This document shows, piece by piece, positions 1-64,000 of a stretch of DNA of 64,000 bases. Numbering within the stretch: position 1 is the first letter of the stretch; the number at the start of each line of letters is the position of its first letter. Below the pieces are notes generated by a model. It did no database searches. It worked only from the letters and a program-made list of their open reading frames with translations, and was not told where the DNA came from. Source of the stretch: Shigella phage JK36. Where the stretch lies: sequence record MK962754.1; one strand, written 5' to 3'. The translations under genes and the position numbers were made by a program.

Positions 1-85
1 TACAAATTTCTTCTACTCTAGCATCAGAATGGTGTGTAAAAGCATTCATCAGGGATAGATAAGGTCCAGTTAAAAATGTTCTCAT
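1..85 (-). CDS. hypothetical protein, N-terminal fragment (gene runs off window start)
   Basis: ATG at 85-83 on minus strand with purine-rich RBS; frame open to position 1 (MRTFLTGPYLSLMNAF...); too short for the ORF track. Confidence 0.25.
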   Translation of the reverse strand, partial: MRTFLTGPYLSLMNAFTHHSDARVEEIC

Positions 86-257
86 ATTATTTCTCTTAAG
101 GTTGGGGCCCTTCCGTGGCACATGTTAGGTCCTTCGACTCGCTATGTAAACCCATTACCGCATTGCGCTCGACCTTATTACAGGTTGGAAAAGGTACATC
201 ACTCAGAGGACTCGACGTTCATGAGGAGAGGTTGCGTTTCCCTTTATTAGGCAAGAA

Positions 258-587
258 TTATACTCTAGGCTTTTGAGCTTGTTTGGTATTGGATTCCCAT
301 GCGGCTTTGGTAATTTTGTTAGCGGCATAACCAAAGGCATTAGATAGAACACCTTTAGAGTTGAATACATCCAATCCAATAAGTACACCGGCTGTGTTAA
401 ATTTAGGAGCAAAGTACGCATTAGTTTTAGAAAGAACTTTTTTCAATTCAGGGTCTTGAACCAAGCCATCAAAAACGCCTTTACTATTTACTTTATATGT
501 TACTTTGGGATTTTTACCTTCTTCGATAGCAGCTTTCTGTTCCGCAGATAATGTAACTTCAGTGATAAACTCCTGATATGTTTTCAT
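258..587 (-). CDS. internal-protein-like capsid-targeted protein (109 aa)
   Basis: N-terminus MKTYQEFITE matches T4 capsid targeting sequence; ATG with AGGAA RBS; early-region position. Confidence 0.6.
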   Translation of the reverse strand: MKTYQEFITEVTLSAEQKAAIEEGKNPKVTYKVNSKGVFDGLVQDPELKKVLSKTNAYFAPKFNTAGVLIGLDVFNSKGVLSNAFGYAANKITKAAWESNTKQAQKPRV

Positions 588-612
588 TTTGTTCCTATTG
601 TTTTAATTTATG

Positions 613-927
613 TTATTCTTTAGGGAAGTTTTTAGAGTATGCATCATAAAGTTTATTACCAATACGACGGAAGACTTTAGCTGCAAAACGGTTTTCAGGG
701 TTTTTAATCATGATTTGCATCATGTAAGTTCCTGCATCCGAAAGAGCTTCTTCATAGTACCCATTAATTTCTTTAAGAGTCCTACGTTTACCACCAGGAC
801 CGTCAACAGTAATTTTCCATTTACCTGTAGAAGTGCGGCTCGGTGGCTCAACTTGTTCAATCCAAATATAACCACCTTCAACGCGTTGGTTGGCGGATTC
901 TGCAATAAATTCTTTATACGTTTTCAT
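613..927 (-). CDS. internal-protein-like capsid-targeted protein (104 aa)
   Basis: N-terminus MKTYKEFIAE (CTS-like); ATG with AAGGAAAC RBS. Confidence 0.6.
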   Translation of the reverse strand: MKTYKEFIAESANQRVEGGYIWIEQVEPPSRTSTGKWKITVDGPGGKRRTLKEINGYYEEALSDAGTYMMQIMIKNPENRFAAKVFRRIGNKLYDAYSKNFPKE

Positions 928-939
928 TTTTGTTTCCTT

Positions 940-990
940 GTTTGTTTTGATAGAGTAATTATACCATATTAATACTTAAGCGTAAACAAT
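940..990 (-). promoter_or_regulatory. T4-type early promoter / PeSL-like cassette
   Basis: Minus strand reads GTTTAC (-35, plus 982-987) then ~17 nt then TATAAT, then conserved CTATCAAAACAAA leader; upstream of ORF 613..927. Confidence 0.5.
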
Positions 991-1251
991 TTAAGCTTTA
1001 CCGCCAGAAATAATTCCGAAGTTGTTAAAATCATATCCAATATCGTCAACATCTACTTTAGGACTTGCTACAACATAAGCAATTTCACTACGTTTTGCAT
1101 AGGTGTTGATTTCTTTACCATCGCCACCTAAGAAAGAATACCCATTACGTTTTAATGAGCCAAAGTCTTCCGCATCACCAATGAAAGCTTTAACTTTAAA
1201 TTTAGGACCTTTGGCATCTGCTTCAATGATAAATTCTTGATACATTTTCAT
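991..1251 (-). CDS. internal-protein-like capsid-targeted protein (86 aa)
   Basis: N-terminus MKMYQEFIIE (CTS-like); ATG with AAGGA RBS; immediately downstream of denV. Confidence 0.55.
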   Translation of the reverse strand: MKMYQEFIIEADAKGPKFKVKAFIGDAEDFGSLKRNGYSFLGGDGKEINTYAKRSEIAYVVASPKVDVDDIGYDFNNFGIISGGKA

Positions 1252-1257
1252 TTTTCC

Positions 1258-1671
1258 TTAGTAAATTGATTTACCATAGTATTTGTACCAAGTCGGACGT
1301 TGAGCAATTTTTTCATCTAAGCGTGCTTGACTTATCGCAATGGACGCTTCGGACGGGACATAATTATTACGAAATTCGGCAGGGATGTCGGAAATATCCT
1401 GGACAGTCGTGTCCTTGATTTTGAACCCACGTTTCAAGCATTCAGCGATTAGCTCGATTTGACGTAAACGTAAAAATTCGAGTTTGTCGTAAAAGAATGT
1501 TACGTGACCTGTGCCTAAGATAAATGTTGGAGAGATTTTAAAATCCTTTACACGTTTACCGTTTTGAACATGTTTACGGACTGCACCAAATACGCGTGGT
1601 AATTCACGATACTCAGCCATAAGATGTTGGTCGGACAGTTCAGAAACAAGTGTTAAATTGATACGAGTCAT
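1258..1671 (-). CDS. denV: endonuclease V (pyrimidine-dimer DNA glycosylase/AP lyase)
   Basis: Protein from [12 protein letters not shown]... is near-identical in my recollection to T4 DenV (138 aa); start moved to internal ATG matching T4. Confidence 0.9.
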
Positions 1672-1683
1672 AATTTCCTCCAA

Positions 1684-1730
1684 GTAGTTGATGAATGTAT
1701 AGTATCAAAGTCCTTGGAGGAAGTAAACAC
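1684..1730 (-). promoter_or_regulatory. T4-type early promoter / PeSL-like cassette
   Basis: Minus strand GTTTAC (plus 1723-1728) + spacer + TACTATA-like -10, same cassette as other copies; upstream of denV. Confidence 0.5.
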
Positions 1731-2011
1731 TATTTTTCTGAAGCGCCTGAAATATATTTTTCAAGACGTTGTTTCATTAGCGAGCCGTTCTTAGCGATTT
1801 CTTCCGGTTTATCGCACATACGTAACAAGGCTTCAAGCTTAGCGATATCGCTGGTACGTTCAAATTTGCGAGTATCTATCTTACTAGCAAGTTCAGAAAT
1901 ACGTGCTAGTAGACTTTCGGCTTCAACCAAAGCTGCACCTAGCTTAGTTGCAAATGTGTCAGTAGCTTCGTTAAGAATAGATTCTGATAAAAATTCACTA
2001 TATGTTTTCAT
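1730..2011 (-). CDS. internal-protein-like capsid-targeted protein (ipII/ipIII position, 93 aa)
   Basis: Internal start gives [10 protein letters not shown] (CTS-like) with GGAAAG RBS; lies between e and denV where T4 has ipII/ipIII. Confidence 0.6.
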
Positions 2012-2496
2012 ATATACGCTTTCCAAGTTCCTGTTTTAAATGTTGAGATTACGCGTTTCGCGCGATTAGGTGTCTGACGATACCATTTAGATTGGGCTAG
2101 ATTTACTGCCGCTTCATCCCAACGTTTCTGTTGAAGCATACGAAGAGAATTAGTAAAACCGGCGACGCCTGCTACACCCATTTGGAAGACCATATTGACC
2201 AATGCACAACGACGAACTGCATCTAAAGAATCATACACCGGTTTAAGTTTAGCATTACCCAAGATTCCGCGAACGGCTTTATCGACGTCTTCATTAAATA
2301 GCTTTTCGGCCTCATCAAGGGTAATTGTACCGTTGCATTTACGACCGATCATTCTGTCAAGTTCAGCTTTAGCTACGGCTAAAGACGGGTTCTTTGTTAC
2401 TAAATGGCCTATGCCAATCGTCCAAAAGCCTTCAGTGTCTTTGTATAAAGTCAGTCTAAGACCTTCGTCATTACGAAGCATTTCAAATATATTCAT
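2008..2496 (-). CDS. e: T4-type endolysin (lysozyme e)
   Basis: [15 protein letters not shown]...DEAEKLF... about 80% identical by eye to T4 lysozyme incl. catalytic E11/D20/T26 context. Confidence 0.95.
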
Positions 2497-2530
2497 AATA
2501 CCTCCCACGTTTATAGGAGGTATTTATTAC

Positions 2531-2989
2531 TTATAGGAGGGTAGTGAGCACCTTATATAATGATTTGCCCATTACATATTCCCATTGAGAAGGTTTAATT
2601 AAAGCGAATGCATCAAATTCAGGAATCTGTCGTCCGTCTGGGAATGTATGATAGGAATTACAAACACTGTTTCTGAATTGCTCGTGCTCTACAGGGATGG
2701 TATATTGGAACAGATGAATATTCTTATTGTCTGAGTAATGATGTTCGCCTAGGTCTTTCAGGAAGGCAGGGTCATATTGTGTAAACCCAGTTTCTTCTTC
2801 GCATTCACGAATAGCGGCTTCAATAGGAGATTCGCCAGGTTCGACACGGCCTTTAGGAATATCCCAGCGATGAACTAATGCACCTTTAGGACGAGAACCA
2901 GTTACACGGCCCATGAATAATTCTTTATCTTCGGTAAGGAAAATAATACCGGCTGATAGTTCTTTCACTTTATTTTTCTTACTCATCAT
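2531..2989 (-). CDS. nudE: Nudix hydrolase
   Basis: Nudix box GRVEPGESPIEAAIRECEEETG; position right after e as in T4. Confidence 0.85.
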   Translation of the reverse strand: MMSKKNKVKELSAGIIFLTEDKELFMGRVTGSRPKGALVHRWDIPKGRVEPGESPIEAAIRECEEETGFTQYDPAFLKDLGEHHYSDNKNIHLFQYTIPVEHEQFRNSVCNSYHTFPDGRQIPEFDAFALIKPSQWEYVMGKSLYKVLTTLL

Positions 2990-3230
2990 CTCGGTCCCAT
3001 GATTTGGCCATTAATTCGGACATAAATTCTTCAATGCGCGTTTCTTTAGATGGACTTTCACTATTAGAGACCGCAAGTTTGTAATCTGCAATAGGACAGA
3101 ACATATCAAGGTCCATATTAAGGTCGTCTTTGATTTTTTCTTCTGACACATCTTTATCGTATGTGTACAGATAACTATCACATGATTCTGATTTAATGTA
3201 AATTGCTATACTCATCTCAAATTCCTGCAT
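2979..3230 (-). CDS. hypothetical protein (83 aa)
   Basis: ORF with ATG; start overlaps the ECR codons of upstream gene; no recognisable motif. Confidence 0.4.
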   Translation of the reverse strand: MQEFEMSIAIYIKSESCDSYLYTYDKDVSEEKIKDDLNMDLDMFCPIADYKLAVSNSESPSKETRIEEFMSELMAKSWDRDDE

Positions 3231-3709
3231 TCGGTAATAAAACGTTCAACTTCATTATTCTTGGCCTTTATCTTGTCTTTACGTTCCTGTAAACTACTTT
3301 TAACAAGATTAATAATGATGCCTACAGTACCTCCACCAATAATACCACCAATAATACTTACGATAGTAGATGCTAATAAGATAGCAATAATATCAACAAA
3401 ACCGAAAGAACTCACCTTAGTACTAAAAAACCATACCGACGGTACAAATATAATCCATCCTGTTATCCATTGGCACTTATTGAAAAACTTTTCAAGCTCA
3501 GCTTGAGTTGTTCGTATTACTTCATCGATAGGTTGATATCCATTAATGTATCTGTTCACGATAATACCTGCTGGCTGGTCGATTTTAAATTCTTGGCAAA
3601 TATGATTCACTAAGTAGGATGGACATCCTGTCCAATCTACTGAATAGTATGAAATACCTTCGTTGCCATCGTCTATATTAGACCAATATGTTTTGTTAAT
3701 CATTACCAT
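3212..3709 (-). CDS. membrane protein, 'FIxECR-tail' family member (165 aa)
   Basis: Hydrophobic segments (IIAILLASTIVSIIGGIIGGGTVGIIINLV); C-terminal tail ...NNEVERFITECRNLR shared with 4 paralogs. Confidence 0.45.
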   Translation of the reverse strand: MVMINKTYWSNIDDGNEGISYYSVDWTGCPSYLVNHICQEFKIDQPAGIIVNRYINGYQPIDEVIRTTQAELEKFFNKCQWITGWIIFVPSVWFFSTKVSSFGFVDIIAILLASTIVSIIGGIIGGGTVGIIINLVKSSLQERKDKIKAKNNEVERFITECRNLR

Positions 3710-4389
3710 CCTTCCATAGGGAATTCCAGATAAACTTGGGCATTGACACGAATTTCATTGGTAATCTTTTTAACTCGGTCTGTATTACGAGATACACGTC
3801 CGAACCAACGCCATCCGTTACTAATTGCACGAGAACCAGTGTGCCATGTTTGCCAATCAAACTGAAGAAGAGTACGATCTGGAGCTTCCCATTTCTCTAG
3901 TTCACCTTTTTCAATTTTTTCGAGGACTTCTTTGTGCCACTGGCGATAGATAAGTTCGCCATCAGGAATCTGACTGAACTCTGCAGTTCCTGTTGCAAAA
4001 TGAGTAGGACACACGTCAGCGTTAACAAGACCAAGAATATGTTCAGAATGGTAACGAGGGTTGTCATAGTCAGGTTGTCCTGCAGTAATAAAGTGTTGAC
4101 CAACTGGAATATCAGGGCGAGGAACATCGTCATGGTGGTATCCAGGAATAGCAGGATACCAACCAGGCATCAGCATATGAACCCGAGAATCAAATACAAC
4201 ATGTTGATTAGTCCAATCAATTGGGAGATTGGCAATAAAGCTACGAGTGATTGAGCCACCATTATCCCAAGCAAAACCCAAATCACAGTTAAAGAACATT
4301 GGTTCATTTTTGATTCGGTCATTTTGTACGTTATGTGCAAAACTACCTACTGCACGAGCTTGACTATTAAACACTTTAGAACTATTCAT
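3703..4389 (-). CDS. hypothetical protein (228 aa), His-rich motifs
   Basis: Long ORF in operon context; motifs PGWYPAIPGYHHDDVPRPD and HSEHILG; function unknown. Confidence 0.5.
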   Translation of the reverse strand: MNSSKVFNSQARAVGSFAHNVQNDRIKNEPMFFNCDLGFAWDNGGSITRSFIANLPIDWTNQHVVFDSRVHMLMPGWYPAIPGYHHDDVPRPDIPVGQHFITAGQPDYDNPRYHSEHILGLVNADVCPTHFATGTAEFSQIPDGELIYRQWHKEVLEKIEKGELEKWEAPDRTLLQFDWQTWHTGSRAISNGWRWFGRVSRNTDRVKKITNEIRVNAQVYLEFPMEGW

Positions 4390-4390
4390 A

Positions 4391-4696
4391 TTATTTTCCT
4401 CGGCATTCTTTAATGAAATTTTCTAGATTGGTAGATTCAATAGCTTTTTTACGAGCTTCGGCATGTTCTTCTTCAGACAATTTACATTTATAATTGACCC
4501 AGACATTATGGTCGAAACTAGTCGTGGCATATAATAACAATGCTCCAACGAATAGCAAAAACGGCGATAAGAATACAAAACCAGGAACACCATCCATATC
4601 GTACGCCTTTTGTAATACTGCAACAGAAAGAGCTGCGTAAAAAGGTGATGCAAATATTGTTAAAAGGCCAATTCGGTTGGTTTCGCCTAATTTCAT
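4391..4696 (-). CDS. small 2-TM membrane protein, 'FIxECR-tail' family (101 aa)
   Basis: Two hydrophobic helices; C-terminal ...ESTNLENFIKECRGK; ATG with GAGGAGA RBS; PeSL upstream. Confidence 0.5.
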   Translation of the reverse strand: MKLGETNRIGLLTIFASPFYAALSVAVLQKAYDMDGVPGFVFLSPFLLFVGALLLYATTSFDHNVWVNYKCKLSEEEHAEARKKAIESTNLENFIKECRGK

Positions 4697-4711
4697 AATA
4701 TTCTCCTCATG

Positions 4712-4756
4712 TTTTAATAGGACTACTATAATATAGCCCTATCAGTTTGTACACTT
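4712..4756 (-). promoter_or_regulatory. early promoter / PeSL-like cassette
   Basis: ATAGGACTACTATAATATAGCCCTATC stem-loop (GATAGG/CCTATC-type inverted repeat) with -35-like element; upstream of 4391..4696. Confidence 0.5.
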
Positions 4757-4955
4757 ATTTTGACATTTCTTCGATGTCACGACGATACCCATCACGAACT
4801 TCACGAAGAGCTTCAAGGCCACACATAGGCTCGATACCAGTAATGTGAACTTGATTAATCTGATACTCTACATCTTCTAACTGAGCGAAAACATAACGAC
4901 GTTCTGCTGCACAACCAGGTTTAGCTTTACCGAAACGTTTATTCAAAGTAGTCAT
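4755..4955 (-). CDS. hypothetical protein (66 aa)
   Basis: ORF-track start 4973 is GTG; ATG at 4955 (MTTLNKRF...) follows a PeSL cassette. Confidence 0.4.
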   Translation of the reverse strand: MTTLNKRFGKAKPGCAAERRYVFAQLEDVEYQINQVHITGIEPMCGLEALREVRDGYRRDIEEMSK

Positions 4956-4975
4956 TTTTATATCTCCATTCACTC

Positions 4976-5025
4976 ATTTGTTTTGATAGGTCTATAGTAT
5001 CAACAACTACAGACCTTGTAAACTG
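4976..5025 (-). promoter_or_regulatory. early promoter / PeSL-like cassette
   Basis: Minus GTTTAC (plus 5018-5023) + spacer + TACTATAGACC; variant of repeated cassette. Confidence 0.5.
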
Positions 5026-5035
5026 TTTTGCGAAA

Positions 5036-5992
5036 TTATTTGAAAGGTTTTACCATATGGAAATTTTGTTTGAAACGTTTGACGTAATCGTCGTGTCCTA
5101 AGCTTTGGTACATACTTACTACTTTGCTATAATTTTCCCAAGCGAACTCACGGAACCATCCTGATGTGATTGATGTACAGACCTTTTCAAGGGCCATCAT
5201 AAAACTATCACGTGGATGGATTTTAAAGTCGTTAGGAATCTGTGAACGTTCTAACGCTAGTACACATGATTCTTCGTATACGCCGGCCAATTTGACCATT
5301 TCTGGTAATGATTCGAACTTCTCGCGTGAGGTCATGACTTCAGAACCGTCTTTCATATAAAATGTATACGCTGGACGGTCTGTTAGTGCAATGGCTTCAT
5401 GAATAGTATCATGGTCATATGTATAGATGTCACCTTTAAAGAACGCACTTTTAGAAGTGTCAAGAACCGGGTGAGCATAGTTCAAGGTTTCTTTCTGGCG
5501 TTTCAGCATAATTTCAGTAAGTTCATCGTTCAGTGTAACACCTTTACCACGAAGATACTGAATATGGTTCATAGTCTTTAAAAAGAACGGATTATTTTTC
5601 TTGAAACGATGGGACATCTTAATTGCAAGACACATCTCAGGAGTTGCCCAGTAAAACCCGTTCAAACGGTCTTTAGTCAAATTTTTCTTGGCGTATTTTA
5701 AAAGGTCATAAGAAGACGTGAAATCTTCAGGAGTGAGTTCACCGACTAGTTCGCGAACGTTAGTGAGAGCCGGAACGATGTATGCTTCAAAATGAGTTTC
5801 GCGTCCATTATGGAAGCATTTGAAAACTTGGACATCAGGGTTATCTTGGTGAACATATACACCCATCATTTGATTTTTGAATGCATTCCAAGAACATTGG
5901 TCTGCAATAAAGTCCCAATCACTATTTTTAATAGCGCTAGAATCAATAAGACCGTGATAGTGAAGTGCACGAGAACCAATAACTAACATCAT
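5036..5992 (-). CDS. hypothetical protein (318 aa), possible nucleotidyltransferase-fold N-terminus
   Basis: Largest novel ORF; N-terminal IGSRAL...(17 aa)...SDWDFIAD resembles the G[GS]...D-x-D signature of pol-beta-type NTases (weak). Confidence 0.5.
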   Translation of the reverse strand: MMLVIGSRALHYHGLIDSSAIKNSDWDFIADQCSWNAFKNQMMGVYVHQDNPDVQVFKCFHNGRETHFEAYIVPALTNVRELVGELTPEDFTSSYDLLKYAKKNLTKDRLNGFYWATPEMCLAIKMSHRFKKNNPFFLKTMNHIQYLRGKGVTLNDELTEIMLKRQKETLNYAHPVLDTSKSAFFKGDIYTYDHDTIHEAIALTDRPAYTFYMKDGSEVMTSREKFESLPEMVKLAGVYEESCVLALERSQIPNDFKIHPRDSFMMALEKVCTSITSGWFREFAWENYSKVVSMYQSLGHDDYVKRFKQNFHMVKPFK

Positions 5993-6020
5993 AATATTTT
6001 CCTCGGATTAATTCATTAAC

Positions 6021-6260
6021 TTAAATTTCACGACATGCGATATTATATTCATCCCAGAGGTCATCATGTGAAGCCTCTACCAATGGAACGATTGTACCGT
6101 TTATGTCTTCATTATAAGGGCAAATTGTACAGTGCGCATCTTCGAATCGGATGCCTTTGTGTTCAGATTTTTTATAACGCATATCGAATATCTTTGCAAA
6201 CTTTTCACGAGTAATGGTTTTACCAACCACTTTGGTTCCGATACTTTCGTAATAAATCAT
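6021..6260 (-). CDS. small Cys-containing protein (79 aa)
   Basis: Start moved to ATG with GGAG RBS (MIYYESIG...); contains HCTICP motif; follows PeSL. Confidence 0.45.
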   Translation of the reverse strand: MIYYESIGTKVVGKTITREKFAKIFDMRYKKSEHKGIRFEDAHCTICPYNEDINGTIVPLVEASHDDLWDEYNIACREI

Positions 6261-6273
6261 TGTGGACTCCATT

Positions 6274-6320
6274 TGTTTTGATAGGACTACTATAACATAG
6301 CCCTATCTTGTTGTAAACTG
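6274..6320 (-). promoter_or_regulatory. early promoter / PeSL-like cassette
   Basis: Minus GTTTAC (plus 6313-6318), spacer, TATAGT, stem-loop GATAGG..CCTATC. Confidence 0.55.
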
Positions 6321-6322
6321 TT

Positions 6323-6520
6323 TTAGCAAGAATAACTAGATGATACCCAGCCTTGAACAGTGATACTATTGTGGGATAATGAGATCGCGTCCTGGAGATT
6401 CAGACCTGCGTTATCTTCAATCCATAATGTAACTTCTTCGCGTTCTTCTGTTGCAATTTGGAACAGGTTTTCCAGAGCAGCTACTGCCGTACGTACAGCA
6501 CAATCTAATTCACGAGACAT
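6323..6520 (-). CDS. small protein, 'WVxSSxxC' paralog 3 (65 aa)
   Basis: C-terminus ...QGWVSSSYSC; N-terminal helix similar to neighbours; tandem with 6530..6802 and 6812..7117. Confidence 0.5.
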   Translation of the reverse strand: MSRELDCAVRTAVAALENLFQIATEEREEVTLWIEDNAGLNLQDAISLSHNSITVQGWVSSSYSC

Positions 6521-6529
6521 ATTGTTTCC

Positions 6530-6802
6530 TTAGCAAGTGTGAGAAGATGCGACCCAACCACCAGTTTCGAGGCTCAGGTTGTAGTCGTATTGGTAAACGT
6601 CAGCCCATTCAGCATAGCCGTTTTTTGTACAACGTTCAAGATCGGCTTTAAGATGTCCGGGTGAATGATAGGTTCCACCCATACCATAAGCTGGGTACAA
6701 GTTGAATGTTGTGTTTTGTTTATCAGCAATTTCTTTGGCAGCCTCAATAGCTGCATAGATTTTTGCTACAGCTTCAGCCAGTTCGGTTTGTTCTTTAGAC
6801 AT
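6530..6802 (-). CDS. small protein, 'WVxSSxxC' paralog 2 (90 aa)
   Basis: C-terminus ...GGWVASSHTC; stop overlaps RBS of next gene. Confidence 0.5.
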   Translation of the reverse strand: MSKEQTELAEAVAKIYAAIEAAKEIADKQNTTFNLYPAYGMGGTYHSPGHLKADLERCTKNGYAEWADVYQYDYNLSLETGGWVASSHTC

Positions 6803-6811
6803 AATGATTCC

Positions 6812-7117
6812 TTAGCACAACGCAGAAGACGAAACCCAAGCACCTTCAGTAATAACGTATCCATTACCTTCACGCTTAACATCGCCGCCATTATTTTCAA
6901 TTTCATCTTTCATCCACTGGGATACGATTTCACCCTTAGGATAATAAGTACGACCGCTACCATAATCACCTACAGAAAATGATACGGCATATTGGTCTGC
7001 GATCTTTGTTGCTTCTTCTTCGATACGTTCAGCTTGATTCAGAAGTTTATAAATTGCATCTGAAGCGGATTTGGCATCATTAAACTCTGGTACTTTAATT
7101 TCAATAATCTTACTCAT
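6812..7117 (-). CDS. small protein, 'WVxSSxxC' paralog 1 (101 aa)
   Basis: C-terminus ...GAWVSSSALC; translationally coupled (ATGA overlap) to upstream membrane-protein gene. Confidence 0.5.
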   Translation of the reverse strand: MSKIIEIKVPEFNDAKSASDAIYKLLNQAERIEEEATKIADQYAVSFSVGDYGSGRTYYPKGEIVSQWMKDEIENNGGDVKREGNGYVITEGAWVSSSALC

Positions 7118-7473
7118 TTTCTACATTCCTTAATAAAGTTTTCGATTGTTTCATTTTCACGTCTAGCTAGGAGTTCATTATAACTAATCATTTGAGAAGC
7201 GTAAACCTTTTTATTTTTCTTGTTGTGGTTTATAAAATCGTAGTAAAAATAGACTACAGTACAAAATGATGCGATGGATGCAAAGGCTTGGGTGTACCGT
7301 AAGTCCTGCCATTGGTCTGTGAATCCACCAGTGTTCCCTATAAATCCTAACACAACGCCGTCAATAAGAAATCCAACTAATCCAAAGGCAAATCCCATGC
7401 CAATACTCATAATAAAAATTAGAATGTTCTCACCAAGAGAAGGCCATACGGTTAAGAGTTGAGGCTTTTGCAT
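7114..7473 (-). CDS. membrane protein, 'FIxECR-tail' family (119 aa)
   Basis: Hydrophobic helices; C-terminal ...ENETIENFIKECRK. Confidence 0.5.
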   Translation of the reverse strand: MQKPQLLTVWPSLGENILIFIMSIGMGFAFGLVGFLIDGVVLGFIGNTGGFTDQWQDLRYTQAFASIASFCTVVYFYYDFINHNKKNKKVYASQMISYNELLARRENETIENFIKECRK

Positions 7474-7877
7474 CTTATTTCCTTAACGAATTCCATAGCT
7501 TCTTCATATTCATACTTTTTAACAGCTTCATCATACTGAGCTTGGGCTTTTGCGCACTGAACTCTCCATTCTCTTACTCGAGCTCTGTGATGACGGCCTT
7601 GGTGCCAATATCCAATCCAATTAATAGGCATCAATAAAAACGGTACAATAAGTGGTGCGACGAACATTAATGAAAATGCTGCATCAGACGATATAACTTC
7701 ACTAGAATCTAAAACAGCTCCTATAATCATAAAGATTAAAAATGCTAAAGCTAAAATAGGGCCAAATAGTACTTCATTTGGGATTAATTTACGCTTATAT
7801 TCATACGCCCAGGGCTTACTTGGCATGTATAGGGTTGGCTTTGACATATTCTCTACATTCCATAATAAATTGCTCAA
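7452..7877 (-). CDS. membrane protein, divergent 'FIxECR-tail' family (141 aa; alternative start at 7847)
   Basis: Two hydrophobic helices; tail ...EEAMEFVKEIRCKSLNS; start ambiguous between 7877 and 7847. Confidence 0.45.
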   Translation of the reverse strand: MSNLLWNVENMSKPTLYMPSKPWAYEYKRKLIPNEVLFGPILALAFLIFMIIGAVLDSSEVISSDAAFSLMFVAPLIVPFLLMPINWIGYWHQGRHHRARVREWRVQCAKAQAQYDEAVKKYEYEEAMEFVKEIRCKSLNS

Positions 7878-8439
7878 GGATTAAATTGTTAGTGAAATTA
7901 GGACTAACAACCATAGTTTCATAAAGCGCATCAATAGCACTTAAAGCATCAACTCTTTTAAGCAAAGGCTTGCCTTCATACATAGTTTCAGAATCGATGA
8001 TTAACGTAAAGTAATATTTTTTATTATCGACTAGAACTTCTGTATCGATATAAAACATATTAGACCTCAGAAGCTTATCTCTAAAACCATAATAATCTTC
8101 AGAGCGTTCGCTGATATATTCCCATTCAGTGTTTAAACAACAAACAGACCATGTAGGAGCAACGAAATCAGTGAATCTAATATCATGGTCTGCAACTAGT
8201 TTAGCAATAGCTCCGATATCATGAATCATAATACCTGGGGCTAATAAAGATTTTCTGCTATGGCTAGCCGTTTTCTCGGTGGTCTCATAAGAAGACGACC
8301 AGTACCATTTACGTCCGGTTGCAACATATCGTAATGAATCAACTAAAGACGTAGGTGGATTTACCTTATCTCGGAACTCTTCGAACATTGAGTCAATATC
8401 ATTATTTTGGTTTCGCATGTTAACTCCTTTATTATCCAA
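7816..8439 (-). CDS. hypothetical protein (207 aa) with internal FIMECR motif near C-terminus
   Basis: ORF in operon; ...LEQFIMECREYVKANPIHAK near C-terminus; no obvious TM segment. Confidence 0.5.
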   Translation of the reverse strand: MDNKGVNMRNQNNDIDSMFEEFRDKVNPPTSLVDSLRYVATGRKWYWSSSYETTEKTASHSRKSLLAPGIMIHDIGAIAKLVADHDIRFTDFVAPTWSVCCLNTEWEYISERSEDYYGFRDKLLRSNMFYIDTEVLVDNKKYYFTLIIDSETMYEGKPLLKRVDALSAIDALYETMVVSPNFTNNLILEQFIMECREYVKANPIHAK

Positions 8440-8467
8440 AAGGAGGACCGGAGTCCTCCGTATTATT

Positions 8468-9061
8468 TTATTTCAAAGAGTTAATATATTCTTGTACATC
8501 AGCAGAAGTGGTTTCGACGCCGGCTGGAGTGCCATTGAACGTTTCAACACGAGTCAGAGTGTCTTCGATATCAACCTTAGTCAGTGCAGCGATTTCAATT
8601 ACATCATCGGCCGTAGAGATACCAAGGGCATTGGCTGCTCGAGTTTCACGAATGTATTCGAGTTTGATTGCCAGGTTCTGACGAGCATCGTCAAGTTCAA
8701 CCACCTTACGAGCAATTTCAATTCGCATAGCGGCATACCCGTCAGCTTTTGTATTAAGTTGTTCGGCAGTTCGACGATACAGAAGACCAAGCTTAGCATG
8801 CATAGTAACATCTTGTCCTTCAGCCAGGAGCTTACGAATTTCACGTTCCTTAGAAGCGGCTTGCTTGTTCTTTTCATTAACAAGTTCGCGAATACGTTTT
8901 TCTTCATTAATAGATTTAACAGAAGCCGTTTTTAGTTCTTTGATTTGTGTAATCAACTTATCTGCGGCTGCGTTATACTGTTCTTCGACAGTCAGATTTT
9001 TAGCCATAGCAGTACCCAGTTTAGTGCGGATGAATTCAACAAGTTTCTTCAGTGTGTTCAT
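8468..9061 (-). CDS. coiled-coil protein (197 aa), PspA/IM30-like heptad pattern (tentative)
   Basis: ORF-track start is TTG; ATG at 9061 with AAAGG RBS; long charged alpha-helical sequence. Confidence 0.45.
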
Positions 9062-9131
9062 ATTATTACCTTTCAATTGGTTGTTTATTATCCAATGAGA
9101 GCATTATACTCTGCTCTCAAGAGTTTGTAAA

Positions 9132-9359
9132 TTATTTTTTAATCAAATTGACATAAAACTTGGCGTCTTCGGGGTGCATGCCTTCGCAGTATTCTTCAAC
9201 CATGAACTTCTTAACAGCTTCATAAGGACCACTCAGATTAAGCTCAGTTGTCCAGAACTTGGAATCTTGGACTGAATCGATACGAACTTCAGGGTGGCGG
9301 TTGCGAATAACTTCTTCTGTGTATTCATAATCAACGACATCAATACTAACTTTAGCCAT
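9132..9359 (-). CDS. hypothetical protein (75 aa)
   Basis: ATG at 9359 preceded by PeSL cassette. Confidence 0.45.
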   Translation of the reverse strand: MAKVSIDVVDYEYTEEVIRNRHPEVRIDSVQDSKFWTTELNLSGPYEAVKKFMVEEYCEGMHPEDAKFYVNLIKK

Positions 9360-9365
9360 TTTGTT

Positions 9366-9418
9366 TTCCTCTTGATTTGATAGGACTACTATAACATAAA
9401 CTTACTTAGATGTAAATT
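9366..9418 (-). promoter_or_regulatory. early promoter / PeSL-like cassette
   Basis: TTGATAGGACTACTATAACATA plus -35-like TTTACA (minus); upstream of 9132..9359. Confidence 0.5.
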
Positions 9419-9570
9419 ATTTCAACGTCACCTTTAGCTGCTTTATAACCTTCAGCCCAAGATACAACAGAGTTTTTATCCGAGGATTCAAATTCAGGCA
9501 TTGGACTTTCACCAATATTCACACAGTATGTTTCTTCATTTTCATCGAACCAAATAATTAAAGTAGTCAT
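9406..9570 (-). CDS. hypothetical protein (54 aa)
   Basis: ATG at 9570 (MTTLIIWF...) with GAGGAG RBS inside conserved cassette; upstream ORF-track extension lies within promoter. Confidence 0.4.
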   Translation of the reverse strand: MTTLIIWFDENEETYCVNIGESPMPEFESSDKNSVVSWAEGYKAAKGDVEIIYI

Positions 9571-9632
9571 TTTGTTTACTCCTCTGTAGTTGATAAGTCT
9601 ATAGTACCACCATCCTTGGCGTTTGTACATCA
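9571..9632 (-). promoter_or_regulatory. early promoter / PeSL-like cassette (43 nt identical to copy at 46917-46959)
   Basis: Leader+RBS+start cassette TAGTCATTTTGTTTACTCCTCTGTAGTTGATAAGTCTATAGTA identical at two loci. Confidence 0.55.
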
Positions 9633-10133
9633 TTTATTTTTAATTTTGCAAATTTTTTCTGCTTCAGCAATTGCAGCGTCAATGATGCTTTGTGCAATTT
9701 TATTACTAGTTGACCTGGCAATCACACTAAGAACAATTTCTTTTTCTTCACCACCCCAACCCCAAGTCCTTTGTTCGTGGGTACCTTTAACTACAGCTGA
9801 AACTTCAACAGAACGTCCACCATCAGAAGTTTTAACATCTACAACCCAATCACCATCTTTCTCTTCTACCCTTGATTTATCCCAAGAAATACTAATATAT
9901 GATTCGCCGTCAATAGAAGTCGCCGGGTTTTTCTCTACCGTAAGACCTTCACTTTCCAGCCATTCAATAGTATTTGCGCATAAATCAGAAGAACACCTCA
10001 TCGGAAACCGGCAAGATTTTTCACCTTTAGATGCTGCATCGTACATCTTTTCCAAAATACGCTTTTGCACGTTTTTAAAAATAGTTTCAGCAGATTCTTC
10101 AGATTTTTTATTCAGTTCAGTGTAAAGACTCAT
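9630..10133 (-). CDS. hypothetical protein (167 aa)
   Basis: ORF preceded by PeSL cassette; no recognisable motif. Confidence 0.5.
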   Translation of the reverse strand: MSLYTELNKKSEESAETIFKNVQKRILEKMYDAASKGEKSCRFPMRCSSDLCANTIEWLESEGLTVEKNPATSIDGESYISISWDKSRVEEKDGDWVVDVKTSDGGRSVEVSAVVKGTHEQRTWGWGGEEKEIVLSVIARSTSNKIAQSIIDAAIAEAEKICKIKNK

Positions 10134-10137
10134 AACA

Positions 10138-10192
10138 TTTTCCTCTATGGTTGATAAGTCTATAGTATCATGTCCTTAGAAGAAGTAAACAT
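10138..10192 (-). promoter_or_regulatory. early promoter / PeSL-like cassette
   Basis: Minus GTTTAC (plus 10184-10189) + 17 nt + TACTATAGACTTATCAACC. Confidence 0.55.
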
Positions 10193-10220
10193 CTTTATGA
10201 AATATTTTTATGCCCTAGAT

Positions 10221-10250
10221 ACCAAAAGGCCCCAACCATAAGGAAGGGGC
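10221..10250 (-). terminator. rho-independent terminator (minus strand)
   Basis: GCCCC-(12 nt loop)-GGGGC hairpin followed on minus strand by TTTTGG; 7 nt after stop of 10257..10721. Confidence 0.55.
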
Positions 10251-10256
10251 ATTCTA

Positions 10257-10721
10257 TTATTTAATTTGTTTAGCAGACCAGATACGGTCTTTAATAAGTT
10301 TTTGGATATCTTCAACATACTCAAGGCTATGAGCGTGAGGATTATCTTTGAAGCTATGTGCTCGTGCCAGTTTCTGGCCTTCTGTTTTGATTACTAAAAG
10401 CTCTTTAAGAATTGCTTCATACTTAGAAATAATTCCTTTGGCGATATTTTTTTCTTGAGCTGCTTTAGGGTCTGTTTTTGGCGCAGGTGCTTTACCTGTA
10501 GCTTTCTGGAACAATTCACCTGATGCAGCTAGGCTTTTAAAAACTCGGCTAACAGTATTAGCATTAGTAAAACCTTCGGCTTTAAAATCTCTAATAAAAC
10601 GGAAACGTTCTTCATCAGAGGCGTCTTTGTAAGAATATTTACCTGCTTGAATTGCTGCAATCGCAGCGGCTTTTACATCTGAACTAGATTGTTCAGTCAA
10701 AAATTCAGCGTATGATTTCAT
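10257..10721 (-). CDS. internal-protein-like capsid-targeted protein (154 aa)
   Basis: N-terminus MKSYAEFLTE resembles CTS; followed by own terminator. Confidence 0.5.
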   Translation of the reverse strand: MKSYAEFLTEQSSSDVKAAAIAAIQAGKYSYKDASDEERFRFIRDFKAEGFTNANTVSRVFKSLAASGELFQKATGKAPAPKTDPKAAQEKNIAKGIISKYEAILKELLVIKTEGQKLARAHSFKDNPHAHSLEYVEDIQKLIKDRIWSAKQIK

Positions 10722-10764
10722 GTTGCTTTTCCTAAGTTAATTAACTTATCTATTTATTATTATG

Positions 10765-10794
10765 CCAAAAAGCCCCGACCTTTCGGAAGGGGCT
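10765..10794 (-). terminator. rho-independent terminator (minus strand)
   Basis: AGCCCC-(loop)-GGGGCT hairpin followed on minus strand by TTTTTGG. Confidence 0.55.
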
Positions 10795-10799
10795 AAGCC

Positions 10800-11000
10800 T
10801 TGCGGCAACCTTGTCGGGGTTCCACCTGCTAAGGCAAGTGTTTGTACGAAACGCCGGGATTCGAACCCGGTTATTAAGCAGTTGACGCTACTCAATATTT
10901 TTAAAAGGCCATATCTCGACCATATCCGAACGTTCCGTCAAAAACGCTACTCGGCTTACGGCAAAGATATTTCCTCGAATCGATAATTCTGTGCGCCGTT
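10800..11000 (-). ncRNA. candidate small stable RNA with tRNA-like T-arm (possible species-1/2 RNA analogue)
   Basis: No credible ORF; minus strand contains CCGGGTTCGAATCCCGG (perfect T-arm-like hairpin) and a GNRA hairpin, directly upstream of a terminator; boundaries uncertain. Confidence 0.25.
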
Positions 11001-11105
11001 TCTGCTGTGATGTAAGGGGATATTAATGAATCATAAAGATTTATTAAGACCAGTCCTTACTCAGGGAACATCAGTCCGACGACTTACCGGTAGCGACCCG
11101 GCTTC

Positions 11106-11450
11106 TTATTTTGGCATATCATCAATTTGTTCTCTACGTCTACGCCATAGATTAATCGCTTCATTGGCACATTCTGCGTTTGGTATATGACGGCAATAAT
11201 ATAATGATTCGCGTTTCTGGAACCGATGTTGTAATGGAATTTCGTTTAAAAGGTCTTTACGGTCAAAGTATTCAAAACTAGTTAACCCGGAACGGTTTTT
11301 AAGAAACTTCCAATGTCCGAATTCATTTTGAAAATAGACATAATCAGCATGCTGATACAGCGAATTAATTAACCTATCGGAAATAACTGTTTCACGTTCG
11401 TTAAAATAAAACGTTAAGTCATGAACTACCAGATAAATATTGCCTTTCAT
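11106..11450 (-). CDS. hypothetical protein (114 aa)
   Basis: ATG at 11450 with GAGGA RBS, immediately downstream of tRNA cluster. Confidence 0.4.
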   Translation of the reverse strand: MKGNIYLVVHDLTFYFNERETVISDRLINSLYQHADYVYFQNEFGHWKFLKNRSGLTSFEYFDRKDLLNEIPLQHRFQKRESLYYCRHIPNAECANEAINLWRRRREQIDDMPK

Positions 11451-11468
11451 ATTTTCCTCACTTATAAT

Positions 11469-11544
11469 TGGTCGAGACAGTAGGGATCGAACCTACGACC
11501 TAGGACTTAGAAGGTCCTTGCTCTTCCTTCTGAGCTATGCCTCG
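11469..11544 (-). tRNA. tRNA-Arg (anticodon TCT)
   Basis: Hand-folded cloverleaf on minus strand: acceptor CGAGGCA/TGTCTCG, T-loop GGTTCGATCC, anticodon loop CTTCTAA, CCA encoded. Confidence 0.8.
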
Positions 11545-11548
11545 TATT

Positions 11549-11623
11549 TGGCGGACGTGATAGGATTCGAACCTATAACCAATCGCTTAACAGGCGATCG
11601 CTCTGCCATTGAGCTACACATCC
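11549..11623 (-). tRNA. tRNA-Asn (anticodon GTT)
   Basis: Acceptor GGATGTG/CACGTCC, T-loop GGTTCGAATCC, anticodon loop CTGTTAA, CCA encoded; not in T4's set. Confidence 0.75.
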
Positions 11624-11627
11624 AAAT

Positions 11628-11714
11628 TGGTGGGGAGTGATGGAGTCGAACCACCCGAGTCGCAATGACAATGGATTTACAGTCCACACCGCTACCTCTA
11701 CGGGATAACTCCCC
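11628..11714 (-). tRNA. tRNA-Tyr (anticodon GTA), long variable arm
   Basis: Acceptor GGGGAGT/ACTCCCC, anticodon loop CTGTAAA, long variable arm, CCA encoded; not in T4's set. Confidence 0.75.
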
Positions 11715-11726
11715 TAATTCATAATT

Positions 11727-11801
11727 TGGTGGCCCTGGGTGGAATTGAACCACCATCTGGCGATTATGAGTCGCTTGCTTGAACCTTCCAGCTACAGGGC
11801 C
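11727..11801 (-). tRNA. tRNA with anticodon CAT (Met, or Ile2 if lysidinylated)
   Basis: Acceptor GGCCCTG/CAGGGCC, T-arm GGTGGTTCAATTCCACC, anticodon loop CTCATAA. Confidence 0.7.
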
Positions 11802-11802
11802 T

Positions 11803-11878
11803 TGGTGCTGATTGACGGAATCGAACCGCCGACCTTCTCATTACAAGTGAGTTGCTCTACCTACTGAGCTAAATCAGC
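11803..11878 (-). tRNA. tRNA-Thr (anticodon TGT)
   Basis: Acceptor GCTGATT/AATCAGC, T-loop GGTTCGATTCC, anticodon loop CTTGTAA. Confidence 0.8.
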
Positions 11879-11883
11879 AAAAC

Positions 11884-11973
11884 TGGCGGAGGCGATAGGA
11901 TTTGAACCTATGAGTCGCCGGAGCGACTGCCGGTTTTCAAGACCGGTGCATTAAACCACTCTGCCACGCCTCC
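11884..11973 (-). tRNA. tRNA-Ser (anticodon TGA), long variable arm
   Basis: Acceptor GGAGGCG/CGCCTCC, anticodon loop CTTGAAA, long variable arm, CCA encoded. Confidence 0.8.
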
Positions 11974-11975
11974 AG

Positions 11976-12049
11976 TCTCCATACAAGGATTTGAACCTTG
12001 GACCTCCTGATCCCAAATCAGGCGCTCTACCAAACTGAGCTACACGGAG
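11976..12049 (-). tRNA. tRNA-Pro (anticodon TGG), CCA not encoded
   Basis: Acceptor CTCCGTG/TATGGAG, anticodon loop TTTGGGA; 3' end followed by CTG not CCA. Confidence 0.75.
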
Positions 12050-12059
12050 TAAATTAAAT

Positions 12060-12133
<74 letters not shown>

Positions 12134-12138
12134 AAATT

Positions 12139-12225
12139 TGGTGCGAGAAGTGGGACTCGAACCCACAAGGAAATCATTCCGCAGCATTTTAAGTGCTGTG
12201 CCTTTACCAATTTGGCCATTCTCGC
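12139..12225 (-). tRNA. tRNA-Leu (anticodon TAA), long variable arm
   Basis: Acceptor GCGAGAA/TTCTCGC, anticodon loop CTTAAAA, long variable arm. Confidence 0.8.
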
Positions 12226-12226
12226 G

Positions 12227-12299
12227 CTGGGAATAAAGGACTCGAACCTTTGCATCCTGGAATCAAAATCCAGTGCCTTACCAACTTGGCTAATTCCCA
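12227..12299 (-). tRNA. tRNA-Gln (anticodon TTG), CCA not encoded; 1 nt from tRNA-Leu
   Basis: Acceptor TGGGAAT/ATTCCCA, T-arm AAGGTTCGAGTCCTTT, anticodon loop TTTTGAT. Confidence 0.75.
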
Positions 12300-12368
12300 A
12301 TTATTAACAAAGGCTCTCTAACAAGAACCCTTGATGATAGAGGGTATTAATCAGTGCGATATGAGTTA

Positions 12369-12393
12369 ATAATAACAAATAATTCTTAAAGCA
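12369..12393 (-). promoter_or_regulatory. possible MotA-dependent middle promoter for tRNA cluster
   Basis: Minus strand TGCTTTA + 12 nt + TATTAT about 70 nt upstream of first tRNA. Confidence 0.3.
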
Positions 12394-12396
12394 TAT

Positions 12397-12690
12397 TTAC
12401 CATTTATGATAATACATATTTACGATGCAGTCAAGACCCAAAGGATTCTTGAAAATATCATATTCAAGAGGACCTTTTTCCGTTTCAATAAAGAAATCAA
12501 AATTTACTGTATTAAATTTACGGTCTTCCTTCACTAATTTAACTTGAGAAGATGAACGGTCAATGTAAACCTTTTCAACTTCAAAACATGTTAAAATGCC
12601 ATAATCATCAATCAAGGCTTTAGCCGCGTCTTGATCATATTTATATCCATTTTCAATAGACGATACTTTAGCATAAAGAATCATTATCAA
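12397..12690 (-). CDS. hypothetical protein (97 aa)
   Basis: ORF in minus-strand early operon; no recognisable motif. Confidence 0.4.
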   Translation of the reverse strand: MIMILYAKVSSIENGYKYDQDAAKALIDDYGILTCFEVEKVYIDRSSSQVKLVKEDRKFNTVNFDFFIETEKGPLEYDIFKNPLGLDCIVNMYYHKW

Positions 12691-13085
12691 CCTTCATCAA
12701 CAATAGTATGAGTATGGGCATTTACAATTTGCCACCAATCAAAGCGATTAGAACCATACATCGGGTTGTTCTCATTTTCTTTGATAATGTCACGGAGTTC
12801 ATCTTCAGTAGCGGCTTTCGCGATTAAATCAGCATATCCACCGCGAGGATAATAATTATCACCTGCAAAAAGTAAAAAGTTCGGTTTAATATTATTGAAC
12901 TCTTCAAGAGTAATAACTTTTCCTGTCGGTTGAACAATCTCTACATATTTATATCCTAATTTTTGAGCAGCATCTACTGCTTCAAGCAAAGTATCATGAG
13001 CCCATCCAATTTGACAACCTGGCTTTTCAGATGGATTAGCCTGATAATCCGCGTACACTTTATACATTCTATTCACCTTTTGCAA
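12687..13085 (-). CDS. hypothetical protein (about 126-132 aa)
   Basis: ORF overlapping neighbours by 4 nt (coupled); start may be at internal Met (MYKVYADYQ). Confidence 0.4.
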   Translation of the reverse strand: MQKVNRMYKVYADYQANPSEKPGCQIGWAHDTLLEAVDAAQKLGYKYVEIVQPTGKVITLEEFNNIKPNFLLFAGDNYYPRGGYADLIAKAATEDELRDIIKENENNPMYGSNRFDWWQIVNAHTHTIVDEG

Positions 13086-13275
13086 TTTTATCCATAACGA
13101 TAGCGATTAAACCGATTAGAAATGCTACTACCAATGAGATAGAATTTTCTGTTGTTGTCAGTAGTCCACAAATGAATCCTACAAACATCGAAAAACTAAA
13201 AGCCATTGAAGCAATTACTACAGCAACATTACGAATCAGTTCAGCGCGTTTCATTTTATTTCTCCATTTACTCAT
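13069..13275 (-). CDS. small membrane protein (68 aa)
   Basis: Two hydrophobic helices (VAVVIASMAFSFSMFVGFICGLL / LVVAFLIGLIAIVM); ATG after PeSL cassette. Confidence 0.4.
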   Translation of the reverse strand: MSKWRNKMKRAELIRNVAVVIASMAFSFSMFVGFICGLLTTTENSISLVVAFLIGLIAIVMDKIAKGE

Positions 13276-13277
13276 TT

Positions 13278-13322
13278 GATTTGATAGGACTACTATAACA
13301 TAATCCTATCATCATGTAAACT
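13278..13322 (-). promoter_or_regulatory. early promoter / PeSL-like cassette
   Basis: TTGATAGGACTACTATAACATAATCCTATC stem-loop; minus GTTTAC at plus 13316-13321. Confidence 0.55.
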
Positions 13323-13324
13323 AT

Positions 13325-13612
13325 TTACAGAAGAGTTTTTGCAATAATTTTAAGCTGAGCTACAGAAATGTGCTTAGCTTTAAACAGTGCAGTCTCTTCA
13401 GCCGGAGAGATAACAATAGTAGCGCCGTCTTTCTTAGCAGACCATCCATCCCCTAAGTAAACAGTACCTTTTACTTCTTCGCCGTCAACCAGACTAATCA
13501 TTGGTTTACCCTCACGTCCTTTATTTGCTTTAATAACTTCGGAAGTAAGGGTTGCTTCGGTCAGAGTAGAAACATTAGCAACAGGTGATATAAATTCTTT
13601 ATAGGTTTTCAT
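13325..13612 (-). CDS. ipI: internal protein I-like capsid-targeted protein (95 aa)
   Basis: MKTYKEFISPVANVSTLTEA... CTS-like; 95 aa and position adjacent to 57B as T4 ipI; symbol by position only. Confidence 0.55.
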   Translation of the reverse strand: MKTYKEFISPVANVSTLTEATLTSEVIKANKGREGKPMISLVDGEEVKGTVYLGDGWSAKKDGATIVISPAEETALFKAKHISVAQLKIIAKTLL

Positions 13613-13629
13613 TTTATTTCCTTGAGGTT

Positions 13630-13682
13630 GTTTATTTGATAGGATGATAGTAACACACCATCATCCTTATGTAAACTGTTTT
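13630..13682 (-). promoter_or_regulatory. early promoter / PeSL-like cassette
   Basis: GATAGGATGATAGTAACACACCATCATCC inverted repeat; minus GTTTAC at plus 13671-13676; upstream of ipI-like gene. Confidence 0.55.
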
Positions 13683-13689
13683 GTGAAAA

Positions 13690-14375
<686 letters not shown>

Positions 14376-14379
14376 TTTA

Positions 14380-15114
14380 TTACCTTAAGATTGTTTCAAT
14401 TTTAGAATAAAGCTCTTCTAAAGAGCCGTCGTTTGTAATAACTAAATCGCCTTCTTCAATAGGCAACCCAGCTTCTGTAATATGTTTATCGGTGGATTCC
14501 GTACCAGAGCGAACCACATGAATAACTGTAGCACCCATCGCTCTAGCGGTTTCCATTTCATGGACTTGGCGTGTATCGGTTACAACATAGTAATCGAAAT
14601 CACTTCCAATATAATCCATATAGTTTAATGCAAAAAGTTTAACCCAATACATACGGTCAAATAAATTAACGACAACATCCGTACCGAGGGCTTGCATAAG
14701 ACGGCGGATCGACCATGTGTCGTTGATATTATTTATAGCTTCGCGCAGGGCTTCATATGGTTTAATATCTAGATACGAATATCCACCTTCTAACGATGAT
14801 AATACTTTAACATTATTAATCGGTAAATAATGACTTTGCAAATAAATTAGCGCTTCTTCCAATAATTCAATAACATCCAACTTATTGAGATTTAATGGTG
14901 TTTCACGGTCGTATCCAATGCCTTCAAAGTATTCGTATTTCAACTCGGTGAATACATCAGGGTTTTCAGCATGTTTACGACCCCATGCGATTGCTAGAGC
15001 GTCTTTAATCGGATATGCTAATTGGTATTTTACGGATTTAAAGTTTGAATTGATGTAATCAGCAGTAGTGTCTTTACCACTACGTTTGATGCCACTTAAA
15101 AAGATTAGCTCCAT
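14380..15114 (-). CDS. 1: deoxynucleoside monophosphate kinase (gp1)
   Basis: MELIFLSGIKRSGKDTTADY... P-loop; very similar to T4 gp1 (241 aa). Confidence 0.95.
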   Translation of the reverse strand: MELIFLSGIKRSGKDTTADYINSNFKSVKYQLAYPIKDALAIAWGRKHAENPDVFTELKYEYFEGIGYDRETPLNLNKLDVIELLEEALIYLQSHYLPINNVKVLSSLEGGYSYLDIKPYEALREAINNINDTWSIRRLMQALGTDVVVNLFDRMYWVKLFALNYMDYIGSDFDYYVVTDTRQVHEMETARAMGATVIHVVRSGTESTDKHITEAGLPIEEGDLVITNDGSLEELYSKIETILR

Positions 15115-15167
15115 AGGTTTTCCTCATATAATTTATGAGTGATTATAACATACGGAGCTAGAAGCGA

Positions 15168-15758
15168 TTAACGCAAGGAAGGGTGTCTAGAAATGGATTT
15201 AGATTCGACTGCTTGACGTGGTTGTTGAGATACAATGACTTCACCATCCTTTTCTATCGTCATATACGCATAGTGAATAGTTGCTACGCATGTAACGGCA
15301 GGGTCAGAGTCTTCAGTGTAACTAAATTCAATTTCACTCAAATCAGAAATCCATGGTTTATAGAAATTCGCCGTCAAAACTACTTCAGTCTTATTGTTGT
15401 TTAAAATGTGCAAAGTAACAAACTCAGGACCATCGGAGTGGGCTGTATTATGACCGGTTATATAGTTATTAGTGCTGAGCATCCATTTATACATGTTCAT
15501 CCAGGACGTCATGTCTTCATCAACTATAAATCGTACAACAAAAGGGTCATATTCAAATGTGGTGCCTGCACGCATTGCACGTCCTAACCCCATTGTGCCC
15601 GTCACAGTTTCAACAACAGGAATTCTCACACCAGGTAATGGAGCCGTTTGAGCATTAAGCACAAAACCTGAAGTTCGTGTACTATCCGGGATATCCACAA
15701 CAAAGTTTGTTATATTTGTTTGGTTAAAAATCTGTCTCGCTGGACGAGTCATAAGCAC
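15168..15758 (-). CDS. 3: gp3 tail completion/sheath stabilizer protein
   Basis: Synteny 1-3-2-4; size close to T4 gp3; exact start (15758/15752) uncertain. Confidence 0.75.
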   Translation of the reverse strand: MLMTRPARQIFNQTNITNFVVDIPDSTRTSGFVLNAQTAPLPGVRIPVVETVTGTMGLGRAMRAGTTFEYDPFVVRFIVDEDMTSWMNMYKWMLSTNNYITGHNTAHSDGPEFVTLHILNNNKTEVVLTANFYKPWISDLSEIEFSYTEDSDPAVTCVATIHYAYMTIEKDGEVIVSQQPRQAVESKSISRHPSLR

Positions 15759-15766
15759 CTCAAAAA

Positions 15767-15803
15767 CGCTTTAATAAAAATGCAGTATAATGGTTTTAGG
15801 TCT
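15767..15803 (+). promoter_or_regulatory. middle-promoter-like module (cGCTTTA + 12 nt + TATAAT) in plus orientation
   Basis: 18 nt GTATAATGGTTTTAGGTC identical to uvsY promoter module; oriented antisense to genes 2/4. Confidence 0.35.
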
Positions 15804-15854
15804 CTTCCATTAATCCGGTTCAACAGAATATCAGAAGAACGGAAGAGAATAGAA

Positions 15855-16676
15855 TTAAGATTTCCAAACAGTATTCGCAGAGAAACGTTTTCCTTTTGAC
15901 ATAAACTGCTGAGTAGGTAACATGATTATGTTAGCCCAGTCTTTAGGAGCTATTTCTGTTATTGTTCCTCTAATGTGGCCTGGCAGGTATGCTTTAATCA
16001 TTTTGTCAGCACCTTGAAATCCTTTCACCTTGCTCCAGTCTATCTTCAACTTTGTGTTATTAGTAATAGTGGTTGTGCTAGCATATTGCTTCAGCAATTC
16101 TTCAAGAAACTGTTGTCGTGCTTTAGGTGGGATATAGTGCAAGTTTAACCCATACATCAAATTATGTTTACCTAATCCTAAATAAATAATCAAAGGATAT
16201 CTGTCCCAATACGGCAGAGTATCTTTATGTTTAGCATCATACACGTAAGTATAAATTTTGCCTGGCGTAGGCTTGACTACTTTATGACCTTTTACACTTT
16301 TTTTAATTGTTTCAACAAACCACTTAGATGATTTATTGTTTACTGCTGCGCCTTCATTTCTAATCTTTTCTCGTATTGAACTGCGAAACGAGTTTATCAT
16401 CAGAAGTTGACGTTCTTGCTTATTGAGTTTATTTTTAGGTTTAGATTCAAGCGTTTCAATTTTCTGTGCAGTTTTAATAGATGATGCATATCTAGACATT
16501 GCAGATGTAAACGACGAGTATTTTATTCCTTTTGATTCTGCAAATGCTTTTGCAGTGATTCCTTTCTCTTTAGCTTTCTTGTATTCTAATCCTATCTCAA
16601 TCCATTTTCTTTCATTCATAGACTGAGCAATCTTAGGGGCTTGTACGCCTTCAGATATAATTTGGAATATGCTCAT
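15855..16676 (-). CDS. 2: gp2 DNA end protector protein
   Basis: 273 aa; synteny and size match T4 gp2. Confidence 0.85.
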
Positions 16677-16678
16677 AA

Positions 16679-17128
16679 TTACCCCTTGTATCCGAGTTTT
16701 CTAAGACCATCTTCGGTTAGAACTCGAAATTTTATATTTCTCTTTTCAGCAACAGCTGAGGCAGCTTTCCATTTGTCACAGTTCACAGACCACGTGTAGA
16801 TTTCATTCATATAACGTTTCTTAGCCGCAGTTGTAAGATTCACCGGTTTAATAGGTGGCTGAGTTTCTTTCTTTGGTTTTATTTCTACAAAGAACTCTTG
16901 ACCTGATGTATCTTTCATCCATATGTCCATATAGTATCGACGTTTCTTACCTTCTGCGTTACAGAAATATGGAATTACTGCTGTTTCACTACCCCATGCA
17001 ATAATTTCTGGATTTTTATCCAACCATTCGAAAAAGAATTTTTCCCAGTTTGAACGATACGTTATTTTGGTATGGTCTCCACGGTATTTTTTTAAATTTT
17101 TTGGGACCCATTTACCAGAGTAGGCCAT
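16679..17128 (-). CDS. 4: gp4 head completion protein
   Basis: Start set to ATG at 17128 (MAYSGKW..., 149 aa) preceded by GGAGGA RBS and late promoter; ORF-track extension unlikely. Confidence 0.85.
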
Positions 17129-17139
17129 GTTGTCCTCCT

Positions 17140-17147
17140 TATAAATA
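17140..17147 (+). promoter_or_regulatory. T4 late promoter TATAAATA (gene 53)
   Basis: Exact TATAAATA 43 nt upstream of gene 53 start. Confidence 0.6.
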
Positions 17148-17154
17148 GTATTAT

Positions 17155-17162
17155 TATTTATA
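17155..17162 (-). promoter_or_regulatory. T4 late promoter TATAAATA (gene 4)
   Basis: Exact TATAAATA on minus strand 27 nt upstream of gene 4 ATG. Confidence 0.6.
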
Positions 17163-17189
17163 CCAATTTCATATTGGAAGGAGACTATC

Positions 17190-17765
17190 TTGTTATTTAC
17201 ATTCTTCGACCCAATAGGATATAGTGCTAAAACAGTTGATAAGAATGCACCTACTATTCCTATGACAGACATATTTCGTAACTATAAAGAGTACTTTAAG
17301 CGTGTTGCTGCCAATTATAGATTACGTTCTTATTATATTAAAGGCTCTCCGCGTCCTGAAGAACTAGCGAATATCATTTATGGCAACCCTCAATTATACT
17401 GGGTTCTTTTGATGTGTAATGACAACTACGACCCGTATTATGGTTGGATTACATCTCAGGAAGCAGCGTATCAAGCTTCTATTCAGAAATATGCTAATGC
17501 AGGCGGCGACCAAATTCTTTATCATATTAACGAGAACCGTGAGAAATTTTACAATTTAGTTTCATATCCAGACGAGCCTTTAGTGTGGTACGATAAAGGT
17601 GATGAAGCTCGTAAGTATCCGCAATATAAAGGACCTTTAGCTGCAGTAGATATTTATGAAGCGGCTGTATTAGATAACGAAAAACTTCGTAAAATAAAAA
17701 TTGTTGCAAAAGAAGATATAAACTCGTTTATTACTGATTTGATTCGTGAGATGGAGATTGCATAA
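17190..17765 (+). CDS. 53: gp53 baseplate wedge subunit
   Basis: MLFTFFDPIGY... very similar to T4 gp53; TTG start after GGAAGGAG RBS. Confidence 0.85.
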   Translation: MLFTFFDPIGYSAKTVDKNAPTIPMTDIFRNYKEYFKRVAANYRLRSYYIKGSPRPEELANIIYGNPQLYWVLLMCNDNYDPYYGWITSQEAAYQASIQKYANAGGDQILYHINENREKFYNLVSYPDEPLVWYDKGDEARKYPQYKGPLAAVDIYEAAVLDNEKLRKIKIVAKEDINSFITDLIREMEIA

Positions 17766-19498
17766 TGGAAATGATTAGCAGTAGCCTTAATTGGTTCGTG
17801 GGTGTTGTCGAGGACAGAATGGACCCATTAAAACAAGGGCGAGTTCGAGTTAGAGTCGTTGGTCTTCATCCGGCGCAGAGAGCACAAGGTGATGTACAAG
17901 GTATTCCTACAGAAAAACTTCCATGGATGACTGTTATTCAACCTATTACGTCTGCATCAATGTCAGGTATTGGTGGTTCTGTTACAGGTCCTGTTGAAGG
18001 AACTCGAGTATATGGTCATTTCTTAGACAAATGGAAAACAAACGGGATCGTACTTGGTACATACGGCGGAATCGTACGTGAAAAGCCTAATAGACTTGAA
18101 GGTTTTTCAGACCCGACAGGCCAGTATCCGCGACGTTTAGGTAATGATACGAACGTATTAAACCAAGGTGGTGAAGCTGGTTATTATTCGAACTCTAACG
18201 TAATTCAAGATAACAACTTGGATTATGGTATAAACCCAGACGATACAGATTTAGCAAATATTCCAGAAGATGATGACCCTAATTTTACAATAACAGAAAT
18301 GTTGCGTCGTGACGAAGGTCTTCGTGATAAAGTGTATTGGGACCATCTCGGATATCCTACAGTAGGTATTGGACACCTTATCGTAATGGAAAAGACCCGA
18401 GATATGTCTCGAATTAATAAATTGTTATCCGATCAAGTAGGGCGTGAAGTAACAGGAAATCCGGGAACTATTACATTAGAAGAAGCAACAGCGTTATTTG
18501 AGAAAGACCTTGCTAAGATGCAAAAAGACATTCGTTCTAATTCTAAAGTAGGTCCTGTTTATGCTAAAATGAACAGATCTCGTCAAATGGCATTAGAAAA
18601 CATGTGCTTCCAAATGGGCGTTGGTGGTGTAGCAAAATTCAATACTATGCTTAAAGCAATGGCCGAAGGCGATTGGAAAACTGCATACAAATCTGGACGC
18701 GATTCATTATGGTTCCAACAGACTAAAGGGCGTGCTTCACGTGTAACAACAATTATTTTAACCGGTAACATGGAATCATACGGTGTTCCTGTTAAAACGC
18801 CGCCTTCACCAGGAGTTGGTGCCGATTTAGTTACTAGAAATACCGATCCAGAAGACCCGGCTGGTCCTCCTGTTCCATTAGATTCACGCATCCTTTTTAA
18901 AGAACCGGAATCAAGTTATCGTGGTGAGTATCCATACGTTCATGCTATGGAAACAGAAAGTGGTCATATCCAAGAATTTGACGATACTCCAGGTAATGAA
19001 CGTTATCGCTTAGTTCATCCAACAGGGTCATATGAGGAAGTTTCTCCGTCTGGTCGTCGTACTCGTAAAACTGTAGAAGACCTTTTTGACATCACTAATG
19101 GTGATGGGAACTTTTTGATTTCTGGCGATAAGCTTGTTAACGTTGGTGCTAATGAAATATATTATAACATGGCAGACCGCCTCCATCAAATAGACGGCAA
19201 TGACACAATCTTTATTCGTGGTAACCAATCTAAAACTGTTGAAGGCGATGGAACTCTTTACGTTAAGGGTAATATCAAAATAGTTGTTGACGGAAATGCA
19301 GATATTCTTGTTAAAGGCGATGCTAAAACTCAGGTCGAAGGGAATCATGATTACACCGTCAACGGAAACGTTAAATGGACTGTTAATGGTAATGTTGATA
19401 TGACTGTTGCCGGGGATTGGGCAGAAACAATGTCTACAATGAGCTCAGTAGCTTCAGGACAATACACTGTTGACGGATCTCGTATTGATATTGGGTAA
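17765..19498 (+). CDS. 5: gp5 baseplate hub subunit and tail lysozyme
   Basis: 577 aa; OB-fold N-term, lysozyme domain (DEGLRDKVYWDHLGYPTVGIGHL), C-terminal VxGxxxxx beta-helix repeats. Confidence 0.95.
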   Translation: MEMISSSLNWFVGVVEDRMDPLKQGRVRVRVVGLHPAQRAQGDVQGIPTEKLPWMTVIQPITSASMSGIGGSVTGPVEGTRVYGHFLDKWKTNGIVLGTYGGIVREKPNRLEGFSDPTGQYPRRLGNDTNVLNQGGEAGYYSNSNVIQDNNLDYGINPDDTDLANIPEDDDPNFTITEMLRRDEGLRDKVYWDHLGYPTVGIGHLIVMEKTRDMSRINKLLSDQVGREVTGNPGTITLEEATALFEKDLAKMQKDIRSNSKVGPVYAKMNRSRQMALENMCFQMGVGGVAKFNTMLKAMAEGDWKTAYKSGRDSLWFQQTKGRASRVTTIILTGNMESYGVPVKTPPSPGVGADLVTRNTDPEDPAGPPVPLDSRILFKEPESSYRGEYPYVHAMETESGHIQEFDDTPGNERYRLVHPTGSYEEVSPSGRRTRKTVEDLFDITNGDGNFLISGDKLVNVGANEIYYNMADRLHQIDGNDTIFIRGNQSKTVEGDGTLYVKGNIKIVVDGNADILVKGDAKTQVEGNHDYTVNGNVKWTVNGNVDMTVAGDWAETMSTMSSVASGQYTVDGSRIDIG

Positions 19499-19501
19499 TA
19501 T

Positions 19502-20017
19502 ATGGCACAAATACTTCCTTTAAATACCGACTTAGGAGAAGACATGGAAGGGGCGTCTATTGACGTCCTTTTTACTCCACAGTTAGAAACAACCGAAACT
19601 TTAGTGTCAATAAATATAACAGATTATGAACCGACACAAGGCATTACGGTAGATGGTAATCGTTTATATGGAACATATGAAAGTGTGTTTAGCTTTTCTT
19701 CGGACGCATTGAAATACCGATTAAATGATGATTTTGAAACCGCATCTTCATGGGATGATTTACCAAAAGATGAGTCCACACAGTTATATTTGTGGAGAGC
19801 TCCTCAGAATCTTCGTAAAGTGTTTAGTTATACGGTTGAAATGATTTATAACTACCAAGAAGAAAGTTCATCAGGCGGTTCTAGAAGTGACTCTGGTACA
19901 GAACCTCCACCGGCTCCAGTACAAAAAACTCTTACTAAGGTTTATACAAAAACTATAGTAGGAAATTGGAGCAAATGGGCTCATCAATTACGAAACTATG
20001 TTTATGTGAGGCAGTGA
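19502..20017 (+). CDS. 5.1: gp5.1 conserved protein
   Basis: 171-aa ORF between 5 and 5.4 as in T4. Confidence 0.6.
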
Positions 20018-20019
20018 AA

Positions 20020-20313
20020 ATGTCTGGCTTAAGTTACGACAAGTGCGTTACAACAGGTCATGAAGCATGGCCTCCTACTGTAATAAATGCTTCCCAATCT
20101 AAAGTGTTCACCGGCGGTATTCCTGTTCTTGTGGCAGGAGACCAAATAACACCTCATACAGAAATTAAAAAACCATACGAGACTCATGGAGGTGTTACTG
20201 AACCTCGTACATCTAAAGTATACGTCACCGGTAAAAAGGCCGTTCAAATGGCTGACCCAATTTCATGCGGGGATACTGTTTCTCAGGCCTCGTCAAAAGT
20301 CTTTATAAAATAG
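20020..20313 (+). CDS. 5.4: gp5.4 PAAR-repeat spike tip protein
   Basis: 97 aa from ATG 20020 ([14 protein letters not shown]...); PAAR-like; position after 5.1. Confidence 0.8.
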
Positions 20314-20321
20314 GAATTAAA

Positions 20322-22295
20322 ATGGCAAACACTCCTGTAAATTATCAATTAACACGAACAGCGAATGCTATTCCCGAGATTTTTATCGGGGGCACATTTG
20401 CCGAAATCAAACAGAACATTATCGAATGGCTCAATGGACAGAATGAATTTCTTGATTATGATTTTGAAGGTTCACGCTTAAACGTATTGTGCGACCTTTT
20501 AGCATATAACACTCTTTACATCCAACAGTTCAGTAATAGTGCAGTGTATGAAAGTTTTATGCGTACTGCAAACTTGCGTAGTTCTGTTGTACAAGCGGCT
20601 CAAGATAACGGATATCTGCCTTCATCTAAATCAGCAGCACAAACAGAAATTATGCTCACATGTACAGATGCATTAAATAGAAACTATATCACCATTCCAC
20701 GTGGCACTCGTTTCTTAGCATACGCTAAAGATACTTCTGTTAACCCGTATAACTTTGTTTCTACTGAAGATGTCATTGTAGTTAAAGACAAAAATAACCA
20801 ATATTTCCCACGTCTTCGATTAGCTCAGGGTCGTATTGTTCGCACTGAATTAACATTTGATAGATTAAAACCTATCATTATTCGTGATAAGAATATTGAC
20901 CGTAATTTGGTTAAGTTGTATGTTGACGGAGCAGAATGGATTAACTGGACTCGTAAGTCGATGGTTCACGCTGGTTCTACGTCAACAATCTATTATATGC
21001 GTGAAACAGTTGATGGGAACACCGAATTTTATTTTGGTGAAGGCGAAATCTCTATTAACACGTCAGAAGGTGCGTTAACATCTAACTATATTGGTGGCCT
21101 TAAACCTGTTCAGGGTTCTAAAATCGTAATTGAGTATATTTCTACTAATGGCGCAGATGCTAACGGTGCTGTAGGATTTTCTTATGCAGATACATTAGCT
21201 AATATCACGGTAATCGATATTAACGAGAACCCTAGCAATAACCCAGACTTTGTCGGGGCCGATGGTGGTGGTGACCCTGAAGATATTGAACGTATCCGCG
21301 AATTAGGCACAATTAAACGCGAAACTCAACAACGTTGTGTAACCGCTTCCGACTATGACACATTCGTTTCTGAGCGGTTTGGTTCTATTATTCAAGCGGT
21401 TCAAACATTCACAGATTCATCTAAACCAGGGTACGCATATATTGCTGCTAAGCCTAAATCTGGATTGTATTTGACTTCTGTTCAACGTGATGATATCAAA
21501 AACTATTTGAATGATTATAACTTAGGGACTATTACACCTGTTGTTATTTCGCCTGATTATTTGTTTATCAAAATGAATATCAAAGTTACATACGCGTTGA
21601 ATAAACTCCAAGAATCAGAACAATATCTTGAAGGGCAGATTATTAATAAAATTGACCGTTATTATATTGAAGATGTAGAAATTTTTAACTCATCGTTTGC
21701 AAAATCTAAAATGCTAACTTATGTCGATGATGCAGATATTTCTATTATTGGTTCTTCAGCTACTATTCAAATGGTTCGCGAAGTACAAAACTTCTATAAA
21801 ACGCCTGAGGCCGGTATTAAATACAATAATCAGATTAAAGATAGATCGATGGAATCTAATATATTCTCGTTTGATTCGCACAGACCTAATCCAGAAAATG
21901 CAAACGAAACTATTAAATATGGTGTTCGCATAGTATCTTCTGACCGTAATGACCGTGGCATAGGTCAAGTTATTATTGGTCCATTTGCAGACGGCGATGT
22001 TGTTGAAAACGAAAATATACAACCTTATACAGGTAATGATTTTAATAAACTTACTGTTACTGACGGACGAAACAAATACTATTCAATTGGTGAAGTGAAT
22101 TATCCTGCCGATTCGATTTATTGGAACATTGCTAAAATTGACCTCACTTCAGACCGTTTTGAAGTTCAAACAATTGAACTTTATTCCGACCCTGCAGATG
22201 ATATTATTTTTACAAAGGATGGTTCTTTAATCGTATTCGAAAATGACTTACGTCCTCAGTACTTAACTATAGATTTGGAGCCTATTTCACAATGA
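20322..22295 (+). CDS. 6: gp6 baseplate wedge subunit
   Basis: Start at ATG 20322 (MANTPVNYQL...), 657 aa; synteny. Confidence 0.9.
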   Translation: MANTPVNYQLTRTANAIPEIFIGGTFAEIKQNIIEWLNGQNEFLDYDFEGSRLNVLCDLLAYNTLYIQQFSNSAVYESFMRTANLRSSVVQAAQDNGYLPSSKSAAQTEIMLTCTDALNRNYITIPRGTRFLAYAKDTSVNPYNFVSTEDVIVVKDKNNQYFPRLRLAQGRIVRTELTFDRLKPIIIRDKNIDRNLVKLYVDGAEWINWTRKSMVHAGSTSTIYYMRETVDGNTEFYFGEGEISINTSEGALTSNYIGGLKPVQGSKIVIEYISTNGADANGAVGFSYADTLANITVIDINENPSNNPDFVGADGGGDPEDIERIRELGTIKRETQQRCVTASDYDTFVSERFGSIIQAVQTFTDSSKPGYAYIAAKPKSGLYLTSVQRDDIKNYLNDYNLGTITPVVISPDYLFIKMNIKVTYALNKLQESEQYLEGQIINKIDRYYIEDVEIFNSSFAKSKMLTYVDDADISIIGSSATIQMVREVQNFYKTPEAGIKYNNQIKDRSMESNIFSFDSHRPNPENANETIKYGVRIVSSDRNDRGIGQVIIGPFADGDVVENENIQPYTGNDFNKLTVTDGRNKYYSIGEVNYPADSIYWNIAKIDLTSDRFEVQTIELYSDPADDIIFTKDGSLIVFENDLRPQYLTIDLEPISQ

Positions 22296-25200
22296 CAGTA
22301 AAAGCGCCAGCAGTCACAAGTCTCAGAATATCCAAGTTGTCCGCTAACCAAGTTCAAATACGCTGGGATGACGTTGGTGCTAATTTCTACTATTTTGTAG
22401 AAATCGCTGAGACTAAAACGGCAGACGGGGAAATAATTCCCCCTGCCAGCTACAGATGGATAAATTTAGGATATACTCCTAATAGCAACTGGTTCGAAAG
22501 TAGCTTAGACCCATTAACTTCTTATATTATTCGTGTATCAACTGCCGCCGAAGGCTTCGAGAGATCTGATTGGGTATATACCGAAATATTTGAATCATTT
22601 CAGACTAACGCGTATACATTTCAACATATGATTGAAATGCAATTGGCTAACACTTTTATTAGAGAAAAATTTACAAATAACAACATGGCTTATGTCGATT
22701 TTAATAACGACACTATAATGGCAGCTCTAATGAATGAATCGTTCCAATTTAGCCCTGCTTATGCGGATATTTCATCTATTAAAAATTTCATTATTGGCGA
22801 AAATGAGTATCATGAAATTCAAGGTTCGATTCAACAGGTGTGTCATGATATAAACCGTGTTTATTTGATGGAATCCGAAGGAATTCTTTATTTGTTTGAA
22901 CGGTATCAGCCTGTGGTTAAAGTCTCTAATGATAAGGGACAAACCTGGAAATCGGTTAAATTGTTTAATGACCGTGTAGGGTACCCTGTATCAAGAACAG
23001 TGTATTACCAAACAGGTTATACCACGTATGTTCTTGGGTATGATAAATTATTTTACGGCCGTAAATCAACTGACGTTCGTTGGTCTGCTGATGATGTGAG
23101 ATTTAGTTCTCAAGATATAACATTTGCTAAAATTGGTGACCAGTTAAATTTAGGATTTGATGTAGAAATATTTGGTAACTACGCATCATTACCTGCTAAC
23201 GTATCACGTATTGCAGAAGCTATCGTTTGCAACGACGATTATGTATACGTTGCTGCTCGAGATAAAGTTCGTTTTATTAAAACTAGTAATGCCCCTATTG
23301 ATTCAGACCCGTTATCTCCGACATATTCCGAACGTTTGTTTGAACAAGAAACATTTAACATCACAGGTAACCCTAAGGCAGTTTGCTATAAAATGGATTC
23401 TGTTGGCGGTAAAATATTTGCACTGATTATCGGCGAAGTTGTTAATCTTAATGACGACCCGAGGACCACTCCTATTGTTGATTCTGCTGATAAGGGCGTT
23501 TACGTTCTAGACCATGATGCTGGCACATTTAAACGTGTGTTTGGTAATACTGAAGAAGAACGCCGTCGTATTGAACCTGGGTACACCAGTATGTCTACTG
23601 ATGGTGTTGAGTTATCTATTTCATCTAGTAATTTTAAATTTCTAGAATCGGATATTGTTGATGACCCAAAAACACAAATCAAGTACGGTTTAATCGGTGC
23701 TGTTAAATATGAGTATCCTCGCGAATGGTTGGCTGATAAACATTATCATATGATGGCATTTATTTCAACTGAAGACTCTCAATGGGAATCGTTCACTCCT
23801 CAACCGATGGAATACTATGCCGAGCCATTCTTTAGTTATTCTAGAAAGTCCGGTACTCGATGTTGGATTAATAACTCAGACAAGGCTGTTGTAATTTATT
23901 CTGATTTACTTTACACTAAGGTTATTGAGAATCATCCACTTAGTTCTTCAGACCGTGAAGTTCATGAATATTGGAAGGACGGTGACTGTACAATAGTGAT
24001 GCCTAACGTAGATTTCACCGGATTTAAAAAATATGCATCCGGCATGATTTTCTATAAATCATCAGGTGAGATTATTTCTTATTATGATTTTAGTTATCGT
24101 GTTAGAGATAATGTTTCTATAATTTGGAAGCCTACTAATATATTCTTAACAGCATCATTACAAAACCAAGAAAAAGATACCACATGGACTCCTGTAGAAG
24201 AGAACGGTATTGCAGACCCAGATTTACGACCATTGCTCACTACAATGATGCCGGAGTCTTATCTTTTAGATAATACAAACTTCGAAGCATTCTGCGAGGC
24301 TTATATTCAGTATCTTTCTGACGGTTATGGGACCCATTATAACAACCTTTTGAATCTTATTAAAAATCAATATCCGCGCGAAGAACATGCGTGGGAATAT
24401 TTATGGTCTGAGATTTATAAACGAAACATTTACTTAAACGCCGAAAAACGCGATTTAGTGTCTCGTTTCTTTGAATCAAGAAGTTATGACTTCTATTCAA
24501 CTAAAGGAACCGAAGCGTCATATAAATTCTTGTTTAAAGTGCTTTATAACGAAGATGTTGAAATTGAAATTGAATCTAGTTCCGGGACCGAATATGATAT
24601 CATCATTGAATCTGATTCGTTGACAGAAGATTTGGTCGGACAAACCATATACACCGCTACAGGACGTTGTAATGTGACGTATATCGAGAGAAGTTACTCT
24701 AAAGGTAAATTACAATGGACTGTAACAATTCACAACCTCTTAGGTCGTTTAATCCAAGGACAGGAAGTTAAAGCTGAAAGACTCCCTGGTTTTGAAGGTG
24801 AAATTGTTCGTGGTATTAAAGGTAAAGAGCTTTCTCAGAACAACATCGATTACATAAATCGTGGTAGAGCATACTACGTAATGAAGATTAAATCTAAACT
24901 TCCATCATCTCGTTGGAAATCAGACGTATTACGTTTTGTTCATCCGGTTGGATTTGGATTTATCGCAATTACCCTTCTCACAATGTTTATTAACACCGGA
25001 TTAACACTTAAACATGTTGAAACCATTATTAATAAATACAAAAACTATAAGTGGGATTCTGGATTACCGACTAAATATGCAGACCGAGTGGCTAAATTAG
25101 ACCCACAAGGAAATGTTGAGTTTGACCCTATTACAGGTAAAGCGATATATGAAATAGGCCCTATGGCTGGTCAAGATTATCCATTGCCTGAAGATTATAA

Positions 25201-25390
25201 CGCTGAAAACAATAACTCCATATTTCAAGGTCAACTTCCATCGGAACGACGTAAACTGATGAGCCCATTATTTGATGCGTCCGGAACAACATTCTCTAGA
25301 TTTAGAGATTTGGTTGAACAACGGTTAATCGATAATGTAGGAAATCCAAGAGACCCCGTGAATCCACCACAGGTTAAATTAGATGAATGA
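22292..25390 (+). CDS. 7: gp7 baseplate wedge initiator
   Basis: 1032 aa, identical length to T4 gp7; ATGA overlap with gene 6. Confidence 0.9.
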   Translation: MTVKAPAVTSLRISKLSANQVQIRWDDVGANFYYFVEIAETKTADGEIIPPASYRWINLGYTPNSNWFESSLDPLTSYIIRVSTAAEGFERSDWVYTEIFESFQTNAYTFQHMIEMQLANTFIREKFTNNNMAYVDFNNDTIMAALMNESFQFSPAYADISSIKNFIIGENEYHEIQGSIQQVCHDINRVYLMESEGILYLFERYQPVVKVSNDKGQTWKSVKLFNDRVGYPVSRTVYYQTGYTTYVLGYDKLFYGRKSTDVRWSADDVRFSSQDITFAKIGDQLNLGFDVEIFGNYASLPANVSRIAEAIVCNDDYVYVAARDKVRFIKTSNAPIDSDPLSPTYSERLFEQETFNITGNPKAVCYKMDSVGGKIFALIIGEVVNLNDDPRTTPIVDSADKGVYVLDHDAGTFKRVFGNTEEERRRIEPGYTSMSTDGVELSISSSNFKFLESDIVDDPKTQIKYGLIGAVKYEYPREWLADKHYHMMAFISTEDSQWESFTPQPMEYYAEPFFSYSRKSGTRCWINNSDKAVVIYSDLLYTKVIENHPLSSSDREVHEYWKDGDCTIVMPNVDFTGFKKYASGMIFYKSSGEIISYYDFSYRVRDNVSIIWKPTNIFLTASLQNQEKDTTWTPVEENGIADPDLRPLLTTMMPESYLLDNTNFEAFCEAYIQYLSDGYGTHYNNLLNLIKNQYPREEHAWEYLWSEIYKRNIYLNAEKRDLVSRFFESRSYDFYSTKGTEASYKFLFKVLYNEDVEIEIESSSGTEYDIIIESDSLTEDLVGQTIYTATGRCNVTYIERSYSKGKLQWTVTIHNLLGRLIQGQEVKAERLPGFEGEIVRGIKGKELSQNNIDYINRGRAYYVMKIKSKLPSSRWKSDVLRFVHPVGFGFIAITLLTMFINTGLTLKHVETIINKYKNYKWDSGLPTKYADRVAKLDPQGNVEFDPITGKAIYEIGPMAGQDYPLPEDYNAENNNSIFQGQLPSERRKLMSPLFDASGTTFSRFRDLVEQRLIDNVGNPRDPVNPPQVKLDE

Positions 25391-26387
25391 TTCAAGTGTT
25401 ATCTATCGTGCAATAGTTACATCAAAATTTAGAACAGAGAAAATGCTGAATTTTTATAATTCAGTTGGGGATGGAGATGATAAGAACTCCATTTATATTA
25501 CGTTTGGACGTTCAGAGCCTTGGGCGTCAAATGAAAATGAGGTGGGCTTCGCCCCACCTTATCCTACAGATTCTGTTCTTGGTGTTACTGATATGTGGAC
25601 CCATATGATGGGCACCGTTAAAGTTTTACCTTCAATGTTAGATTCTGTTATTCCTAGACGTGATTGGGGAGATGTGCGATATCCAGACCCTTACACGTTT
25701 AGAATTAACGATATAGTCGCATGTAATACTGCTCCGTACAACGCGACAGAAGTTGGAGCTGGTTGGTTAATTTACCGTTGTTTAGATGTCCCTGACGTAG
25801 GGCTCTGTTCAATAGAATCTTTAGATAATAAAGATGAATGTCTTAAATTGGGTGGTAAATGGACTCCGTCTGTTCGTTCTATGTCTCCTCCTGAAGGCAG
25901 AGGCGATGCTAATGGGGTTATCGAAACCGGTGATGGATATATTTGGGAATACCTTTATGAGATTCCTGCTGATGTGTCAATTAACCGTTGCACTAACGAA
26001 TATCTTGTAGTTCCATGGCCGGAAGAAATTAAAGAAGACCCCACCCGTTGGGGATATGAAAATAACTTAACTTGGCAACAAGACGACTACGGCTTGATTT
26101 ACCGTGTTAAAGCTAATACGATGCGGTTTAAAGCATATTTTGATTCTGTTTATTTCCCTGAGGCAGCTTTGCCTGGTAACAAGGGTTTTAGACAGATATC
26201 AATTATCGCAAACCCGTTAGAAGCTAAGAAAAATCCAAATGACCCTAATGTTAAAGCAGAAAAGGATTATTACGACCCTAGAGACCTGCAGCGTCATTCC
26301 GGTGAAATGATTTATATGGAAAACCGACCACCTGTTATTATGGCAATGGACCAAACAGAAGAAATTAACATTTTGTTTATGTTTTAA
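25383..26387 (+). CDS. 8: gp8 baseplate wedge subunit
   Basis: 334 aa as T4 gp8; synteny. Confidence 0.9.
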   Translation: MNDSSVIYRAIVTSKFRTEKMLNFYNSVGDGDDKNSIYITFGRSEPWASNENEVGFAPPYPTDSVLGVTDMWTHMMGTVKVLPSMLDSVIPRRDWGDVRYPDPYTFRINDIVACNTAPYNATEVGAGWLIYRCLDVPDVGLCSIESLDNKDECLKLGGKWTPSVRSMSPPEGRGDANGVIETGDGYIWEYLYEIPADVSINRCTNEYLVVPWPEEIKEDPTRWGYENNLTWQQDDYGLIYRVKANTMRFKAYFDSVYFPEAALPGNKGFRQISIIANPLEAKKNPNDPNVKAEKDYYDPRDLQRHSGEMIYMENRPPVIMAMDQTEEINILFMF

Positions 26388-26390
26388 TTA

Positions 26391-26415
26391 GGGAGCCTTC
26401 GGGCTCCCATTTTTG
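26391..26415 (+). terminator. rho-independent terminator after gene 8
   Basis: GGGAGCC-TTCG-GGCTCCC hairpin (UUCG tetraloop) + ATTTTTG. Confidence 0.6.
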
Positions 26416-26419
26416 TATC

Positions 26420-26427
26420 TATAAATA
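26420..26427 (+). promoter_or_regulatory. T4 late promoter TATAAATA (gene 9)
   Basis: Exact TATAAATA 33 nt upstream of gene 9 ATG. Confidence 0.6.
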
Positions 26428-26459
26428 GAATATAATATCGGACAACAAAAGGCAGAATT

Positions 26460-27332
26460 ATGGCATTTTTTAAGCAAACTCCTAAACAATTAATCGATAC
26501 CGGCGAAATTGGTAATGCCTCAACAGGTGATATCTTATTCGACGGTGGTAATAAAATAAATGACGATATCAACGCTATTTACAATGCATTTGGCGATCAA
26601 CGTAAAATGGCTGTAGCAGATGGAACCGGACCTACAGGTCAAACTATTCATGCCACAGGTTATTATCAAAAAGGAAAGGCGGTCGATTATCAAACTCCTA
26701 TTAAACCAGGCACTATGCATGATATTGATGCTTCTGATGGTGGTGTGATTGTTATTATTGACCGTCCTGAATTAGGTGACTCTGTAGAATTCATAAACTC
26801 TAATGGGTCTATTTCTGTTAACAATCCTTTAAGTATCCAAGTAACCGATGGTTCGATTAAAGGTGTTCTTAATAATCTTGTTATTTCAACCCCTTATACC
26901 CATGTTGTTCTTCGTTGTGTTGAACTTAACGGGCCAACTTCAGTATGGAATTATTCTACTGATAGCATGTTTGGGCAGAAAGAATCTCCTGTCGATGGGA
27001 CTTGGAGTCTTACAGGAAACACAGTTTCTATTCCTCTGTTTTATCGCACAGATTATAACATGGCTAAATTGCTTGTTACATGTCAATCCGCGGACGGTAG
27101 AAAAATAAAAACATGCGAAATAAATATTCTAATAGATACAATTAACTCAGAAGTTCTTTCTACCGAATTTGCAGTAATGCGAGTTGGTAATGTAGATGAA
27201 ACCGACGAGATTGCTAATATTAGCTTTAGTATTATTAACAACTTTGCTACTATGACGATTACATCCGATATTATTGGATTACGTTCGGCAGTTAAAATTA
27301 TCTCAACTCAGAAAATTGGGGTCGCTCAATAA
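26460..27332 (+). CDS. 9: gp9 baseplate wedge tail-fiber connector
   Basis: 290 aa; synteny and similarity to T4 gp9. Confidence 0.9.
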   Translation: MAFFKQTPKQLIDTGEIGNASTGDILFDGGNKINDDINAIYNAFGDQRKMAVADGTGPTGQTIHATGYYQKGKAVDYQTPIKPGTMHDIDASDGGVIVIIDRPELGDSVEFINSNGSISVNNPLSIQVTDGSIKGVLNNLVISTPYTHVVLRCVELNGPTSVWNYSTDSMFGQKESPVDGTWSLTGNTVSIPLFYRTDYNMAKLLVTCQSADGRKIKTCEINILIDTINSEVLSTEFAVMRVGNVDETDEIANISFSIINNFATMTITSDIIGLRSAVKIISTQKIGVAQ

Positions 27333-29137
27333 TGAAACAAAATATTAAAATTGGTAACGTCGTTGATGACGGACAAGGCGATTACCTTCGTCGAGGTGGT
27401 GAAAAAATAAATGAGAACTTTGACGAAATCTATTATGAATTAGGTGATGGTGAAGTTCCTTATGCCGCTGGCGCATGGAAAACTTATGATGCGGCTGATG
27501 GTCTTAATCTTAAGGCTGCTTGGGGTAAATCTTATGCAATTAATACTACTTCTGGACGAGTTTCGGTAAATCTTCCTAAAGGAACAATTGCAGACTATAA
27601 TAAAGTTATTCGTGCTCGTGACGTATTTGCAACTTGGAACATTAACCCTGTTACTTTAATTCCGGCAAACGGAGACACGATTAAAGGTTCTTCATCTCCG
27701 GTAGAAATTAACGTTCAGTTCTCTGATTTAGAATTAGTTTATTGTGCTCCTGGACGTTGGGAATACATCAAGAACAAACAAATTGATAAAATAGTTAGCT
27801 CTGACATTAGTAATGTTGCTCGTAGAGAATATCTGGTTGAAACCCAAGGTCAGACCGATTTCATGGATGTTTTTAACGGGACCTCTTATAACGTTAACAA
27901 CATTCGCGTAAAACATCGTGGCAACGAATTGTATTATGGTGATGTATTCAGTGATAATAGTGATTTTGGTTCTCCAGGCGCTAATCCTGGTGAACTGGTT
28001 GCACTCGATGGATTTAATATTAGATTACGCCAACCATGTAATGTTGGGGACACTGTACAAATTGAGACATTCCTAGATGGTGTTTCTCAGTGGCGTAGTT
28101 CATATACTCGTCGCCAAGTTCGCATTTTAGATAGTAAATTGACTGCTAAAAAGTCTATTGACGGAAGTATTTACGTCACTGATTTGAGTACATTCAGGTC
28201 TATTCCATTTACAGCATTTGGTATTAATCCTACAGAACCACCTAACCCGAATTCGTTAGAAGTTCGCTTCAATGGTATTCTCCAAGAATTAGCTGGTACT
28301 GTTGGAACTCCTATTTTCCGTTGTGAAGGTGTGGATGCTGATTCTGAAGAGTCATGCGCTAATCTCGGTGGGACATGGACTCAATCGTATACAGATTATG
28401 CGATTGAATATACTGATAATATCCCTAGCGCAATTCTGTTTGACCGTCAATTTGAAGACCAAGACATTATTACCATCACATGGTTTAATAACGATTTAGG
28501 AACTCTTCTTGAAATGGAAGAAATCCTTGATGTCGCTGATGAGAAATATGTTTCTCAAGGGTCTAACATTGAAATTACTGGTGACGTTGCATTAACCGAT
28601 TTCGATAAAATTGGATGGCCTAATGTAGAACCTGTTCCTAAGTATGAACGTGAATTCTCGTCTATCTCAGCAATATTTGACACAATTTATCCTGTTGGGA
28701 CTATTTACGAAAATGCTGTTAACCCTAATAATCCGGCCACTTATTTAGGTTTTGGTTCATGGAAAATTTGGGGGCAAGGCAAAGTATTAGCAGGTTGGAA
28801 TGACGACGCATCCGATCCTAATTTTGCATTAAATAATAATGACCTTGACGTCAATGGTAACCCTACTCATACCGCAGGTGGTACCGTTGGTGTAACAACC
28901 ATCACATTAGAAAATGCTGATTTACCAGCTACACAAACCGATGAAAAGGTTCTTATTTCTGATGATAATGGTACGGTAATTATAGGCGGTTGCCAATACG
29001 ACCCGGATGAAGAAGGTCCTATTTACACTAAATATCGTGAAGACCATGCAAAGACTAATGAATCTCATGTTCCAGCGCGTTCTATAACTAATATTCAGCC
29101 ATCTATAACTGTATACCGTTGGGTAAGGATTGCATAA
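27332..29137 (+). CDS. 10: gp10 baseplate wedge subunit and tail pin
   Basis: 601 aa; synteny. Confidence 0.9.
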
Positions 29138-29796
29138 TGACTGTACTTAATACAAAGGCGGGAGTTATTTCCCGTCATGCTGATTTTTTGAATTACAGAA
29201 AAAATCCAACTCAAATTGATGTTTTAAACAACCAAGCTGTAGGTTCCGTGACTATTTCTCAGTTAGCTCGCGGTTTTTATGATGCTAACGTAGAATCTGC
29301 AATAAATGATGTCCATAATATGGCACGAGCTGATATTGGTACTGTTGTCACAAACACTTCAGGCATATCGCCTGAAGGTACAGCACAAGTTGATTATTGG
29401 ACTTTTTCTGGTGATGTTCTCGACGATACTTTGGCCCCTGGAACGCCGGTCGTTATTAACGTATTTGGACTTGCTGTTAAAGCAACAATTGGTATGACTG
29501 ATAACGAATTAACGGCACAAGTTCGTATAGCTTTACAAGAAGCCATTGCTAATCAAATCGCTATTTCTTCTTATAAAGACCATCCGTCTGAAGGTAATAA
29601 ACTTCAGGTGACATATTTAGATAACCAACGTCATGTGTTGCCAACATATGCTTCGTTTGGTGTAACAATTTCGCAAGAAATTTTGTCTGAAGCAAAATCC
29701 GGATACGGAACATGGAATTTATTGGGTGCCCAAACGGTTACTCTTGATAACCATGATACTCCTACCGTTTTCTACCACTTTGTGAGAGCCTCATGA
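29137..29796 (+). CDS. 11: gp11 baseplate wedge subunit and tail pin
   Basis: Start at ATG 29137 overlapping gene 10 stop (TAATG); 219 aa as T4 gp11. Confidence 0.9.
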
Positions 29797-31376
29797 GTAA
29801 TAACAATACATACCAACACGTTTCAAACGAATCCATTTACGTTGAATTCGACCCTACGGGGTCGAATTTTCCAGACACAGTCACTAATGTCCAAGCCGCA
29901 TTAGCTGCCATTTCTCCTTCAGGTGTTAATGGCGTACCGGAAGCAACAACTACTACACCAGGAATTATTCAAATAGCTACTCCACAAGAAGTTATTGATG
30001 GATTAGATAATAGTAAAGCTGTTACTCCGGCAACACTGAATGCTCGTCTACAATATCCTAATGCAACTGAAACTCAATATGGCTTAACTCGTTATGCTAC
30101 TGAAGATGAAGCAGTAACCGGAACTATTGACGATGCATCAATTACTCCGCTTAAATTGAATCAAAAAATAGACAATGTATTTCAGACAAAAGTGTCAACA
30201 GAAGCAACAAATGGTGTAATTAAAATTTCAACTTCTGCTGCGGCATTAGCTGGTTCTGACGATACAACGGCAATGACCCCGTTAAAAACACAACAATTAG
30301 CAATTAAACTTATTTCACAAATTGCTCCAAATAATGGTGACGCCACCGAATCTATTACCGGTGTTGTTCGTTTGGCTACAGTTGCTCAAGCGCAACAAGG
30401 CACCCTTCGTGAAGGCTATGCAATTTCACCTTATACCTTTATGAATTCAGTAGCATCAGAAACTAATAAAGGTGTCGTTAAACTAGGGACACAGACCGAA
30501 GTAAATAGTAACAACTCTTCAGTTGTAGTGACCGGCGCAACATTAAACGGGCGTGGGGCTACAACTTCTTTACGTGGAGTTGTTCGTTTAACTACACAAG
30601 CGGGTAGCCAATCAGGTGGTGATGGTTCTTCTGCCCTTGCTTGGAATGCTGATGTTATCCACCAACGAGGCGGACAAACTATTAATGGCACACTTCGCAT
30701 TAATAATACGTTGACGGTTGGTTCTGGTGGCGCTAATATAACGGGTAATGTCAATATGACCGGCGGTTATATTCAAGGCAATCGTATTGTGACTCAAAAT
30801 GAATTAGACCGAATTCTTCCAGTTGGCGCTATTACAATGTGGGCTGCAGATAGTTTACCGAGTTCTGACTGGCGCTTCTGCCACGGTGGGACCGTTTCTG
30901 CTTCAGAATGTCCGGTATATGCTTCTAGAATTGGGACACGATATGGTGGTAGTTCTTCTAACCCAGGCTTGCCTGATATGCGTGGATTATTTGTTCGCGG
31001 CTCAGGTCGTGGTAACCATTTAACTAACCCTAATGTTAATGGTAATGACCAATTCGGTAAGCCTCGTCTGGCGGTAGGTTGTACCGGTGGATATGTCGGT
31101 GAAGTGCAAAAACAACAGATGTCGTATCATAAGCATGCTGGTGGTTTTGGCGAACATGACGATTCCGGTGCATTTGGTAATACTCGTCGTTCAAACTTTG
31201 TTGGTACTCGTAAAGGACTTGACTGGGATAACCGTTCATATTTTACTAACGAAGGATATGAAATTGATCCAGCGTCTCAGCGTAACTCTAAATATACCAT
31301 GAATCGTCCAGAATTAATTGGAAATGAAACTCGTCCATGGAATATTTCTTTAAACTATATCATTAAGGTAAAATAA
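29793..31376 (+). CDS. 12: gp12 short tail fiber
   Basis: 527 aa as T4 gp12; synteny. Confidence 0.9.
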
Positions 31377-32824
31377 TGGCTGATATAACTCTGGTAGATT
31401 TACCATATGTTGACGGCCCGCCAGACGCGGGTCAGAGTCGTATTGAATGGATTAAAAACGATGAAGAAATAACAGGTGCTGACACAAAATACGGTTCTGA
31501 AGGTGTAATGAACCGCCCTATTGTTGAAGTTCAACGTAACGTAGAAGCGTTAGATGTTAATATTAAAACTATAGCATCTTCTTTGAATACGGCCAATGAA
31601 GATATCAAAGTTATTCAAGGTATTTTAGATGTTTCTGGGGATGTTGATGCTCTTGCACAGATAGGCCAGAACACCCAAGATATTGATGTCATTAAAGTCA
31701 CAGTTCAAACCCATGCTAGTGAATTGAATGATTTGAATGAACATATTGATGCGAATACTGATGATATTGGTGTTTATAATCAGGAAACAGATTCAGTTTA
31801 TAGAACGGTTCGTAACGACCTGCTTTGGATTAAAAATGAATTAGGACAATATACTGGTCAAGATATTAATGGGGTTCCTACTCCAGGAAATGATAGCACT
31901 GGTATGAAACGCCGTATTATGACTAATAGCTCCGTAATTGTTGACCACGGTGTTCGATTAACTGATTTAGAAACTAAATTTGCTGATTCTGACGTCGGCT
32001 CTTTAACTATTGAAGTCGAACACTTGCGCGAAGAAATGGGGCCTCGTACTTCTTTCACTACTCCAGTGTTTAGTCGTCTTTCCGGTATTGATTTAACTTT
32101 GTCGCGTCAAAATGCTGACTTGGATGGCATTAAACAGTCTATTGGGTATCCTAATACGACTTCTATTATTACTACCACTAATGCAAATAGTTCAGCAATA
32201 AATGACATTAATCTTGAGCTCAATCAATCAGGTGGTATTAAACCTCGTTTGACTACGGTAGAAACTGCCATTGGCGCCGATGATTTGCCTACTACAATCC
32301 AAGGACGTATTAAACTCAATACTGATGCTATCGGAGCATTGAACACTGTTGTCGGCTCTGATTCTTCGTCAGGACTGCGTTTTAATGTGTCATGGTTAAA
32401 TAACGTAGTTGGTGTTGACGCTTCAGGTGGGAAACCGGAACCAGACGGCTCTTTGCTTTATCGTACTCGAGAGCTTGAAGGAACTATCAGTGGGATGAGT
32501 AATGACATTCAGAACATTCAAACTGATGTTGGGACTAATAGCACAGGAATTAAGGGTTCTGTAAACACATTAAATACTCTTATAAATGGCACCAACCCAA
32601 ATGGTTCGACTGTTGAAGAACGCGGTATATTGCCTACAGTTAAAAGTCATGATATGACAATTAATGGTTTAACTTCTAGAATTGCTACTCTTGAAACTGA
32701 TTTGGCCGCTGCAGAAGCTGAAATCCAAACTCTTAAGGACGCTGGATATATTGAAGATGCTCCTTCAGACGGTAAATTCTATGTTCGCAAAGATGGTGCA
32801 TGGGTTGAACTTCCTACAGCTTAA
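31376..32824 (+). CDS. wac: fibritin (neck whiskers)
   Basis: 482 aa coiled-coil protein with C-terminal foldon-like GYIEDAPSDGKFYVRKDGAWVELP. Confidence 0.9.
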   Translation: MADITLVDLPYVDGPPDAGQSRIEWIKNDEEITGADTKYGSEGVMNRPIVEVQRNVEALDVNIKTIASSLNTANEDIKVIQGILDVSGDVDALAQIGQNTQDIDVIKVTVQTHASELNDLNEHIDANTDDIGVYNQETDSVYRTVRNDLLWIKNELGQYTGQDINGVPTPGNDSTGMKRRIMTNSSVIVDHGVRLTDLETKFADSDVGSLTIEVEHLREEMGPRTSFTTPVFSRLSGIDLTLSRQNADLDGIKQSIGYPNTTSIITTTNANSSAINDINLELNQSGGIKPRLTTVETAIGADDLPTTIQGRIKLNTDAIGALNTVVGSDSSSGLRFNVSWLNNVVGVDASGGKPEPDGSLLYRTRELEGTISGMSNDIQNIQTDVGTNSTGIKGSVNTLNTLINGTNPNGSTVEERGILPTVKSHDMTINGLTSRIATLETDLAAAEAEIQTLKDAGYIEDAPSDGKFYVRKDGAWVELPTA

Positions 32825-32830
32825 TGAAAA

Positions 32831-32844
32831 GGGCCTTCGGGCCC
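32831..32844 (+). terminator. stem-loop / weak terminator after wac
   Basis: GGGCC-TTCG-GGCCC hairpin (UUCG tetraloop); T-tract weak. Confidence 0.35.
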
Positions 32845-32856
32845 TAAAGGATTTAT

Positions 32857-33783
32857 ATGTCAGGTTATAATGCACAAAACCCTAAAGAATTAAAGGATGT
32901 AATATTACGTCGTTTAGGCGCTCCTATTGTAAATGTTGAATTAACTACGGACCAAATTTATGATTGTATTTCACGAGCGTTAGAACTTTATGGCGAATAC
33001 CATTTTGACGGGTTGAATAAAGGTTTCCATGTATTTTTTGTTGATGACGAAGAAAAATACCGTCACGGCGTATTTGATATGCGTGGTTCTAACGTATTTG
33101 CCGTAACAAGAATTATAAGAACAAATGTTGGCTCTATTACTTCAATGGATGGTAATGCAACTTATCCATGGTTCACCGATTTCCTTTTAGGAATGGCTGG
33201 TGTTTCAGGTGGTATGGGTAGTAATTGTGGTAAATTCTACGGTCCGAACGCTTTTGGCGCTGACCTCGGGTATTATTCTCAATTAGTATCTTATATGGGT
33301 ATGCTTCAAGATATGATTGCTCCTCTTCCAGATTTTTGGTTTAACTCTGCAAACGAGCAATTAAAAGTAATGGGTAACTTTAGACAGAAAGATGTCATTA
33401 TCGTTGAATCGTATGTTCGCTCTTATATCGAGACCCATAAGATGGTAGGAAATACAGTAGGGTACGGACAGGTTGGTCCTCGTGATTCATGGTCTATTTC
33501 TGAACGTTATGATAATCCAGACCATAATTTGGTCGGACGTCGAGTTGGTGAAGATCCTGCAACTAAACAAGGCGCATATAACAACCGCTGGGTTAAAGAT
33601 TATGCAACTGCATTAGCTAAAGAGCTTAATGGACAAATTCTTGCTAAACATCAAGGTATGATGTTACCTGGTGGCGTCACTGTTGATGGTGTTCGATTAA
33701 TTGAAGAAGCTCGTTTAGAGAAAGAAGCTTTACGAGAAGAGTTATATTTACTGGACCCTCCTGCAGGTATTTTGGTAGGTTAA
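32857..33783 (+). CDS. 13: gp13 neck protein
   Basis: 308 aa; synteny. Confidence 0.9.
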
Positions 33784-33784
33784 T

Positions 33785-34549
33785 ATGGCAACTTATGATA
33801 AAAATCTTTTCGCCAAGCTAGAAAATCGTGGTGGGTATTCTCAGACAAATGAGACCGAAATCCTCAATCCATTTGTCAATTTTAATAATTATGAGAATAG
33901 TCAGACATTAGCCGATGTTCTAGTGGCAGAAAGCATACAGATGCGCGGTATTGAATGTTTTTATGTTCCACGTGAATATGTTGCCGTGGACCTTATCTTT
34001 GGTGAGGACCTTAAAAATAAATTTACTAAAGCATGGAAATTTGCTGCATATCTGAACTCTTTTGAAGGTTATGAAGGAGCGAAATCGTTCTTCAGCAACT
34101 TCGGAATGCAAGTTCAAGACGAGGTTACATTATCTATTAACCCGGGCCTTTTCAAACACCAGGTCAACAATCAGGAGCCTAAGGAAGGTGATTTAATATA
34201 CTTCCCAATGGACAACAGTTTGTTTGAGATTAACTGGGTTGAACCATATGACCCATTCTATCAAGTAGGTAAAAATGCGATTCGTAAAATTACTGCAGGC
34301 AAGTTTATTTACTCTGGCGAAGAAATCAATCCGGTGCTTCAGAAAAATGAAGGTATCAATATACCTGAATTTAGTGACTTGGAACTTAACCCTGTTAGAA
34401 ATCTTGACGGTATCCATGACATTAATATCGATGAATATTCTGAAGTTGAGCAAATCAATTCAGAGGCAAGTGAATACGTTGAGCCGTATGTAGTAGTTAA
34501 CAACCGTGGTAGACAAAATTCACCATTTGACGATGGGTTTATGAATTAA
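33785..34549 (+). CDS. 14: gp14 neck protein
   Basis: 254 aa; synteny. Confidence 0.9.
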
Positions 34550-34572
34550 TAAATAGATAAGATAAAGCAAAC

Positions 34573-34590
34573 ACCGGTCGAAAGGCCGGT
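34573..34590 (+). other. GNRA-tetraloop hairpin between genes 14 and 15
   Basis: ACCGGTC-GAAA-GGCCGGT, 7-bp stem with GAAA loop, just upstream of gene 15 RBS. Confidence 0.35.
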
Positions 34591-34601
34591 TAGGAGAAAT
34601 G

Positions 34602-35423
34602 ATGTTTGGTTATTTTTACAACTCGTCGTTCAGGCGATATATCACAATGATGGGCGATTTGTTTTCAAATATCCAAGTTAACCGTCAATTGTCTACAGGC
34701 AATAAATTAATTAGAGTTCCTATTACGTATGCATCTAAAGAGCACTTTATGATGAAACTTAATAAATGGACCTCTATAAACTCACAAGAAGATGTGGCTA
34801 AAGTCGAAACTATTCTACCACGTATAAATCTCCAAATGGTAGATTTCGTTTATAACCCAACGTTTAAAACGAATATATTGAATAACTCTCTTTTGAGTAA
34901 ATCGACTAAGGATATTGTAGACCAATACAACCCATCACCAATTAAAATGATTTTTGAACTGAGCATCTTTACTCGTTATGAAGATGATATGTTCCAAATT
35001 GTTGAGCAAATTATTCCATATTTTCAGCCGCATTTTAATACGACTATGATTGAGCAATATGGGCAGGATATTCCATTTGAAAGGGATATTAAAGTCGTAT
35101 GGATGGCAGCAGCAATGGATGAACAAATAGACGGTGATAATTTATCTCGTCGACGTTTAGAGTGGTCATTAACATTTGAAGTAAATGGATGGATGTATCC
35201 TCCGGTAGGCGCAGCTGAAGGCCTTATTAAAACGACTTATCTTGATTTTCATGCTAATGAACGAGACCTTCAAACAGCCGCCAGTGTTTTTGAATCAGTT
35301 GATACAGAAATTAAACCGAGAGACGTTGAAGCACAAGATTGGAATGGTGAAGTTGAACAAACTTATACTCATGATATTCCAATCCCGACTCCACCAACCC
35401 CTCCTGGTCCTAGAAAACAATAA
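34602..35423 (+). CDS. 15: gp15 tail sheath stabilizer and completion protein
   Basis: Start at second ATG (MFGYFYNSSF...) for RBS spacing; 273 aa. Confidence 0.85.
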   Translation: MFGYFYNSSFRRYITMMGDLFSNIQVNRQLSTGNKLIRVPITYASKEHFMMKLNKWTSINSQEDVAKVETILPRINLQMVDFVYNPTFKTNILNNSLLSKSTKDIVDQYNPSPIKMIFELSIFTRYEDDMFQIVEQIIPYFQPHFNTTMIEQYGQDIPFERDIKVVWMAAAMDEQIDGDNLSRRRLEWSLTFEVNGWMYPPVGAAEGLIKTTYLDFHANERDLQTAASVFESVDTEIKPRDVEAQDWNGEVEQTYTHDIPIPTPPTPPGPRKQ

Positions 35424-37749
<2,326 letters not shown>

Positions 37750-37776
37750 AAATAAAGCAAATTAAGAGGAATTAAA

Positions 37777-39759
37777 ATGTCACTTCTCTCTCCGGGCGTT
37801 GAGCTCAAAGAAACTACCGTACAGAGTACTGTAGTTAATAACTCCACTGGTACTGCTGCCCTGGCTGGAAAATTCCAATGGGGACCTGCATTCCAGATTA
37901 AACAAATCACTGATGAAGTTGCATTAGTTGATATGTTTGGTACTCCTAATACGGATACAGCAGATTATTTCATGTCTGCTATGAACTTCCTTCAATATGG
38001 TAATGACCTTCGTGTTGTACGCGCAGTTGACCGTGATACTGCTAAGAACTCATCTCCTGTAGCAGGCAATATTGAATTCACAATCTCTGCTGCTGGTAGT
38101 AACTATGCAGTTGGTGATAAAATTATCGTTAAGTATTTGACCGAAACTGTTGAAGCAGATGGTTATGTCACTTCAGTTGATGTCGATGGTAAAATTCTTA
38201 ACATTTATATCCCAACCGGTAAAATTATTGCTCGTGCAAAAGAAATTAATGAATATCCGGCATTGGGTTCTAACTGGACCGCCGAAGTTGCCAGTTCTTC
38301 TTCTGGACTCTCTGGCGTTATTACAATTGGTTCTATCGTAACCGATTCGGGTATTCTGTTAACTGAAGTTGAAACTTCTGAAGAAGCTATTACTTCTCTA
38401 ACTTTCCAAGAATCTATTAAAAAATATGGTGTCCCAGGCGTAGTTGCTCTTTATCCTGGTGAACTTGGCGACCAGCTCGAAATTGAAATCGTATCTAAAG
38501 CAGACTACGACAAAGGTGCTTCAGCCCAGTTAAAAATTTATCCTGATGGTGGTACTCGCGCATCTACTGCTAAAGCAATATTTGGGTATGGCCCACAAAC
38601 TGATGACCAATATGCAATTATCGTTCGTCGTAACGATGCTGTAGTCCAGAGTGTAGTTCTTTCTACTAAACGCGGTGAACGCGATATTTATGGTAGTAAT
38701 ATCTTTATTGATGATTTCTTTGCTAAAGGCGCAAGCAATTATATTTTCGCTACTGCACAAGGTTGGCCAAAAGGTTTCTCTGGCGTAATCAAACTGGGTG
38801 GTGGCTTATCATCTAATGAAACGGTTGACGCTGGTGATTTAATGGAAGCTTGGGATTTGTTTGCTGACCGTGAATCTGTTAATGCGCAGTTGTTTATTGC
38901 CGGTTCTTGTGCAGGTGAATCTTTAGAAGTTGCTTCTACAGTTCAGAAACATGTTGTAGCAATTGGTGATTCTCGTCAAGATTGCTTGGTTCTTTGCTCA
39001 CCGCCACGTGCAACTATAGTCGGTATTCCTGTTAATCGTGCAGTTGATAATCTGGTTGATTGGCGTACTGCGTCAGGAACTTACACTGATAATAACTTTA
39101 ATGTAAGTTCTACTTATGCTGCTATTGACGGTAACTATAAATATCAATATGACAAATATAATGACGTGAATCGTTGGGTTCCATTAGCTGCTGATATCGC
39201 TGGTCTTTGTGCTCGTACAGACAATATTTCTCAGCCTTGGATGTCTCCAGCCGGTTATAACCGTGGACAAATTCTTAACGTTATTAAGCTTGCAATTGAA
39301 ACTCGTCAACCACAGCGTGATCGTTTGTATCAGGAAGCTATTAACCCTGTTACTGGTACCGGTGGTGATGGGTATGTTCTGTACGGTGATAAAACTGCCA
39401 CTTCTGTTCCTTCACCATTTGACCGTATTAACGTTCGTCGTTTGTTCAATATGGTTAAAACGAACATTGGTTCAGCATCCAAATATCGCCTGTTTGAATT
39501 GAACAACGCATTTACCCGTTCTTCTTTCCGTACAGAGACTTCTCAATATCTACAGGGTATTAAAGCTCTCGGTGGTGTATATAACTTTAAAGTTGTTTGT
39601 GATACTACCAATAACACCCCAGCAGTTATCGACCGTAATGAATTTGTAGCTACTTTCTACTTACAACCTGCCCGCTCGATAAATTATATTACGTTGAACT
39701 TTGTAGCAACAGCAACTGGTGCCGATTTCGACGAACTGATTGGTGCTGTAGGTGGTTAA
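37777..39759 (+). CDS. 18: gp18 tail sheath protein
   Basis: 660 aa; synteny and similarity. Confidence 0.95.
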   Translation: MSLLSPGVELKETTVQSTVVNNSTGTAALAGKFQWGPAFQIKQITDEVALVDMFGTPNTDTADYFMSAMNFLQYGNDLRVVRAVDRDTAKNSSPVAGNIEFTISAAGSNYAVGDKIIVKYLTETVEADGYVTSVDVDGKILNIYIPTGKIIARAKEINEYPALGSNWTAEVASSSSGLSGVITIGSIVTDSGILLTEVETSEEAITSLTFQESIKKYGVPGVVALYPGELGDQLEIEIVSKADYDKGASAQLKIYPDGGTRASTAKAIFGYGPQTDDQYAIIVRRNDAVVQSVVLSTKRGERDIYGSNIFIDDFFAKGASNYIFATAQGWPKGFSGVIKLGGGLSSNETVDAGDLMEAWDLFADRESVNAQLFIAGSCAGESLEVASTVQKHVVAIGDSRQDCLVLCSPPRATIVGIPVNRAVDNLVDWRTASGTYTDNNFNVSSTYAAIDGNYKYQYDKYNDVNRWVPLAADIAGLCARTDNISQPWMSPAGYNRGQILNVIKLAIETRQPQRDRLYQEAINPVTGTGGDGYVLYGDKTATSVPSPFDRINVRRLFNMVKTNIGSASKYRLFELNNAFTRSSFRTETSQYLQGIKALGGVYNFKVVCDTTNNTPAVIDRNEFVATFYLQPARSINYITLNFVATATGADFDELIGAVGG

Positions 39760-39791
39760 TAAGACGCCTGATGGGCTATTTCGGTAGCCCA

Positions 39792-39799
39792 TATAAATA
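39792..39799 (+). promoter_or_regulatory. T4 late promoter TATAAATA (gene 19)
   Basis: Exact TATAAATA after GGGCTA..TAGCCC hairpin, upstream of gene 19. Confidence 0.5.
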
Positions 39800-39871
39800 T
39801 ACTATATCGTTTAAAAATTAATTCTATGGGCATCAGGTTAATCCTAAGCCCATATTACTACAGAGGCTAAT

Positions 39872-40363
39872 ATGTTTGTAGATGACGTAACTCGTGCCTT
39901 CGAATCAGGTGATTTCGCTCGCCCTAACCTGTTCGAAGTAGAAATCTCTTATCTTGGGCAAAACTTTAGCTTCCAGTGTCGTGCTACGGCTCTTCCTGCT
40001 GCGATTGTTGAAAAGGTTCCTGTTTCTTATATGAACCGTAAAATTAACGTGGCCGGTGATCGTACATTCGATGATTGGACTATTACAGTAATGAACGATG
40101 ATGCTCATAGCATTCGTCAGAAATTTGTTGATTGGCAAGGTATTGCAGCAGGACAAGGTAATGAAATTACCGGTGGTAAACCTGCTGAATATAAAAAGTC
40201 TGCTATCGTTCGTCAATTTGCTCGTGATGCTAAAACGGTCACTAAAGAAGTTGAAATTGTCGGTTTGTGGCCTACTAACGTTGGTGAAGTATCTCTTGAT
40301 TGGGATTCGAATAACGAGATTGAAACGTTCGAAGTAACTCTTGCTCTTGATTGGTGGGAATAA
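39872..40363 (+). CDS. 19: gp19 tail tube protein
   Basis: 163 aa as T4 gp19. Confidence 0.95.
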   Translation: MFVDDVTRAFESGDFARPNLFEVEISYLGQNFSFQCRATALPAAIVEKVPVSYMNRKINVAGDRTFDDWTITVMNDDAHSIRQKFVDWQGIAAGQGNEITGGKPAEYKKSAIVRQFARDAKTVTKEVEIVGLWPTNVGEVSLDWDSNNEIETFEVTLALDWWE

Positions 40364-40411
40364 TCTGGTTGGGGAGAAATCCCCAGCTTCCCGTGATGAC
40401 GGAGAAGTCCA

Positions 40412-40419
40412 TATAAATA
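40412..40419 (+). promoter_or_regulatory. T4 late promoter TATAAATA (gene 20)
   Basis: Exact TATAAATA 29 nt upstream of gene 20 ATG. Confidence 0.6.
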
Positions 40420-40447
40420 TAACTATAATTCCCATTCGGAGAATACA

Positions 40448-42019
40448 ATGAAATTTAATATCTTAAGTTTGTTTGCTCCATGGGCAAAAATGGACGAACG
40501 TGATTACAAAGACCAAGAAAAAGAAAATTTAGAATCTATCACAGCACCAAAATTGGACGACGGCGCTAAAGAATACGAAGTATCTGAAAATGAAGCACAG
40601 CAAACATATAATGCCATGTTTCAGAGAATGTTCGGTAGTCAAGAACCAGGGCTCAAATCAACCCGTGAATTAATCGATACGTATCGAAATTTGATGACGA
40701 ACTATGAAGTGGATAATGCAGTCTCTGAAATAGTTTCCGATGCTATCGTGTATGAAGATGATACAGAAGTCGTTTCTATAAATTTAGACAACACAAAATT
40801 TAGTCCAAATATCAAATCAATGATGTTGGATGAATTTAACGAAGTGTTGAATCATTTATCTTTCCAACGTAAAGGTTCAGATCATTTTAGACGTTGGTAT
40901 GTGGATTCTCGAATTTTCTTCCATAAAATTATTGACCCTAAACGCCCTAAAGAAGGTATTAAAGAGCTTCGTCGTTTAGACCCACGTCAAGTTCAATATG
41001 TCCGTGAAGTTATTACAACCACTGAAGCTGGTGTTAAAATAGTCAAGGGTTATAAAGAATATTTCATTTATGACACATCACACGAATCTTATGCTTGTGA
41101 TGGTCGCATATATGAAGCGGGCACAAAAATAAAAATCCCTAAAGCCGCGATTGTTTACGCCCATTCTGGTTTAGTTGATTGTTGTGGTAAAAATATCATC
41201 GGTTATTTGCATCGGGCTATTAAGCCAGCGAACCAATTAAAACTTCTTGAAGATGCTGTCGTAATTTATCGTATTACTCGTGCTCCCGATCGTCGTGTAT
41301 GGTACGTTGATACAGGTAATATGCCTTCAAGAAAAGCAGCAGAACATATGCAACATGTTATGAATACGATGAAAAACCGTATTGCATATGATGCTACTAC
41401 AGGCAAGATTAAAAACCAACAGCATATTATGTCGATGACCGAAGATTATTGGTTACAACGACGTGATGGTAAAGCAGTAACAGAAGTTGATACATTACCA
41501 GGTGCAGATAATACCGGAAATATGGAAGATGTACGTTGGTTCCGTAATGCGCTTTATATGGCTTTACGTATTCCTATTACCCGTATTCCAAGTGACCAAG
41601 GTGGTATACAGTTTGATGCTGGTACTTCTATTACACGAGATGAATTGTCATTTGGTAAATTTATTCGTGAGCTGCAACATAAATTTGAAGAGATATTCCT
41701 AGACCCGCTTAAAACTAATTTAATTCTTAAAGGAATTATTACAGAAGATGAGTGGAATGATGAAATAAATAATATTAAGATAAAATTTCATCGGGATAGT
41801 TATTTCTCGGAATTAAAGGATGCTGAGATTCTGGAGCGTCGCATTAATATGCTTCAGATGGCCGAACCATTTATTGGTAAATATATTTCTCACAGAACAG
41901 CTATGAAAGATATTCTTCAGATGTCTGACGAGGAAATTGAACAAGAGGCTAAGCAAATTGAAGAAGAGTCGAAAGAGGCTCGTTTCCAAGACCCCGACCA
42001 AGAACAAGAGGATTTTTAA
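40448..42019 (+). CDS. 20: gp20 portal vertex protein
   Basis: 523 aa; synteny. Confidence 0.95.
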
Positions 42020-42258
42020 TGGACGATTTAATTCAAGCTATTAAATCAAACGACCTCGTTGCTACTCGAAAGTTTTTTGAAAGTGCAATGGCAGAAAAAA
42101 CGGTTCGTTTGATTGAAGCACGCAAAGCAGAAATCGCTTCTCAATTTTTGATTGAAGGCGAAGAACCTGAAGAAGAAGAAAAGAAAGCTAAAGCTTCGGA
42201 AGACGACGCTGATGAAGGCGATGACGACGAAGACGAAGATGATGAGGACGATGAATAA
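42019..42258 (+). CDS. 67: gp67 prohead core protein
   Basis: 79 aa with acidic C-terminus; position after 20. Confidence 0.85.
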
Positions 42259-42683
42259 TGTATCTTATCCCTGAATCTTATGAATTGGTACTCGAAAATG
42301 TCGAAGCACTTATTCCTGAAGCACAGGGCCGAATCGATGCATTGTCTTCTGCTCTCGATATTGACGATATAAATACTATTATCGAGAACATGCTTGAAAC
42401 TGAAACGGATTTAGCTGTTGCAATGGCTTCCATTATTAATGAAGAACAGTTAAATGAGTTTATCGTTAAACATGTTTCTTCTCGTGGTGAAGTCACCCGC
42501 ACTAAAGACCGTAAAACTCGTGAACGTAACGCGTTCCAAACCACTGGTCTTTCTAAAGCAAAACGTAGACAAATCGCTCGTAAGGTCGTTAAAGCTAAAA
42601 AAGCTAACCCTTCAGGCCAAGTTAAAGGCTTGCGTAAGCGTAAAAAGGCTCTTAAACGTCGTAAAGCATTAGGATTAAGCTAA
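42258..42683 (+). CDS. 68: gp68 prohead core protein
   Basis: 141 aa; basic C-terminus; synteny. Confidence 0.85.
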
Positions 42684-43324
42684 TGAATAAACCCGAGTTA
42701 CTTATTGAAACTTGGGGTCAACCCGGTGAGATTATTGATGGCGTTCCAATGTTGGAATCTCATGATGGAAAAGATTCTGGCTTAAAACCAGGGCTTTATA
42801 TAGAAGGTATTTTTCTTCAGGCAGAGGTTGTTAACCGAAATAAACGTTTATATCCTAAACGCGTTTTGGAAAAAGCAGTAAGTGACTATATTAAAGAACA
42901 AGTCGCAACCAAACAAGCCCTTGGAGAATTAAACCATCCACCTCGTGCAAATGTTGACCCTATGCAAGCCGCTATCATTATCGAAGATATGTGGTGGAAA
43001 GGAAACGATGTATATGGACGTGCTAGAATTATTGAAGGCGACCATGGTCCCGGCGATAAATTAGCTGCTAATATACGAGCTGGTTGGATTCCAGGTGTTT
43101 CCTCTCGTGGTCTTGGTTCTTTAACCGACACCAATAAAGGGTACCGTATCGTGAACGAAGGATTTAAATTAACCGTCGGCGTAGATGCCGTATGGGGACC
43201 TTCTGCTCCAGATGCTTGGGTTACTCCTAAACAAATATCAGAATCAGAAAATTCGGTGGAAATCACCAAAAACAGTGCTGACGAAGCATTTAAAGCTCTC
43301 GCAGAGAGTTTAAAAGCATTATAA
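42683..43324 (+). CDS. 21: gp21 prohead core scaffold protease
   Basis: 213 aa; synteny. Confidence 0.9.
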   Translation: MNKPELLIETWGQPGEIIDGVPMLESHDGKDSGLKPGLYIEGIFLQAEVVNRNKRLYPKRVLEKAVSDYIKEQVATKQALGELNHPPRANVDPMQAAIIIEDMWWKGNDVYGRARIIEGDHGPGDKLAANIRAGWIPGVSSRGLGSLTDTNKGYRIVNEGFKLTVGVDAVWGPSAPDAWVTPKQISESENSVEITKNSADEAFKALAESLKAL

Positions 43325-43327
43325 ATA
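43320..43327 (+). promoter_or_regulatory. T4 late promoter TATAAATA (gene 22)
   Basis: Exact TATAAATA overlapping gene 21 stop. Confidence 0.6.
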
Positions 43328-43357
43328 ATAATGTAATCTAAACCACAGGACACTAAA

Positions 43358-44170
43358 ATGATCAAAGAACAACTTTTGAAAGAAGCTCAGAACATCGAGA
43401 CTTCAGTTGCTCTTAATAGTGTTTTCGAATCAGTAGAACTGTCTCCGGACGTTAAAGCTAATTTCAGCACTGTATTCGAAGCCACCGTTAAGCAGGAAGC
43501 AGTCAAACTTGCTGAATCTCATATCAAAGCCATCGCCGAAAAGGCCGAAGAAGAAGTTGAAAAGGCTAAAGAAGATGCTGAAGAGAAAGCTGATAAAAAA
43601 TTGGCTGAACAAGCTTCTAAATTCCTAGACCATCTTGCAAAAGAATGGCTCGCAGAAAACCAAATCGCAGTTGATAAAGGCATTAAAGCTGATTTGTTCG
43701 AATCCATGCTTGGTGGTCTGAAAGAACTGTTTGTTGAACATAACGTTGTTGTTCCAGAAGAATCTGTAGATGTTGTAGCAGAAATGGAAGAAGAGCTGGC
43801 CGAACATAAAGAAGAAACCGCTCGTTTGTTCGAAGAAGTTACCAAACGTGATGCATATATCAATTACGTTCAGCGTGAAACCGCTATTAATGAAAGCGTA
43901 AAAGACCTGACTGAATCTCAGAAAGAAAAAGTTATTGGCCTGGTTGAAGGTATGGATTATTCTGACGCATTTGGTACTAAGTTAACTGCTATTGTAGAAA
44001 TGGTTAAAGGTTCTACTAAAGAAGAAGCCGCTATTACCGAAAGTATAAATACAGTTGACAATGACGCTGCCGGTCTTAATTTTGTTGCCGAAGCAGTTGA
44101 CACTACCACAACTCAGGTAGAACAGAATTCTAATGTAAGTTTATATGCGAAAGTCGCATCTCGTTTCTAA
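43358..44170 (+). CDS. 22: gp22 prohead core scaffold protein
   Basis: 270 aa acidic coiled-coil; synteny. Confidence 0.9.
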   Translation: MIKEQLLKEAQNIETSVALNSVFESVELSPDVKANFSTVFEATVKQEAVKLAESHIKAIAEKAEEEVEKAKEDAEEKADKKLAEQASKFLDHLAKEWLAENQIAVDKGIKADLFESMLGGLKELFVEHNVVVPEESVDVVAEMEEELAEHKEETARLFEEVTKRDAYINYVQRETAINESVKDLTESQKEKVIGLVEGMDYSDAFGTKLTAIVEMVKGSTKEEAAITESINTVDNDAAGLNFVAEAVDTTTTQVEQNSNVSLYAKVASRF

Positions 44171-44577
44171 TTTAAAGGTTAACACAAATGACTACTATCA
44201 AAACTAAAGCTCAGCTCGTAGACAAATGGAAAGAACTGCTGGAAGGTGAAGGCCTGCCGGAAATCGCTAATAGCAAGCAGGCTATTATCGCTAAAATCTT
44301 CGAAAACCAGGAAAAAGATTTCGAAGTATCCCCTGAATATAAAGACGAGAAAATCGCTCAGGCATTTGGTTCTTTCTTGACCGAAGCTGAAATTGGTGGT
44401 GACCATGGTTATAATGCTCAGAACATCGCAGCGGGTCAAACCTCTGGTGCAGTAACCCAAATTGGGCCGGCAGTTATGGGTATGGTTCGTCGTGCTATTC
44501 CTAATCTGATCGCTTTTGATATTTGTGGTGTTCAGCCTATGAACAGCCCGACCGGTCAGGTATTTGCTCTCCGTGCA

Positions 44578-45422
44578 GTATATGGTAAAGACCCTATCGC
44601 TGCTGGCGCTAAAGAAGCTTTCCATCCGATGTATGCTCCAGATGCGATGTTCTCTGGTCAGGGTGCTGCTAAGAAATTCCCAGCTCTGGCTGCTGACACT
44701 ACTACTGTTGTAGGTGATATCTATACTCACTTCTTCCAAGAAACTGGTACTGTATATCTGCAAGCTTCTGCTGTCGTAACACTTGATTCTGGTGCAACTG
44801 ATGCAGCTAAATTAGATGCAGAAGTTAAGAAACAAATGGAAGCTGGTGCACTGGTAGAAATCGCTGAAGGTATGGCTACTTCTATCGCTGAACTCCAGGA
44901 AGGTTTCAACGGTTCTACCGATAACCCATGGAATGAAATGGGCTTCCGTATCGATAAACAAGTTATCGAAGCTAAATCTCGCCAGCTGAAAGCTGCTTAC
45001 TCTATCGAATTAGCACAAGACCTCCGTGCAGTACACGGTATGGATGCTGATGCTGAATTGAGCGGTATTCTGGCTACAGAAATTATGCTAGAAATCAACC
45101 GTGAAGTTGTTGATTGGATTAACTACTCTGCACAGGTTGGTAAATCTGGTATGACCCTGACTCCGGGTTCTAAAGCTGGTGTATTTGACTTCCAGGACCC
45201 GATTGATATCCGTGGTGCTCGTTGGGCCGGTGAAAGCTTTAAATCTCTGTTGTTCCAGATTCATAAAGAAGCAGTTGAAATTGCTCGTCAAACCGGTCGC
45301 GGTGAAGGTAACTTCATTATCGCTTCCCGTAACGTAGTTAACGTACTGGCTTCAGTTGATACTGGTATTTCTTACGCTGCACAGGGTCTGGCTTCTGGTT
45401 TTAATACCGACACTACTAAGTC
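44578..45422 (+). repeat. tandem direct repeat, copy 1 (845 bp)
   Basis: Identical to 45423..46267 except C at 45262 (G at 46107). Confidence 0.95.
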
Positions 45423-46267
45423 GTATATGGTAAAGACCCTATCGCTGCTGGCGCTAAAGAAGCTTTCCATCCGATGTATGCTCCAGATGCGATGTTCTCT
45501 GGTCAGGGTGCTGCTAAGAAATTCCCAGCTCTGGCTGCTGACACTACTACTGTTGTAGGTGATATCTATACTCACTTCTTCCAAGAAACTGGTACTGTAT
45601 ATCTGCAAGCTTCTGCTGTCGTAACACTTGATTCTGGTGCAACTGATGCAGCTAAATTAGATGCAGAAGTTAAGAAACAAATGGAAGCTGGTGCACTGGT
45701 AGAAATCGCTGAAGGTATGGCTACTTCTATCGCTGAACTCCAGGAAGGTTTCAACGGTTCTACCGATAACCCATGGAATGAAATGGGCTTCCGTATCGAT
45801 AAACAAGTTATCGAAGCTAAATCTCGCCAGCTGAAAGCTGCTTACTCTATCGAATTAGCACAAGACCTCCGTGCAGTACACGGTATGGATGCTGATGCTG
45901 AATTGAGCGGTATTCTGGCTACAGAAATTATGCTAGAAATCAACCGTGAAGTTGTTGATTGGATTAACTACTCTGCACAGGTTGGTAAATCTGGTATGAC
46001 CCTGACTCCGGGTTCTAAAGCTGGTGTATTTGACTTCCAGGACCCGATTGATATCCGTGGTGCTCGTTGGGCCGGTGAAAGCTTTAAATCTCTGTTGTTC
46101 CAGATTGATAAAGAAGCAGTTGAAATTGCTCGTCAAACCGGTCGCGGTGAAGGTAACTTCATTATCGCTTCCCGTAACGTAGTTAACGTACTGGCTTCAG
46201 TTGATACTGGTATTTCTTACGCTGCACAGGGTCTGGCTTCTGGTTTTAATACCGACACTACTAAGTC
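45423..46267 (+). repeat. tandem direct repeat, copy 2 (845 bp)
   Basis: Direct repeat of 44578..45422; carries the T4-like Asp codon (GAT) at 46107. Confidence 0.95.
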
Positions 46268-46625
46268 TGTATTTGCCGGTGTACTTGGTGGTAAATACCG
46301 CGTATACATCGACCAGTATGCTAAACAGGATTACTTCACCGTTGGTTACAAAGGCGCTAACGAAATGGATGCAGGTATTTACTATGCTCCTTACGTTGCA
46401 CTTACCCCGCTGCGTGGTTCCGATCCTAAGAACTTCCAGCCGGTAATGGGCTTTAAAACTCGTTACGGTATCGGTGTTAACCCGTTTGCTGAAAGTTCCC
46501 TGCAGGCTCCAGGTGCTCGCATCCAGTCCGGTATGCCATCTATCCTGAACAGCCTTGGTAAGAACGCTTACTTCCGCCGTGTATATGTAAAAGGCATCTA
46601 ATCTTAATTGATTAAATCTTATTTT

Positions 46626-46650
46626 GGGAGACTTCGGTCTCCCATTTTTG
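46626..46650 (+). terminator. rho-independent terminator after gene 23
   Basis: GGGAGAC-TTCG-GTCTCCC hairpin + ATTTTTGGTTTT. Confidence 0.65.
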
Positions 46651-46653
46651 GTT

Positions 46654-46923
46654 TTATTTCTGTGCAATTTCGATGTAAGTTTTCAAAATATTTTGCCAAT
46701 TAGGCATACCTTCTTGGACATATGCCGGAGAACCGTCTTTGTTTTTGAATGATGCAAGTTTATCAGTGGCCCAATAACCTTTAGCTCGAGCTTCAGAATC
46801 AACTTTCATCCATACTTTGTTGAAGGCATTACCATTAACTTTTGCACCATATTTTTCTACTAACTTAACTGCTTCAGCTTCCAGAACTTTTAAAGTATCT
46901 CGTAAGAAACGTGCTTTAGTCAT
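46654..46923 (-). CDS. hypothetical protein (89 aa) at the position of segD in T4
   Basis: ATG 46923 with GAGGAG RBS inside conserved early cassette; not a GIY-YIG endonuclease (too short, no motif). Confidence 0.5.
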   Translation of the reverse strand: MTKARFLRDTLKVLEAEAVKLVEKYGAKVNGNAFNKVWMKVDSEARAKGYWATDKLASFKNKDGSPAYVQEGMPNWQNILKTYIEIAQK

Positions 46924-46985
46924 TTTGTTTACTCCTCTGTAGTTGATAAGTCTATAGTATCACATACCAAATACGTTGTAAACAA
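46924..46985 (-). promoter_or_regulatory. early promoter / PeSL-like cassette
   Basis: 43 nt identical to 9564-9606; minus GTTTAC at plus 46978-46983. Confidence 0.55.
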
Positions 46986-46989
46986 TCTT

Positions 46990-46997
46990 TATAAATA
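46990..46997 (+). promoter_or_regulatory. T4 late promoter TATAAATA (gene 24)
   Basis: Exact TATAAATA 28 nt upstream of gene 24 ATG. Confidence 0.6.
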
Positions 46998-47024
46998 ATC
47001 TATATCACATAAGGAAAAAATGCA

Positions 47025-48308
47025 ATGAGTAAAATCCAAAAATTATTGCGTGAATCTACAACGTCTACTAGCAACTCAATTGGTCGCCCAAATCTCGTTG
47101 CTTTGACTCGCGCTACGACTAAATTAATATATTCTGACATTGTAGCAACACAAAGAACTAATCAACCTGTTGCTGCTTTTTATGGTATCAAATATCTTAA
47201 CCCAGATAACGAATTCACATTTAAAACCGGTGCTACTTATGCTGGCGAAGTTGGATATGTAGACCGAGAAAAAATTACTGAGCTCACAGAAGAATCAAAA
47301 GTCACACTAAATAAAGGTGATTTTTTCAAATATAATAATATCGTCTATAAAGTGTTAGAAGATACACCATTTGCAGATATTCAAGAAAGTGATCTAGAAT
47401 TAGCTCTTCAGATTGCAGTCGTTCATTTAAAGGTACGGTTATTTTCAGATGCAGCGGTAACAAGCAAATTTGAAAGCTCTGGTAGCGAAATTTCTGATGC
47501 AAGATTCCAGATTAATAAATGGCAAACTTCAGTCAAATCTCGTAAACTTAAAACTGGCCTCACGGTTGAATTAGCGCAAGATTTGGAAGCGAATGGATTT
47601 GATGCCCCTAACTTCTTAGAAGATTTGCTTGCTACTGAAATGGCTGATGAAATTAATAAAGATATTCTTCAGTCTTTAATTACTGTATCGAAACGTTATA
47701 AAGTTACTGGAATTACTGACACCGGATTTATTGACTTGAGCTATGCATCCGCTCCAGAAGCAGGTCGTTCATTATATCGAATGGTGTGTGAAATGGTATC
47801 ACACATTCAAAAAGAGACAACTTATACTGCAACGTTTTGTGTAGCCTCAGCTCGTGCAGCTGCTATTCTTGCTGCTTCTGGTTGGTTAAAACATAAGCCA
47901 GAAGATGACAAGTATCTTTCACAAAATGCTTATGGATTCTTGGCAAATGGATTACCTCTTTACTGCGATACCAACAGTCCGTTAGATTATGTTATTGTGG
48001 GTGTTGTAGAAAATATCGGCGAAAAAGAAATTGTAGGGTCCATCTTTTATGCTCCATACACTGAAGGAGTAGATTTAGATGACCCGGAACATGTCGGTGC
48101 ATTTAAAGTTGTAGTTGATCCGGAAAGTTTGCAACCGTCTATCGGATTATTGGTTAGATATGCTTTATCAGCAAATCCTTACACAGTAGCAAAAGACGAA
48201 AAAGAAGCGAGAATAATTGATGGCGGGGACATGGATAAAATGGCAGGACGTTCAGACTTGTCTGTTTTATTAGGTGTTAAGCTACCAAAAATTATCATTG
48301 ATGAATAA
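47025..48308 (+). CDS. 24: gp24 head vertex protein
   Basis: 427 aa as T4 gp24; gp23-like fold. Confidence 0.9.
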   Translation: MSKIQKLLRESTTSTSNSIGRPNLVALTRATTKLIYSDIVATQRTNQPVAAFYGIKYLNPDNEFTFKTGATYAGEVGYVDREKITELTEESKVTLNKGDFFKYNNIVYKVLEDTPFADIQESDLELALQIAVVHLKVRLFSDAAVTSKFESSGSEISDARFQINKWQTSVKSRKLKTGLTVELAQDLEANGFDAPNFLEDLLATEMADEINKDILQSLITVSKRYKVTGITDTGFIDLSYASAPEAGRSLYRMVCEMVSHIQKETTYTATFCVASARAAAILAASGWLKHKPEDDKYLSQNAYGFLANGLPLYCDTNSPLDYVIVGVVENIGEKEIVGSIFYAPYTEGVDLDDPEHVGAFKVVVDPESLQPSIGLLVRYALSANPYTVAKDEKEARIIDGGDMDKMAGRSDLSVLLGVKLPKIIIDE

Positions 48309-48314
48309 AACAAA

Positions 48315-48337
48315 GGGACCTTACGGTCCCTTTTTTC
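48315..48337. terminator. bidirectional rho-independent terminator (gene 24 / rnlB)
   Basis: GGGACC-TTACG-GTCCC hairpin flanked by T-rich runs on both strands. Confidence 0.6.
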
Positions 48338-48338
48338 G

Positions 48339-49337
48339 TTATGATACTAATTCAATCCATGCAGGACGCAGAACATCTTGCACCATTCGGACTAATTCTT
48401 TCTTAACAAGATTCGGATTATCAGATGATGTTAATACAATACCTTCGCGAGAAGTTTCTTCCAGAATATCTTGAACAGTCAATCCCATCACTTTGCCAAA
48501 ATCTTTTGGCGTTACAGCACCAATCTTAGAAATCACATTATTAATACGATTTAATGTAACATAACAAGCTAGAACATCAAGCAAGTTTTTGTCAGTTTCG
48601 GTTAATGGAACCTGAGTTTTAATAGGCTTATCAGACTTTTTCTTTTCACTGAATTTAGAGTTCTTGCACTTAATAGCTACACGAGTACCGTTTGGCAGCC
48701 ATTTAGGGAAACAAGGCTTCAGAACATAACCTTCTGCCGTATTATCGCCAATAACATTAGCATCAAATACGCAATTATTTGCTTCGACAAGGTCTTCCGA
48801 TGCCGTGGCGTTATAAGCGGCTAAGACAGAATCAAGATCGTTTGGAATCATGATAAGAGCATCAAATGTGCCACGTCCAAGCATTGGTGCCATTTTAAAA
48901 CCGAATTCATTACAGAAATCTTGCATTTCGTAATCGGTCAAATACGTATTATCACCACTTTCTGTATTGATAAGGATATCGAACACATAAAAATCTTTTT
49001 CACCGTAGTCAACACCTTTCTGGATTCCACCACCAGCGAATTCACCGAATACTTGATATGATACGGCTCGAGAACTACCCATTACTTCTTGAACGTTTTT
49101 AATAGCCTTATCATACTTCTTGAGTACGATTTCATAACCATAAAAATCTTCTGCCGGAAGAATAGGGCCTGTGCGCTTGGCGCATGTGACGTTGTCACGT
49201 TCAATTATTAACGAGAAGTTAGTCCCATGGATTTTCTCACGTGCTACCCAAACACCAGTAGTCAAACCATTAGTGTAGAGTTTTTCAATAAACTTAGAGT
49301 TGTAGTGGTTTTCAAGACTGCTGTATTTCTTAAACAT
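48339..49337 (-). CDS. rnlB: RNA ligase 2
   Basis: [21 protein letters not shown]...[12 protein letters not shown] (KxHG nucleotidyl-lysine motif); near-identical to T4 Rnl2. Confidence 0.9.
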
Positions 49338-49456
49338 AAATCACCATTATAAATAATAATATCAAAATAATTAGCAGAGACTCTATCTCTGACCGGATGT
49401 TTAATTTGAATGGATAGAACCTAGATTCATTATACCATCAAAAATTGTAAAGCATA

Positions 49457-49708
49457 TTAGAACTTGATTTCTATCCAATGACCATCACGCTGGTCGTGAT
49501 TAATTTTGTACTGAAAGCCGTTATCACGAAGCCATTGACCGACTTGTTCAGTTATAGTTAAATCGTTCTTTGACGGGTAGTACGTGAATTGTGTCTGGCC
49601 TTTATCAGCGGCTTTCTCTGCCATCACAGAGAAGTTAGTAATAAAATCACTCAACAAATTAGCTTTAGTGGCCAGCGCCCTTTCTCTTAATTCCTGTGCA
49701 AAACTCAT
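49457..49708 (-). CDS. hypothetical protein (83 aa; 24.2 position)
   Basis: ORF downstream of 24.3-like gene; position-based. Confidence 0.5.
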   Translation of the reverse strand: MSFAQELRERALATKANLLSDFITNFSVMAEKAADKGQTQFTYYPSKNDLTITEQVGQWLRDNGFQYKINHDQRDGHWIEIKF

Positions 49709-49905
49709 TTCTTCACCTTTTTGTTAATCAAACGTTTACGGTATACAACTTTTTCTTTTGCTTTAAACTTTGACCGAGCTATCTCGGCTTTAGTCCATAG
49801 TAATCCAACTTCTTTAGGTTGTAAACCAATTTTTTGAGCAATTTCTACGAATGAAAATCCCGCCTCATGTAATGTATAAACTTCAACTTCAGCTCTCATA
49901 ATCAA
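49705..49905 (-). CDS. hypothetical small basic protein (66 aa; 24.3 position)
   Basis: ORF with basic C-terminus; ATGA overlap with next gene. Confidence 0.5.
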   Translation of the reverse strand: MIMRAEVEVYTLHEAGFSFVEIAQKIGLQPKEVGLLWTKAEIARSKFKAKEKVVYRKRLINKKVKK

Positions 49906-50000
49906 TCCCGTACTATTTGGTTTGTGCCATTATATACATAAATCTCAAGTTGTGTTTTGTATGCTTTAAAAACGAAGAAAGGGGCCGAAGCCCCTTACGA

Positions 50001-51131
50001 TTATGGATATGTATAGATGATACCAGTTTCCAAAGCAGTTTTATGGATGATGTATCCATTACGTGATTCTTGAACATCAACTTCCGGATAGTCTTTCATC
50101 ATCTTCTGAAGAGTGTAACGATGCAGGTAGTATTTACTATCTGGATCTTCAGTTTTCCAATCTTTACCTTCTTCAGTCATTTTTTGGATTTCATCCATAA
50201 CCCACCATCCGCACCAGATGTAAGCTGAAGTACGATGTGGAAGAGGATGAACATAAGGTAATTCACCTTCTGGTTCTGGAGCAACTTTATCGGTTACTTG
50301 AACTTGACCTTCTGCTGTAATAGTTTTGCTATCATAATCAGTAGCAGTAACAGTTGCAGTAACTTCAATAGTTTGACTTCCAATAGATGAGGTATCAACG
50401 GTATATACATTAGTTGACCCTTCTACAGGAGAAGAATCTTTCTTCCATGAATACTCAATTTGCGCTTCTTCTGGAGCATCAGTGACATTAACGGTAAATG
50501 TAGCCGAAGCATCTTGCTGAACGTTAATAGAAGGAGGAGTCAATGTAACCTGTGGATTCATTGTCTTCTTATTAACCGTTAATGATACTTCATTCGAAGT
50601 AACTTCCTTTGCATCATAATCTGTCGCGGTTACTTGGGCTACACATTTAATTCTTTTTACTCCACTTGCAGTTGGAGTATAGCTAAATGTAGAGTTAGTT
50701 TCTCCACCAACCTGTGAATCATCTACATACCACTGATACGTAGCAGATGCGCCTGATGGCTGCGAAGCCAAAGCAGCGGTAAATTCAACAGCTGTTCCAA
50801 TCACTCCAGCCGCAGGACTAGCAGGAGTTACGGCTAAGGTAGTCGTCTGTGTCTTATTTTGAACTGTGATAGTTGTAGTAGCTTCTGCTGTTTCAGCGTC
50901 AGTATCAGGAATAGTATTTGTTGCAACAACTTTAATTGTTTTTGTTCCGGCAGGTCCTTTTAACACATAATCAAAAGTTTCTGCTGATCCTTCTTGGGGA
51001 GCATCGTCTACACTCCATGCATAGGTAATAGTTCCACCTTCAGTTTGACCACTGGGTGCAGCAGTAAACTGCTTAGTCTCATCTATAACTCCAGTAGGTG
51101 TTTTAGGAGTTATATCAACTGTAAAAGCCAT
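50001..51131 (-). CDS. hoc: highly immunogenic outer capsid protein Hoc
   Basis: 376 aa; MAFTVDITPKTPTGVIDETKQF... Ig-like repeats; near-identical to T4 Hoc. Confidence 0.9.
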   Translation of the reverse strand: MAFTVDITPKTPTGVIDETKQFTAAPSGQTEGGTITYAWSVDDAPQEGSAETFDYVLKGPAGTKTIKVVATNTIPDTDAETAEATTTITVQNKTQTTTLAVTPASPAAGVIGTAVEFTAALASQPSGASATYQWYVDDSQVGGETNSTFSYTPTASGVKRIKCVAQVTATDYDAKEVTSNEVSLTVNKKTMNPQVTLTPPSINVQQDASATFTVNVTDAPEEAQIEYSWKKDSSPVEGSTNVYTVDTSSIGSQTIEVTATVTATDYDSKTITAEGQVQVTDKVAPEPEGELPYVHPLPHRTSAYIWCGWWVMDEIQKMTEEGKDWKTEDPDSKYYLHRYTLQKMMKDYPEVDVQESRNGYIIHKTALETGIIYTYP

Positions 51132-51140
51132 AAGTTATCC

Positions 51141-51809
51141 TTATTTTAATGTTACGAAAGAAGAATTACGAGTTTCACGAATTAGAACTGATCCATCGCG
51201 ATTAATATAATAAATTAAGCTAAATAATGTTTGGTGAGCAGAAGCGTGCACAAAACTGGTTGGACGAGATTTCCAATCTGGGGTTTCGGCTATCCATTGA
51301 TAAATCCACCAAGGAACAGTAACATATCCTGGGGCTTTGCCTAATTTAATGAGTGTAGGACTAAAATTTTCAGGCAGAACAAATTTTACTTCTTTATTTA
51401 CCTCTGTCTCAGGCTCTTTTTCAGATTCAACAACCTGAGTAATTGCTTCTTCGAATTTATCATGGTCGAATTCTTTTTCTTGTTCGACAACTTCTAATAC
51501 TTCAACTTGTTCTGTTGGAGAATCAAACAACAGAATAGCTTCTTCTTTAACTTCTTCGTTGGTGAAATTAACACCGTCCACATCATCTGCGGCAGTAATT
51601 AAATCGGTGATAGATAATCCATCGGTTTCAGGTAATGGTTCATCAGCCAGTGCGTTAAGAGCTTCTTCGATATCAATAACAATATTATCGAATGATTTTG
51701 TTTTCTTAACACTAATGCCAAATTGTTTCGCATATTCGAACAGTTTAGCTTTGGCTTCCTTTTTATCAGAAAGAGCACGTAACTCTTCAATATAGTCTTT
51801 ATCGATCAT
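51141..51809 (-). CDS. inh: Inh inhibitor of prohead protease
   Basis: 222 aa; position after hoc as in T4. Confidence 0.8.
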   Translation of the reverse strand: MIDKDYIEELRALSDKKEAKAKLFEYAKQFGISVKKTKSFDNIVIDIEEALNALADEPLPETDGLSITDLITAADDVDGVNFTNEEVKEEAILLFDSPTEQVEVLEVVEQEKEFDHDKFEEAITQVVESEKEPETEVNKEVKFVLPENFSPTLIKLGKAPGYVTVPWWIYQWIAETPDWKSRPTSFVHASAHQTLFSLIYYINRDGSVLIRETRNSSFVTLK

Positions 51810-51822
51810 GATATTTCCTCAT

Positions 51823-51830
51823 TATAAATA
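51823..51830 (+). promoter_or_regulatory. T4 late promoter TATAAATA (uvsW)
   Basis: Exact TATAAATA 30 nt upstream of uvsW ATG. Confidence 0.6.
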
Positions 51831-51859
51831 TAACTATATTTATTACATGGTAATTTGAC

Positions 51860-53374
51860 ATGACTGACATTAAAGTACATTTTCATGATTTTAGTCACGT
51901 GCGCATTGAATGCGACGAAAGTACGTTTTACGAACTTCGTGACTTTTTTAGCTTTGAAGCTGACGGGTATAAATTTAACCCAAAATATCGCTATGGGCAA
52001 TGGGATGGTAGAATTCGACTTTTAGATTACAACCGTTTGTTACCATATGGACTTGTAGGACAAATAAAAAAGTTCTGTAGCAATATGAGTTATTCTGTAT
52101 GGATTGACCCTAAAATCTTTGAGACCGAAGACCTTACCAGAGAAGATTTTGACGCATGGCTTTCTAAACAAGAAATTTATTCGGGCAACTCCAAAATCGA
52201 ACCACATTGGTATCAAAAAGATGCAGTATATGAAGGACTAGTTAATCGTCGTCGAATTTTAAACCTTCCGACATCAGCAGGTAAATCACTAATCCAAGCA
52301 CTTTTAGCTCGGTATTATCTAGAGAACTATGAAGGTAAAATTCTCATTATCGTCCCTACAACAGCATTGACAACCCAGATGGCTAATGATTTTGTTGATT
52401 ATCGCTTGTTTAGTCATTCGATGATTAAGAAAATTGGCGGTGGTGCTGATAAAGCAGACAAATCTAAAAACGACGCTCCAATTATTGTTGGCACATGGCA
52501 AACGGTAGTTAAGCAGCCTAAAGAATGGTTCTCTCAGTTCGGTATGATGATGAACGATGAATGCCACTTAGCAACAGGCAAAAGTATTTCTTCAATCATC
52601 GCAGGATTAAATAATTGTATGTTTAAATTCGGTTTATCTGGCTCATTAAGAGACGGAAAAGCCAATGTAATGCAGTACGTGGGTATGTTCGGCGAAATCT
52701 TCCGTCCTGTTAGCACGTCTAAATTAATGGAAGATGGACAGGTAACTGAGCTTAAGATTAATAGTATTTTCCTTCGTTATCCGGACGAATTCACTGTTAA
52801 ATTAAAAGGTAAAACATACCAAGAAGAAGTTAAAATTATTACCGGACTAAAACGTCGTACAAAGTGGATTGCTCAACTTTCAGTCAAATTGGCTAAGAAA
52901 GACGAGAACGCTTTTGTAATGTTTAAACACGTTACACACGGTAAAGAAATATTTGAAGCTATTAAAGAGCTTGGATACGAAAAAGTTTATTACGTATCAG
53001 GTGAAGTTGATACTGAAACACGTAACGCGCTTAAAGTCATGGCAGAAAATGGTAAAGGCATTATTATTGTCGCATCATATGGAGTATTCTCTACTGGTAT
53101 TTCAGTCAAGAATCTTCATCATGTTATTTTTGCCCATGGTGTTAAATCAAAAATTATCGTACTTCAAACCGTAGGTCGCGTGCTTCGCAAGCATGGTTCT
53201 AAATCTGTTGCTACAGTTTGGGATCTCATCGACGATGCAGGTGTAAAACCTAAATCATTAAATACTAAAAAGAAGTATACTCATCTTAATTACTTGTTAA
53301 AACACGGTATTGATCGTATCCAACGTTACGCTGATGAGAAATTTAACTATGTAATGAAAACAATTAATTTATAA
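51860..53374 (+). CDS. uvsW: UvsW DNA/RNA helicase
   Basis: 504 aa; SF2 helicase motifs (PTSAGKS, DECH). Confidence 0.9.
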   Translation: MTDIKVHFHDFSHVRIECDESTFYELRDFFSFEADGYKFNPKYRYGQWDGRIRLLDYNRLLPYGLVGQIKKFCSNMSYSVWIDPKIFETEDLTREDFDAWLSKQEIYSGNSKIEPHWYQKDAVYEGLVNRRRILNLPTSAGKSLIQALLARYYLENYEGKILIIVPTTALTTQMANDFVDYRLFSHSMIKKIGGGADKADKSKNDAPIIVGTWQTVVKQPKEWFSQFGMMMNDECHLATGKSISSIIAGLNNCMFKFGLSGSLRDGKANVMQYVGMFGEIFRPVSTSKLMEDGQVTELKINSIFLRYPDEFTVKLKGKTYQEEVKIITGLKRRTKWIAQLSVKLAKKDENAFVMFKHVTHGKEIFEAIKELGYEKVYYVSGEVDTETRNALKVMAENGKGIIIVASYGVFSTGISVKNLHHVIFAHGVKSKIIVLQTVGRVLRKHGSKSVATVWDLIDDAGVKPKSLNTKKKYTHLNYLLKHGIDRIQRYADEKFNYVMKTINL

Positions 53375-53399
53375 GGGCTTCGGCCCTTAGGAGATAAAA

Positions 53400-53630
53400 A
53401 TGGTACTTGAATTTAAACAATTTTTATACGAAGCATCTATTGACGAATTCATGGGTAAAATTGCTAGTTGTCATACCCTAGAAGGGCTTGAAGAATTGGA
53501 AGCTTATTATAAGAAACGTATAAAAGAAACGGAATTAAAAGATACAGATGATATTTCTGTCAGGGATGCCTTAGCAGGTAAGCGTGCCGAACTTGAAGGC
53601 GATGATGAGGATGTGGAAGAAGACTTCTAA
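53400..53630 (+). CDS. uvsW.1: UvsW.1 small acidic protein
   Basis: 76 aa ORF directly after uvsW; RBS GGAG. Confidence 0.6.
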   Translation: MVLEFKQFLYEASIDEFMGKIASCHTLEGLEELEAYYKKRIKETELKDTDDISVRDALAGKRAELEGDDEDVEEDF

Positions 53631-53631
53631 T

Positions 53632-53664
53632 TAAAAAAAAAGGCCCAACCTTTTTGGAAGGGCC
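53632..53664 (-). terminator. rho-independent terminator (minus strand, uvsY operon)
   Basis: GGCCC-(loop)-GGGCC hairpin followed on minus strand by TTTTTTTTT. Confidence 0.55.
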
Positions 53665-53690
53665 AAAAACCATAGGCAAAAAAGGTAACA

Positions 53691-53858
53691 CTATAGTAAA
53701 AGTTGGGTTTCGTTCAATTGCTCTTCTGAACTTTCTGAAACCGGCAATTGTTGGACATAATTATAACAAGGACCAGGATGTGCTGGACCTTTGTCTGTTT
53801 CAACAACCAATGCAGAATCGATTGGAGTTTTACAGACAACACAAATCTTATCTGACAT
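53691..53858 (-). CDS. small Cys-rich protein (about 55 aa; uvsY.-1 position)
   Basis: ATG at 53858 with AGGAGG RBS; MSDKICVVCKTP...HPGPCYNY; below ORF-track size cutoff; stop position +/-3. Confidence 0.35.
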   Translation of the reverse strand: MSDKICVVCKTPIDSALVVETDKGPAHPGPCYNYVQQLPVSESSEEQLNETQLLL

Positions 53859-53890
53859 GATTGCCTCCTAAGTTGAAATTACATATCTAT

Positions 53891-54115
53891 TTATACCACT
53901 CGCATGCACATATCGATACCCATATCTTTTGTATAAAAATACTCGTCGATGTACCCAGCAAACTTCCCTTTAATATAAAGGACGTCTTCGCCACAAGGGT
54001 GGTCTGCCAGGATACGAATATCCTGACGACGTAGACGATACTTTTCCATTAAGAATTTAATTTCAGTTTCAAATTCTTCGTCATTATTAAAGGCATCTTC
54101 AATTGAATAACGCAT
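53891..54115 (-). CDS. uvsY.-2: UvsY.-2 protein
   Basis: 74 aa ORF immediately downstream of uvsY (ATGA overlap). Confidence 0.6.
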   Translation of the reverse strand: MRYSIEDAFNNDEEFETEIKFLMEKYRLRRQDIRILADHPCGEDVLYIKGKFAGYIDEYFYTKDMGIDMCMRVV

Positions 54116-54528
54116 TATTGCCCCGCTTCAAATTCTCGCATATCCTGGATATGTTTAAGTGCAAAACTACGAGACTTAACTGCGTCAAGTGCACCACTAC
54201 AGAACTCAAGTAAAATTCCCCAGTATTGTAAAGTAGTCTCTATTTTAAGCACATCTTTATCTGCAGCCAGGACAGTTTTCATTTCAGATTTCTCGTATCG
54301 GTCCATACTGAATTCATCACCGTCACCTCGTCCCGAGTAGTAGTCTAATCTTGCTTTTAGAGCAGTTTTCTTCTGAGTCTCTATACGCAACATTTCTTTA
54401 CGAATAAATGAGTGCTTACGTAGCCATTTGCTGTATAACTTAACATTATTCGCCGTCTCATATTGCAACTTTGTCGTATCAATAGCTAAGTCTGCGTCTA
54501 ACTCTTCCTGTAAATCTTCCAGCTTCAT
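54115..54528 (-). CDS. uvsY: UvsY recombination mediator protein
   Basis: 137 aa as T4 UvsY; strong similarity. Confidence 0.9.
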   Translation of the reverse strand: MKLEDLQEELDADLAIDTTKLQYETANNVKLYSKWLRKHSFIRKEMLRIETQKKTALKARLDYYSGRGDGDEFSMDRYEKSEMKTVLAADKDVLKIETTLQYWGILLEFCSGALDAVKSRSFALKHIQDMREFEAGQ

Positions 54529-54582
54529 AATATTCTCTCTTTAACTAATAATCTCCCGGCTGTATCGGAAGGACCTAAAACC

Positions 54583-54607
54583 ATTATACATAGGTTGCCT
54601 TGAAGCA
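54583..54607 (-). promoter_or_regulatory. MotA-dependent middle promoter (uvsY)
   Basis: Minus strand TGCTTCA (MotA box) + 12 nt + TATAAT, about 50 nt upstream of uvsY. Confidence 0.55.
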
Positions 54608-55006
54608 TTACACTCTATTGCTTGACGCTAACTGAAGTTTAATTTGTTCAATATCGTCAGGGTTGTCTACGACCGAAAATCTAATCTCTACTATAACCGT
54701 ATAGTCATCATATACTGGCGTTACACTTACAGAAAGTTTGTCGATGCGTGGCTCATAGTTACGAACAGCTGCCTGGATATTACGCTCAATCGTATCGGCT
54801 GTAAGTGGTGTCATGTTCTCGAAAAGTTCATCGACCAAATCACATCCAAATTCAGGGTCGAAGGGGCGTGAGCCTTTTCTAGTTGTCACTATACCAAGAA
54901 GACTATTTTTAATAGAACGAAGTCCTACAGAACGAGCAACGTCCTTGTTCCAATCCATACGCATTTCTGGATCGATATCTGAATAAAGTTTATTGATATT
55001 AGACAT
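54608..55006 (-). CDS. 25: gp25 baseplate wedge subunit
   Basis: 132 aa as T4 gp25. Confidence 0.85.
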   Translation of the reverse strand: MSNINKLYSDIDPEMRMDWNKDVARSVGLRSIKNSLLGIVTTRKGSRPFDPEFGCDLVDELFENMTPLTADTIERNIQAAVRNYEPRIDKLSVSVTPVYDDYTVIVEIRFSVVDNPDDIEQIKLQLASSNRV

Positions 55007-55632
55007 TATAGTAACTCAAAGAATTCTTTGAGGCCTCGTATTGTGTGAACGTGTGACGCCCCACATTTGGGACATTTAATAGGGGTTGCCAGATAAATTG
55101 ACGGCGATACTAAAAGATTTTTAATATTGATCATGTCATCTTCTGTTATAAGGCCGTAAAGGTCGTTTATTTCTGCTTCAGTTAAATCTTCAACAGGGAT
55201 GGACTCTCCATTGACAAAAACGGCCTCAATACATGAAGCAATCATTAATGCGATATTTTTATCGTCAAATAATTTAGGTTGACGGAACTTAATTTTAATA
55301 CCGCTGAACGAATACCAGGGATCGGCCTGTTCATCTAATTGAGTGTGCAATAAATTCATATAGACTTGAAATGAATGCCCACAGGAACAATTCCAGGTGT
55401 GTTCTTGATTCACTTCACCTAATGAATGGGCCCACAGATTTACCAACAATAACTCGGCTTCTTGTTTAGTCAAGTTTTTAGCATTAGAGCAATTAGTGAT
55501 AATATTGTTCACTGCGGATTCAATAGTACCGGTAGCCCGCGCACCTATGAGTCCTAAATATTCTTTTAAAGTAAAGGCTCTACAATTCACTTCTTTATCG
55601 CCTAAACGTACTGTAAACGTATATTTGTACAT
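55006..55632 (-). CDS. 26: gp26 baseplate hub subunit
   Basis: 208 aa as T4 gp26; ATGA overlap with gene 25. Confidence 0.85.
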   Translation of the reverse strand: MYKYTFTVRLGDKEVNCRAFTLKEYLGLIGARATGTIESAVNNIITNCSNAKNLTKQEAELLLVNLWAHSLGEVNQEHTWNCSCGHSFQVYMNLLHTQLDEQADPWYSFSGIKIKFRQPKLFDDKNIALMIASCIEAVFVNGESIPVEDLTEAEINDLYGLITEDDMINIKNLLVSPSIYLATPIKCPKCGASHVHTIRGLKEFFELL

Positions 55633-55650
55633 GTTAACTCCTTTATTGTG

Positions 55651-55658
55651 TATTTATA
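55651..55658 (-). promoter_or_regulatory. T4 late promoter TATAAATA (gene 26)
   Basis: TATAAATA on minus strand 19 nt upstream of gene 26 ATG; overlaps gene 51 late promoter. Confidence 0.5.
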
Positions 55659-55662
55659 AATA
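55655..55662 (+). promoter_or_regulatory. T4 late promoter TATAAATA (gene 51)
   Basis: Exact TATAAATA 18 nt upstream of gene 51 ATG. Confidence 0.55.
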
Positions 55663-55679
55663 ATAGAAAAGGAGTAATT

Positions 55680-56432
55680 ATGGCTAATATAATTCGTTGT
55701 AAATTACCGGATGGTGTTCATCGTTTCAAGCCGTTCACCGTAGCGGATTATAGAGACTTTTTACTAGTTAGAAATGATATCGAACATCGTTCGCCACAAG
55801 AACAAAAAGAAATAATTGCCGATCTGATTGATGATTATTTTGGCGAGTATCCTAAAACATGGCAACCATTTATATTCCTGCAAGTTTTTGCAGGCTCTAT
55901 AGGCAAAACAAAAGTTCCCGTTATTTTCACTTGCCCTAAATGCTCTAAAGAAAAAACTGCACCATTTGAGATATATCAAAAAGAACTAGTCGAACCTGAA
56001 CTTGATGTTGCTGGTATAAAAATACGTTTTTCTTTCCCTGAAAAGTTTTATGACAACAAGGCATTAATGATAAGTGAAAACATAAAAGAAATATATTATA
56101 ATGACGAATGGTACCCATGGAATGATTTGACTGAAGAGAACCAAATCCAAGTAATAGAAGCAATAGACATTGACTCGCTCGAGAAGGTTATTGCTTCTAT
56201 GAACCCTATTAATTTGACCCTTAGATTAGGTTGTTGTGAACGACATGTTAAAACATATACTGATATCTTAGAGGTTTTTAAATTGTTAGTTAACCCTGAT
56301 GAGATTTTTACATTCTATCAGATAAACCATTCACTAGTAAAGAGTCAATACACATTGGATTCTATTATGCAAATGATTCCTGTTGAACGTGGTATTGCTT
56401 TAACATTAGTAGAAAAGGACCATAAAAAATGA
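55680..56432 (+). CDS. 51: gp51 baseplate hub assembly catalyst
   Basis: 250 aa; synteny. Confidence 0.85.
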
Positions 56433-57601
56433 AAGTATTCCAACGTCCAGGATATCCTAACTTAAGCGTTAAATTATACCAAGATTATTCGGCTTGGCAA
56501 GAAAATAGATACGTTGAACTCGCGGCAACAATAACAACTTTAACCATGCGAGATTCGCTATATGGAAGAAATGAAGGGATTCTTCAATTTTATGACACTA
56601 AAAACATCCACACTAAAATGGACGGTAGACAGATAGTTCAAATCTCTGTTTCAAATTCAAACACACCTCTCCAAGTTAGAACTCGAATTTATGGATGTAG
56701 ACATTATTCTGTGTCTGTGGACTCAAAAGGTGACAATATTATTGCAATTGAGCTTGGAACAATACATTCTATAGAGAACCTTAAATTTGGGCGTCCATTC
56801 TTCCCGGACGCAGGCGAATCTATACGTGAAATGTTAGGTGTCATATACAAAGACCGTGCGTTAATTACTCCGCCAATAAACACTATTAATGCTTATGTTC
56901 CTGATATCCCTTGGACAAGCACATTTGATGATTATTTGGCATATGTCAGAGAATTAGGACTTGCTACAGCGAGTGATAAGTTCGTATTCGTATGGCAAGA
57001 TATTTTAGGCGTAAACATGATTGACTACGATACTCTTATTGGTCAGGAAGGCATTAAGATGATTGTAGGTGAGCCAAATACTGTAGGTCAGTATATTCAA
57101 GAGCTTGAGTATCCATTAGTATGGGATTTCACCTGGATGACTAAAGCTAACCAATTTACAAGAGACCCTATTAAAAACGCCACGATATTCGCTCATTCAT
57201 TTTTAGATACATCTATTCCGGTTATTGTTACAGGCGATGGTGATAATGCTATTCTTGTGTCAAGATCCGGTGGATATTCCGAAATGACCTATCGTAATGG
57301 ATTTGAAGAAGCAAGTCGTCTTCAGACAATGGCTCAATATGACGGATATGCTAAATGCACTACTACAGGCAATTTTAACATAACGCCTGCTACTAAAATT
57401 ATATTTGTTGACCAAAAGAACCAATTCAAATCCGAATTTTACGTAGATGAAGTTATTCATGAGTTATCAAATAACAACTCACAAACTCATCTGTACATGT
57501 TTACCAACTCAATGGTGTTAGAACCTGTTAACCCAGTTAAGGTTAAAAATGAACTTAAATCTGATTCTACCTCTAAAGAAAATAATTCTACCACAGTCTA
57601 A
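56429..57601 (+). CDS. 27: gp27 baseplate hub subunit
   Basis: 390 aa; synteny. Confidence 0.85.
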
Positions 57602-58082
57602 TAAAAAGGTAATGATTCCCAAATTAGGGCTCAAACATTATAATCTTTTAAAGGACGTTAAAGGCCCTGATGAAAACATGAAAATCTTAGCTGATTCTAT
57701 TTGTAAAAATATGAGTCCCGCAGATTTTGATTTTGCATGTCTACACATATTGGAATTTAATAACAAACTTAAGTCTGAAGTTGAAAAAGATGGATTCACT
57801 TATAAACTAGATGACGTCTATGTATGCCAACGAACAGAATTCCAATTTCAAGGTAATACTTTTTATTTTAGACCCCCAGGCAAATTTGAACAATTCGCTA
57901 CAATCAGTGAAATGCTATCAAATTGCTTAATAAAAGTTAATGACGAAGAGAAAGAAATTTCTTTCCTTGAGATGCCTGCTTTTGTAATCAAATGGGCAGA
58001 AGACCTTTCGACAACTATTGCTATTCCAGGCCCTAATGGTCCTATTAAGGGTATAGCAGAAATTATTGGATTGCTTGAATGA
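57549..58082 (+). CDS. 28: gp28 baseplate hub distal subunit
   Basis: 177 aa as T4 gp28; overlaps gene 27 end. Confidence 0.8.
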
Positions 58083-59851
58083 AACCTGAAGAAATGAAAT
58101 CCATGCGTAGAAATAAGGTCATTGCCGATAATAAACCACAAAAAGTAGCTGCTGATGCAGCTACCGATTCATTAGAAGCATTGAATAACATTTCATCAAA
58201 ACTAGACGATGTCCAAGCCGCGTCTGAACTCACATCACAAAGTGTAGAAGATAAAGGCAATGGAATTATTGAATCAATTGGAGACTTAAAGAATTCGACA
58301 GATAATACTGCTGAAGGCACAGAGCTTATCGCAGAAGTTATTGAAAAACAAACTGAAGTCACTAAAGGTATAAACGAAGTTTCTAGTGCAATAAGCTCTA
58401 AGTTAGACCGATTAGCTACATTATTAGAGCAAAAATTACAAACATCTACCGCTATTCAAAATACAGGAGGCACCTCTCTTGAAGTAATTGAGAACGCAAT
58501 ACCTGTTAAAGTGGTTGAGAATGAAACTTCTGATGAGTTGTTTAAAGCATTCCCTACACCTGAAAAGATTGATAATAAGCCAGACGAAGATTTCTTCCCA
58601 GCACCGGTTCAAGAAAGTGCTAATTCTACTTCCGATTCTAAAGGCGGAATTAGCTTTAAATTGAGCGATAAAATTGCAATGCTCACCAAAACAGTTCAAA
58701 CCGGGTTTAATAAATCAATATCAATTTCAGACAGAATTGCTGGAATGCTTTTCAAATACACTATAACGGCTGCTATTGAAGCAGCAAAAATGGCCGCACT
58801 TATTCTTGGTATTGTTATCGGTATTGATTTATTGATAGTCCATTTCAAATATTGGACAGACAAGTTCACTTCTGCCTGGGATTTATTTGATGAAAACTTT
58901 ACTAAATTCTCCGATGAAGCTAAAGAGTGGGGTAAATTCTTAAGTGATATATTCACTTCTATTGACTCTATAAAACAATTGTGGGAAGCTGGAGACTGGG
59001 GTGGTTTAACCGTTGCTATTGTCAAAGGTGTAGGAACAGCATTAATGAACTTAGGTGAACTAATTCAATTAGGAATGGCTAAACTCTCCGCGTCTATATT
59101 GCGTGCTATAGGTTTTGGTGATACCGCGGACGAAATAGAAGGACGTGCTTTAGAAGGATTCCAAGAAACTACTGGGAACAAATTAAAGAAAGAAGACCAA
59201 GAGAAAGTCGCTAAATATCAAATGAAACGTGACGATGGGGAATTAGGAACCGTTTCTAAAGGTCTTGATATGTTACAACGCGGCAAAACATTCGTTACTA
59301 ACTGGGTTCGTGGTAATGACAATAAAGAAGAGTTTAGTACAAGCGATGAGCGTGCTGCGGAATCAGCAAAATTAAAAGAGTTACCTGAAGAGGAGCGTAA
59401 AGAGGCGTATATAAAAGCTAATGAAACTCGTGCGGCACTGGTTAGATTTGAGGATTATATCGATAAAATCGATATGACTAATCCGGAAAATGCTAAAAAC
59501 GTCGAGAAGTCTTATGCTGATTTAAGTAAACTTATTAAAGACCCTGAACTTAATAAAACTCCTGTTGTTAAAAAGGAACTAGATGCTAGATTTGAAAAGC
59601 TAAATAATAAAATGGCTGAAGCCAAAAAGGCTCAGACAACAGTTAAGCCTGAATCTTCGTCTAAATCTCCGGAAGCAAAACAAGTTCAGTCAATAGAGAA
59701 AGGACGTGCTTCTGAATCTAAACAACAGCAACCGGTAGCGGCGATTAGTAACACAAATAATGTCGTCAAAAAGAATACCGTAGTCCAGAATATGACCCCT
59801 GTAACAAGTACAACGGCTCCTGGAATTTTCCATGCCACCGGTGTTAATTAA
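58079..59851 (+). CDS. 29: gp29 baseplate hub subunit / tail length determinator
   Basis: 590 aa as T4 gp29. Confidence 0.85.
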   Translation: MKPEEMKSMRRNKVIADNKPQKVAADAATDSLEALNNISSKLDDVQAASELTSQSVEDKGNGIIESIGDLKNSTDNTAEGTELIAEVIEKQTEVTKGINEVSSAISSKLDRLATLLEQKLQTSTAIQNTGGTSLEVIENAIPVKVVENETSDELFKAFPTPEKIDNKPDEDFFPAPVQESANSTSDSKGGISFKLSDKIAMLTKTVQTGFNKSISISDRIAGMLFKYTITAAIEAAKMAALILGIVIGIDLLIVHFKYWTDKFTSAWDLFDENFTKFSDEAKEWGKFLSDIFTSIDSIKQLWEAGDWGGLTVAIVKGVGTALMNLGELIQLGMAKLSASILRAIGFGDTADEIEGRALEGFQETTGNKLKKEDQEKVAKYQMKRDDGELGTVSKGLDMLQRGKTFVTNWVRGNDNKEEFSTSDERAAESAKLKELPEEERKEAYIKANETRAALVRFEDYIDKIDMTNPENAKNVEKSYADLSKLIKDPELNKTPVVKKELDARFEKLNNKMAEAKKAQTTVKPESSSKSPEAKQVQSIEKGRASESKQQQPVAAISNTNNVVKKNTVVQNMTPVTSTTAPGIFHATGVN

Positions 59852-59859
59852 GGATTATT

Positions 59860-60969
59860 ATGATTAGTGTAAAAGAAATAGTAGTAGATGCAAAGGATTT
59901 AAATAAAGCAATCCCAGTCTCAGAAAGTGCCGGGCAAAGCACTAAAACCGAAACAACCACTAAAACTTATGTTGCTCAATTTCCTACAGGAAGAGCAGCC
60001 GGAAATGACTCCACAGGAGACTTCCAGGTAACAGACCTTTATAAGAATGGATTATTATTTACCGCGTACAATATGTCTGCACGCGATTCAGGATCCCTCA
60101 GGAATTTACGTCCGGCGTATGCCGGGACTTCATCTAATGGTATCATATCAGATTTAACTGACAACGTGAAAGATGCAGTGACTAAATTCTCAAATGGCTT
60201 GCTTCCTGCCGGAGCTAATAAGTCTACTATAAACAAAACTCCTGTTGCTAATATACTTTTGCCACGTTCCAAATCTGATGTTGATACAACTTCACATCGT
60301 TTTAATGATATCGGTGATAGCCTTATTACTAAAGGTGGAGGTACTGCTACGGGTGTTTTAAGTAACATTGCTTCTACTGCAGTTTTTGGTGCATTAGATT
60401 CTATTACTCAAGGGCTTATGGCTGATAATAACGAACAGATTTATACGACTTCTCGTAGTATGTATGGTGGTGCTGAGAACCGTACTAAAGTCTTTACATG
60501 GGATTTAACTCCGCGTTCAACTGAAGACCTTATGGCTATTATAAACATTTACCAGTATTTTAACTATTTCTCATATGGTGAGACCGGTAAATCACAGTAC
60601 GCCCAAGAGATTAAAAGTTATTTAGACGAATGGTACCGTTCAACGTTTATTGAGCCTATGACGCCAGATGATGCAGTAAAAAATAAGACATTGTTTGAAA
60701 AGATTACTGCGTCATTAACAAATGTATTAGTTGTAAGCAACCCTACAATTTGGATGGTTAAAAACTTTGGTTATACGTCTAAATTTGATGGATTAACTGA
60801 CGTATTTGGTCCATGTCAAATTCAAAGCGTACGTTTTGATAAAACTCCAAATGGACAATTTAATGGTCTCGCTGTTGCTCCTAACTTACCATCAACATTT
60901 ACGTTAGAGATAACAATGCGAGAAATTATTACATTAAACCGTTCTTCACTTTATGCGGGGACTTTCTAA
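59860..60969 (+). CDS. 48: gp48 baseplate tail tube cap
   Basis: 369 aa; synteny. Confidence 0.85.
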   Translation: MISVKEIVVDAKDLNKAIPVSESAGQSTKTETTTKTYVAQFPTGRAAGNDSTGDFQVTDLYKNGLLFTAYNMSARDSGSLRNLRPAYAGTSSNGIISDLTDNVKDAVTKFSNGLLPAGANKSTINKTPVANILLPRSKSDVDTTSHRFNDIGDSLITKGGGTATGVLSNIASTAVFGALDSITQGLMADNNEQIYTTSRSMYGGAENRTKVFTWDLTPRSTEDLMAIINIYQYFNYFSYGETGKSQYAQEIKSYLDEWYRSTFIEPMTPDDAVKNKTLFEKITASLTNVLVVSNPTIWMVKNFGYTSKFDGLTDVFGPCQIQSVRFDKTPNGQFNGLAVAPNLPSTFTLEITMREIITLNRSSLYAGTF

Positions 60970-61931
60970 TGTACTCTTTAGAAGAATTTAATAACCAAGC
61001 TATAAATGCAGATTTCCAACGAAACAATATGTTTAGTTGTGTATTTGCTACTACACCATCGACTAAATCATCTTCACTAATTTCGTCAATTGGTAGTTTT
61101 GCTTATAATAACTTAGGGTTGGATTCCGATTGGCTAGGATTGTCTCAAGGTGATATCAATCAGGGCGTAACAACCCTGATTACAGCAGGAACACAGAAAT
61201 TAATTCGAAAATCAGGTATAAGTAAATACCTGATTGGAGCAATGAGTCAACGTACGGTACAAAGCTTGTTAGGTGAGTTCACAGTAGGAGCTTATCTGAT
61301 AGACTTCTTCAATATGGCATATAATAATACAGGTTTAATGATTTATTCTGTAAAAATGCCTGAGAACCGATTATCTTATGAAACGGATTTCAACTATAAC
61401 TCCCCGAACATCCGAATTACCGGCCGTGAAATGGACCCGTTAGTAATAAGCTTTAGAATGGATTCTGAAGCATCTAACTTTAGAGCAATGCAAGACTGGG
61501 TAAACTCGGTCCAAGACCCTGTAACAGGTCTTCGCGCTTTACCACAAGACGTCGAAGCAGATATTCAGGTTAATTTACACGCACGAAATGGTTTACCACA
61601 TACCGCTGTCATGTTCACAGGATGTATTCCTGTTAGTGTCTCTTCTCCTGAGTTAACGTATGATGGTGATAATCAGATAACAGTTTTTGATGTAACATTT
61701 GCTTATCGCGTTATGCAATCAGGTGCTGTAAATAGACAGGCTGCTTTAGAATGGCTGGAATCAGGACTTATTAGTAGTGTTTCAGGAATGTTTGGAAATA
61801 ATCAGAATGATTCTGGACTAGGAAGTGCAGTATCAAGACTTTCTAGATTAGGTGGGACTGCTGGTGGTGTGTCTAATATAAACACATTGACAGGTGTGGT
61901 GAATTCTGCGTCAAGAGTTTTAGGACTATAA
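60969..61931 (+). CDS. 54: gp54 baseplate tail tube initiator
   Basis: 320 aa as T4 gp54. Confidence 0.85.
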   Translation: MYSLEEFNNQAINADFQRNNMFSCVFATTPSTKSSSLISSIGSFAYNNLGLDSDWLGLSQGDINQGVTTLITAGTQKLIRKSGISKYLIGAMSQRTVQSLLGEFTVGAYLIDFFNMAYNNTGLMIYSVKMPENRLSYETDFNYNSPNIRITGREMDPLVISFRMDSEASNFRAMQDWVNSVQDPVTGLRALPQDVEADIQVNLHARNGLPHTAVMFTGCIPVSVSSPELTYDGDNQITVFDVTFAYRVMQSGAVNRQAALEWLESGLISSVSGMFGNNQNDSGLGSAVSRLSRLGGTAGGVSNINTLTGVVNSASRVLGL

Positions 61932-61937
61932 GAAAAA

Positions 61938-61962
61938 GGGAGACAACGTCTCCCTTTAGGGG
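61938..61962. terminator. bidirectional rho-independent terminator
   Basis: GGGAGAC-AAC-GTCTCCC hairpin followed by TTTAGGGGTTT on plus and by TTTTTC on minus. Confidence 0.55.
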
Positions 61963-61963
61963 T

Positions 61964-62257
61964 TTATTTACGGAATGAAAGGAATGCTGGTGCTCGGAAT
62001 GGAGTATCATCTTTAGAGTATTTAACTAATACGACCATTGGTACCTCTGTTTCTAAATGACCTGTCACCACACCGATAAAAATTTGATCAGTGTGCTCAG
62101 GGTCACGAAAGTTTTTAAGAGGTTCCATAGCAATATGGAATGCACCTGGGAATACTCGATTCAATTCGTCAATCACAGCTTCGTTAAAAACATCATCCGC
62201 TGGGATAGCATCTTCAACTACTAGTTCTTGACCATTAAAGCGAAGCATAGATTTCAT
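61964..62257 (-). CDS. hypothetical protein (97 aa; alt.-1 position)
   Basis: ATG at 62257 with GAGGAAAA RBS after PeSL cassette; upstream ORF-track extension lies inside promoter. Confidence 0.45.
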   Translation of the reverse strand: MKSMLRFNGQELVVEDAIPADDVFNEAVIDELNRVFPGAFHIAMEPLKNFRDPEHTDQIFIGVVTGHLETEVPMVVLVKYSKDDTPFRAPAFLSFRK

Positions 62258-62261
62258 AACG

Positions 62262-62318
62262 TTTTCCTCATGTTGTTGATGGGATGATAGTATCACACAT
62301 CCATGTGTTTGTAAACTA
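62262..62318 (-). promoter_or_regulatory. early promoter / PeSL-like cassette
   Basis: GATGGGATGATAGTATCACACATCC inverted repeat; minus GTTTAC at plus 62311-62316 overlapping alt stop. Confidence 0.5.
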
Positions 62319-64000
62319 TCCTTGGATAAATTTAAACGGAACTGATTCTAAATCCATTAAAGATGCTAACAATTTCAAACCTTTAGGTGCACTAGTTTTT
62401 TCTACAAATGAGGCAAAAGATACCGGCTCATCTGATTCGATTTCACCCGTCATAGCAACTACCTCGCCTGTTTCCATGAGAACATCACCATCGTAAATGA
62501 CAGCTTCGTCCAACTGGTCCGAGGACATGACTTCAGCTTGAATAAATTTAAGGTTGGATTCTAAACCTGCACCAGTGTCAGATGACGCATCTGTAATTTT
62601 ATTTATCTGCAAGAGAATGCCTCTAGGCAAAATAATTTCTTGCTCATTAGGGTGATTACTCAACTGTCCGGGATAAATCACGTTAACTTTATGAGCGCCA
62701 TCAATAGCCCATCCAACATTAACACGAATTTGTTCTGGCGCATGCATAGCGGTACGTGCCAGGCTAGGAGAAATAGTAACACCTTCGTCATTATTGTCAA
62801 TGTTAAGCTCTTTGCGAACTTCTTCAGGAGCAAGTCCAAGGGCAACGTTCTCTTTAAACCCACCAAAAATAATAGGAGCTAATGAAGTAGAAACATAGTT
62901 TCTGAAGTAGAATACCTTATTTTTAACCATTGCTTCGTAAATAGGCATTCTGATAGACTGGGCTCTATACAACGTTAGTCCTTCAGGTAAACGGTCTCCA
63001 TTTAAAAACGCCGAATCAAGACCATCAATAGCGCGTTTAACTTCATCTTCATCTGCAACATCATAAAAATCCGGTTTATAACGGCCTAACAACATATTAT
63101 TGATATCGGTATACGCAGAAGAGGCATATTCGCGAATAGCTCGTTTTTCAGCAACAGAGTATTGTTTAGGGTCCCGATTCATTGTTATATTAAAGGTGCC
63201 TCTAGCCGATTCTCGTGCATAAGTATACATCACATTAGACAAGAACGCTGATTTACGTTGTTTCCAAGTTTTTTCAGATACTTCAGCTAAAACATCGTCG
63301 GCCAGTTGGAAATTATCACGTCTAAAATCTTCAAACCATTCGTCTTTAATTGAGTCCGCAATTTCGTTTGCAGCTTCAACAAAAGCAGCTAATGCTTTAA
63401 CAGATGTTGTTTTTTCAGTTTTAATTTTCTTAGCAAACTTTTCTAAAGTTGGCTTAATAACACTACCATAAGAAACTTCATCAGCAAATCTAAAGGATTC
63501 ATCAATACGATTATAAATCTTATTTTCGATATCAGCAACTAAAGTGCCTTTTGCTGTGGATGATGCTTGGGCTAGTACGATTTCATATGCTTCAGGAAGT
63601 AATTCGGCTGTAGCCGGGCCACTAACTTCTTTAGCAGAATTTTCGTATTTCTGGAATAACTCACCTTCTTGGCGGTCAGCTTCTAAAGATTGGCTTGCGG
63701 CAATAGCACGACGAGAAATTTTAGTACGAGCAATAACAGGCTTATCTTTACGTTTTTCTTCTACAGCAGCAATAGAACCAGCGATAGCCGTTTCTTTGGT
63801 GACTTTTTCGCCGGTCTTTTTACTCACATAAACTTCGCCAACATCAGAATCTACTTTCGTGTACAACTCTGTGTTAATGTTAGGGATGCCTTTAATATCT
63901 TCAATGTTGGCATTTTTACGAACCATCATCACATAGGTGTGTTTACCTGTGAATTGATACATTGCCGACAATACTTTAAAACGACCACCGGTTTTAGTAG
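62316..64000 (-). CDS. alt: Alt ADP-ribosyltransferase (packaged, injected), C-terminal about 560 aa; start beyond window
   Basis: Position after gene 54 on opposite strand; size and C-terminal sequence consistent with T4 Alt; frame open to window end. Confidence 0.8.
   Translation of the reverse strand, partial: TKTGGRFKVLSAMYQFTGKHTYVMMVRKNANIEDIKGIPNINTELYTKVDSDVGEVYVSKKTGEKVTKETAIAGSIAAVEEKRKDKPVIARTKISRRAIAASQSLEADRQEGELFQKYENSAKEVSGPATAELLPEAYEIVLAQASSTAKGTLVADIENKIYNRIDESFRFADEVSYGSVIKPTLEKFAKKIKTEKTTSVKALAAFVEAANEIADSIKDEWFEDFRRDNFQLADDVLAEVSEKTWKQRKSAFLSNVMYTYARESARGTFNITMNRDPKQYSVAEKRAIREYASSAYTDINNMLLGRYKPDFYDVADEDEVKRAIDGLDSAFLNGDRLPEGLTLYRAQSIRMPIYEAMVKNKVFYFRNYVSTSLAPIIFGGFKENVALGLAPEEVRKELNIDNNDEGVTISPSLARTAMHAPEQIRVNVGWAIDGAHKVNVIYPGQLSNHPNEQEIILPRGILLQINKITDASSDTGAGLESNLKFIQAEVMSSDQLDEAVIYDGDVLMETGEVVAMTGEIESDEPVSFASFVEKTSAPKGLKLLASLMDLESVPFKFIQG

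Follow-up and report, generated by a model that had tools for sequence, protein, structure and literature searches.

That T-even phages carry variable sets of injected proteins, probably directed against restriction, has been known since 1994, when Repoila et al. reportedly put forward the same polymorphic view of the Ip proteins as the reading made here. That the internal proteins (IPs) are packaged, cleaved and injected to act against host defence is the textbook view (Rao & Black 2010, PMC3012670; Silas 2025, PMC12373910; HIDEN-SEQ 2025, 10.1101/2025.11.20.689424), and Petrov 2010 does not discuss them. Each of the T4 proteins Ip1, Ip2, and Ip3 inhibits a GmrSD of its own: the ipI product acts on the type IV restriction enzyme GmrSD, and IPII and IPIII (Ip2 and Ip3) inhibit GmrSD from ECOR21 and ECOR17, respectively (PMC12373910). 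A fourth protein with the capsid targeting sequence (CTS), Bas37_0260, inhibits McrBC (10.1101/2025.11.20.689424). IPI of phage RB69 is reported to protect against GmrSD (PMC6024577), and IPIII is functional without the CTS when it is expressed in the host (PMC9391042). The determinants within the T4 CTS were assigned by suppressor analysis to residues 4 and 7 for targeting and to residues 8 and 10 for processing (PMC9026906).

The window, i.e., the whole 64-kb stretch of DNA that was analysed, comes from a Mosigvirus, an RB69-type phage of the T4 family, and is 98-99% identical to RB69. Exactly six open reading frames (ORFs) in it begin with MK[TSM]Y.EF[IL], all on the minus strand. We consider it likely that these constitute the set of internal-protein (ip) genes of this RB69-type Mosigvirus, with products that are packaged, cut by gp21, injected and probably directed against restriction. 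The six genes are the following:

258..587, minus strand: IPa, a 109-aa CTS protein beginning MKTYQEFITE with the predicted cut before V; predicted mature protein of 99 aa, pI 9.7; corresponds to RB69 ORF123c
613..927, minus strand: IPb, a 104-aa CTS protein beginning MKTYKEFIAE with the predicted cut before S; Ip10-like; predicted mature pI 9.6
991..1251, minus strand: IPc, an 86-aa CTS protein beginning MKMYQEFIIE with the predicted cut before A; predicted mature protein of 76 aa, pI 6.4; corresponds to RB69 ORF125c
1730..2011, minus strand: IPd, a 93-aa CTS protein with the predicted cut before S; Ip5-like; predicted mature pI 6.3; corresponds to RB69 ORF127c
10257..10721, minus strand: IPe, a 154-aa CTS protein beginning MKSYAEFLTE with the predicted cut before Q; predicted mature pI 9.6; adjoins the tRNA cluster
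13325..13612, minus strand: IPf, the ipI ortholog of 95 aa, with a 19-residue propeptide that ends in LTE before A and a mature 76-aa IPI*

The N-termini of the six ORFs include MKTYKEFISPVANVSTLTE, and M-K-x-Y-x-E-F occupies residues 1-7 in all six proteins. A six-frame scan of the 64 kb with the peptide motif and with the looser M[KR].[YF].[ED]F returned the same six ORFs and none elsewhere in the window. In T4 (NC_000866), ipII and ipIII both begin MKTYQEFIAE and the N-terminus of ipI is MKTFKEFTSTTTPVSTITE; the scan and this comparison confirmed the claim of the initial annotation that six ORFs, all present at the coordinates given there, carry a T4-like CTS. The back-translated pattern ATGAARNNNTAYNNNGARTTY had 6 matches, compared with 0.01 +/- 0.10 expected from 100 dinucleotide-preserving shuffles. 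The initial annotation had also ascribed to each protein the start MK[TMS]Y[QKSA]EF[IL]..E with an L/I-x-E site. This holds at residues 8-10 of five proteins (ITE, IAE, IIE, LSE, and LTE, as motif presence only), whereas IPf has S-P in place of x-E at residues 9-10 and LTE at residues 17-19, as in T4 IPI. Tyr4, Phe7, and [I/L]8 are retained in the tags of the window, as is Glu10 with the exception of IPf. Among the matches listed from a degenerate DNA scan of IMG/VR, which do not amount to a census, most were single chance ones and multiple matches occurred only in contigs of ~170 kb.

A shared 5' end could also be a nucleic-acid element with no part in capsid targeting, i.e., a common signal for translation initiation, a site of RNase action or regulation, or a cassette for recombination derived from duplication. 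The first 30 nt of the six genes are indeed 57-83% identical, compared with 21-40% in the next 90 nt, and a GGAA-type ribosome binding site precedes each gene. A short conserved block of this kind is a possible site of cassette exchange, as the older T-even literature has it. However, 22 of the 102 codon pairs for identical residues differ synonymously, which argues that the peptide itself is under selection, and the regions upstream of the genes are not conserved (25-62% identity). The tag is kept in orthologs across four genera, and in experiments the T4 decapeptide brought foreign proteins (GFP, nuclease, and beta-galactosidase) into T4 heads (PMC3012670, PMC9026906). We regard an explanation at the level of the nucleic acid as scarcely credible, and targeting by the peptide is retained in what follows.

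Downstream of the tag the proteins had been described as unrelated to each other, and this was borne out by pairwise BLASTP of the mature parts, with a best E of 0.5 and no detectable similarity after codon 10. In PHROGs, IPa and IPb share the family phrog_3966. Their kinship was rejected on the E of 0.5 for the mature proteins and on the ~0.1% obtained by hhalign from tag-less family alignments, and the grouping is probably driven by the tag. Pfam and NCBIfam revealed no domain in any of the five non-IPI proteins, the sub-threshold Pfam hints of CsgH in IPb (E = 0.07) and GemA in IPe (E = 0.1) having been dismissed, and sequence searches of PDB gave the IPI match only. When T4 IPII and IPIII were compared with the six by BLASTP, only the first 10-18 residues aligned, at an E of 7e-4 or weaker, longer alignments being driven by the tag; no IPII or IPIII ortholog, and no similarity past the tag, was detected in the window.

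The predicted mature proteins are strongly basic in four of six cases (pI 9.0-9.7), and IPc and IPd are near-neutral (6.3-6.4). The near-neutral pI of these two is unlike that of the classical basic IPs and counts against the reading as an ip set. The charge of the other four would suit proteins that are packaged mainly for a structural or physical role, as basic counter-ions or as aids to DNA packing or to the assembly of core and head, and not for specific anti-defence. Each IP is present at ~360 copies in a T4 head, IP lysines touch DNA phosphates, and T4 IPIII mutants exhibit slower head assembly and a smaller burst (PMC3012670, PMC9026906). Nevertheless, T4 without all three IPs is viable (PMC9026906), each of the four CTS proteins to which a function has been assigned inhibits type IV restriction, and a basic character is lacking in IPc and IPd. 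Unrelated sequences and presence/absence variation in close relatives also better suit an arms race, and a chiefly structural role appears improbable to us. The structural and the anti-defence role are compatible and not mutually exclusive.

Pfam IPI_T4 (PF11634) matches residues 20-95 of IPf at 1.3e-50 (169.7 bits, with a cut-off of 25) and had no match in the other five proteins. The PDB entry 2JUB, 'Internal protein I', was retrieved at 5.8e-42, and the alignment of the solved IPI* to residues 20-95, i.e., from residue 20, confirms where mature IPI begins. Overall identity to T4 ipI is 88%, the 76-residue mature part containing 4 substitutions, and the gene lies between trna.4 and 57B like T4 ipI. 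IPf is an ortholog at the same locus with the same length of propeptide, 19 residues ending in [IL]-T-E, whereas its propeptide sequence (MKTYKEFIS...) is nearer to the IPII/IPIII tag than is the MKTFKEFTS of T4. The phages themselves presumably differ in that the DNA of the window phage, to judge from its identity to RB69, contains arabinosyl-hmC in place of glucosyl-hmC. Inhibition of a type IV (GmrSD) enzyme would follow for IPf purely by orthology and for the other five proteins by analogy.

At the denV/e locus, IPa was found by tblastn in 90 phage records, where it is always annotated as 'hypothetical'; 76 of these are Mosigvirus-type with >95% identity, and ~14 have 32-37% identity, e.g., AnYang gp053, a distant relative that also bears the CTS. 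IPa had no Pfam, NCBIfam, or PDB match. IPb is 72% identical over 104 aa (E 3e-46) to Ip10 of Shigella phage SP18, the record of which reads 'Ip10 (similar to Ip10 of bacteriophage Pol)'. In the RB69 reference, a 1-nt insertion frameshifts the C-terminus of its counterpart ORF124c, and the window copy is intact. The frameshifted Ip10-like gene demonstrates dispensability, which counts against our preferred explanation. RefSeq annotates both IPc and IPd as 'internal head protein', and they match PHROGs families of the same designation (phrog_2667 at 7e-21 and phrog_3499 at 2e-46, respectively). IPc, present in 217 records according to tblastn, is 78% identical to SP18gp123, which is likewise CTS-bearing. 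IPd is 47.6% identical over 84 aa (E 2e-15) to Ip5 of phage RB15 (Z35082) and ~48% identical also to PST ipV and Bas37_0261. Its ATG at 2011 and the gene e stop codon overlap (ATGA), and a longer TTG-started version (1730-2026) was set aside, the ATG at 2011 being the conserved start. IPd also contains three extra [LIV]-x-E sites that may be cuttable, an observation that counts against the preferred explanation.

The tRNA-adjoining IPe was found by tblastn in 511 phage records, is called 'hypothetical' in all among the matches listed, and belongs to phrog_2280 of 'unknown function'. The CTS is kept in its homologs, e.g., MKSYAQFLNEVVLNE, and Bas37_0244 is 75% identical to it. Structure prediction, recommended in the initial annotation, was partly informative: the AF2 model of IPe (pLDDT 75) is all-helical with two helical domains and has residues 1-10, the CTS, disordered ahead of the folded body, but no PDB fold matched it (all E >= 2), and the model of IPb from a three-sequence alignment (pLDDT 47) was too poor for a fold search. 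The IPe ortholog of Bas37 had no fitness effect on K-12 or in the one clinical-strain table consulted. This null effect counts against the preferred explanation. We tentatively propose that IPa, confined to Mosigviruses and a distant Dhakavirus relative, and IPe, found in ~500 T4-like genomes, may be unrecognised injected inhibitors with new folds and new targets, a possibility that we hold to be rather doubtful. If true, their targets might be nucleases that read the arabinosyl-hmC DNA of RB69-type phages, or non-type IV defence systems.

The machinery that packaging of CTS proteins would need is encoded in the same window, together with the gp20 portal:

42019..44170, plus strand: prohead core genes 67, 68, and 22 (GP67 at 6.5e-20; 68 by position), the presumed CTS-binding structure
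42683..43324, plus strand: gene 21 for the prohead protease (Pfam Peptidase_S77, 2.9e-107), expected to remove the CTS
43358..44170, plus strand: gene 22 for the scaffold (Pfam T4_CASP, 1.5e-89)

The T4-type CTS at the N-terminus of each product would confer affinity for the gp22/gp67/gp68 scaffolding core and thereby incorporation into the prohead, where gp21 would cut after Glu10, or after Glu19 in the IPI ortholog, to leave a small mature protein. This protein would remain in the head with the DNA, be ejected with it into the host and act before phage gene expression, and each most likely binds and blocks one modification-dependent (type IV) nuclease that attacks DNA with sugar-modified hydroxymethylcytosine. 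The ip set would differ between phages because the host nucleases differ. No virion proteomics of any Mosigvirus was found in the literature consulted, and we infer the packaging of IPa to IPe as well as their cleavage, injection, and targets.

Comparison of gene order in the window with that in T4, RB69, AnYang, SP18, and Bas37 places the six genes in the variable loci vs.8-denV-e and tRNA-57B, the same two as those of the T4 ip genes. The site of IPe is on the e.8 side of the tRNA cluster; there, Bas37 has two CTS genes and T4 has no ip gene. The following promoter regions were found near the genes:

958..986, minus strand: resembles an early sigma-70 promoter (TTTACG, 17 nt spacer, TG, TATAAT); upstream of IPb and IPa
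2500..2545, minus strand: upstream of gene e, near-consensus late promoter AATAAATA and after it an RBS-sequestering hairpin, CCTCC...GGAGG
13647..13675, minus strand: resembles an early promoter (TTTACA, 17 nt spacer, TG, TACTAT); upstream of ipI

The clearest signals are the early-type ones before IPb and ipI, the former with 10/12 matches and an extended -10, and variants of AATAAATA before e/IPd and IPe. The region at 2500..2545 presumably functions as in T4 gene e, and would then also drive the translationally coupled IPd. Upstream of IPe, a terminator-like hairpin (10788-10773) is accompanied by the near-consensus late promoter at -36. The canonical late promoter TATAAATA was found directly upstream of none of the six, which counts against the preferred explanation.

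The targets of most of these proteins, if packaged and injected, might lie outside the type IV enzymes, e.g., in BREX, Druantia, or retrons, or in host takeover, for which the co-packaged ADP-ribosyltransferase Alt is the model. When Silas et al. challenged a further five GmrSD systems with ten ip genes, no new pairs emerged (PMC12373910), hence type IV inhibition is not an established property of Ips in general. The two-domain helical model of IPe without a known fold relative, the five proteins without a Pfam or NCBIfam domain, and the varied roles of injected proteins in other phages point the same way. On the other hand, GmrSD diversity is very large, so negative tests sample little of it (PMC12373910), phages with hypermodified hmC otherwise withstand most DNA-targeting defences (PMC8594841), and each CTS-type Ip with a known target (four of four) blocks a type IV enzyme. 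We consider it unlikely that most targets are of another kind. With T4 Ip1-3 blocking GmrSDs and a fourth CTS protein blocking McrBC, the anti-defence role suggested by analogy is now stronger than initially stated. The original interpretation, i.e., proteins packaged, relieved of their CTS by gp21, injected, and acting in anti-defence, is supported and consistent with every testable element.

The class of proteins, the tag, and the arms-race logic are established, the RB69 copy of IPI has been studied before, and the find of six genes is a correct but ordinary rediscovery. It brings a small annotation gain for two families, IPa and IPe, and no new kind of biology. The useful output is a clean inventory of the six genes that bear the tag in an RB69-type phage, three of them assigned to IPI, Ip10, and Ip5, and the recognition that the RB69 ORF123c-like family and the widespread 154-aa tRNA-adjoining family bear the tag, yet are hypothetical according to databases. 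All six are candidates for inhibitor-target screens like those that assigned T4 Ip2, Ip3, and Bas37_0260. Injected proteins precede phage gene expression and so help determine the infectivity of therapeutic and model phages on a given strain.

The set had been called enlarged, which is true relative to T4 with its three IPs, but other T4-like phages have four or five in these loci (CTS genes number five in one locus of AnYang and four in Bas37), and six CTS genes are not unusual. T4 IPII and IPIII share with the window proteins an identical or near-identical 10-residue CTS ending in I-A-E and the denV-e neighbourhood, and IPII also the small size class, whereas three of the window ip genes lie across denV, on the side where T4 has none. 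With the T-even Ip set from Ip4 onward, the six share the conserved tag, unrelated bodies, and variable loci; they differ in that IPa and IPe have no Ip name among the database records examined and in the location of IPd, which is flanked by denV and e, the Ip5 of RB15-type phages and Bas37 being at the ipI locus instead. Bas37_0260, a small protein of the injected-inhibitor type with the tag MKTYQEFIAE at the ipI locus, was rejected as a homolog, having no homology to any of the six past the tag. As far as the published descriptions consulted go, the packaged anti-restriction proteins of other phages, namely DarA, DarB, and Hdf of P1 and the ejection proteins of SPN3US and phiKZ, have other targeting signals, sizes, and assembly pathways and no sequence relationship to the six, but they are likewise loaded into the head, delivered together with the DNA, and early-acting.

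The six minus-strand open reading frames IPa-IPf begin with M-K-[T/M/S]-Y-x-E-F-[I/L], as initially annotated, and were the only ones to match this capsid targeting sequence (CTS), or even the looser M[KR].[YF].[ED]F, in a six-frame scan of the 64-kb window:

258-587, minus strand: IPa, unnamed; Mosigvirus-type records, always 'hypothetical'
613-927, minus strand: IPb, Ip10-like; 72% identical to SP18 'Ip10, similar to Ip10 of bacteriophage Pol'
991-1251, minus strand: IPc, 'internal head protein' family (RefSeq and PHROGs label)
1730-2011, minus strand: IPd, Ip5-like; ~48% identical to RB15 Ip5 and Bas37_0261
10257-10721, minus strand: IPe, unnamed; 511 records, 'hypothetical' in all matches listed
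13325-13612, minus strand: IPf, ipI ortholog; Pfam IPI_T4 1.3e-50; PDB 2JUB aligned from residue 20

The back-translated tag, ATGAARNNNTAYNNNGARTTY, had 6 matches against a mean of 0.01 in dinucleotide-preserving shuffles, so the tag observation is real and far beyond chance. The N-termini of T4 ipII and ipIII read MKTYQEFIAE, and that of ipI reads MKTFKEFTSTTTPVSTITE (NC_000866). According to a review of Black's work, residues 1-10 of IPIII are enough for packaging, residues 4 and 7 are important for targeting and residues 8 and 10 for processing, and the CTS brings foreign proteins into heads (PMC9026906). Tyr4 and Phe7 are kept in all six window proteins, and [I/L]8 and Glu10 in five, IPf having the IPI pattern. 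The L/I-x-E cleavage site attributed to each protein is indeed present in all six, but its position had to be corrected for IPf, which has Ser-Pro at 9-10 and Leu-Thr-Glu at 17-19. Nucleotide identity between paralogs is 57-83% over the first 30 nt vs 21-40% over the 90 nt that follow, different codons are used in 22 of 102 pairs encoding the same residue, and the regions upstream of the genes are not conserved. The tag is conserved at the peptide level.

The mature parts are mutually unrelated as far as sequence methods reach (best BLASTP E = 0.5), in agreement with the initial annotation. PHROGs groups IPa and IPb as one family, which was rejected by hhalign of the tag-less family alignments (probability ~0.1%). 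IPa-IPe had no match in Pfam, NCBIfam or PDB sequence searches. The predicted structure of IPe is all-helical and two-domain with a disordered tag (pLDDT 75, moderate confidence), and a PDB fold search gave no relative of it; the IPb model (pLDDT 47) is unusable. A tag-bearing AnYang protein is a distant relative of IPa (32% identical), IPc is 78% identical to an SP18 protein bearing the tag, and the tag is conserved in the homologs of IPe, whose Bas37 ortholog is Bas37_0244. IPf lies in the T4-like position before 57B, and its 76-residue mature part differs from that of T4 IPI at four positions. The four denV-flanking genes are ORF123c, 124c, 125c and 127c in RB69, and RefSeq already labels ORF125c and ORF127c 'internal head protein'. 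The RB69 equivalent of IPb, ORF124c (AY303349 1113-1428), has one extra G relative to window 613-927, which shifts the frame of the last ~20 codons and shortens the annotated ORF, while the intact 104-aa protein is encoded in the window and most relatives; the extra base either dates from an old sequencing error or truly inactivates the gene in the laboratory strain.

All known partners of the tag are present in the window, which also encodes gp67, an ORF in the gp68 position and the portal besides the protease and scaffold:

42683-43324: gp21 prohead protease (Peptidase_S77 2.9e-107)
43358-44170: gp22 scaffold

In the nearby gene 23 for the major capsid protein, an 845-bp stretch stands in tandem twice (44578-45422 and 45423-46267, one mismatch) and, 845 not being a multiple of 3, splits the gene by frameshift into two ORFs that overlap, 44188-45558 and 45474-46601 (together 2414 nt vs the usual ~1566). 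The duplication junction matched two separate, non-contiguous pieces ~850 bp apart in all eight best-matching phage records listed; the duplication most likely arose as an artefact when the source record was assembled or circularised, rather than biologically.

Early-type promoter-like sites with an extended -10 lie directly upstream of IPb and of ipI, and AATAAATA, which differs from the late-promoter consensus at one base, is found 36 nt ahead of IPe, downstream of a terminator-like hairpin. AATAAATA also precedes gene e (window 2500-2545, minus strand); next comes a hairpin, CCTCC...GGAGG, that covers the ribosome binding site of the gene. T4 gene e has a similar layout: its early transcripts are untranslatable, while late transcripts begin within the hairpin. 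The start codon of IPd overlaps the gene e stop codon (ATGA), which would allow their co-expression. Canonical TATAAATA was absent upstream of all six genes; the proteins would presumably be supplied during head assembly.

RB69 and dozens of further Mosigvirus genomes match the first 3 kb of the window at 98-99% identity, and BEU50 (193 kb), the nearest complete record compared, has the same six tag-bearing ORFs and no other genome-wide. The Dhakavirus AnYang has five between e and vs.8 alone, consecutive and flanking denV (NC_055782 573-3168), among them orthologs of IPII and IPIII and a gene for a 132-aa 'hypothetical' protein, so the locus has room for a larger number of ip cassettes than it holds in the window. 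In SP18 three follow denV, and Bas37 has four over the two loci. The set is enlarged, as had been proposed, relative to T4 only; six tag-bearing genes are not unusual. Between IPe and ipI stands a block of ten tRNAs (Arg, Asn, Tyr, Met, Thr, Ser, Pro, Gly, Leu, Gln; 11469-12299), unaligned to the otherwise 98% identical BEU50 and shared by certain Mosigviruses (p000y, ST0) at 95-98% identity and by Tequatroviruses, ime09 among them, at ~92-93%; by these alignments it is a mosaic segment. A chimeric 94-aa protein from a metagenomic contig (P0009) matches a trna.3-like ORF (window 12687-13085) in its N-terminal part and the IPe C-terminus in its last ~30 residues, which points to a deletion, in some wild phage, that joined the two loci and took out the tRNAs between them.

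Most likely, the CTS would load the six proteins into the prohead core, gp21 would take off the tag, and the mature proteins would stay in the head with the DNA, to be co-injected and to neutralise specific modification-dependent nucleases immediately. Loading is supported, and the cleavage motif identified, by the sequences analysed here together with T4 experiments; processing, virion presence, injection and targets are, for five of the six, presumed. This interpretation, already offered by the initial annotation, is the accepted one and the finding is known, internal-protein sets of T-even phages having been described in 1994 (reviewed in PMC3012670); the sole new element is two tag-bearing families, IPa and IPe, unlabelled in public annotation.

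Data on Bas37 (KarlGJung, MZ501089) bear on related genes. Insertions in Bas37_0261 (11364-11621, 48% identical to IPd) had a log2 fold change of -2.09 (q = 0), and those in neighbouring Bas37_0262 one of -1.56, in an excerpt of the HIDEN-SEQ table that apparently compares K-12 vs CFT073; these values may reflect a host-specific role of Ip5-type proteins or a polar effect. Adjoining the IPe ortholog, Bas37_0243 (6529-7092, 187 aa, tag MKTYAEFLTE) resembles nothing in the window outside the tag; HIDEN-SEQ transposon data rate it 'Essential' (1/48 TA sites hit), which is unexpected for an internal protein. Tag-bearing Bas37_0260 blocks McrBC (2025 preprint); sequence comparison found it unrelated to IPa-IPf. 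T4 Ip1, Ip2 and Ip3 inhibit one GmrSD enzyme each, all three distinct; ten more ip genes yielded no additional inhibitor-GmrSD pairs (Silas et al., PMC12373910). IPIII is required on ECOR17 and is active without its tag when made by the host (Srikant et al. 2022, PMC9391042), and RB69 IPI is reported to prevent GmrSD restriction (Thomas et al., PMC6024577).

Follow-up and report, generated by a model that had tools for sequence, protein, structure and literature searches.

Cassettes that combine an early promoter with a stem-loop (PeSLs) have already been described as the architecture of hyperplastic regions in T4-type phages (PMC2839356, PMC4122927). [quoted passage not shown] In RB49/phi1, a PeSL stem-loop lowered reporter expression like a strong terminator, and Arbiol et al. 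left open whether a dedicated recombinase exists. The window studied here, the whole stretch of 64,000 nucleotides, is, judged from its sequence, from the genome of a Mosigvirus (RB69-like) T4-type phage. Mosigvirus genomes share 98-99% DNA identity with it, and the gene order denV-ip-e-nudE … rnaC/D-tRNA matches that of T4. Positions 2979-10721 of the minus strand hold an unbroken block of ORFs, with nudE (2531-2989) on one side and the rnaC/rnaD/tRNA region on the other. Variable accessory-gene regions of this kind are known from RB69-like T4-type phages, and the island is mostly an ordinary example.

A preliminary description had counted about 25 ORFs in the island, called them novel and placed them where T4 carries e.2-e.8. 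The actual number is 18 (O1 to O18), all on the minus strand, as are all island features given below. PHROG families already exist for each of them, and matches to the island DNA occur in 708 phage records, with a coverage of 80% or higher in at least 128. The block itself contains the orthologues of T4 e.3, e.4, e.5 and e.6 (O11-O14, 35-88% identity) as well as an e.2-like gene; e.8 is also carried at this locus by some sister phages. The tight packing with ATGA and TAATG overlaps, on the other hand, was borne out, since 9 of 18 junctions overlap or are at most 9 nt apart. A Shine-Dalgarno-like sequence lies 5-10 nt 5' of the ATG in all 18 ORFs.

Seven T-even-type early-promoter-like cassettes, belonging to two sequence families, occupy intergenic spacers of the island. 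The two families gave 4 and 5 matches within the window versus 0.01 and 0.04 expected by chance. All seven sites fit TTTACW/TGTACA-N16-17-TAYWRT. With respect to the PST/T4 PeSL consensus TTTACW-N17-TAYWAT, the TACTAT and TATAAT copies fit, whereas the TATAGT copies are off at one position. Neither MotA boxes nor TATAAATA late promoters were found inside the island. The repeated cassettes announced by the preliminary description stood as early-promoter-like sequences in all seven cases; as stem-loops they stood in P4-P7, where hairpins beat dinucleotide shuffles (z −3.2 to −3.8), but not in P1-P3, where no hairpin did better than shuffles (z −0.5 to −1.4).

P7 (4697..4753) reads TGTACA-N17-TATAGT. 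A 12-bp hairpin surrounds its −10 box (z −3.18, and −5.2 in a second analysis), and the cassette includes the GGAG-containing Shine-Dalgarno sequence of O4; GGAG-type sequences precede the first gene of five units. In P6 (4956..5022, TTTACA-N17-TACTAT) the hairpin has 11 bp and overlaps the −10 box with its 3' arm (z −3.79). In P5 (6261..6317, TTTACA-N17-TATAGT; z −3.59, second analysis −6.5) and P4 (9090..9131, TTTACA-N17-TATAAT; z −3.69) the −10 box is again enclosed, by an 11-bp hairpin and by a perfect 8-bp one (TGAGAGCA/TGCTCTCA), respectively. P4 carries a host-type promoter annotation in ATK47. P3 (9360..9416, TTTACA-N17-TATAGT, z −0.5) is a "half PeSL" that matches the P5/P7 cassette in its 3' half and lacks the 5' hairpin arm. 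P2 (9571..9629, TGTACA-N17-TACTAT) and P1 (10134..10194, GTTTACT-N16-TACTAT) are type B cassettes, each with a non-significant hairpin (z −1.4); P1 adjoins an insertion/replacement hotspot. Since A-rich and not U-rich sequence follows the PeSL hairpins, these do not qualify as canonical intrinsic terminators. An intrinsic-terminator-like hairpin lies between O14 and O13 (8442..8459, GGAGGACTCCGGTCCTCC followed by TTTT, z −2.3) and is annotated as a terminator in ATK47. Another terminator hairpin follows O18 (10219..10250); it is an 81% direct repeat of the terminator at 10762-10793 and has its TTTTGGTATCTAGG linker in common with sister-phage modules.

We consider it very probable that this is the hyperplastic region between nudE and the tRNAs of an RB69-like (Mosigvirus) T4-type phage, made of 18 non-essential genes with heterogeneous cargo and joined by portable promoter/PeSL linkers. 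Host sigma-70 RNA polymerase would most likely transcribe it from the seven early promoters, their use and timing being deduced from the consensus. About eight units would result. The promoters would give O17, O16, O15, O14-O8 (with the intrinsic terminator between O14 and O13), O7-O6, O5 and O4-O1, the last continuing into nudE. O18 would be isolated by a terminator on each side, and overlapping stop and start codons would couple translation inside units. Four of the seven promoters are complete PeSLs, with a hairpin built from the spacer of the promoter together with its −10/start-site region; the other three are promoter-only "half" cassettes. That the cassettes may act as portable linkers is suggested by the placement of these 40-60 nt repeats exactly at gene borders. 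Recombination between neighboring cassettes would add or remove single genes and leave the expression of adjacent genes undisturbed, an exchange seen for O5 and O16. The hairpins may attenuate read-through RNA, a role borrowed from the published RB49/phi1 work.

Gain and loss by cassette, and the dispensability that goes with it, could be seen directly by comparison with seven sister phages. O5 (4755..4955, 66 aa), a single-gene cassette between P6 and P7, is missing in phiC120, CCU7, LF82-7 and SQ17. The indel spans exactly from the −35 box of P7 to that of P6, and the empty site is a chimeric P6/P7 cassette. O16 (9406..9570, 54 aa), alone between P2 and P3, is missing in ATK47 and phiC120, with a chimeric P2/P3 cassette at the site. 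Genes that are present in some close relatives and replaced by a chimeric cassette at the empty site in others are the hallmark of PeSLs. O17 (9630..10133, 167 aa) is a mosaic of two PHROG modules, and its C-terminal half is swapped out in CCU7 and LF82-7. O18 (10257..10721, 154 aa, pI 9.5) is a basic protein with a capsid-targeting-like N-terminus, MKSYAEFLTE then Q, and is the one CTS-tagged protein that had been claimed for the island. Sister phages have alternative CTS-tagged alleles at its locus; the breakpoint of the replacement is the P1/terminator border, where a 1.2-kb insertion with an e.8 homologue and a second CTS gene is also found. Further indels involve no PeSLs: an internal e.3 deletion (7207-7456; phiC120, CCU7 and LF82-7), the loss of exactly O1 from SQ17 by a deletion at the 7-nt microhomology GAGATGA, and a 5.6-kb deletion in SQ17 (6855-12438) that takes away half of the island. 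This last deletion, together with the lack of O1, O3-O10 and O15-O18 in T4, indicates that the island genes are non-essential.

The stem-loops could nevertheless be incidental: the cassettes would be strong early promoters kept alike by selection for strength, the indels would be products of the general homologous recombination of T4-type phages, acting on any repeats about 20-50 nt long, and "PeSL" would describe a pattern and not a mechanism. Exchange indeed also takes place at the borders P1-P3, which have no significant hairpin, crossovers fall outside the stem, at the −35 box or at the TATCAA start region, other deletions occurred at gene starts through microhomology of 7 nt, and a dedicated recombinase was left open by Arbiol et al. 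What this explanation does not predict is the covariation between copies. In the six hairpin promoters of the window (P4, P5/P7, P6 and copies at 13320 and 13675), the arm sequences differ yet stay complementary, at a constant position around the −10 box. The folding scores far beyond shuffles and the terminator-like effect on the reporter in RB49/phi1 also speak against it, and we hold it to be rather unlikely. Cassette recombination as such could be ordinary homologous recombination in which the hairpin plays no special part.

In the hyperplastic-region reading, old and widely conserved cargo (the e.2-like O2, e.3-e.6, the O3 dioxygenase, and the O6 nucleotidyltransferase with its partners O8-O10) would be accompanied by young swap-in cassettes (O1, O5, O16, O17 and the CTS-tagged O18). 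O1 (2979..3215, 78 aa, acidic; phrog_2900) is a homologue of RB69ORF130c and overlaps O2 by ATGA and nudE by 11 nt. O3 (3703..4389, 228 aa) is predicted from its structural model to be a PhyH-type Fe(II)/2-oxoglutarate dioxygenase (pLDDT 90; Foldseek probability 0.97-1.0 to SptF, HygX, GriE, ColD and EctD). It is conserved at 69% identity or more over the 120 best of 1287 matches, and H85 H86 D87 D88, H183, R194 and R198 are invariant. O14 (8468..9061), the e.6 orthologue (88% identity), is helical and without Cys; it had neither PspA or other Pfam support nor a PDB relative. O15 (9132..9359, 75 aa) belongs to the Frd.3 family (PF05798, E 1.3e-38).

The membrane proteins expected in the island are four. 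O2 (3212..3703, about 163 aa; phrog_2203), 39% identical to the N-terminus of T4 e.2, has a K/R-rich tail ending in FITECRNLR and is split or truncated in mobillu, LF82-7 and SQ17. O4 (4391..4696, 101 aa, two TM segments) ends in NFIKECRGK, the e.3 orthologue O11 (7114..7473, 35% identity) in NFIKECRK, and the two-TM e.4 orthologue O12 (7452..7847, 55% identity) in FVKEIRCKSLNS. The soluble e.5 orthologue O13 (7816..8418, 47% identity), which overlaps the start of O12, has FIMECRE near its C-terminus. A tail F-[IV]-x-[ED]-C-R is thus common to O2, O4, O11 and O13 and degenerate in O12, with four strict matches versus 0.19 expected and none elsewhere in the six-frame translation of the 64 kb. 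It defines one of two paralogous or motif-sharing families, in line with the two families claimed before. This tail on five proteins, and the common orientation and early type of all genes, might suggest that all parts of the island work together as a single multi-gene system for host takeover or anti-defence. We regard this as highly improbable: sister phages gain and lose the genes independently of one another, T4 retains just e.2-e.6 out of the set, half of the island is missing in SQ17, O3 and O6 part company outside T4-like genomes, and neither PADLOC (O1-O10 scanned) nor NCBIfam (nine ORFs scanned) gave a match. As far as genome comparison can tell, the presence/absence patterns largely refute it.

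The suspicion that the island holds an undescribed system was partly borne out, on the smaller scale of a conserved gene pair. O6 (5036..5992, 318 aa), the possible nucleotidyltransferase-fold protein of the preliminary description, combines an N-terminal MenT/ANT-like domain (DUF7277; invariant G6 S7, D25xD27 and E69) with a conserved helical domain (DUF7275; invariant H128, H174, D193 H194 D195, H198 and others). Its homologues are found only in phages. O8 (6323-6520, 65 aa), O9 (6530-6802, 90 aa) and O10 (6812-7117, 101 aa) are acidic tandem paralogues (6323..7117; phrog_899, phrog_4882) that all end in G-W-V-[SA]-S-S-x-x-C-COOH. The family consensus of this nearly invariant W-SS-C tail is G-W-x-S-S-S-x-x-C-COOH; about 180 of 197 representatives have the C-terminal Cys together with W at −7 and S at −4 and −3.

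These observations might mean that the key content of the island is a two-part module, with O8-O10 as substrates, regulators or adaptors of O6 and the remaining island as passenger. For example, the invariant Ser-Ser/Cys tail might be nucleotidylated by O6, or the small proteins might restrain O6 as MenA1 does MenT1. At least one W-SS-C ORF is present at 80 of 88 O6-containing loci from diverse phages and in 29 of 34 O6 lineages, and 210 of 217 such same-strand ORFs lie upstream of O6 (median gap 789 nt); a scan of both strands found no antisense ones. Where the O6 proteins of two loci are less than 50% identical, the median number of other gene families that the loci share is 0, yet 75% of such pairs have a W-SS-C family in common. 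Conversely, for six W-SS-C representatives picked without regard to context, an O6 homologue followed 12-688 nt downstream in five of five informative contigs, a link that persists even where other synteny is lost. The catalytic residues of O6 are invariant, and its best structural neighbor, MenT1, has a small antitoxin gene upstream. Linkage, however, is not function. In this window PeSL P5 and O7 (6021..6260, 79 aa), which opens the P5 unit immediately upstream of O6 and encodes a small Cys/His protein with a FEDAHC..CPY motif, separate O8-O10 from O6 into different transcription units; O7 itself is a separate family (hhalign 13% to the W-SS-C proteins). Eight of the 88 loci have no motif ORF, the W-SS-C proteins resemble neither MenA1 nor any PDB chain in sequence, and O6 did not match Pfam DUF1814/AbiEii. 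Moreover, one subfamily has the motif internally too, so that the motif does not depend on a free C-terminal carboxylate. We take the two-part module to be a serious possibility, somewhat short of probable.

In conclusion, the preliminary view of a plastic early accessory block split by promoter/stem-loop cassettes holds, within an architecture that had already been described. By analogy with T4 ipIII, nrdC.5 and tifA (PMC9391042), it is reasonable to expect that island genes act in host takeover or anti-defence. Within the block, the W-SS-C and nucleotidyltransferase-fold genes form a phage-wide and apparently undescribed pair.

The minus-strand block between nudE and the rnaC/rnaD/tRNA region (2979-10721) is a textbook hyperplastic region and belongs to a known kind. 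Over its full length it was 96-99% identical to Mosigvirus (RB69-like) genomes, e.g. MM02, mobillu, JK45 and APCEc01; parts of it were shared by 708 phage records, of which 128 covered at least 80%. Both flanks are in T4 order, with internal-protein genes, denV, e and nudE on one side and rnaC/rnaD homologues, a 114-aa ORF and ten tRNAs on the other. The preliminary description, made from the sequence alone, had counted about 25 small novel ORFs. We found 18 on the minus strand (O1-O18, numbered by rising coordinate), each with an SD-like sequence before its ATG, and all of them matched PHROG families. A function label was attached only to the family of O2 ('membrane protein'), and Pfam matches were obtained for O6 (DUF7277 and DUF7275) and O15 (Phage_FRD3) only. 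At nine junctions the genes overlap or are no more than 9 nt apart, and the overlaps earlier read as translational coupling were indeed seen, as ATGA at O11/O10 and O2/O1 and as TAATG at O3/O2. No known defence, anti-defence or NCBI family was matched in PADLOC (O1-O10) or NCBIfam (nine ORFs), and a search of Rfam returned only tRNAs, all outside the island. Two long plus-strand ORFs antisense to O14 and O17 (8417-8935, 172 aa, and 9616-10125, 169 aa), which have an open frame as their sole support, are in all likelihood shadow ORFs of the genes on the minus strand.

The block had been thought to stand where T4 carries e.2-e.8. It has the same genomic position and strand as that region, and it extends the T4 e.x region instead of replacing it, since O11, O12, O13 and O14 are orthologues of e.3, e.4, e.5 and e.6 (35, 55, 47 and 88% identity, near full length, same order, same overlaps) and O2 is e.2-like. 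What differs from T4 is an additional 4 kb or so of genes (O1, O3-O10) between nudE and e.3 and, in place of e.7 and e.8, a set made up of the Frd.3-like O15 (PF05798: E 1.3e-38, a score of 131.7 bits where the gathering threshold is 28.1, all 75 profile positions aligned), O16, O17 and O18, a protein tagged with a capsid-targeting sequence (CTS). Between them, the comparison phages (SQ17 and T4 included) show that such phages can do without the whole island or almost all of it. A literature search on the functions of the T4 e.x genes found nothing useful. Two database labels were set aside: O14 (e.6) as a PspA-like protein ('shock protein A' in one Klebsiella phage record) had no Pfam match up to E 10 and no PDB relative, and the 'sulfurtransferase' of JK45 and F31 sits on the e.4 membrane protein and was treated as annotation noise. 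Next to the island, the rnaC/rnaD homologues (10762-11111 and 11106-11450) are 92% identical to T4, far above the neighbouring proteins; the 114-aa ORF inserted between them and tRNA-Arg is RB69ORF150c-like, and the tRNA cluster, without segB, has ten genes including Asn, Tyr and Met, compared with eight in T4.

Seven predicted T-even-type early promoters in intergenic spacers (P1-P7, upstream of O17, O16, O15, O14, O7, O5 and O4, respectively) consist of TTTACW or TGTACA, a spacer of 16-17 nt and TATAGT, TACTAT or TATAAT (TAYWRT). The consensus published for promoter-early stem-loops (PeSLs) of PST and T4 is TTTACW-N17-TAYWAT (Arbiol 2010/Comeau 2014; PMC2839356, PMC4122927). The cassettes fall into two families, whose 19-nt cores have four and five copies in the window where chance predicts 0.01 and 0.04. 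Six of these nine matches (six of eight without a weak one with three mismatches) lie inside the 7.7-kb block, which makes up 12% of the window. All seven cassettes are followed within 15-45 nt by an SD and an ATG. A stem-loop had been ascribed to every cassette. This held for P4 (9131), P5 (6317), P6 (5022) and P7 (4753), whose hairpins of 8-12 bp beat every shuffle (z −3.2 to −3.8), whereas the folding of P1-P3 was not distinct from shuffles (z −0.5 to −1.4). In the four hairpins the 5' arm lies within the promoter spacer and the 3' arm over the −10 or the start region, the −10 being enclosed, and a U-tract is lacking. An intrinsic-terminator-like hairpin is located between O14 and O13. Neither MotA middle promoters nor TATAAATA late promoters were found inside the island.

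Cassettes of the same families also occur on the minus strand outside the island, at 13320-13278, 13675-13633, 46982-46940 and 1727-1685. The copies at 13320 and 13675, near the internal-protein/tRNA.4 locus, form strong hairpins (z about −5.4 and −5.8), and those at 46982 and 1727 form none. The arms of the two strong hairpins differ in sequence from those of P5-P7 and are placed in the same way, which indicates that structure, and not sequence alone, is conserved. From established T4 biology and the work on PeSLs, host RNA polymerase would be expected to start at the seven promoters right after infection, and the hairpins may attenuate or process read-through RNA. The first genes of five units carry GGAG-type SDs and would be likely RegB targets. 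The repeated cassettes could, in addition, offer homology to the phage recombination system.

Modular exchange, which the preliminary description had suggested looking for cassette by cassette, was checked against seven sister phages (ATK47, HY126, phiC120, CCU7, LF82-7 and SQ17 among them) and was found. O5 is absent from phiC120, CCU7, LF82-7 and SQ17 through a deletion whose ends are the −35 boxes of P7 and P6; the empty site is a chimeric P6/P7 cassette in phiC120 and SQ17. O16 is absent from ATK47 and phiC120, with a P2/P3 chimera remaining at both empty sites. At the border of P1 and the terminator, phiC120 and CCU7 carry a 1.2-kb insertion with a homologue of T4 e.8 (93-94% identity) under its own early promoter and an extra CTS-tagged gene; the exchange of O18 for another CTS-tagged gene in HY126 and LF82-7 also maps to this border.

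Cassettes are not the only breakpoints. An internal deletion affects e.3 (O11) with no cassette involved, and the same holds for the loss from SQ17 of the whole stretch from O10 to the tRNAs. O1 was excised in SQ17 by a crossover at the 7-nt GAGATGA common to the O2/O1 and O1/nudE overlap junctions (window 2985-2999 and 3210-3220; SQ17 locus L008, 6985-7025); the microhomology being that of gene-start overlaps, translational-coupling junctions also act as deletion sites. O17 (9630-10133) is a mosaic gene with a breakpoint within the coding sequence, since its halves match different PHROGs (residues 1-92 and 92-167) and the second was swapped for an unrelated short tail in CCU7 and LF82-7. The terminator hairpins flanking O18 (10219-10250 and 10762-10793) form direct repeats of 81% identity. 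Following the terminator is TTTTGGTATCTAGG, a sequence that recurs beside inserted modules in phiC120 (L005 9240-9300); this recurrence suggests a second, terminator-based linker type besides the PeSLs.

[quoted passage not shown] The JK36 cassettes share with them a length of about 45-60 nt, the intergenic position, the order of early promoter, stem-loop, SD and start codon, and the concentration in a hyperplastic region. They also border individual small ORFs whose gain or loss distinguishes close relatives and leaves chimeric cassettes behind. There are also some differences. The JK36 promoters are of T-even type and the stems AT-rich, whereas RB49 has near-perfect sigma-70 promoters and stems of G-runs and C-runs, and a stem is missing in three of the seven JK36 cassettes. 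RB69 is not mentioned in the 2010 PeSL paper (PMC2839356), and as far as we could see PeSLs had apparently not been described for the RB69/Mosigvirus group until now. The island adds this group to the phages in which PeSL-type linkers visibly shuffle single genes, and the clean cases (O5, O16 and the O18 locus) could be used to measure PeSL-type recombination.

The CTS-tagged protein of the preliminary description is O18 (10257-10721). Its N-terminus reads MKSYAEFLTE followed by Q, that of T4 IPII/IPIII MKTYQEFIAE followed by A. Cleavage by the T4 prohead protease gp21 follows the rule (L/I)-x-E. Like the T4 internal proteins, O18 is small and basic, has a CTS-like N-terminus with an L-x-E site and lies between repeated regulatory elements, here two related terminators. 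Its locus, however, is found between the e.x genes and rnaC and not at one of the two classical internal-protein loci, and no perfect late promoter precedes it. The locus is polymorphic: in HY126 and LF82-7 it encodes a 208-aa MYTFNEFLAE protein in place of O18, and an extra 187-aa MKTYAEFLTE protein is present in phiC120 and CCU7. Different CTS-tagged genes at one site in sister phages recall the T4 IPI/IPII/IPIII loci, which are known to be polymorphic (Repoila 1994; PMC9391042). By analogy, O18 would be expected to be packaged in the head and injected, and its locus with swapping alleles would be a candidate for first-response anti-defence. T4 ipIII and nrdC.5 have been described as genes of host-specific adaptation or counter-defence (PMC9391042), and the island cargo may be expected to serve similar ends. 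Four more minus-strand genes with a CTS start, MK(T/M)Y(Q/K/S)EF(I/L), were seen at 258-587, 613-927, 991-1251 and 1730-2026. They flank denV upstream of e, i.e. at the classical internal-protein locus, and their alleles differ from T4 ipII/ipIII.

The membrane proteins that had been noticed are O2, O4, O11 and O12. A C-terminal F-[IV]-x-E-C-R is present on O2 (3220-3241), O4 (4397-4417), O11 (7116-7137) and O13 (7848-7869), and a shifted version in O12 (7452-7490). The strict motif has four occurrences in a translation of the window in all six frames, every one of them in the island, against 0.19 expected. T4 e.3, e.4 and e.5 likewise carry F-[IV]-x-[ED]-C-R tails, written with other codons (TTT/TTC, GAA/GAT, TGC/TGT, AGG/AGA/CGA), so that conservation appears to act at the protein level. 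The motif always lies a few codons ahead of the start of the next gene and supplies part of its SD. Its role could be that of a shared tag for interaction or turnover on the cytoplasmic tails; alternatively, it could reflect a constraint from the overlapping translation-initiation region.

O3 (3703-4389, 228 aa) matches a PhyH-type Fe(II)/2OG dioxygenase with a double-stranded beta-helix fold, as predicted from its model. The AF2 model (pLDDT 90.1) gave Foldseek matches to SptF, HygX, GriE, EctD and proline hydroxylases with probabilities of 0.97-1.0. All of the roughly 50 matches listed were 2OG oxygenases, mostly at a probability of 0.9-1.0 with E around 1e-3. Besides the model fold, O3 has an invariant HHDD...H...R set (H85, H86, D87, D88, H183, R194 and R198 in the alignment of relatives), which would be a candidate for the HxD/E...H iron triad with a basic 2OG-binding residue; unlike these enzymes, it has no Pfam match, and TM-scores reached only 0.3-0.4. 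There are 1287 relatives, the best 120 of which are at least 69% identical, and one UniRef cluster is named 'phytanoyl-CoA dioxygenase family'. A part for O3 in the arabinosyl-5-hydroxycytosine DNA hypermodification of RB69 was considered and rejected, the named pathway genes gp48 and gp52:53 lying outside the island. The RB69 ORF numbers of the island are about 130-150, and the RB69 hypermodification paper names no dioxygenase and refers to neither ORF132 nor ORF134. Close homologues (about 70-77% identity) also occur outside T4-like phages, at L012 5001-5690 and L013 5001-5693. The former is the 98-kb Klebsiella contig ERR5464242_44 with Rep3, RecA and SbcCD-like genes, which is plasmid- or phage-plasmid-like, and the latter has a different phage-like context.

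Our main interest is in the W-SS-C proteins and O6. O8, O9 and O10 (6323-7117), which account for a paralogous family noticed in the preliminary description, are tandem paralogues ending in G-W-V-[SA]-S-S-x-x-C. A profile search recovered 334 representative clusters at 50% identity of small, acidic proteins (median 84 aa, pI 4.5) with an almost invariant C-terminus, G-W-x-[SAP]-S-S-x-x-Cys-COOH; tryptophan at −7, serine at −4 and −3 and cysteine as the last residue were found in about 180 of 197 small representatives. One subfamily has the motif twice, with one copy internal, which indicates that the free C-terminal carboxylate is not essential. O7 (6021-6260), between the paralogues and O6, was tried as a diverged member, since BLAST single-linkage had joined them; hhalign gave a probability of only 13%, and this assignment was rejected. 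O6 (5036-5992) had been described as a possible nucleotidyltransferase-fold protein, and it does have a Pol-beta-type fold and carries the hG[GS] and [DE]x[DE] motifs. A Pfam scan returned DUF7277 and DUF7275 with no match to DUF1814 (AbiEii), the family of the MenT toxins, and no match was obtained against PDB sequences, profile included. In bacterial genomes only five MAG contigs carried O6, which leaves no cellular context to borrow a function from.

We fetched 88 loci via O6 homologues of 98-36% identity, from T4-like phages, phages of about 150 kb and jumbo phages of up to 370 kb. At least one W-SS-C ORF was present in 80 of them, corresponding to 29 of 34 O6 lineages. Counted on the same strand, 210 of 217 motif ORFs lie upstream of O6, in one to four copies per locus and at a median distance of 789 nt; when both strands of these loci were scanned, no antisense motif ORF appeared. 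Locus pairs below 50% O6 identity had a median of zero other families in common, and W-SS-C was common to 75%. The next commonest neighbours (e.6, nudE, lysozyme and O3, in 25-33 loci) reflect T4-like synteny only. This also applies to O3 and O6 as a functional pair, which we rejected: they are neighbours in T4-like phages by synteny, and each is found alone elsewhere: plasmid-like contigs from Klebsiella, and other contigs, have an O3 homologue and no O6, and one jumbo-phage O6 is without O3. In the reverse direction, six W-SS-C profile hits were chosen without regard to context. An O6 homologue lay 12-688 nt downstream in all five informative contigs; the sixth ends after the W-SS-C gene and is hence uninformative. 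The linkage is reciprocal and outlives complete loss of the surrounding gene order, which is the usual signature of a functional partnership.

The nearest analogy for this pair is MenAT1 of M. tuberculosis, in which the gene of a 68-aa antitoxin, MenA1, lies upstream of that of the tRNA nucleotidyltransferase MenT1 (PMC10435456). O6 has the same GS/DxD/acidic catalytic set, and small acidic proteins (65-100 aa) are encoded upstream of it on the same strand. As regards nucleotide addition to tRNA 3' ends, toxicity and neutralisation by a cognate antitoxin, the analogy extends to gene order only. In contrast to MenT1, O6 lacks a Pfam DUF1814 match and has an extra, highly conserved helical domain of 190 aa (DUF7275). 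The W-SS-C proteins are unrelated to MenA1, with their invariant W-x-S-S-S-x-x-C end. They are present in one to four copies, often parted from O6 by other ORFs (in the window PeSL P5 separates O8-O10 from O7-O6), and the family is phage-restricted. A few kb from the O6 homologue, several distant phages carry RNA-repair genes (PNKP, ATP-dependent ligase, Rnl1 and RNA_ligase-family; L014 444-1367 and 8716-10134, L009 1025-2203, L106 1-164), a weak hint that O6 may act on RNA ends. O6 as RlaP, the RNA-ligase-associated nucleotidyltransferase, was rejected for lack of an RlaP Pfam match, RNA ligase and PNKP being nearby in some loci but inconsistently.

We tentatively regard O8-O10 and O6, at somewhat less than even chances, as a functional module that is restricted to phages, spans T4-like and jumbo phages and has so far gone undescribed. 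In its most specific version, O6 would transfer a nucleotide to a Ser or Cys of the W-SS-C tail, whose invariant Ser-Ser/Cys would suit a covalent-modification site. Such nucleotidylation might serve regulation, as protein NMPylation, or might initiate a RiPP-like modification of the tail. In a milder version the pair would be MenAT1-like, the small proteins gating an RNA- or tRNA-directed nucleotidyltransferase for host takeover or tRNA repair. No description of the pair was found in PHROGs, PADLOC, NCBIfam, PDB or the searchable literature, Pfam offering DUF names only, and a literature search on DUF7275/DUF7277 found nothing useful.

In conclusion, the island provides a list of candidates, among them membrane proteins with a shared cytoplasmic tail motif and two strongly conserved enzymes. 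The W-SS-C proteins with their MenT-like nucleotidyltransferase are the foremost of these and the part worth following up. If the pair is a substrate/enzyme or an inhibitor/enzyme system, it would represent new and widespread biology of T4-like and jumbo phages.

Follow-up and report, generated by a model that had tools for sequence, protein, structure and literature searches.

The locus downstream of gene e.6 raises the question of why several neighboring genes, encoding otherwise unlike proteins, finish with nearly the same short peptide, and whether this peptide is preserved for its amino acids or for the DNA that encodes them. The window, i.e., the whole 64-kb stretch analysed, is a Mosigvirus (RB69-like) genome, and the five tail genes are e.2, RB69ORF133c (133c below), e.3, e.4, and e.5. 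All five are encoded on the (-) strand, and the conserved tails described in an earlier note on this DNA are present in the sequence as quoted there. The proteins match, over their whole length, phrog_2203 (e.2-like, E 7e-56), phrog_9798 (133c, E 4e-68), phrog_2330 (e.3, E 4.5e-50), phrog_2604 (e.4, E 3.5e-64), and phrog_2607 (e.5, E 1.5e-95), and their orthology is also supported by the synteny with annotated RB69-type genomes. Existing annotations call the orthologues hypothetical proteins or predicted membrane proteins, and the e.2 of T4 itself is a truncated allele without the tail. The e.3 homologue is present in 694 phage records; some phages match e.3 over its last ~30 residues only. 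The upper coordinates given earlier for e.4 (7877) and e.5 (8439) belong to TTG-extended ORFs, and related annotated genomes use internal ATGs. The features of the locus are the following.

3212..3709, (-) strand: e.2-like gene, 165 aa by the longest ORF and 163 aa as annotated in relatives; by hydropathy, an N-terminal soluble domain, then a hydrophobic region (about residues 79-135), then a basic tail; C-terminal end ...VERFITECRNLR and stop
3224..3241, (-) strand: e.2-like motif codons F-I-T-E-C-R, TTT ATT ACC GAA TGC AGG
4391..4696, (-) strand: RB69ORF133c homologue, 101 aa, two hydrophobic helices, tail ...LENFIKECRGK and stop
4400..4417, (-) strand: 133c motif codons F-I-K-E-C-R, TTC ATT AAA GAA TGC CGA
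7114..7473, (-) strand: e.3, 119 aa, membrane protein, tail ...IENFIKECRK and stop
7120..7137, (-) strand: e.3 motif codons F-I-K-E-C-R, TTT ATT AAG GAA TGT AGA
7452..7847, (-) strand: e.4, 131 aa (124 aa from the next ATG), two TM helices; C-terminal end ...AMEFVKEIRCKSLNS and stop, within which the relaxed motif reads ...MEFVKEIRCKSLNS
7473..7490, (-) strand: e.4 relaxed motif codons F-V-K-E-I-R
7816..8418, (-) strand: e.5, 200 aa, soluble (without a hydrophobic segment), motif 11 residues before the stop; C-terminal end ...LEQFIMECREYVKANPIHAK and stop
7852..7869, (-) strand: e.5 motif codons F-I-M-E-C-R, TTT ATT ATG GAA TGT AGA
8468..9061, (-) strand: e.6, 197 aa, directly upstream of e.5, predicted long alpha-helical hairpin

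When about 45 related loci are compared, the motif can be refined to φ-[D/E/N]-x-F-[I/V]-x-x-C-R, after which come 0-28 residues, most of them basic. The tail had been written as E-N-F-I-K-E-C-R; it is indeed shared, but the Glu of "E-C-R" does not belong to its core. The x-x pair is very variable (KE, TE, EE, KG, KH, KY, KQ, NL, NS, DD, RM, and others), with K-E and E-E (AAGGAA, GAGGAA) being the most frequent, and the position of the Glu is occupied by E, G, H, Y, Q, L, S, D, or M. A relaxed form, F-[IVL]-K-E-x-R, is found in e.4, with the family variants F[IVL]KE[SIVM]R; the e.4-type proteins have S, I, V, M, or A in place of the motif Cys. No record of the shared tail was found in the annotation or in the searched copies of the Pfam-A and NCBIfam models, and no description of it in the papers searched; the library entry of one e.5 homologue lists the Pfam accession PF26876.

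A loose regular expression gives 7 matches in the 940 six-frame segments of the window, five of which are the tail genes, all with the match no more than 11 residues from the C-terminus. At the DNA level, the back-translated pattern is not over-represented in the window (5 matches vs 2.9 expected); four of these five matches lie in frame at gene 3′ ends, within 4.7 kb. In 30 related loci, F[IVL]xxC[RK] is present within the last 30 residues of 108/557 coding-strand segments ending at most 6.4 kb downstream of e.6, and elsewhere in the same loci the count is 2/1068. The motif is restricted to the locus downstream of e.6.

The synonymous differences between the copies, from which the earlier note argued for selection at the protein level, are correct, as in TTT ATT AAG GAA TGT AGA of e.3 vs TTC ATT AAA GAA TGC CGA of 133c, and the argument is borne out by homologue searches made independently of the tail. 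Queries shortened by 22 residues at the C-terminus and then iterated as HMMs across 40 loci retrieve proteins that keep the strict core in 22/23 cases for e.2, 19/19 for e.3, and 19/20 for e.5. In both exceptions, one e.2 and one e.5, the gene is frameshifted, and the tail is still encoded by its detached 3′ fragment. In an e.5 alignment (A2; 13 members, 14-47% identity), the only invariant columns are M1, N96, F184, and C188, and R189 is conserved in more than 90%; all 22 e.5-family representatives fetched from a library of 1.84 billion proteins end in F[IV]xxC[RK]. The codons behave differently. Among 96 distinct DNA contexts of the motif, Cys is encoded by TGC in 50 and TGT in 46, Phe by TTT in 69 and TTC in 27, and Arg by CGN and AGR in 45 each, with all synonymous codons in use for Cys and Arg. 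The third positions of the non-fixed codons carry ~0.1-0.4 bit and are nearly unconstrained, and the conservation has a 3-nt periodicity. The tail is conserved as protein, not as DNA.

These observations bear on the proposal that the motif is a patch of DNA homology at gene boundaries, serving the shuffling of ORF cassettes in a hyperplastic region. The e.5 motif DNA lies inside a 22-nt stretch in which 20/22 nt are the same as in the e.3 copy (repeat D3, 91%), PeSL-like promoter/stem-loop cassettes occur in this plastic region (PMC2839356, PMC4122927), and the partial e.3 matches mentioned above also speak for it. The other copies, however, differ at nearly every synonymous site (133c vs e.3, and the codon tallies), the conservation is periodic at 3 nt, orthologues retain the motif as their neighbors change, and even the longest runs in common are shorter and more variable than a dedicated recombination site would require, which makes such a role very improbable. 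PeSL elements themselves are mobile cassettes found in the hyperplastic regions of T4-type phages; they consist of an early promoter and a stem-loop, do not encode protein, and are conserved in both DNA and structure (PMC2839356, PMC4122927). The tail motif resembles them in being repeated at the gene boundaries of a plastic region; it is not one of them, since the motif DNA has neither promoter nor stem-loop and encodes protein, its amino acids being conserved and its synonymous sites divergent. The window has true PeSL-like repeats at other places, ~4705-4745, 4975-5029, and 6270-6324.

A further question is whether the motif belongs to the gene that follows. Its DNA overlaps or abuts the downstream start in 5/5 window genes, so the earlier placement of it at the ribosome-binding site and start of the next gene holds for all of them. 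The AGG-AAT stretch of the e.2-like gene is the Shine-Dalgarno sequence (SD) of a downstream 79-aa ORF (repeat D3), and the AAGGA inside the e.3 motif codons serves also as the SD of the next gene. In e.4 the final 22 nt overlap the start of e.3, and the "C-K-S" after the relaxed motif is an other-frame reading of the e.3 ATG-CAA-AAG-CC. A predicted SD falls inside the motif in 67/121 contexts (55%), in two registers (offset +6..8 or +15..17), and in other contexts beyond it. This secondary dual-coding effect is real. Codons within the motif or directly behind it (AAG-GAA, GAG-GAA, AGG-AAn) often double as the SD of the next gene because the genes are tightly packed, and this double use explains the DNA resemblance that had been noticed earlier.

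The motif is nevertheless kept when the downstream gene differs. In T4, e.3 is followed by e.2, and in the window, VR20, and JS10 by a WVSSSxxC-type gene; the gene after e.2 is a 79-aa ORF in some phages, and nudE takes this place in other phages. For e.5, the next gene is e.4 or, in JS10, e.3, and in Aeromonas phage SW69-9 the e.5-like gene is followed by a 67-nt intergenic spacer with a promoter. In leB and IME-CF2, 28 residues separate the motif from the stop, and the spacing between the Cys codon and the next ATG varies from 7 to 90 nt. A change or absence of the downstream gene leaves the motif with its upstream protein, and therefore the translation-initiation or recombination cassette, which the earlier note had kept as an alternative, is rejected as the cause. 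A ribosome-binding-site cassette would call for a fixed register and an overlapping downstream gene, and the motif depends on neither, as the 7-90 nt range, the 67/121 contexts, and the SW69-9 spacer illustrate.

Two related explanations are affected by the same evidence. In the first, the motif would be a by-product of the downstream initiation region (U-rich enhancer, SD, spacer, and ATG) read in the upstream frame. The overlap in every window gene, the predominance of K-E and E-E, and the frequent SD within the motif agree with it. The variable register and spacing do not, F, C, and R are not encoded by the SD and use all synonymous codons, and the motif is missing from tightly coupled genes nearby, among them the WVSSSxxC family; as a primary cause it is refuted by the cases without an overlapping downstream start, and we give it almost no credence. 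In the second, the tail would be a nascent-chain ribosome-arrest peptide that couples membrane insertion to downstream translation in the manner of SecM or MifM. Two-TM proteins with a conserved C-terminus over the SD of the next gene would suit such coupling, and monitoring peptides of this kind would be expected on secreted or membrane substrates only, at a set distance from the stop or the regulated start. The motif, however, is also carried by soluble families, including e.5, in which it lies 9-28 residues from the stop; it occurs before intergenic spacers, and its distance to the stop (0-28 residues overall) or to the SD is not fixed. We know of no resemblance between the Cys-containing helix of the tail and known arrest motifs, and an arrest function appears extremely improbable.

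The proteins that carry the tail had been taken for one paralogous family of small membrane proteins. The motif is carried by at least 15 BLAST clusters, membrane and soluble, the soluble carriers being e.5 (no signal peptide or TM segment in a crude hydropathy scan) and at least four other families. A single paralogous family is not demonstrable either: among 16 families compared by hhalign without the tail, no pair exceeds 31% probability, apart from one 17-column N-terminal match between two families. With the tail included, probabilities are 63-95%, often with the tail alone aligned. Two TM helices, previously predicted for the first four genes, are clear for 133c and e.4, but e.2 and e.3 show one strong and one weak segment by crude hydropathy.

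The relationship between the families is central to another explanation, in which the tails bind each other as a homo- or hetero-oligomerisation element of old, fast-diverging paralogues, so that e.2, e.3, e.4, 133c, and e.5 form one membrane complex. Some families do align over their full length when the tail is kept (e.4-e.3, 74% over 109 columns; three e.3-type families, 90%), 133c weakly matches the C-terminal half of phrog_2203, the e.2 PHROG (E 0.0019), the hydrophobic face of the tail is heptad-like, and the motif-bearing genes are arranged in tandem with a copy number that differs between genera. The loss of inter-family similarity after tail removal speaks against this. Moreover, only one motif protein is encoded beside e.6 in the loci of Biquartavirus and Pseudotevenvirus, and therefore hetero-oligomerisation is not the ancestral role; the homo form could be. 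Overall, tail-to-tail binding is a possible but rather doubtful explanation.

The explanation that we favor, with moderate confidence, is that the tail is a cytoplasmic docking or assembly helix joining dissimilar accessory proteins to one common partner. The tail would form a short amphipathic alpha-helix followed by basic residues, with φ(-3), F(0), I/V(+1), and C(+4) on one face, and would be placed in the cytoplasm, at the C-terminus of the otherwise unlike accessory proteins encoded between e.6 and nudE. In the AF2 model of e.5 the tail is a helix (residues 178-194), at low confidence (pLDDT 55), and a crude hydropathy and charge scan finds the C-terminal segments K/R-rich and the inter-TM loops acidic. 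Such a helix may tie soluble e.5 and a variable inner-membrane set (e.2, 133c, e.3, e.4, and the corresponding proteins of other genera) to a shared partner or complex. The replacement of the Cys in the e.4-type proteins agrees better with a role in packing than with catalysis or metal binding, and the strict conservation of this Cys in most families could instead mean chemistry, i.e., metal binding or covalent modification. Examples of docking peptides are the sliding-clamp-binding peptides by which T4 gp43, gp33, and gp55 contact gp45, and the C-terminal tail of SSB. As in these, a short C-terminal peptide is conserved on unrelated bodies, with the conservation held in few hydrophobic residues; the tail differs from them in sequence, in its many membrane-protein carriers, and in its conserved Cys-Arg.

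The C-terminal position, the basic extreme C-terminus, and the unrelated carriers could also be read as a tag for regulated proteolysis or quality control, either a degron or a protection signal, recognised by a protease or adaptor of host or phage and giving early accessory proteins a shared lifetime. Against this, the motif lies 0-28 residues from the C-terminus, and the recognition of known C-terminal degrons starts at the free end; to our knowledge, no resemblance of the tail to known ClpX, Lon, or Tsp tags is established. A tag of this kind is improbable. Class II holins, with two TM helices, N-in/C-in topology, and a charged C-terminal tail, offer another comparison (the holin of T4 is T). 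The tail proteins are similar in size, in the two hydrophobic helices, in the basic, predicted cytoplasmic C-terminus, and in the nearby endolysin gene e, and by crude hydropathy and the positive-inside rule 133c and e.4 are compatible with the N-in/C-in topology, e.2 and e.3 less clearly so. Unlike in holins, the same tail is also present on soluble proteins, and no tail protein matches holin families in Pfam or PHROGs.

For the docking helix, the favored partner would be e.6, the helical-hairpin protein encoded just upstream. All motif genes lie just downstream of e.6, which is directly upstream of e.5 in every locus examined, and every locus anchored on e.6 has e.6 followed by a motif-bearing e.5, including those of distant Straboviridae, where the identity of e.6 falls to 31-35%. 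In the one e.6-negative genome scanned, that of T4-like Roth26 apart from 29 kb of structural genes, there is no e.5 and no coding-strand motif ORF (2/1570 segments match, both antisense). This link consists of synteny and co-occurrence, which inheritance as a block also explains, and e.6 is put forward as a speculative candidate. Its AF2 model (pLDDT 76) has helices at residues 25-80 and 86-145 (pLDDT ~85-96) and then short helices, which suggests a long alpha1-alpha2/3 hairpin of the ESCRT-III type with shorter helices after it. The top 8 Foldseek matches of the model in the PDB are Vipp1/PspA, with a probability of 1.0 but E values of only 6e-3 to 2e-2. Sequence profiles do not reproduce the match: 43 e.6 homologues have no match in Pfam, including PspA_IM30/Snf7, a PDB profile search with e.6 returns no PspA, Vipp1, or ESCRT-III protein, and hhalign against an approximate E. 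coli PspA sequence gives 1.2% probability. In the Psp system, PspA/Vipp1 of the ESCRT-III superfamily have the small membrane partners PspB and PspC. By analogy only, a helical-hairpin protein of ~200 aa, e.6, stands beside small inner-membrane proteins with predicted cytoplasmic C-terminal helices.

The tail also recalls the capsid-targeting sequence of the T4 internal proteins, which is N-terminal (MKTYQEFIAE) and cleaved by the prohead protease after a conserved Glu. Some tails, EEFITECR for example, are similar to its amphipathic E-F-I-x-E core; the tail was rejected as such a sequence, being C-terminal, with a variable Glu, a conserved Cys-Arg, and many membrane carriers. The window contains what we take to be examples of the capsid-targeting sequence itself, in the ORFs at 258-587, 613-927, and 991-1251.

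Five genes of the window (e.2-like, RB69ORF133c, e.3, e.4 and e.5) encode proteins with a short conserved tail near the C-terminus. The earlier note, a reading of the sequence alone, had described it as the ending E-N-F-I-K-E-C-R of a paralogous family of small membrane proteins. The five tails quoted there and the synonymous differences between them match the window sequence exactly, as do the coordinates apart from the upper ends of e.4 and e.5, which are those of TTG-extended ORFs. The consensus across the compared loci is φ-[D/E/N]-x-F-[I/V]-x-x-C-R, and the glutamate of 'E-C-R' is not conserved. All genes of interest lie on the minus strand; their names and order, taken from annotated relatives, are listed in the direction of transcription.

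8468-9061, minus strand: e.6, first in the direction of transcription
7816-8418, minus strand: e.5, second, after e.6
7452-7847, minus strand: e.4, after e.5
7114-7473, minus strand: e.3, after e.4
6812-7117, minus strand: small WVSSSxxC-type gene, after e.3
6530-6802, minus strand: second WVSSSxxC-type gene
6323-6520, minus strand: third WVSSSxxC-type gene, followed by several ORFs
5036-5992, minus strand: well conserved 318-aa DUF7275/7277 protein embedded in the cluster, other ORFs after it
4391-4696, minus strand: RB69ORF133c, 3' of the 318-aa protein and the other ORFs
3703-4389, minus strand: conserved 228-aa protein ending ...YLEFPMEGW, between RB69ORF133c and e.2-like
3212-3709, minus strand: e.2-like, after the 228-aa protein
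After e.2-like, minus strand, in this order: 79-aa ORF, nudE, e (lysozyme), denV

Escherichia phage vB_EcoM_MM02 matches the stretch 3000-8700 at 98.6% identity, as do more than 120 further genomes of Mosigvirus, the RB69-like group of T4-type phages. The coding regions of e.4 and e.3 overlap by 22 nt (7452-7473), and those of e.5 and e.4 overlap as well (7816-7847). The terminal R-C-K-S-L-N-S of e.4 is the start of e.3, M-Q-K-P-Q-L-L (ATG-CAA-AAG-CC...), read in the alternative frame, which is why the cysteine of e.4 seems shifted. Pfam-A and NCBIfam scans return nothing significant for e.2, 133c, e.3, e.4, e.5 and their neighbours. A few GenBank records (e.g., OP870147.1 F31_0135) name e.3 'sulfurtransferase', a label not backed by Pfam, NCBIfam or PHROGs. 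In Aeromonas phage Aszh-1, the 228-aa protein adjoins e.6 on its upstream side.

Within the 64-kb window, a loose regular expression for the tail finds 7 matches in 940 six-frame segments, five of them being these genes, at most 11 residues before the stop. By count, the back-translated DNA pattern shows no excess in the window (5 seen vs 2.9 expected); four of its five matches are in frame, at gene ends and inside a 4.7-kb stretch. The tail signal is one of frame and position, not of DNA-pattern count. One further candidate, the 83-aa ORF at 6021-6272 (minus strand, ...EYNIACREI), was rejected as a sixth member, as its homologues end YCYEI (CIP9) or YVAEI (JS10).

The homologous regions compared were those of T4, VR20 (Gaprivervirus), JS10 (Dhakavirus), CIP9 (Kanagawavirus), BYEP01 (Tequatrovirus), the Aeromonas phages SW69-9 and Aszh-1 and the Pseudotevenviruses leB and IME-CF2, together with 34 IMG/VR loci anchored on e.6. 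Every full-length e.6-anchored locus of Tevenvirinae type, a set which leaves aside one locus stopping at the end of e.6, has two to five coding-strand motif ORFs downstream of e.6 (nearly always three to five), in which 0-15 residues follow the terminal F-[IV]-x-x-C-[RK]. A PSSM search adds the relaxed variants W-[IV]-K-G-C-R-K, F-I-E-S-A-R-K and the e.4-type F-[IVL]-K-E-[SIVM]-R. In 30 loci, the strict core stands in the last 30 residues of 108 out of 557 coding-strand segments whose ends lie no more than 6.4 kb downstream of e.6, and of 2 out of 1068 segments elsewhere. This is an extreme enrichment, with a p-value that is merely indicative since the loci are mutually related. In three phages, phiC120 (KY703222.1), LF82-5 (PV660449.1) and FL31 (PP400782.1), the match to e.3 is confined to its last ~30 residues (94-100% identity); this points to e.3 alleles that were truncated or recombined and kept the tail.

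The selection on the tail acts at the protein level, on which five tests agree. Circularity was removed by searching for orthologues with queries lacking the last 22 residues; the strict core is kept in 22 of 23 matches for e.2, 19 of 19 for e.3 and 19 of 20 for e.5. The exceptions are the truncated e.2 of T4 and one split e.5, and in both the tail is still encoded by a detached 3' fragment. The T4 e.2 protein has 102 aa (162-197 aa in other phages), and its missing C-terminus (...NLNNFITECRKLK) persists as a 36-codon ORF adjoining nudE (1073-1183, minus strand, of the compared T4 locus); the reference T4 e.2 is therefore probably a frameshifted allele. The e.5 family is tiny, with 27 clusters in a library of 1.84 billion proteins, and the motif is present in all 22 representatives fetched. 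Among 13 aligned e.5 members of 14-47% identity, only M1, N96, F184 and C188 are invariant, and R189 is kept in more than 90%. The codons vary beneath this conservation: Cys is TGC 50 and TGT 46 times, Phe TTT 69 and TTC 27 times, and Arg is divided between CGN (45) and AGR (45), which differ in the first base. The information content along the motif DNA has a 3-nt periodicity. About half of the motif Arg codons are AGA/AGG, which are read by the tRNA-Arg(UCU) of a cluster of ten tRNA genes in the window (11469-12299, minus strand; Arg-UCU, Asn, Tyr, Met, Thr, Ser, Pro, Gly, Leu, Gln).

The proximity of the motif to the next start codon had left room for a DNA-level explanation, in which the tail is a by-product of the translation-initiation region or a recombination patch. 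The next ATG lies 7-90 nt from the Cys codon. Of 121 contexts, 67 have the predicted Shine-Dalgarno sequence within the motif, in two registers (AAGGA/GAGGA in the x-x codons, or AGG-A with the Arg codon); in the others it lies elsewhere. In this genome, the motif DNA of e.3 and e.5 is identical at 20 of 22 nt. When the downstream gene differs, the motif remains with the upstream protein. It also persists where no gene overlaps: in SW69-9 it is followed by a 67-nt promoter-bearing spacer, and in leB and IME-CF2 it lies 28 residues ahead of the stop. Both DNA-level readings are unlikely, and so is an arrest peptide acting on the ribosome. The DNA similarity itself is real and results from the protein motif and the opportunistic reuse of its codons as Shine-Dalgarno sequence, not from a conserved cassette. 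The tail is a clean case of a coding motif doubling as the Shine-Dalgarno sequence of the gene that follows, and such reuse can lead readings at the DNA level astray.

A single paralogous membrane family cannot be demonstrated. BLAST divides the 138 motif ORFs into at least 15 clusters, which comprise the soluble e.5 type (180-316 aa), at least four other soluble families (72-116 aa), the e.2 type with an N-terminal domain and a hydrophobic region, and several families of two-TM type. With the motif kept, profile-profile pairs reach 63-95% probability, often with only 13-28 tail columns aligned; with the motif cut off, no pair exceeds 31%, a trivial match of 17 columns at the N-terminus aside. 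Only the tail can thus be shown to be shared. The profiles make a closer relationship plausible between the two e.5 clusters, among the three e.3-type clusters, and between e.3 and e.4 (74% over 109 columns). The common tail may descend from a very old paralogy or from the repeated acquisition of a 3' module.

The hydrophobic and conserved positions φ(-3), F(0), I/V(+1) and C(+4), counted from the motif Phe, lie inside a 100-degree arc on an alpha-helix, and the hydrophobic moment of all five tails is higher for a helix than for a beta strand. An AF2 model places e.5 residues 178-194 in a helix at low confidence. The homologue search had returned only 3 clusters with e.5 alone and 10 with the 13-sequence alignment; the resulting alignment is shallow, the model has a pLDDT of 55, and the fold search made with it is meaningless (TM at most 0.27). 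A crude hydropathy scan detects no hydrophobic segment in e.5 and a weak second hydrophobic helix in e.2 and e.3. The C-terminal segments contain 8-11 K+R and the short loops between the hydrophobic helices are acidic or uncharged, so the positive-inside rule predicts cytoplasmic tails. In e.4-type proteins the Cys is swapped for S, I, V, M or A, which fits a packing role.

The most likely reading, at about even odds, makes the tail a cytoplasmic helix for docking or assembly, which would join the soluble e.5 and the variable set of small inner-membrane proteins to a single partner or complex. Self-association of the tails, for which the same helical face could serve, is the main rival and a doubtful one; a degron is unlikely. 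Within the docking reading, the favoured partner is e.6, a predicted helical hairpin, although as a whole this identification is improbable. The e.6 gene is conserved in 1109 phage records, and a motif-bearing e.5-type gene directly follows it in every examined locus, even where e.6 identity falls to 31-35% (Pseudotevenvirus); the e.5-type tail of Ceceduovirus has another residue in place of the Arg (F-I-N-Y-C-I). Distant genera have the e.6/e.5 pair only, and the membrane carriers are an expansion within enterobacterial Tevenvirinae. In the T4-like Klebsiella phage Roth26, which lacks e.6, neither e.5 nor a coding-strand motif ORF was found in the 146 of 175 kb scanned, and two antisense matches are at chance level. 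Very improbable, finally, is the extension in which e.6 would be a phage PspA/Vipp1-like (ESCRT-III-superfamily) membrane scaffold with the F-[IV]-x-x-C-R tails as adaptor peptides. Soluble e.5 would then be the ancestral partner, and the task of recruiting or regulating e.6 at the host membrane would fall to genus-specific, fast-diversifying small inner-membrane proteins. Sequence comparison of e.6 with PspA was negative in a PDB profile search, with hhalign, and with Pfam on 43 e.6 members. If the scaffold reading is true, T4-type phages would have a membrane-remodelling or -maintenance module of their own with a modular adaptor code. Mimicry of the e.6 C-terminal helix (...EYINSLK) by the tails is unsupported, with only 1.6 bits and a rank of ~200 of 2450 in a PSSM of 72 tails.

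The e.2-e.6 ORFans belong to one of the hyperplastic regions in which T4-type phages accommodate quickly evolving accessory genes. One short tail common to at least 15 sequence-unrelated families, and the best-conserved part of each, indicates that these ORFans are functionally linked and no random collection. It offers a direct experimental handle, as a peptide bait and with three residues to mutate. Should e.6 or a hub of the host prove to be the partner, the result would define a new module of interaction between phage and host or phage and membrane, together with a rule for spotting its clients in new genomes. The shared peptide motif is a known kind of concept; this motif, its carrier set and its linkage to e.6/e.5 appear undescribed. 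No annotation and no model in the searched copies of Pfam-A and NCBIfam describes it, and open-access text yielded nothing relevant on the motif, the e.x genes or phage PspA-like proteins, which is a weak negative.

The WVSSSxxC-type family between e.3 and RB69ORF133c consists of small soluble proteins ending W-[VIY]-x-S-S-x-x-C at the stop (phrog_899), in the window as GAWVSSSALC, GGWVASSHTC and QGWVSSSYSC. There are three paralogues in the window, five in VR20 and five in CIP9 (compared loci L004 6300-7566 and L006 4972-6595), and none in the e.5-nudE stretch of T4. Three repeats (families D1, D6, D13, D18) on the coding strand resemble PeSL cassettes.

~4705-4745, coding strand: PeSL-like cassette
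4975-5029, coding strand: PeSL-like cassette
6270-6324, coding strand: PeSL-like cassette

In these, a T4 early-promoter-like GTTTAC...TATAGT/TATAAT overlaps a GATAGGGCTA/TAGTCCTATC stem-loop. The annotation of phage SA35RD lists these cassettes as terminators, and they correspond to the mobile regulatory elements reported in PMC2839356 and PMC4122927.

Five further ORFs start with M-K-[TMS]-Y-x-E-F-[IL]-x-E.

258-587, minus strand
613-927, minus strand
991-1251, minus strand
1730-2011, minus strand
10257-10721, minus strand

The likeness of the C-terminal tail to this start (EFIxE), the capsid-targeting sequence of T4 internal proteins, is ruled out as an explanation by position and conservation pattern. 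From their starts, the five ORFs look like an internal head protein family flanking denV/e and the tRNA region.

Follow-up and report, generated by a model that had tools for sequence, protein, structure and literature searches.

A predicted nucleotidyltransferase-fold enzyme of virulent phages and the small proteins with an invariant C-terminal tail encoded upstream of it

Introduction

Class II CCA-adding enzymes and poly(A) polymerases, which are among the known systems closest to the locus described here, consist of a nucleotidyltransferase (NTase) head and a helical neck, to which the E. coli enzyme adds an HD phosphohydrolase domain. The protein-targeting NTases of the pol-beta superfamily usually modify tyrosine.

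The closest precedent for an NTase encoded beside the protein that it covalently modifies is MntA-HepT, in which the minimal NTase MntA adenylylates the product of the neighboring gene (PMC7641770). MenT1, MenT3, and MenT4 act on the 3' ends of tRNA (PMC7450476, PMC10435456). Phage NTases of the NrdC.11/RlaP type were reported to make competitor cyclic dinucleotides (Ho et al., 2022, bioRxiv 10.1101/2022.06.09.495361).

The present analysis concerns a gene for a 318-aa protein and the small-protein genes located upstream of it in the DNA of Shigella phage JK36 (MK962754.1); the whole stretch analyzed, 64,000 nucleotides, is referred to as the window. The arrangement is analogous to that of the MenT/AbiEii systems (DUF1814; MenAT, AbiE), with their upstream antitoxins. 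The enzyme differs from these proteins in that the sequence identity is only about 8–12%, and its C-terminal lobe has double the size and otherwise resembles no fold in the PDB, while the partner family here is multi-copy and carries an invariant W-x-x-S-S-x-x-C tail. Membership in DUF1814/AbiEii by sequence was rejected: PF08843 did not match the window enzyme at E ≤ 10 and matched only one of 141 family members, at E 0.021. Neither an AbiEi/COG5340 nor a MenA antitoxin was found upstream of the enzyme, and the small proteins (PHROG 899/4882) are unrelated to AbiEi and MenA.

MntA-HepT likewise places a pol-beta NTase next to its protein substrate, but the acceptor proposed here is a C-terminal Ser-Ser rather than a tyrosine near the active site, and the enzyme has the additional DUF7275 lobe. 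A MNT-HEPN pair was ruled out, as the partner alignment keeps only W, S, S, and C; it contains no Rx4-6H motif indicative of a HEPN RNase, and the partners have no HEPN Pfam match. ANT(2'')-Ia and LnuA share no sequence similarity with the enzyme, which is found in no resistance context and, unlike them, has a conserved protein partner.

The NrdC.11/RlaP NTases are likewise encoded by phages, carry GS and SDWD motifs and reside in accessory islands near NAD and methyltransferase genes. Their signature (PF10127) is GS-x-AY[GAN]T-x4-SDxD, with a spacing of 10, whereas the DUF7277/DUF7275 enzyme has GS-R-ALHYHGLIDSSAIKN-SDWD, with a spacing of 17. Assignment to this family, suspected from the SDWD motif, was rejected, since there was no PF10127 match and no members of the present enzyme family were listed in Table S1 of Ho et al.

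What sets the locus apart is that a predicted fold of known catalytic type is joined to a second lobe that is new and accompanied by a new family of partners bearing an invariant tail. No publication naming DUF7275, DUF7277, RB69ORF134c, PF23940, PF23942, or phrog_2141 was found in the library searched, and broader literature searches did not reveal the enzyme/small-protein module.

Results and Discussion

The enzyme gene and its distribution

The window derives from a Mosigvirus, a T4-like phage, and over its first 25 kb shares 98% identity with Escherichia phages p000y and APCEc01. The enzyme gene starts at an ATG codon, with a GAGGA Shine-Dalgarno sequence 8 nt before it. It is one of roughly eight ORFs that form an inserted block between e.2 and e.3; the lysozyme gene e and nudE are nearby, the latter about 2 kb downstream. 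In T4, e.2 abuts e.3 and this block is absent, in line with the first-pass annotation, which had recognized no named T4 protein in the product. The annotation had also called the ORF the largest uncharacterized one in the island, and according to the ORF list no longer one exists within the 3–8.5 kb stretch.

Table 1. Coordinates of the enzyme gene, its conserved elements and the partner genes in the window.
Feature	Position	Strand	Remarks
Enzyme gene, 318 aa + stop	5036..5992	minus	RB69ORF134c homolog; DUF7277 + DUF7275; PHROG 2141
N-terminal lobe, residues 2-101, predicted pol-beta-type NTase fold (DUF7277)	5690..5989	minus	
G6-S7, NTase motif I, beta1/alpha1 junction	5972..5977	minus	invariant in full and short types
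S24-D25-W26-D27, NTase motif II (putative metal-binding carboxylates), start of beta2	5912..5923	minus	
Residues 32-92, alpha2 and beta3-beta5 sheet with E69	5717..5899	minus	deleted in the short, partner-less type
C-terminal helical lobe, residues 120-305, DUF7275	5078..5635	minus	no convincing PDB structural relative
H194-D195-T-I-H198, invariant His/Asp cluster	5399..5413	minus	151/151 representatives
K270-VCTSITSGWFR-E282, most conserved segment	5147..5185	minus	
Partner 1, 65 aa, pI 4.2, ends ...GWVSSSYSC-stop	6323..6520	minus	PHROG 4882; RB69ORF136c homolog
Partner 2, 90 aa, pI 5.0, YGMGGTY loop, ends ...GGWVASSHTC-stop	6530..6802	minus	PHROG 899; RB69ORF137c homolog
Partner 3, 101 aa, pI 4.6, YGSGRTYYP loop, ends ...GAWVSSSALC-stop	6812..7117	minus	PHROG 899; RB69ORF139c homolog

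A tblastn search revealed homologs of the enzyme in 733 phage records. Grouped by the first word of the organism name, these fall under Escherichia, Acinetobacter, Aeromonas, Pseudomonas, Vibrio, Klebsiella, Gordonia, Streptomyces, Stenotrophomonas, and 36 more. An exhaustive HMMER search matched 1230 clusters (50% identity, E ≤ 1e-3), and the phages carrying the family include T4-like and jumbo phages, Phapecoctavirus, Otagovirus, Menderavirus, Vibrio and Aeromonas phages, and actinophages. This number of phage records and clusters argues that the 318-aa ORF is a real gene, far beyond chance. The protein matches two Pfam families, DUF7277 (residues 2–101, E 2e-27, 96.2 bits) and DUF7275 (residues 120–305, E 6e-79, 264.8 bits), both with a gathering cut-off of 27, as well as PHROG 2141 (E 9e-150); none of the three has an assigned function.

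A search of 185,579 species genomes of bacteria and archaea yielded no more than eight loci with homologs, all on contigs of metagenome-assembled genomes (MAGs), and those contexts that were inspected are phage-like, with genes for NAMPT, Nudix, and DNA and RNA ligases. The family is phage-restricted, with virulent phages as essentially its sole carriers. One homolog on a 3-kb contig (P0054) has PF06693 in place of DUF7277, fused to DUF7275, which represents either a domain swap or an assembly artefact.

The N-terminal lobe has a predicted nucleotidyltransferase fold

The first-pass annotation had proposed a pol-beta-type NTase fold, with reservations, from the N-terminal peptide IGSRALHYHGLIDSSAIKNSDWDFIAD, which corresponds to residues 5–31 of the enzyme. 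The conserved motifs, an AlphaFold2 model and Foldseek matches of this model now support that reading. G6, S7, D25, D27, and the third carboxylate E69 (codon 5786–5788, minus strand) are invariant in 64 homologs with identities down to 47%, so that both the Gly-Ser and Asp residues and the acidic triad, conservation of which had been suggested as a check, are kept. In 151 diverse representatives G6 is present in all 146 aligned sequences and S7 in 143 of the 146; D25 is Asp in 145 and Glu in two, and D27 is Asp in 146 and Glu in one. The position of E69 is occupied by Glu in 129 and by Asp in 16 of these 151 representatives, and by Glu in 84 and Asp in 11 of the 97 loci with the full-length type of the enzyme. 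The hG[GS] motif, V4-I5-G6-S7, was found at 133 of 134 loci of both enzyme types. S7 and D25 are separated by 17 residues, a spacing that is indeed on the long side, as the annotation had remarked.

The model, built from the alignment, is of high confidence, with a pLDDT of 93.2 and a pTM of 0.87. It places G-S at the junction of a strand (residues 2–5) and a helix (residues 6–12), D25-W-D27-F at the start of the strand formed by residues 26–31, and E69 within the strand 64–73. As modeled, this arrangement of G-S, D-x-D, and E69 is that of a canonical pol-beta NTase. Foldseek matched the model to solved NTases, namely 5uvd (E 1.2e-3) and MenT1 (E 3.4e-3). According to the model, the enzyme is a member of the pol-beta superfamily at the level of fold, and its activity is a predicted one.

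Single-sequence and profile searches of the PDB returned only noise, such as PsaB; the search of PADLOC profiles produced no matches and that of NCBIfam a sub-threshold match to HisJ only. Weak Pfam matches to NTase-type or related families of unassigned function (DUF6036, DUF4269) and AbiEii are scattered over the family members and agree with the predicted fold.

The C-terminal lobe contains a conserved polar cluster

The DUF7275 lobe is better conserved than the NTase lobe and has a pI of 8.6. In 141 diverse sequences the residues K125, H128, F137, K139, H194, D195, H198, P207, V219, E240, E241, L245, E248, R249, G278, and R281 are invariant. Among them K125 is located in the first helix of the lobe and D195, E240, and E241 are acidic. 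In the MenT toxins a conserved Lys and Asp of the C-terminal lobe (motifs III/IV; K189 and D211 in MenT3) build the active site together with motifs I and II; any correspondence of K125 and the acidic residues to them would be conjectural. A HEPN/KEN-like nature of the lobe, considered after a match to the KEN region of RNase L (E 0.11), was dropped for want of both an Rx4-6H motif and structural support.

Small proteins with a conserved tail are encoded upstream of the enzyme

Unbiased clustering of neighboring genes was performed for 95 loci, comprising 80 IMG/VR loci, phage and MAG loci, and the window. The neighbor that recurs most widely is a family of small proteins without annotation, which BLAST clustering of the ORFs placed in 10 of the 36 lineage groups; no other obligate partner genes were found in these groups. 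One to four genes of this family are located in tandem directly upstream of the enzyme gene on the same strand. The three partner ORFs of the window are spaced 9 nt apart, and only one 83-aa ORF lies between them and the enzyme gene. This Cys-containing ORF (PHROG 3723, 6021–6272, minus strand) occupies the same place in Mosigvirus, but its position is not conserved in other lineages.

The partners consist of an N-terminal amphipathic helix, often followed by a YGxGGxYYP loop, then an acidic linker and the W-x-x-S-S-x-x-C tail. Their bodies are hypervariable, with a mean column identity of 24%, and only W, S, S, and C are conserved. The median pI of the partners is 4.4. No Pfam or PDB relatives of the partner ORFs (PHROG 899/4882) were found, and comparison of the small-protein profile with the PDB yielded only generic coiled-coil and designed-helix matches. 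The same profile recovered only 25 clusters among 5.8 billion proteins, all from phages or metagenomes.

The association was examined with a six-frame regular expression for W..SS..[CY]-stop, which needs no ORF calling, at 94 loci (1.69 Mb). It matched 171 ORFs, of which 167 are on the same strand as the enzyme and 157 have their end in the 3-kb region upstream of the enzyme start; at least one tail ORF is present at 83 of the 94 loci. Reversed sequences, used as a null, gave five matches in 2.14 Mb. The whole window contains exactly three matches, all of them the partner ORFs upstream of the enzyme. The reverse test was consistent with this result: for each of the four distant small-protein matches whose contigs were inspected, a DUF7277+DUF7275 gene was located 0.2–1.5 kb downstream on the same strand.

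Partner ORFs were recorded at 89 of 97 loci with the full-type enzyme. Five of the eight partner-less loci have a compressed tail, W-x-S-S-x-C, just upstream, and overall about 95 of 98 full-type loci carry a partner. Covariation of enzyme residues with the standard or compressed tail spacing was not detected; both tail types co-occur in many loci. The enzyme and the tailed small proteins constitute a near-obligate two-part module in hundreds of phage genomes. Synteny that is found in both directions and across very distant phage lineages would be hard to explain without a functional link. The pairing makes an anonymous DUF sharply testable, since the four invariant residues of the tail, the catalytic triad and the three enzyme residues linked to the partner can all be mutated.

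A short enzyme type lacks the partners

Homologs of 250–265 aa from actinophages and some Vibrio phages represent a short type of the enzyme. Strand 1, G-S, helix 1, and the D-x-D of strand 2 are all retained, and DUF7275 follows directly. Their first 30 or so residues still match DUF7277, and residues ~32–92, including the hairpin with E69, are missing. Invariant in both types are G6, S7, D25, D27, K125, H128, H194, D195, H198, E240, E241, E248, and R249. Because the short type retains them, GS, DxD, and the DUF7275 polar cluster make up the conserved core of the family. C272, S277, and R281, present in 97 of 97 full-type enzymes, are replaced in the short type by I/A/V, K, and A, respectively. 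E69 and these three residues are restricted to the full type, therefore the third carboxylate and a dedicated motif occur only together with the tailed partner.

For tabulation of the partners 33 short-type loci were added. The short-type loci (L005–L007, L104–L136), from actinophage and other viral contigs, have no W..SS..C partner: one was scored among 37 loci, and none remained among 36 after one locus (L068) was corrected as a mis-trimmed full-type enzyme. The dependence of the partner on the enzyme type has a Fisher p of about 3e-25, a value that overstates independence, as the two types are essentially two clades.

The neighbors of the short type are RNA-repair cassettes, with a T4 Rnl1-type ligase about 0.7 kb downstream, PNKP, a PF09414 ligase, a PolyA_pol/CCA head, and NADAR. 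The persistence of GS/DxD and the DUF7275 cluster in partner-less loci suggests that the shared catalytic core has a function independent of the small proteins.

Possible mechanism and alternative explanations

We tentatively propose, at somewhat less than even odds, that the tail docks in the active-site cleft and that a tail serine is nucleotidylylated. G6-S7 of the N-terminal lobe would bind the NTP phosphate, and D25, D27, and E69 would form a two-metal site. The basic, helical and family-specific DUF7275 lobe would add its cluster of invariant Lys, His, Asp, Glu, and Arg residues to the inter-lobe cleft. The enzyme and its one to four acidic partners from the upstream genes would function as one module. 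The W-x-x-S-S-x-x-C tail of the partners would dock into the inter-lobe active site, with Trp as an anchor and the terminal Cys or carboxylate as a second recognition or reactive group. Transfer of the nucleotidyl group from NTP to the serine hydroxyl would yield a Ser-O-NMP phosphodiester. What the module delivers would be the modified small proteins themselves, which plausibly act in counter-defence or host takeover, a role suggested by the islands that house the module.

Hypervariable partner bodies, with only the four tail residues conserved, would be expected of small proteins that the conserved enzyme reads by their tail. The charges of the acidic partners and the basic C-terminal lobe are complementary, which also speaks for docking, and adenylylation of a neighbor-encoded protein by MntA provides a precedent. 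The usual preference of protein-targeting pol-beta NTases for tyrosine counts against serine as the acceptor, as does the action of the closest structural relatives, MenT1/3/4, on tRNA 3' ends. In addition, simple Ser-NMPylation leaves the invariant terminal Cys without an explanation, no enzyme residue covaries with the tail spacing, and the short type retains the shared catalytic core although it has no partner.

The enzyme may instead be an RNA or tRNA 3'-end NTase, either blocking, as MenT/AbiEii, or repairing, as CCA-adding and poly(A)-adding enzymes, with the small proteins acting as inhibitors, regulators or RNA mimics. Their tail would then plug the active site, with Trp in the base pocket, while Ser-Ser and either the carboxylate or the thiol of the Cys would occupy the metal/phosphate site. 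Plugging or regulation by a small protein has a parallel in the 68-aa MenA1, which acts on MenT1. The structural relationship to the MenT enzymes is in favor of this explanation, and the RNA-repair context of the short type favors an RNA substrate for the shared core. However, this neighborhood evidence was gathered without a formal null, and the accessory regions of large phages commonly carry RNA-repair and tRNA genes. A toxin-antitoxin pair is further opposed by the unusual presence of one to four diverged paralogous "antitoxins" with hypervariable bodies per locus; constitutive carriage of a MenT-like toxin by virulent phages would be hard to understand, and the partner-less short type would be an unregulated toxin. 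The near-complete lack of AbiEii profile matches and of an AbiEi-type antitoxin argues against an AbiEii-like system in particular. We consider an RNA-end function the main rival, slightly less likely than nucleotidylylation of the tail. Small proteins gating an RNA-end NTase would, if confirmed, be a phage counterpart of MenAT/AbiE linked to phage tRNA repair.

The otherwise unexplained Cys would be accommodated by crosslinking similar to that of RiPPs, in which the NTase lobe would NMPylate the tail Ser for beta-elimination and DUF7275, with its His, Cys, and Glu residues including C272, would guide the attack of the Cys to form a thioether; the product would be a lanthionine-like ring or another Ser/Cys-derived modification. 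The several tandem precursor-like genes beside one modifying enzyme, the lanthionine-ring spacing of S-S-x-x-C with all three residues invariant, and the conservation of enzyme C272 only in the presence of partners are consistent with such chemistry. No recognizable RiPP enzyme domain (LanB, LanC, LanM, LanKC, or YcaO) was found, and we regard this route as very unlikely. Slightly less improbable, but still unlikely, is that the enzyme alone acts on a small molecule or nucleotide, as ANT(2'')/LnuA or as a NrdC.11-type synthase of signal or decoy nucleotides, and that the partners are merely syntenic. Synteny in both search directions across distant lineages and the partner-linked enzyme residues argue against it, and the NrdC.11 variant is opposed by the differences in motif spacing and profile and the absence from Table S1 of Ho et al. 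described above; moreover, both families co-occur in one locus (L097), thus they are not redundant. The persistence of the short type without the third carboxylate and most of the beta-sheet could indicate a catalytically dead scaffold, an NTase-fold protein kept for binding only. The invariance of G-S, D-x-D, and about ten DUF7275 polar residues at more than 130 loci of both types is, by contrast, the signature of an active site, and makes a dead scaffold highly improbable.

Taken more broadly than serine nucleotidylylation, a hitherto unrecognized phage-specific system that places a nucleotide or a nucleotide-activated Ser/Cys crosslink on the tail of a fast-diversifying family of acidic proteins, with the modified small proteins as the active agents, is conceivable, and we would give it roughly one chance in three or a little less. 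The tail-modified proteins could then be, for example, counter-defence effectors or nucleic-acid or nucleotide mimics, and DUF7275 a new catalytic or substrate-recognition fold. If the tail is indeed nucleotidylylated or crosslinked, phages would possess a post-translational modification system of a new kind, and a fold without a solved relative would gain a function.

Genomic context

The neighbors of the full-type enzyme in the 36 lineage groups include the large subunit of ribonucleotide reductase (RNR; eight groups), ThyX (six), NAMPT (six), the small subunit of RNR (five), calcineurin-like phosphoesterase (five) and ATP-dependent DNA ligase (five). By their distribution these genes appear to be context and not partners. 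At 20 viral loci of five lineage groups (for example, L067:2428-3291) the next gene downstream of the NTase-fold enzyme, at a median distance of +418 bp, is that of a calcineurin-like metallophosphoesterase (PF00149). The phosphoesterase could act on a phosphodiester product.

RNA-repair, tRNA, and NAMPT genes were counted uniformly with tblastn and ARAGORN in a separate grouping of all loci at 60% identity. RNA-repair or tRNA genes were found near 10 of 16 short-type and 13 of 29 full-type groups and NAMPT near 7 of 29 full-type groups, associations that were counted without a genome-wide null and are suggestive only. The window itself contains ten tRNA genes (Arg, Asn, Tyr, Met, Thr, Ser, Pro, Gly, Leu, and Gln; 11469–12299, minus strand) 5.5 kb upstream of the module.

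In three metagenomic phage contigs (L097, L099, and L101) the module is located beside genes for Tad3 (PF25185), a RlaP/NrdC.11-type NTase, RNA ligase, and NAMPT, along with Macro, rIIA/rIIB, and a Prs-like and NAPRTase-like pair resembling the NAD+ reconstitution pathway. These neighbors are known or candidate counter-defence genes. The adjacency of the module to Tad3, NAD-salvage, Macro, RNA-ligase, and tRNA genes indicates that it probably belongs to the phage-host arms race.

The same insertion of the window contains the second-largest uncharacterized ORF of the island, which encodes a 228-aa homolog of RB69ORF132c (3703–4389, minus strand; PHROG 1843) and has no Pfam match. Five flanking ORFs, all on the minus strand, share a C-terminal F-[IVL]-x-E-[CI]-R motif no more than 11 residues from the stop: e.2 (3212–3709), a RB69ORF133c-like ORF (4391–4696), e.3 (7114–7473), e.4 (7452–7877), and an e.5-like ORF (7816–8439). 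Their endings are ...FITECRNLR, ...FIKECRGK, ...FIKECRK, ...FVKEIRCKSLNS, and ...FIMECREYVKANPIHAK. Several of these ORFs are annotated as predicted membrane proteins in JS09, and the reversed sequence of the 64 kb gave one match to the motif.
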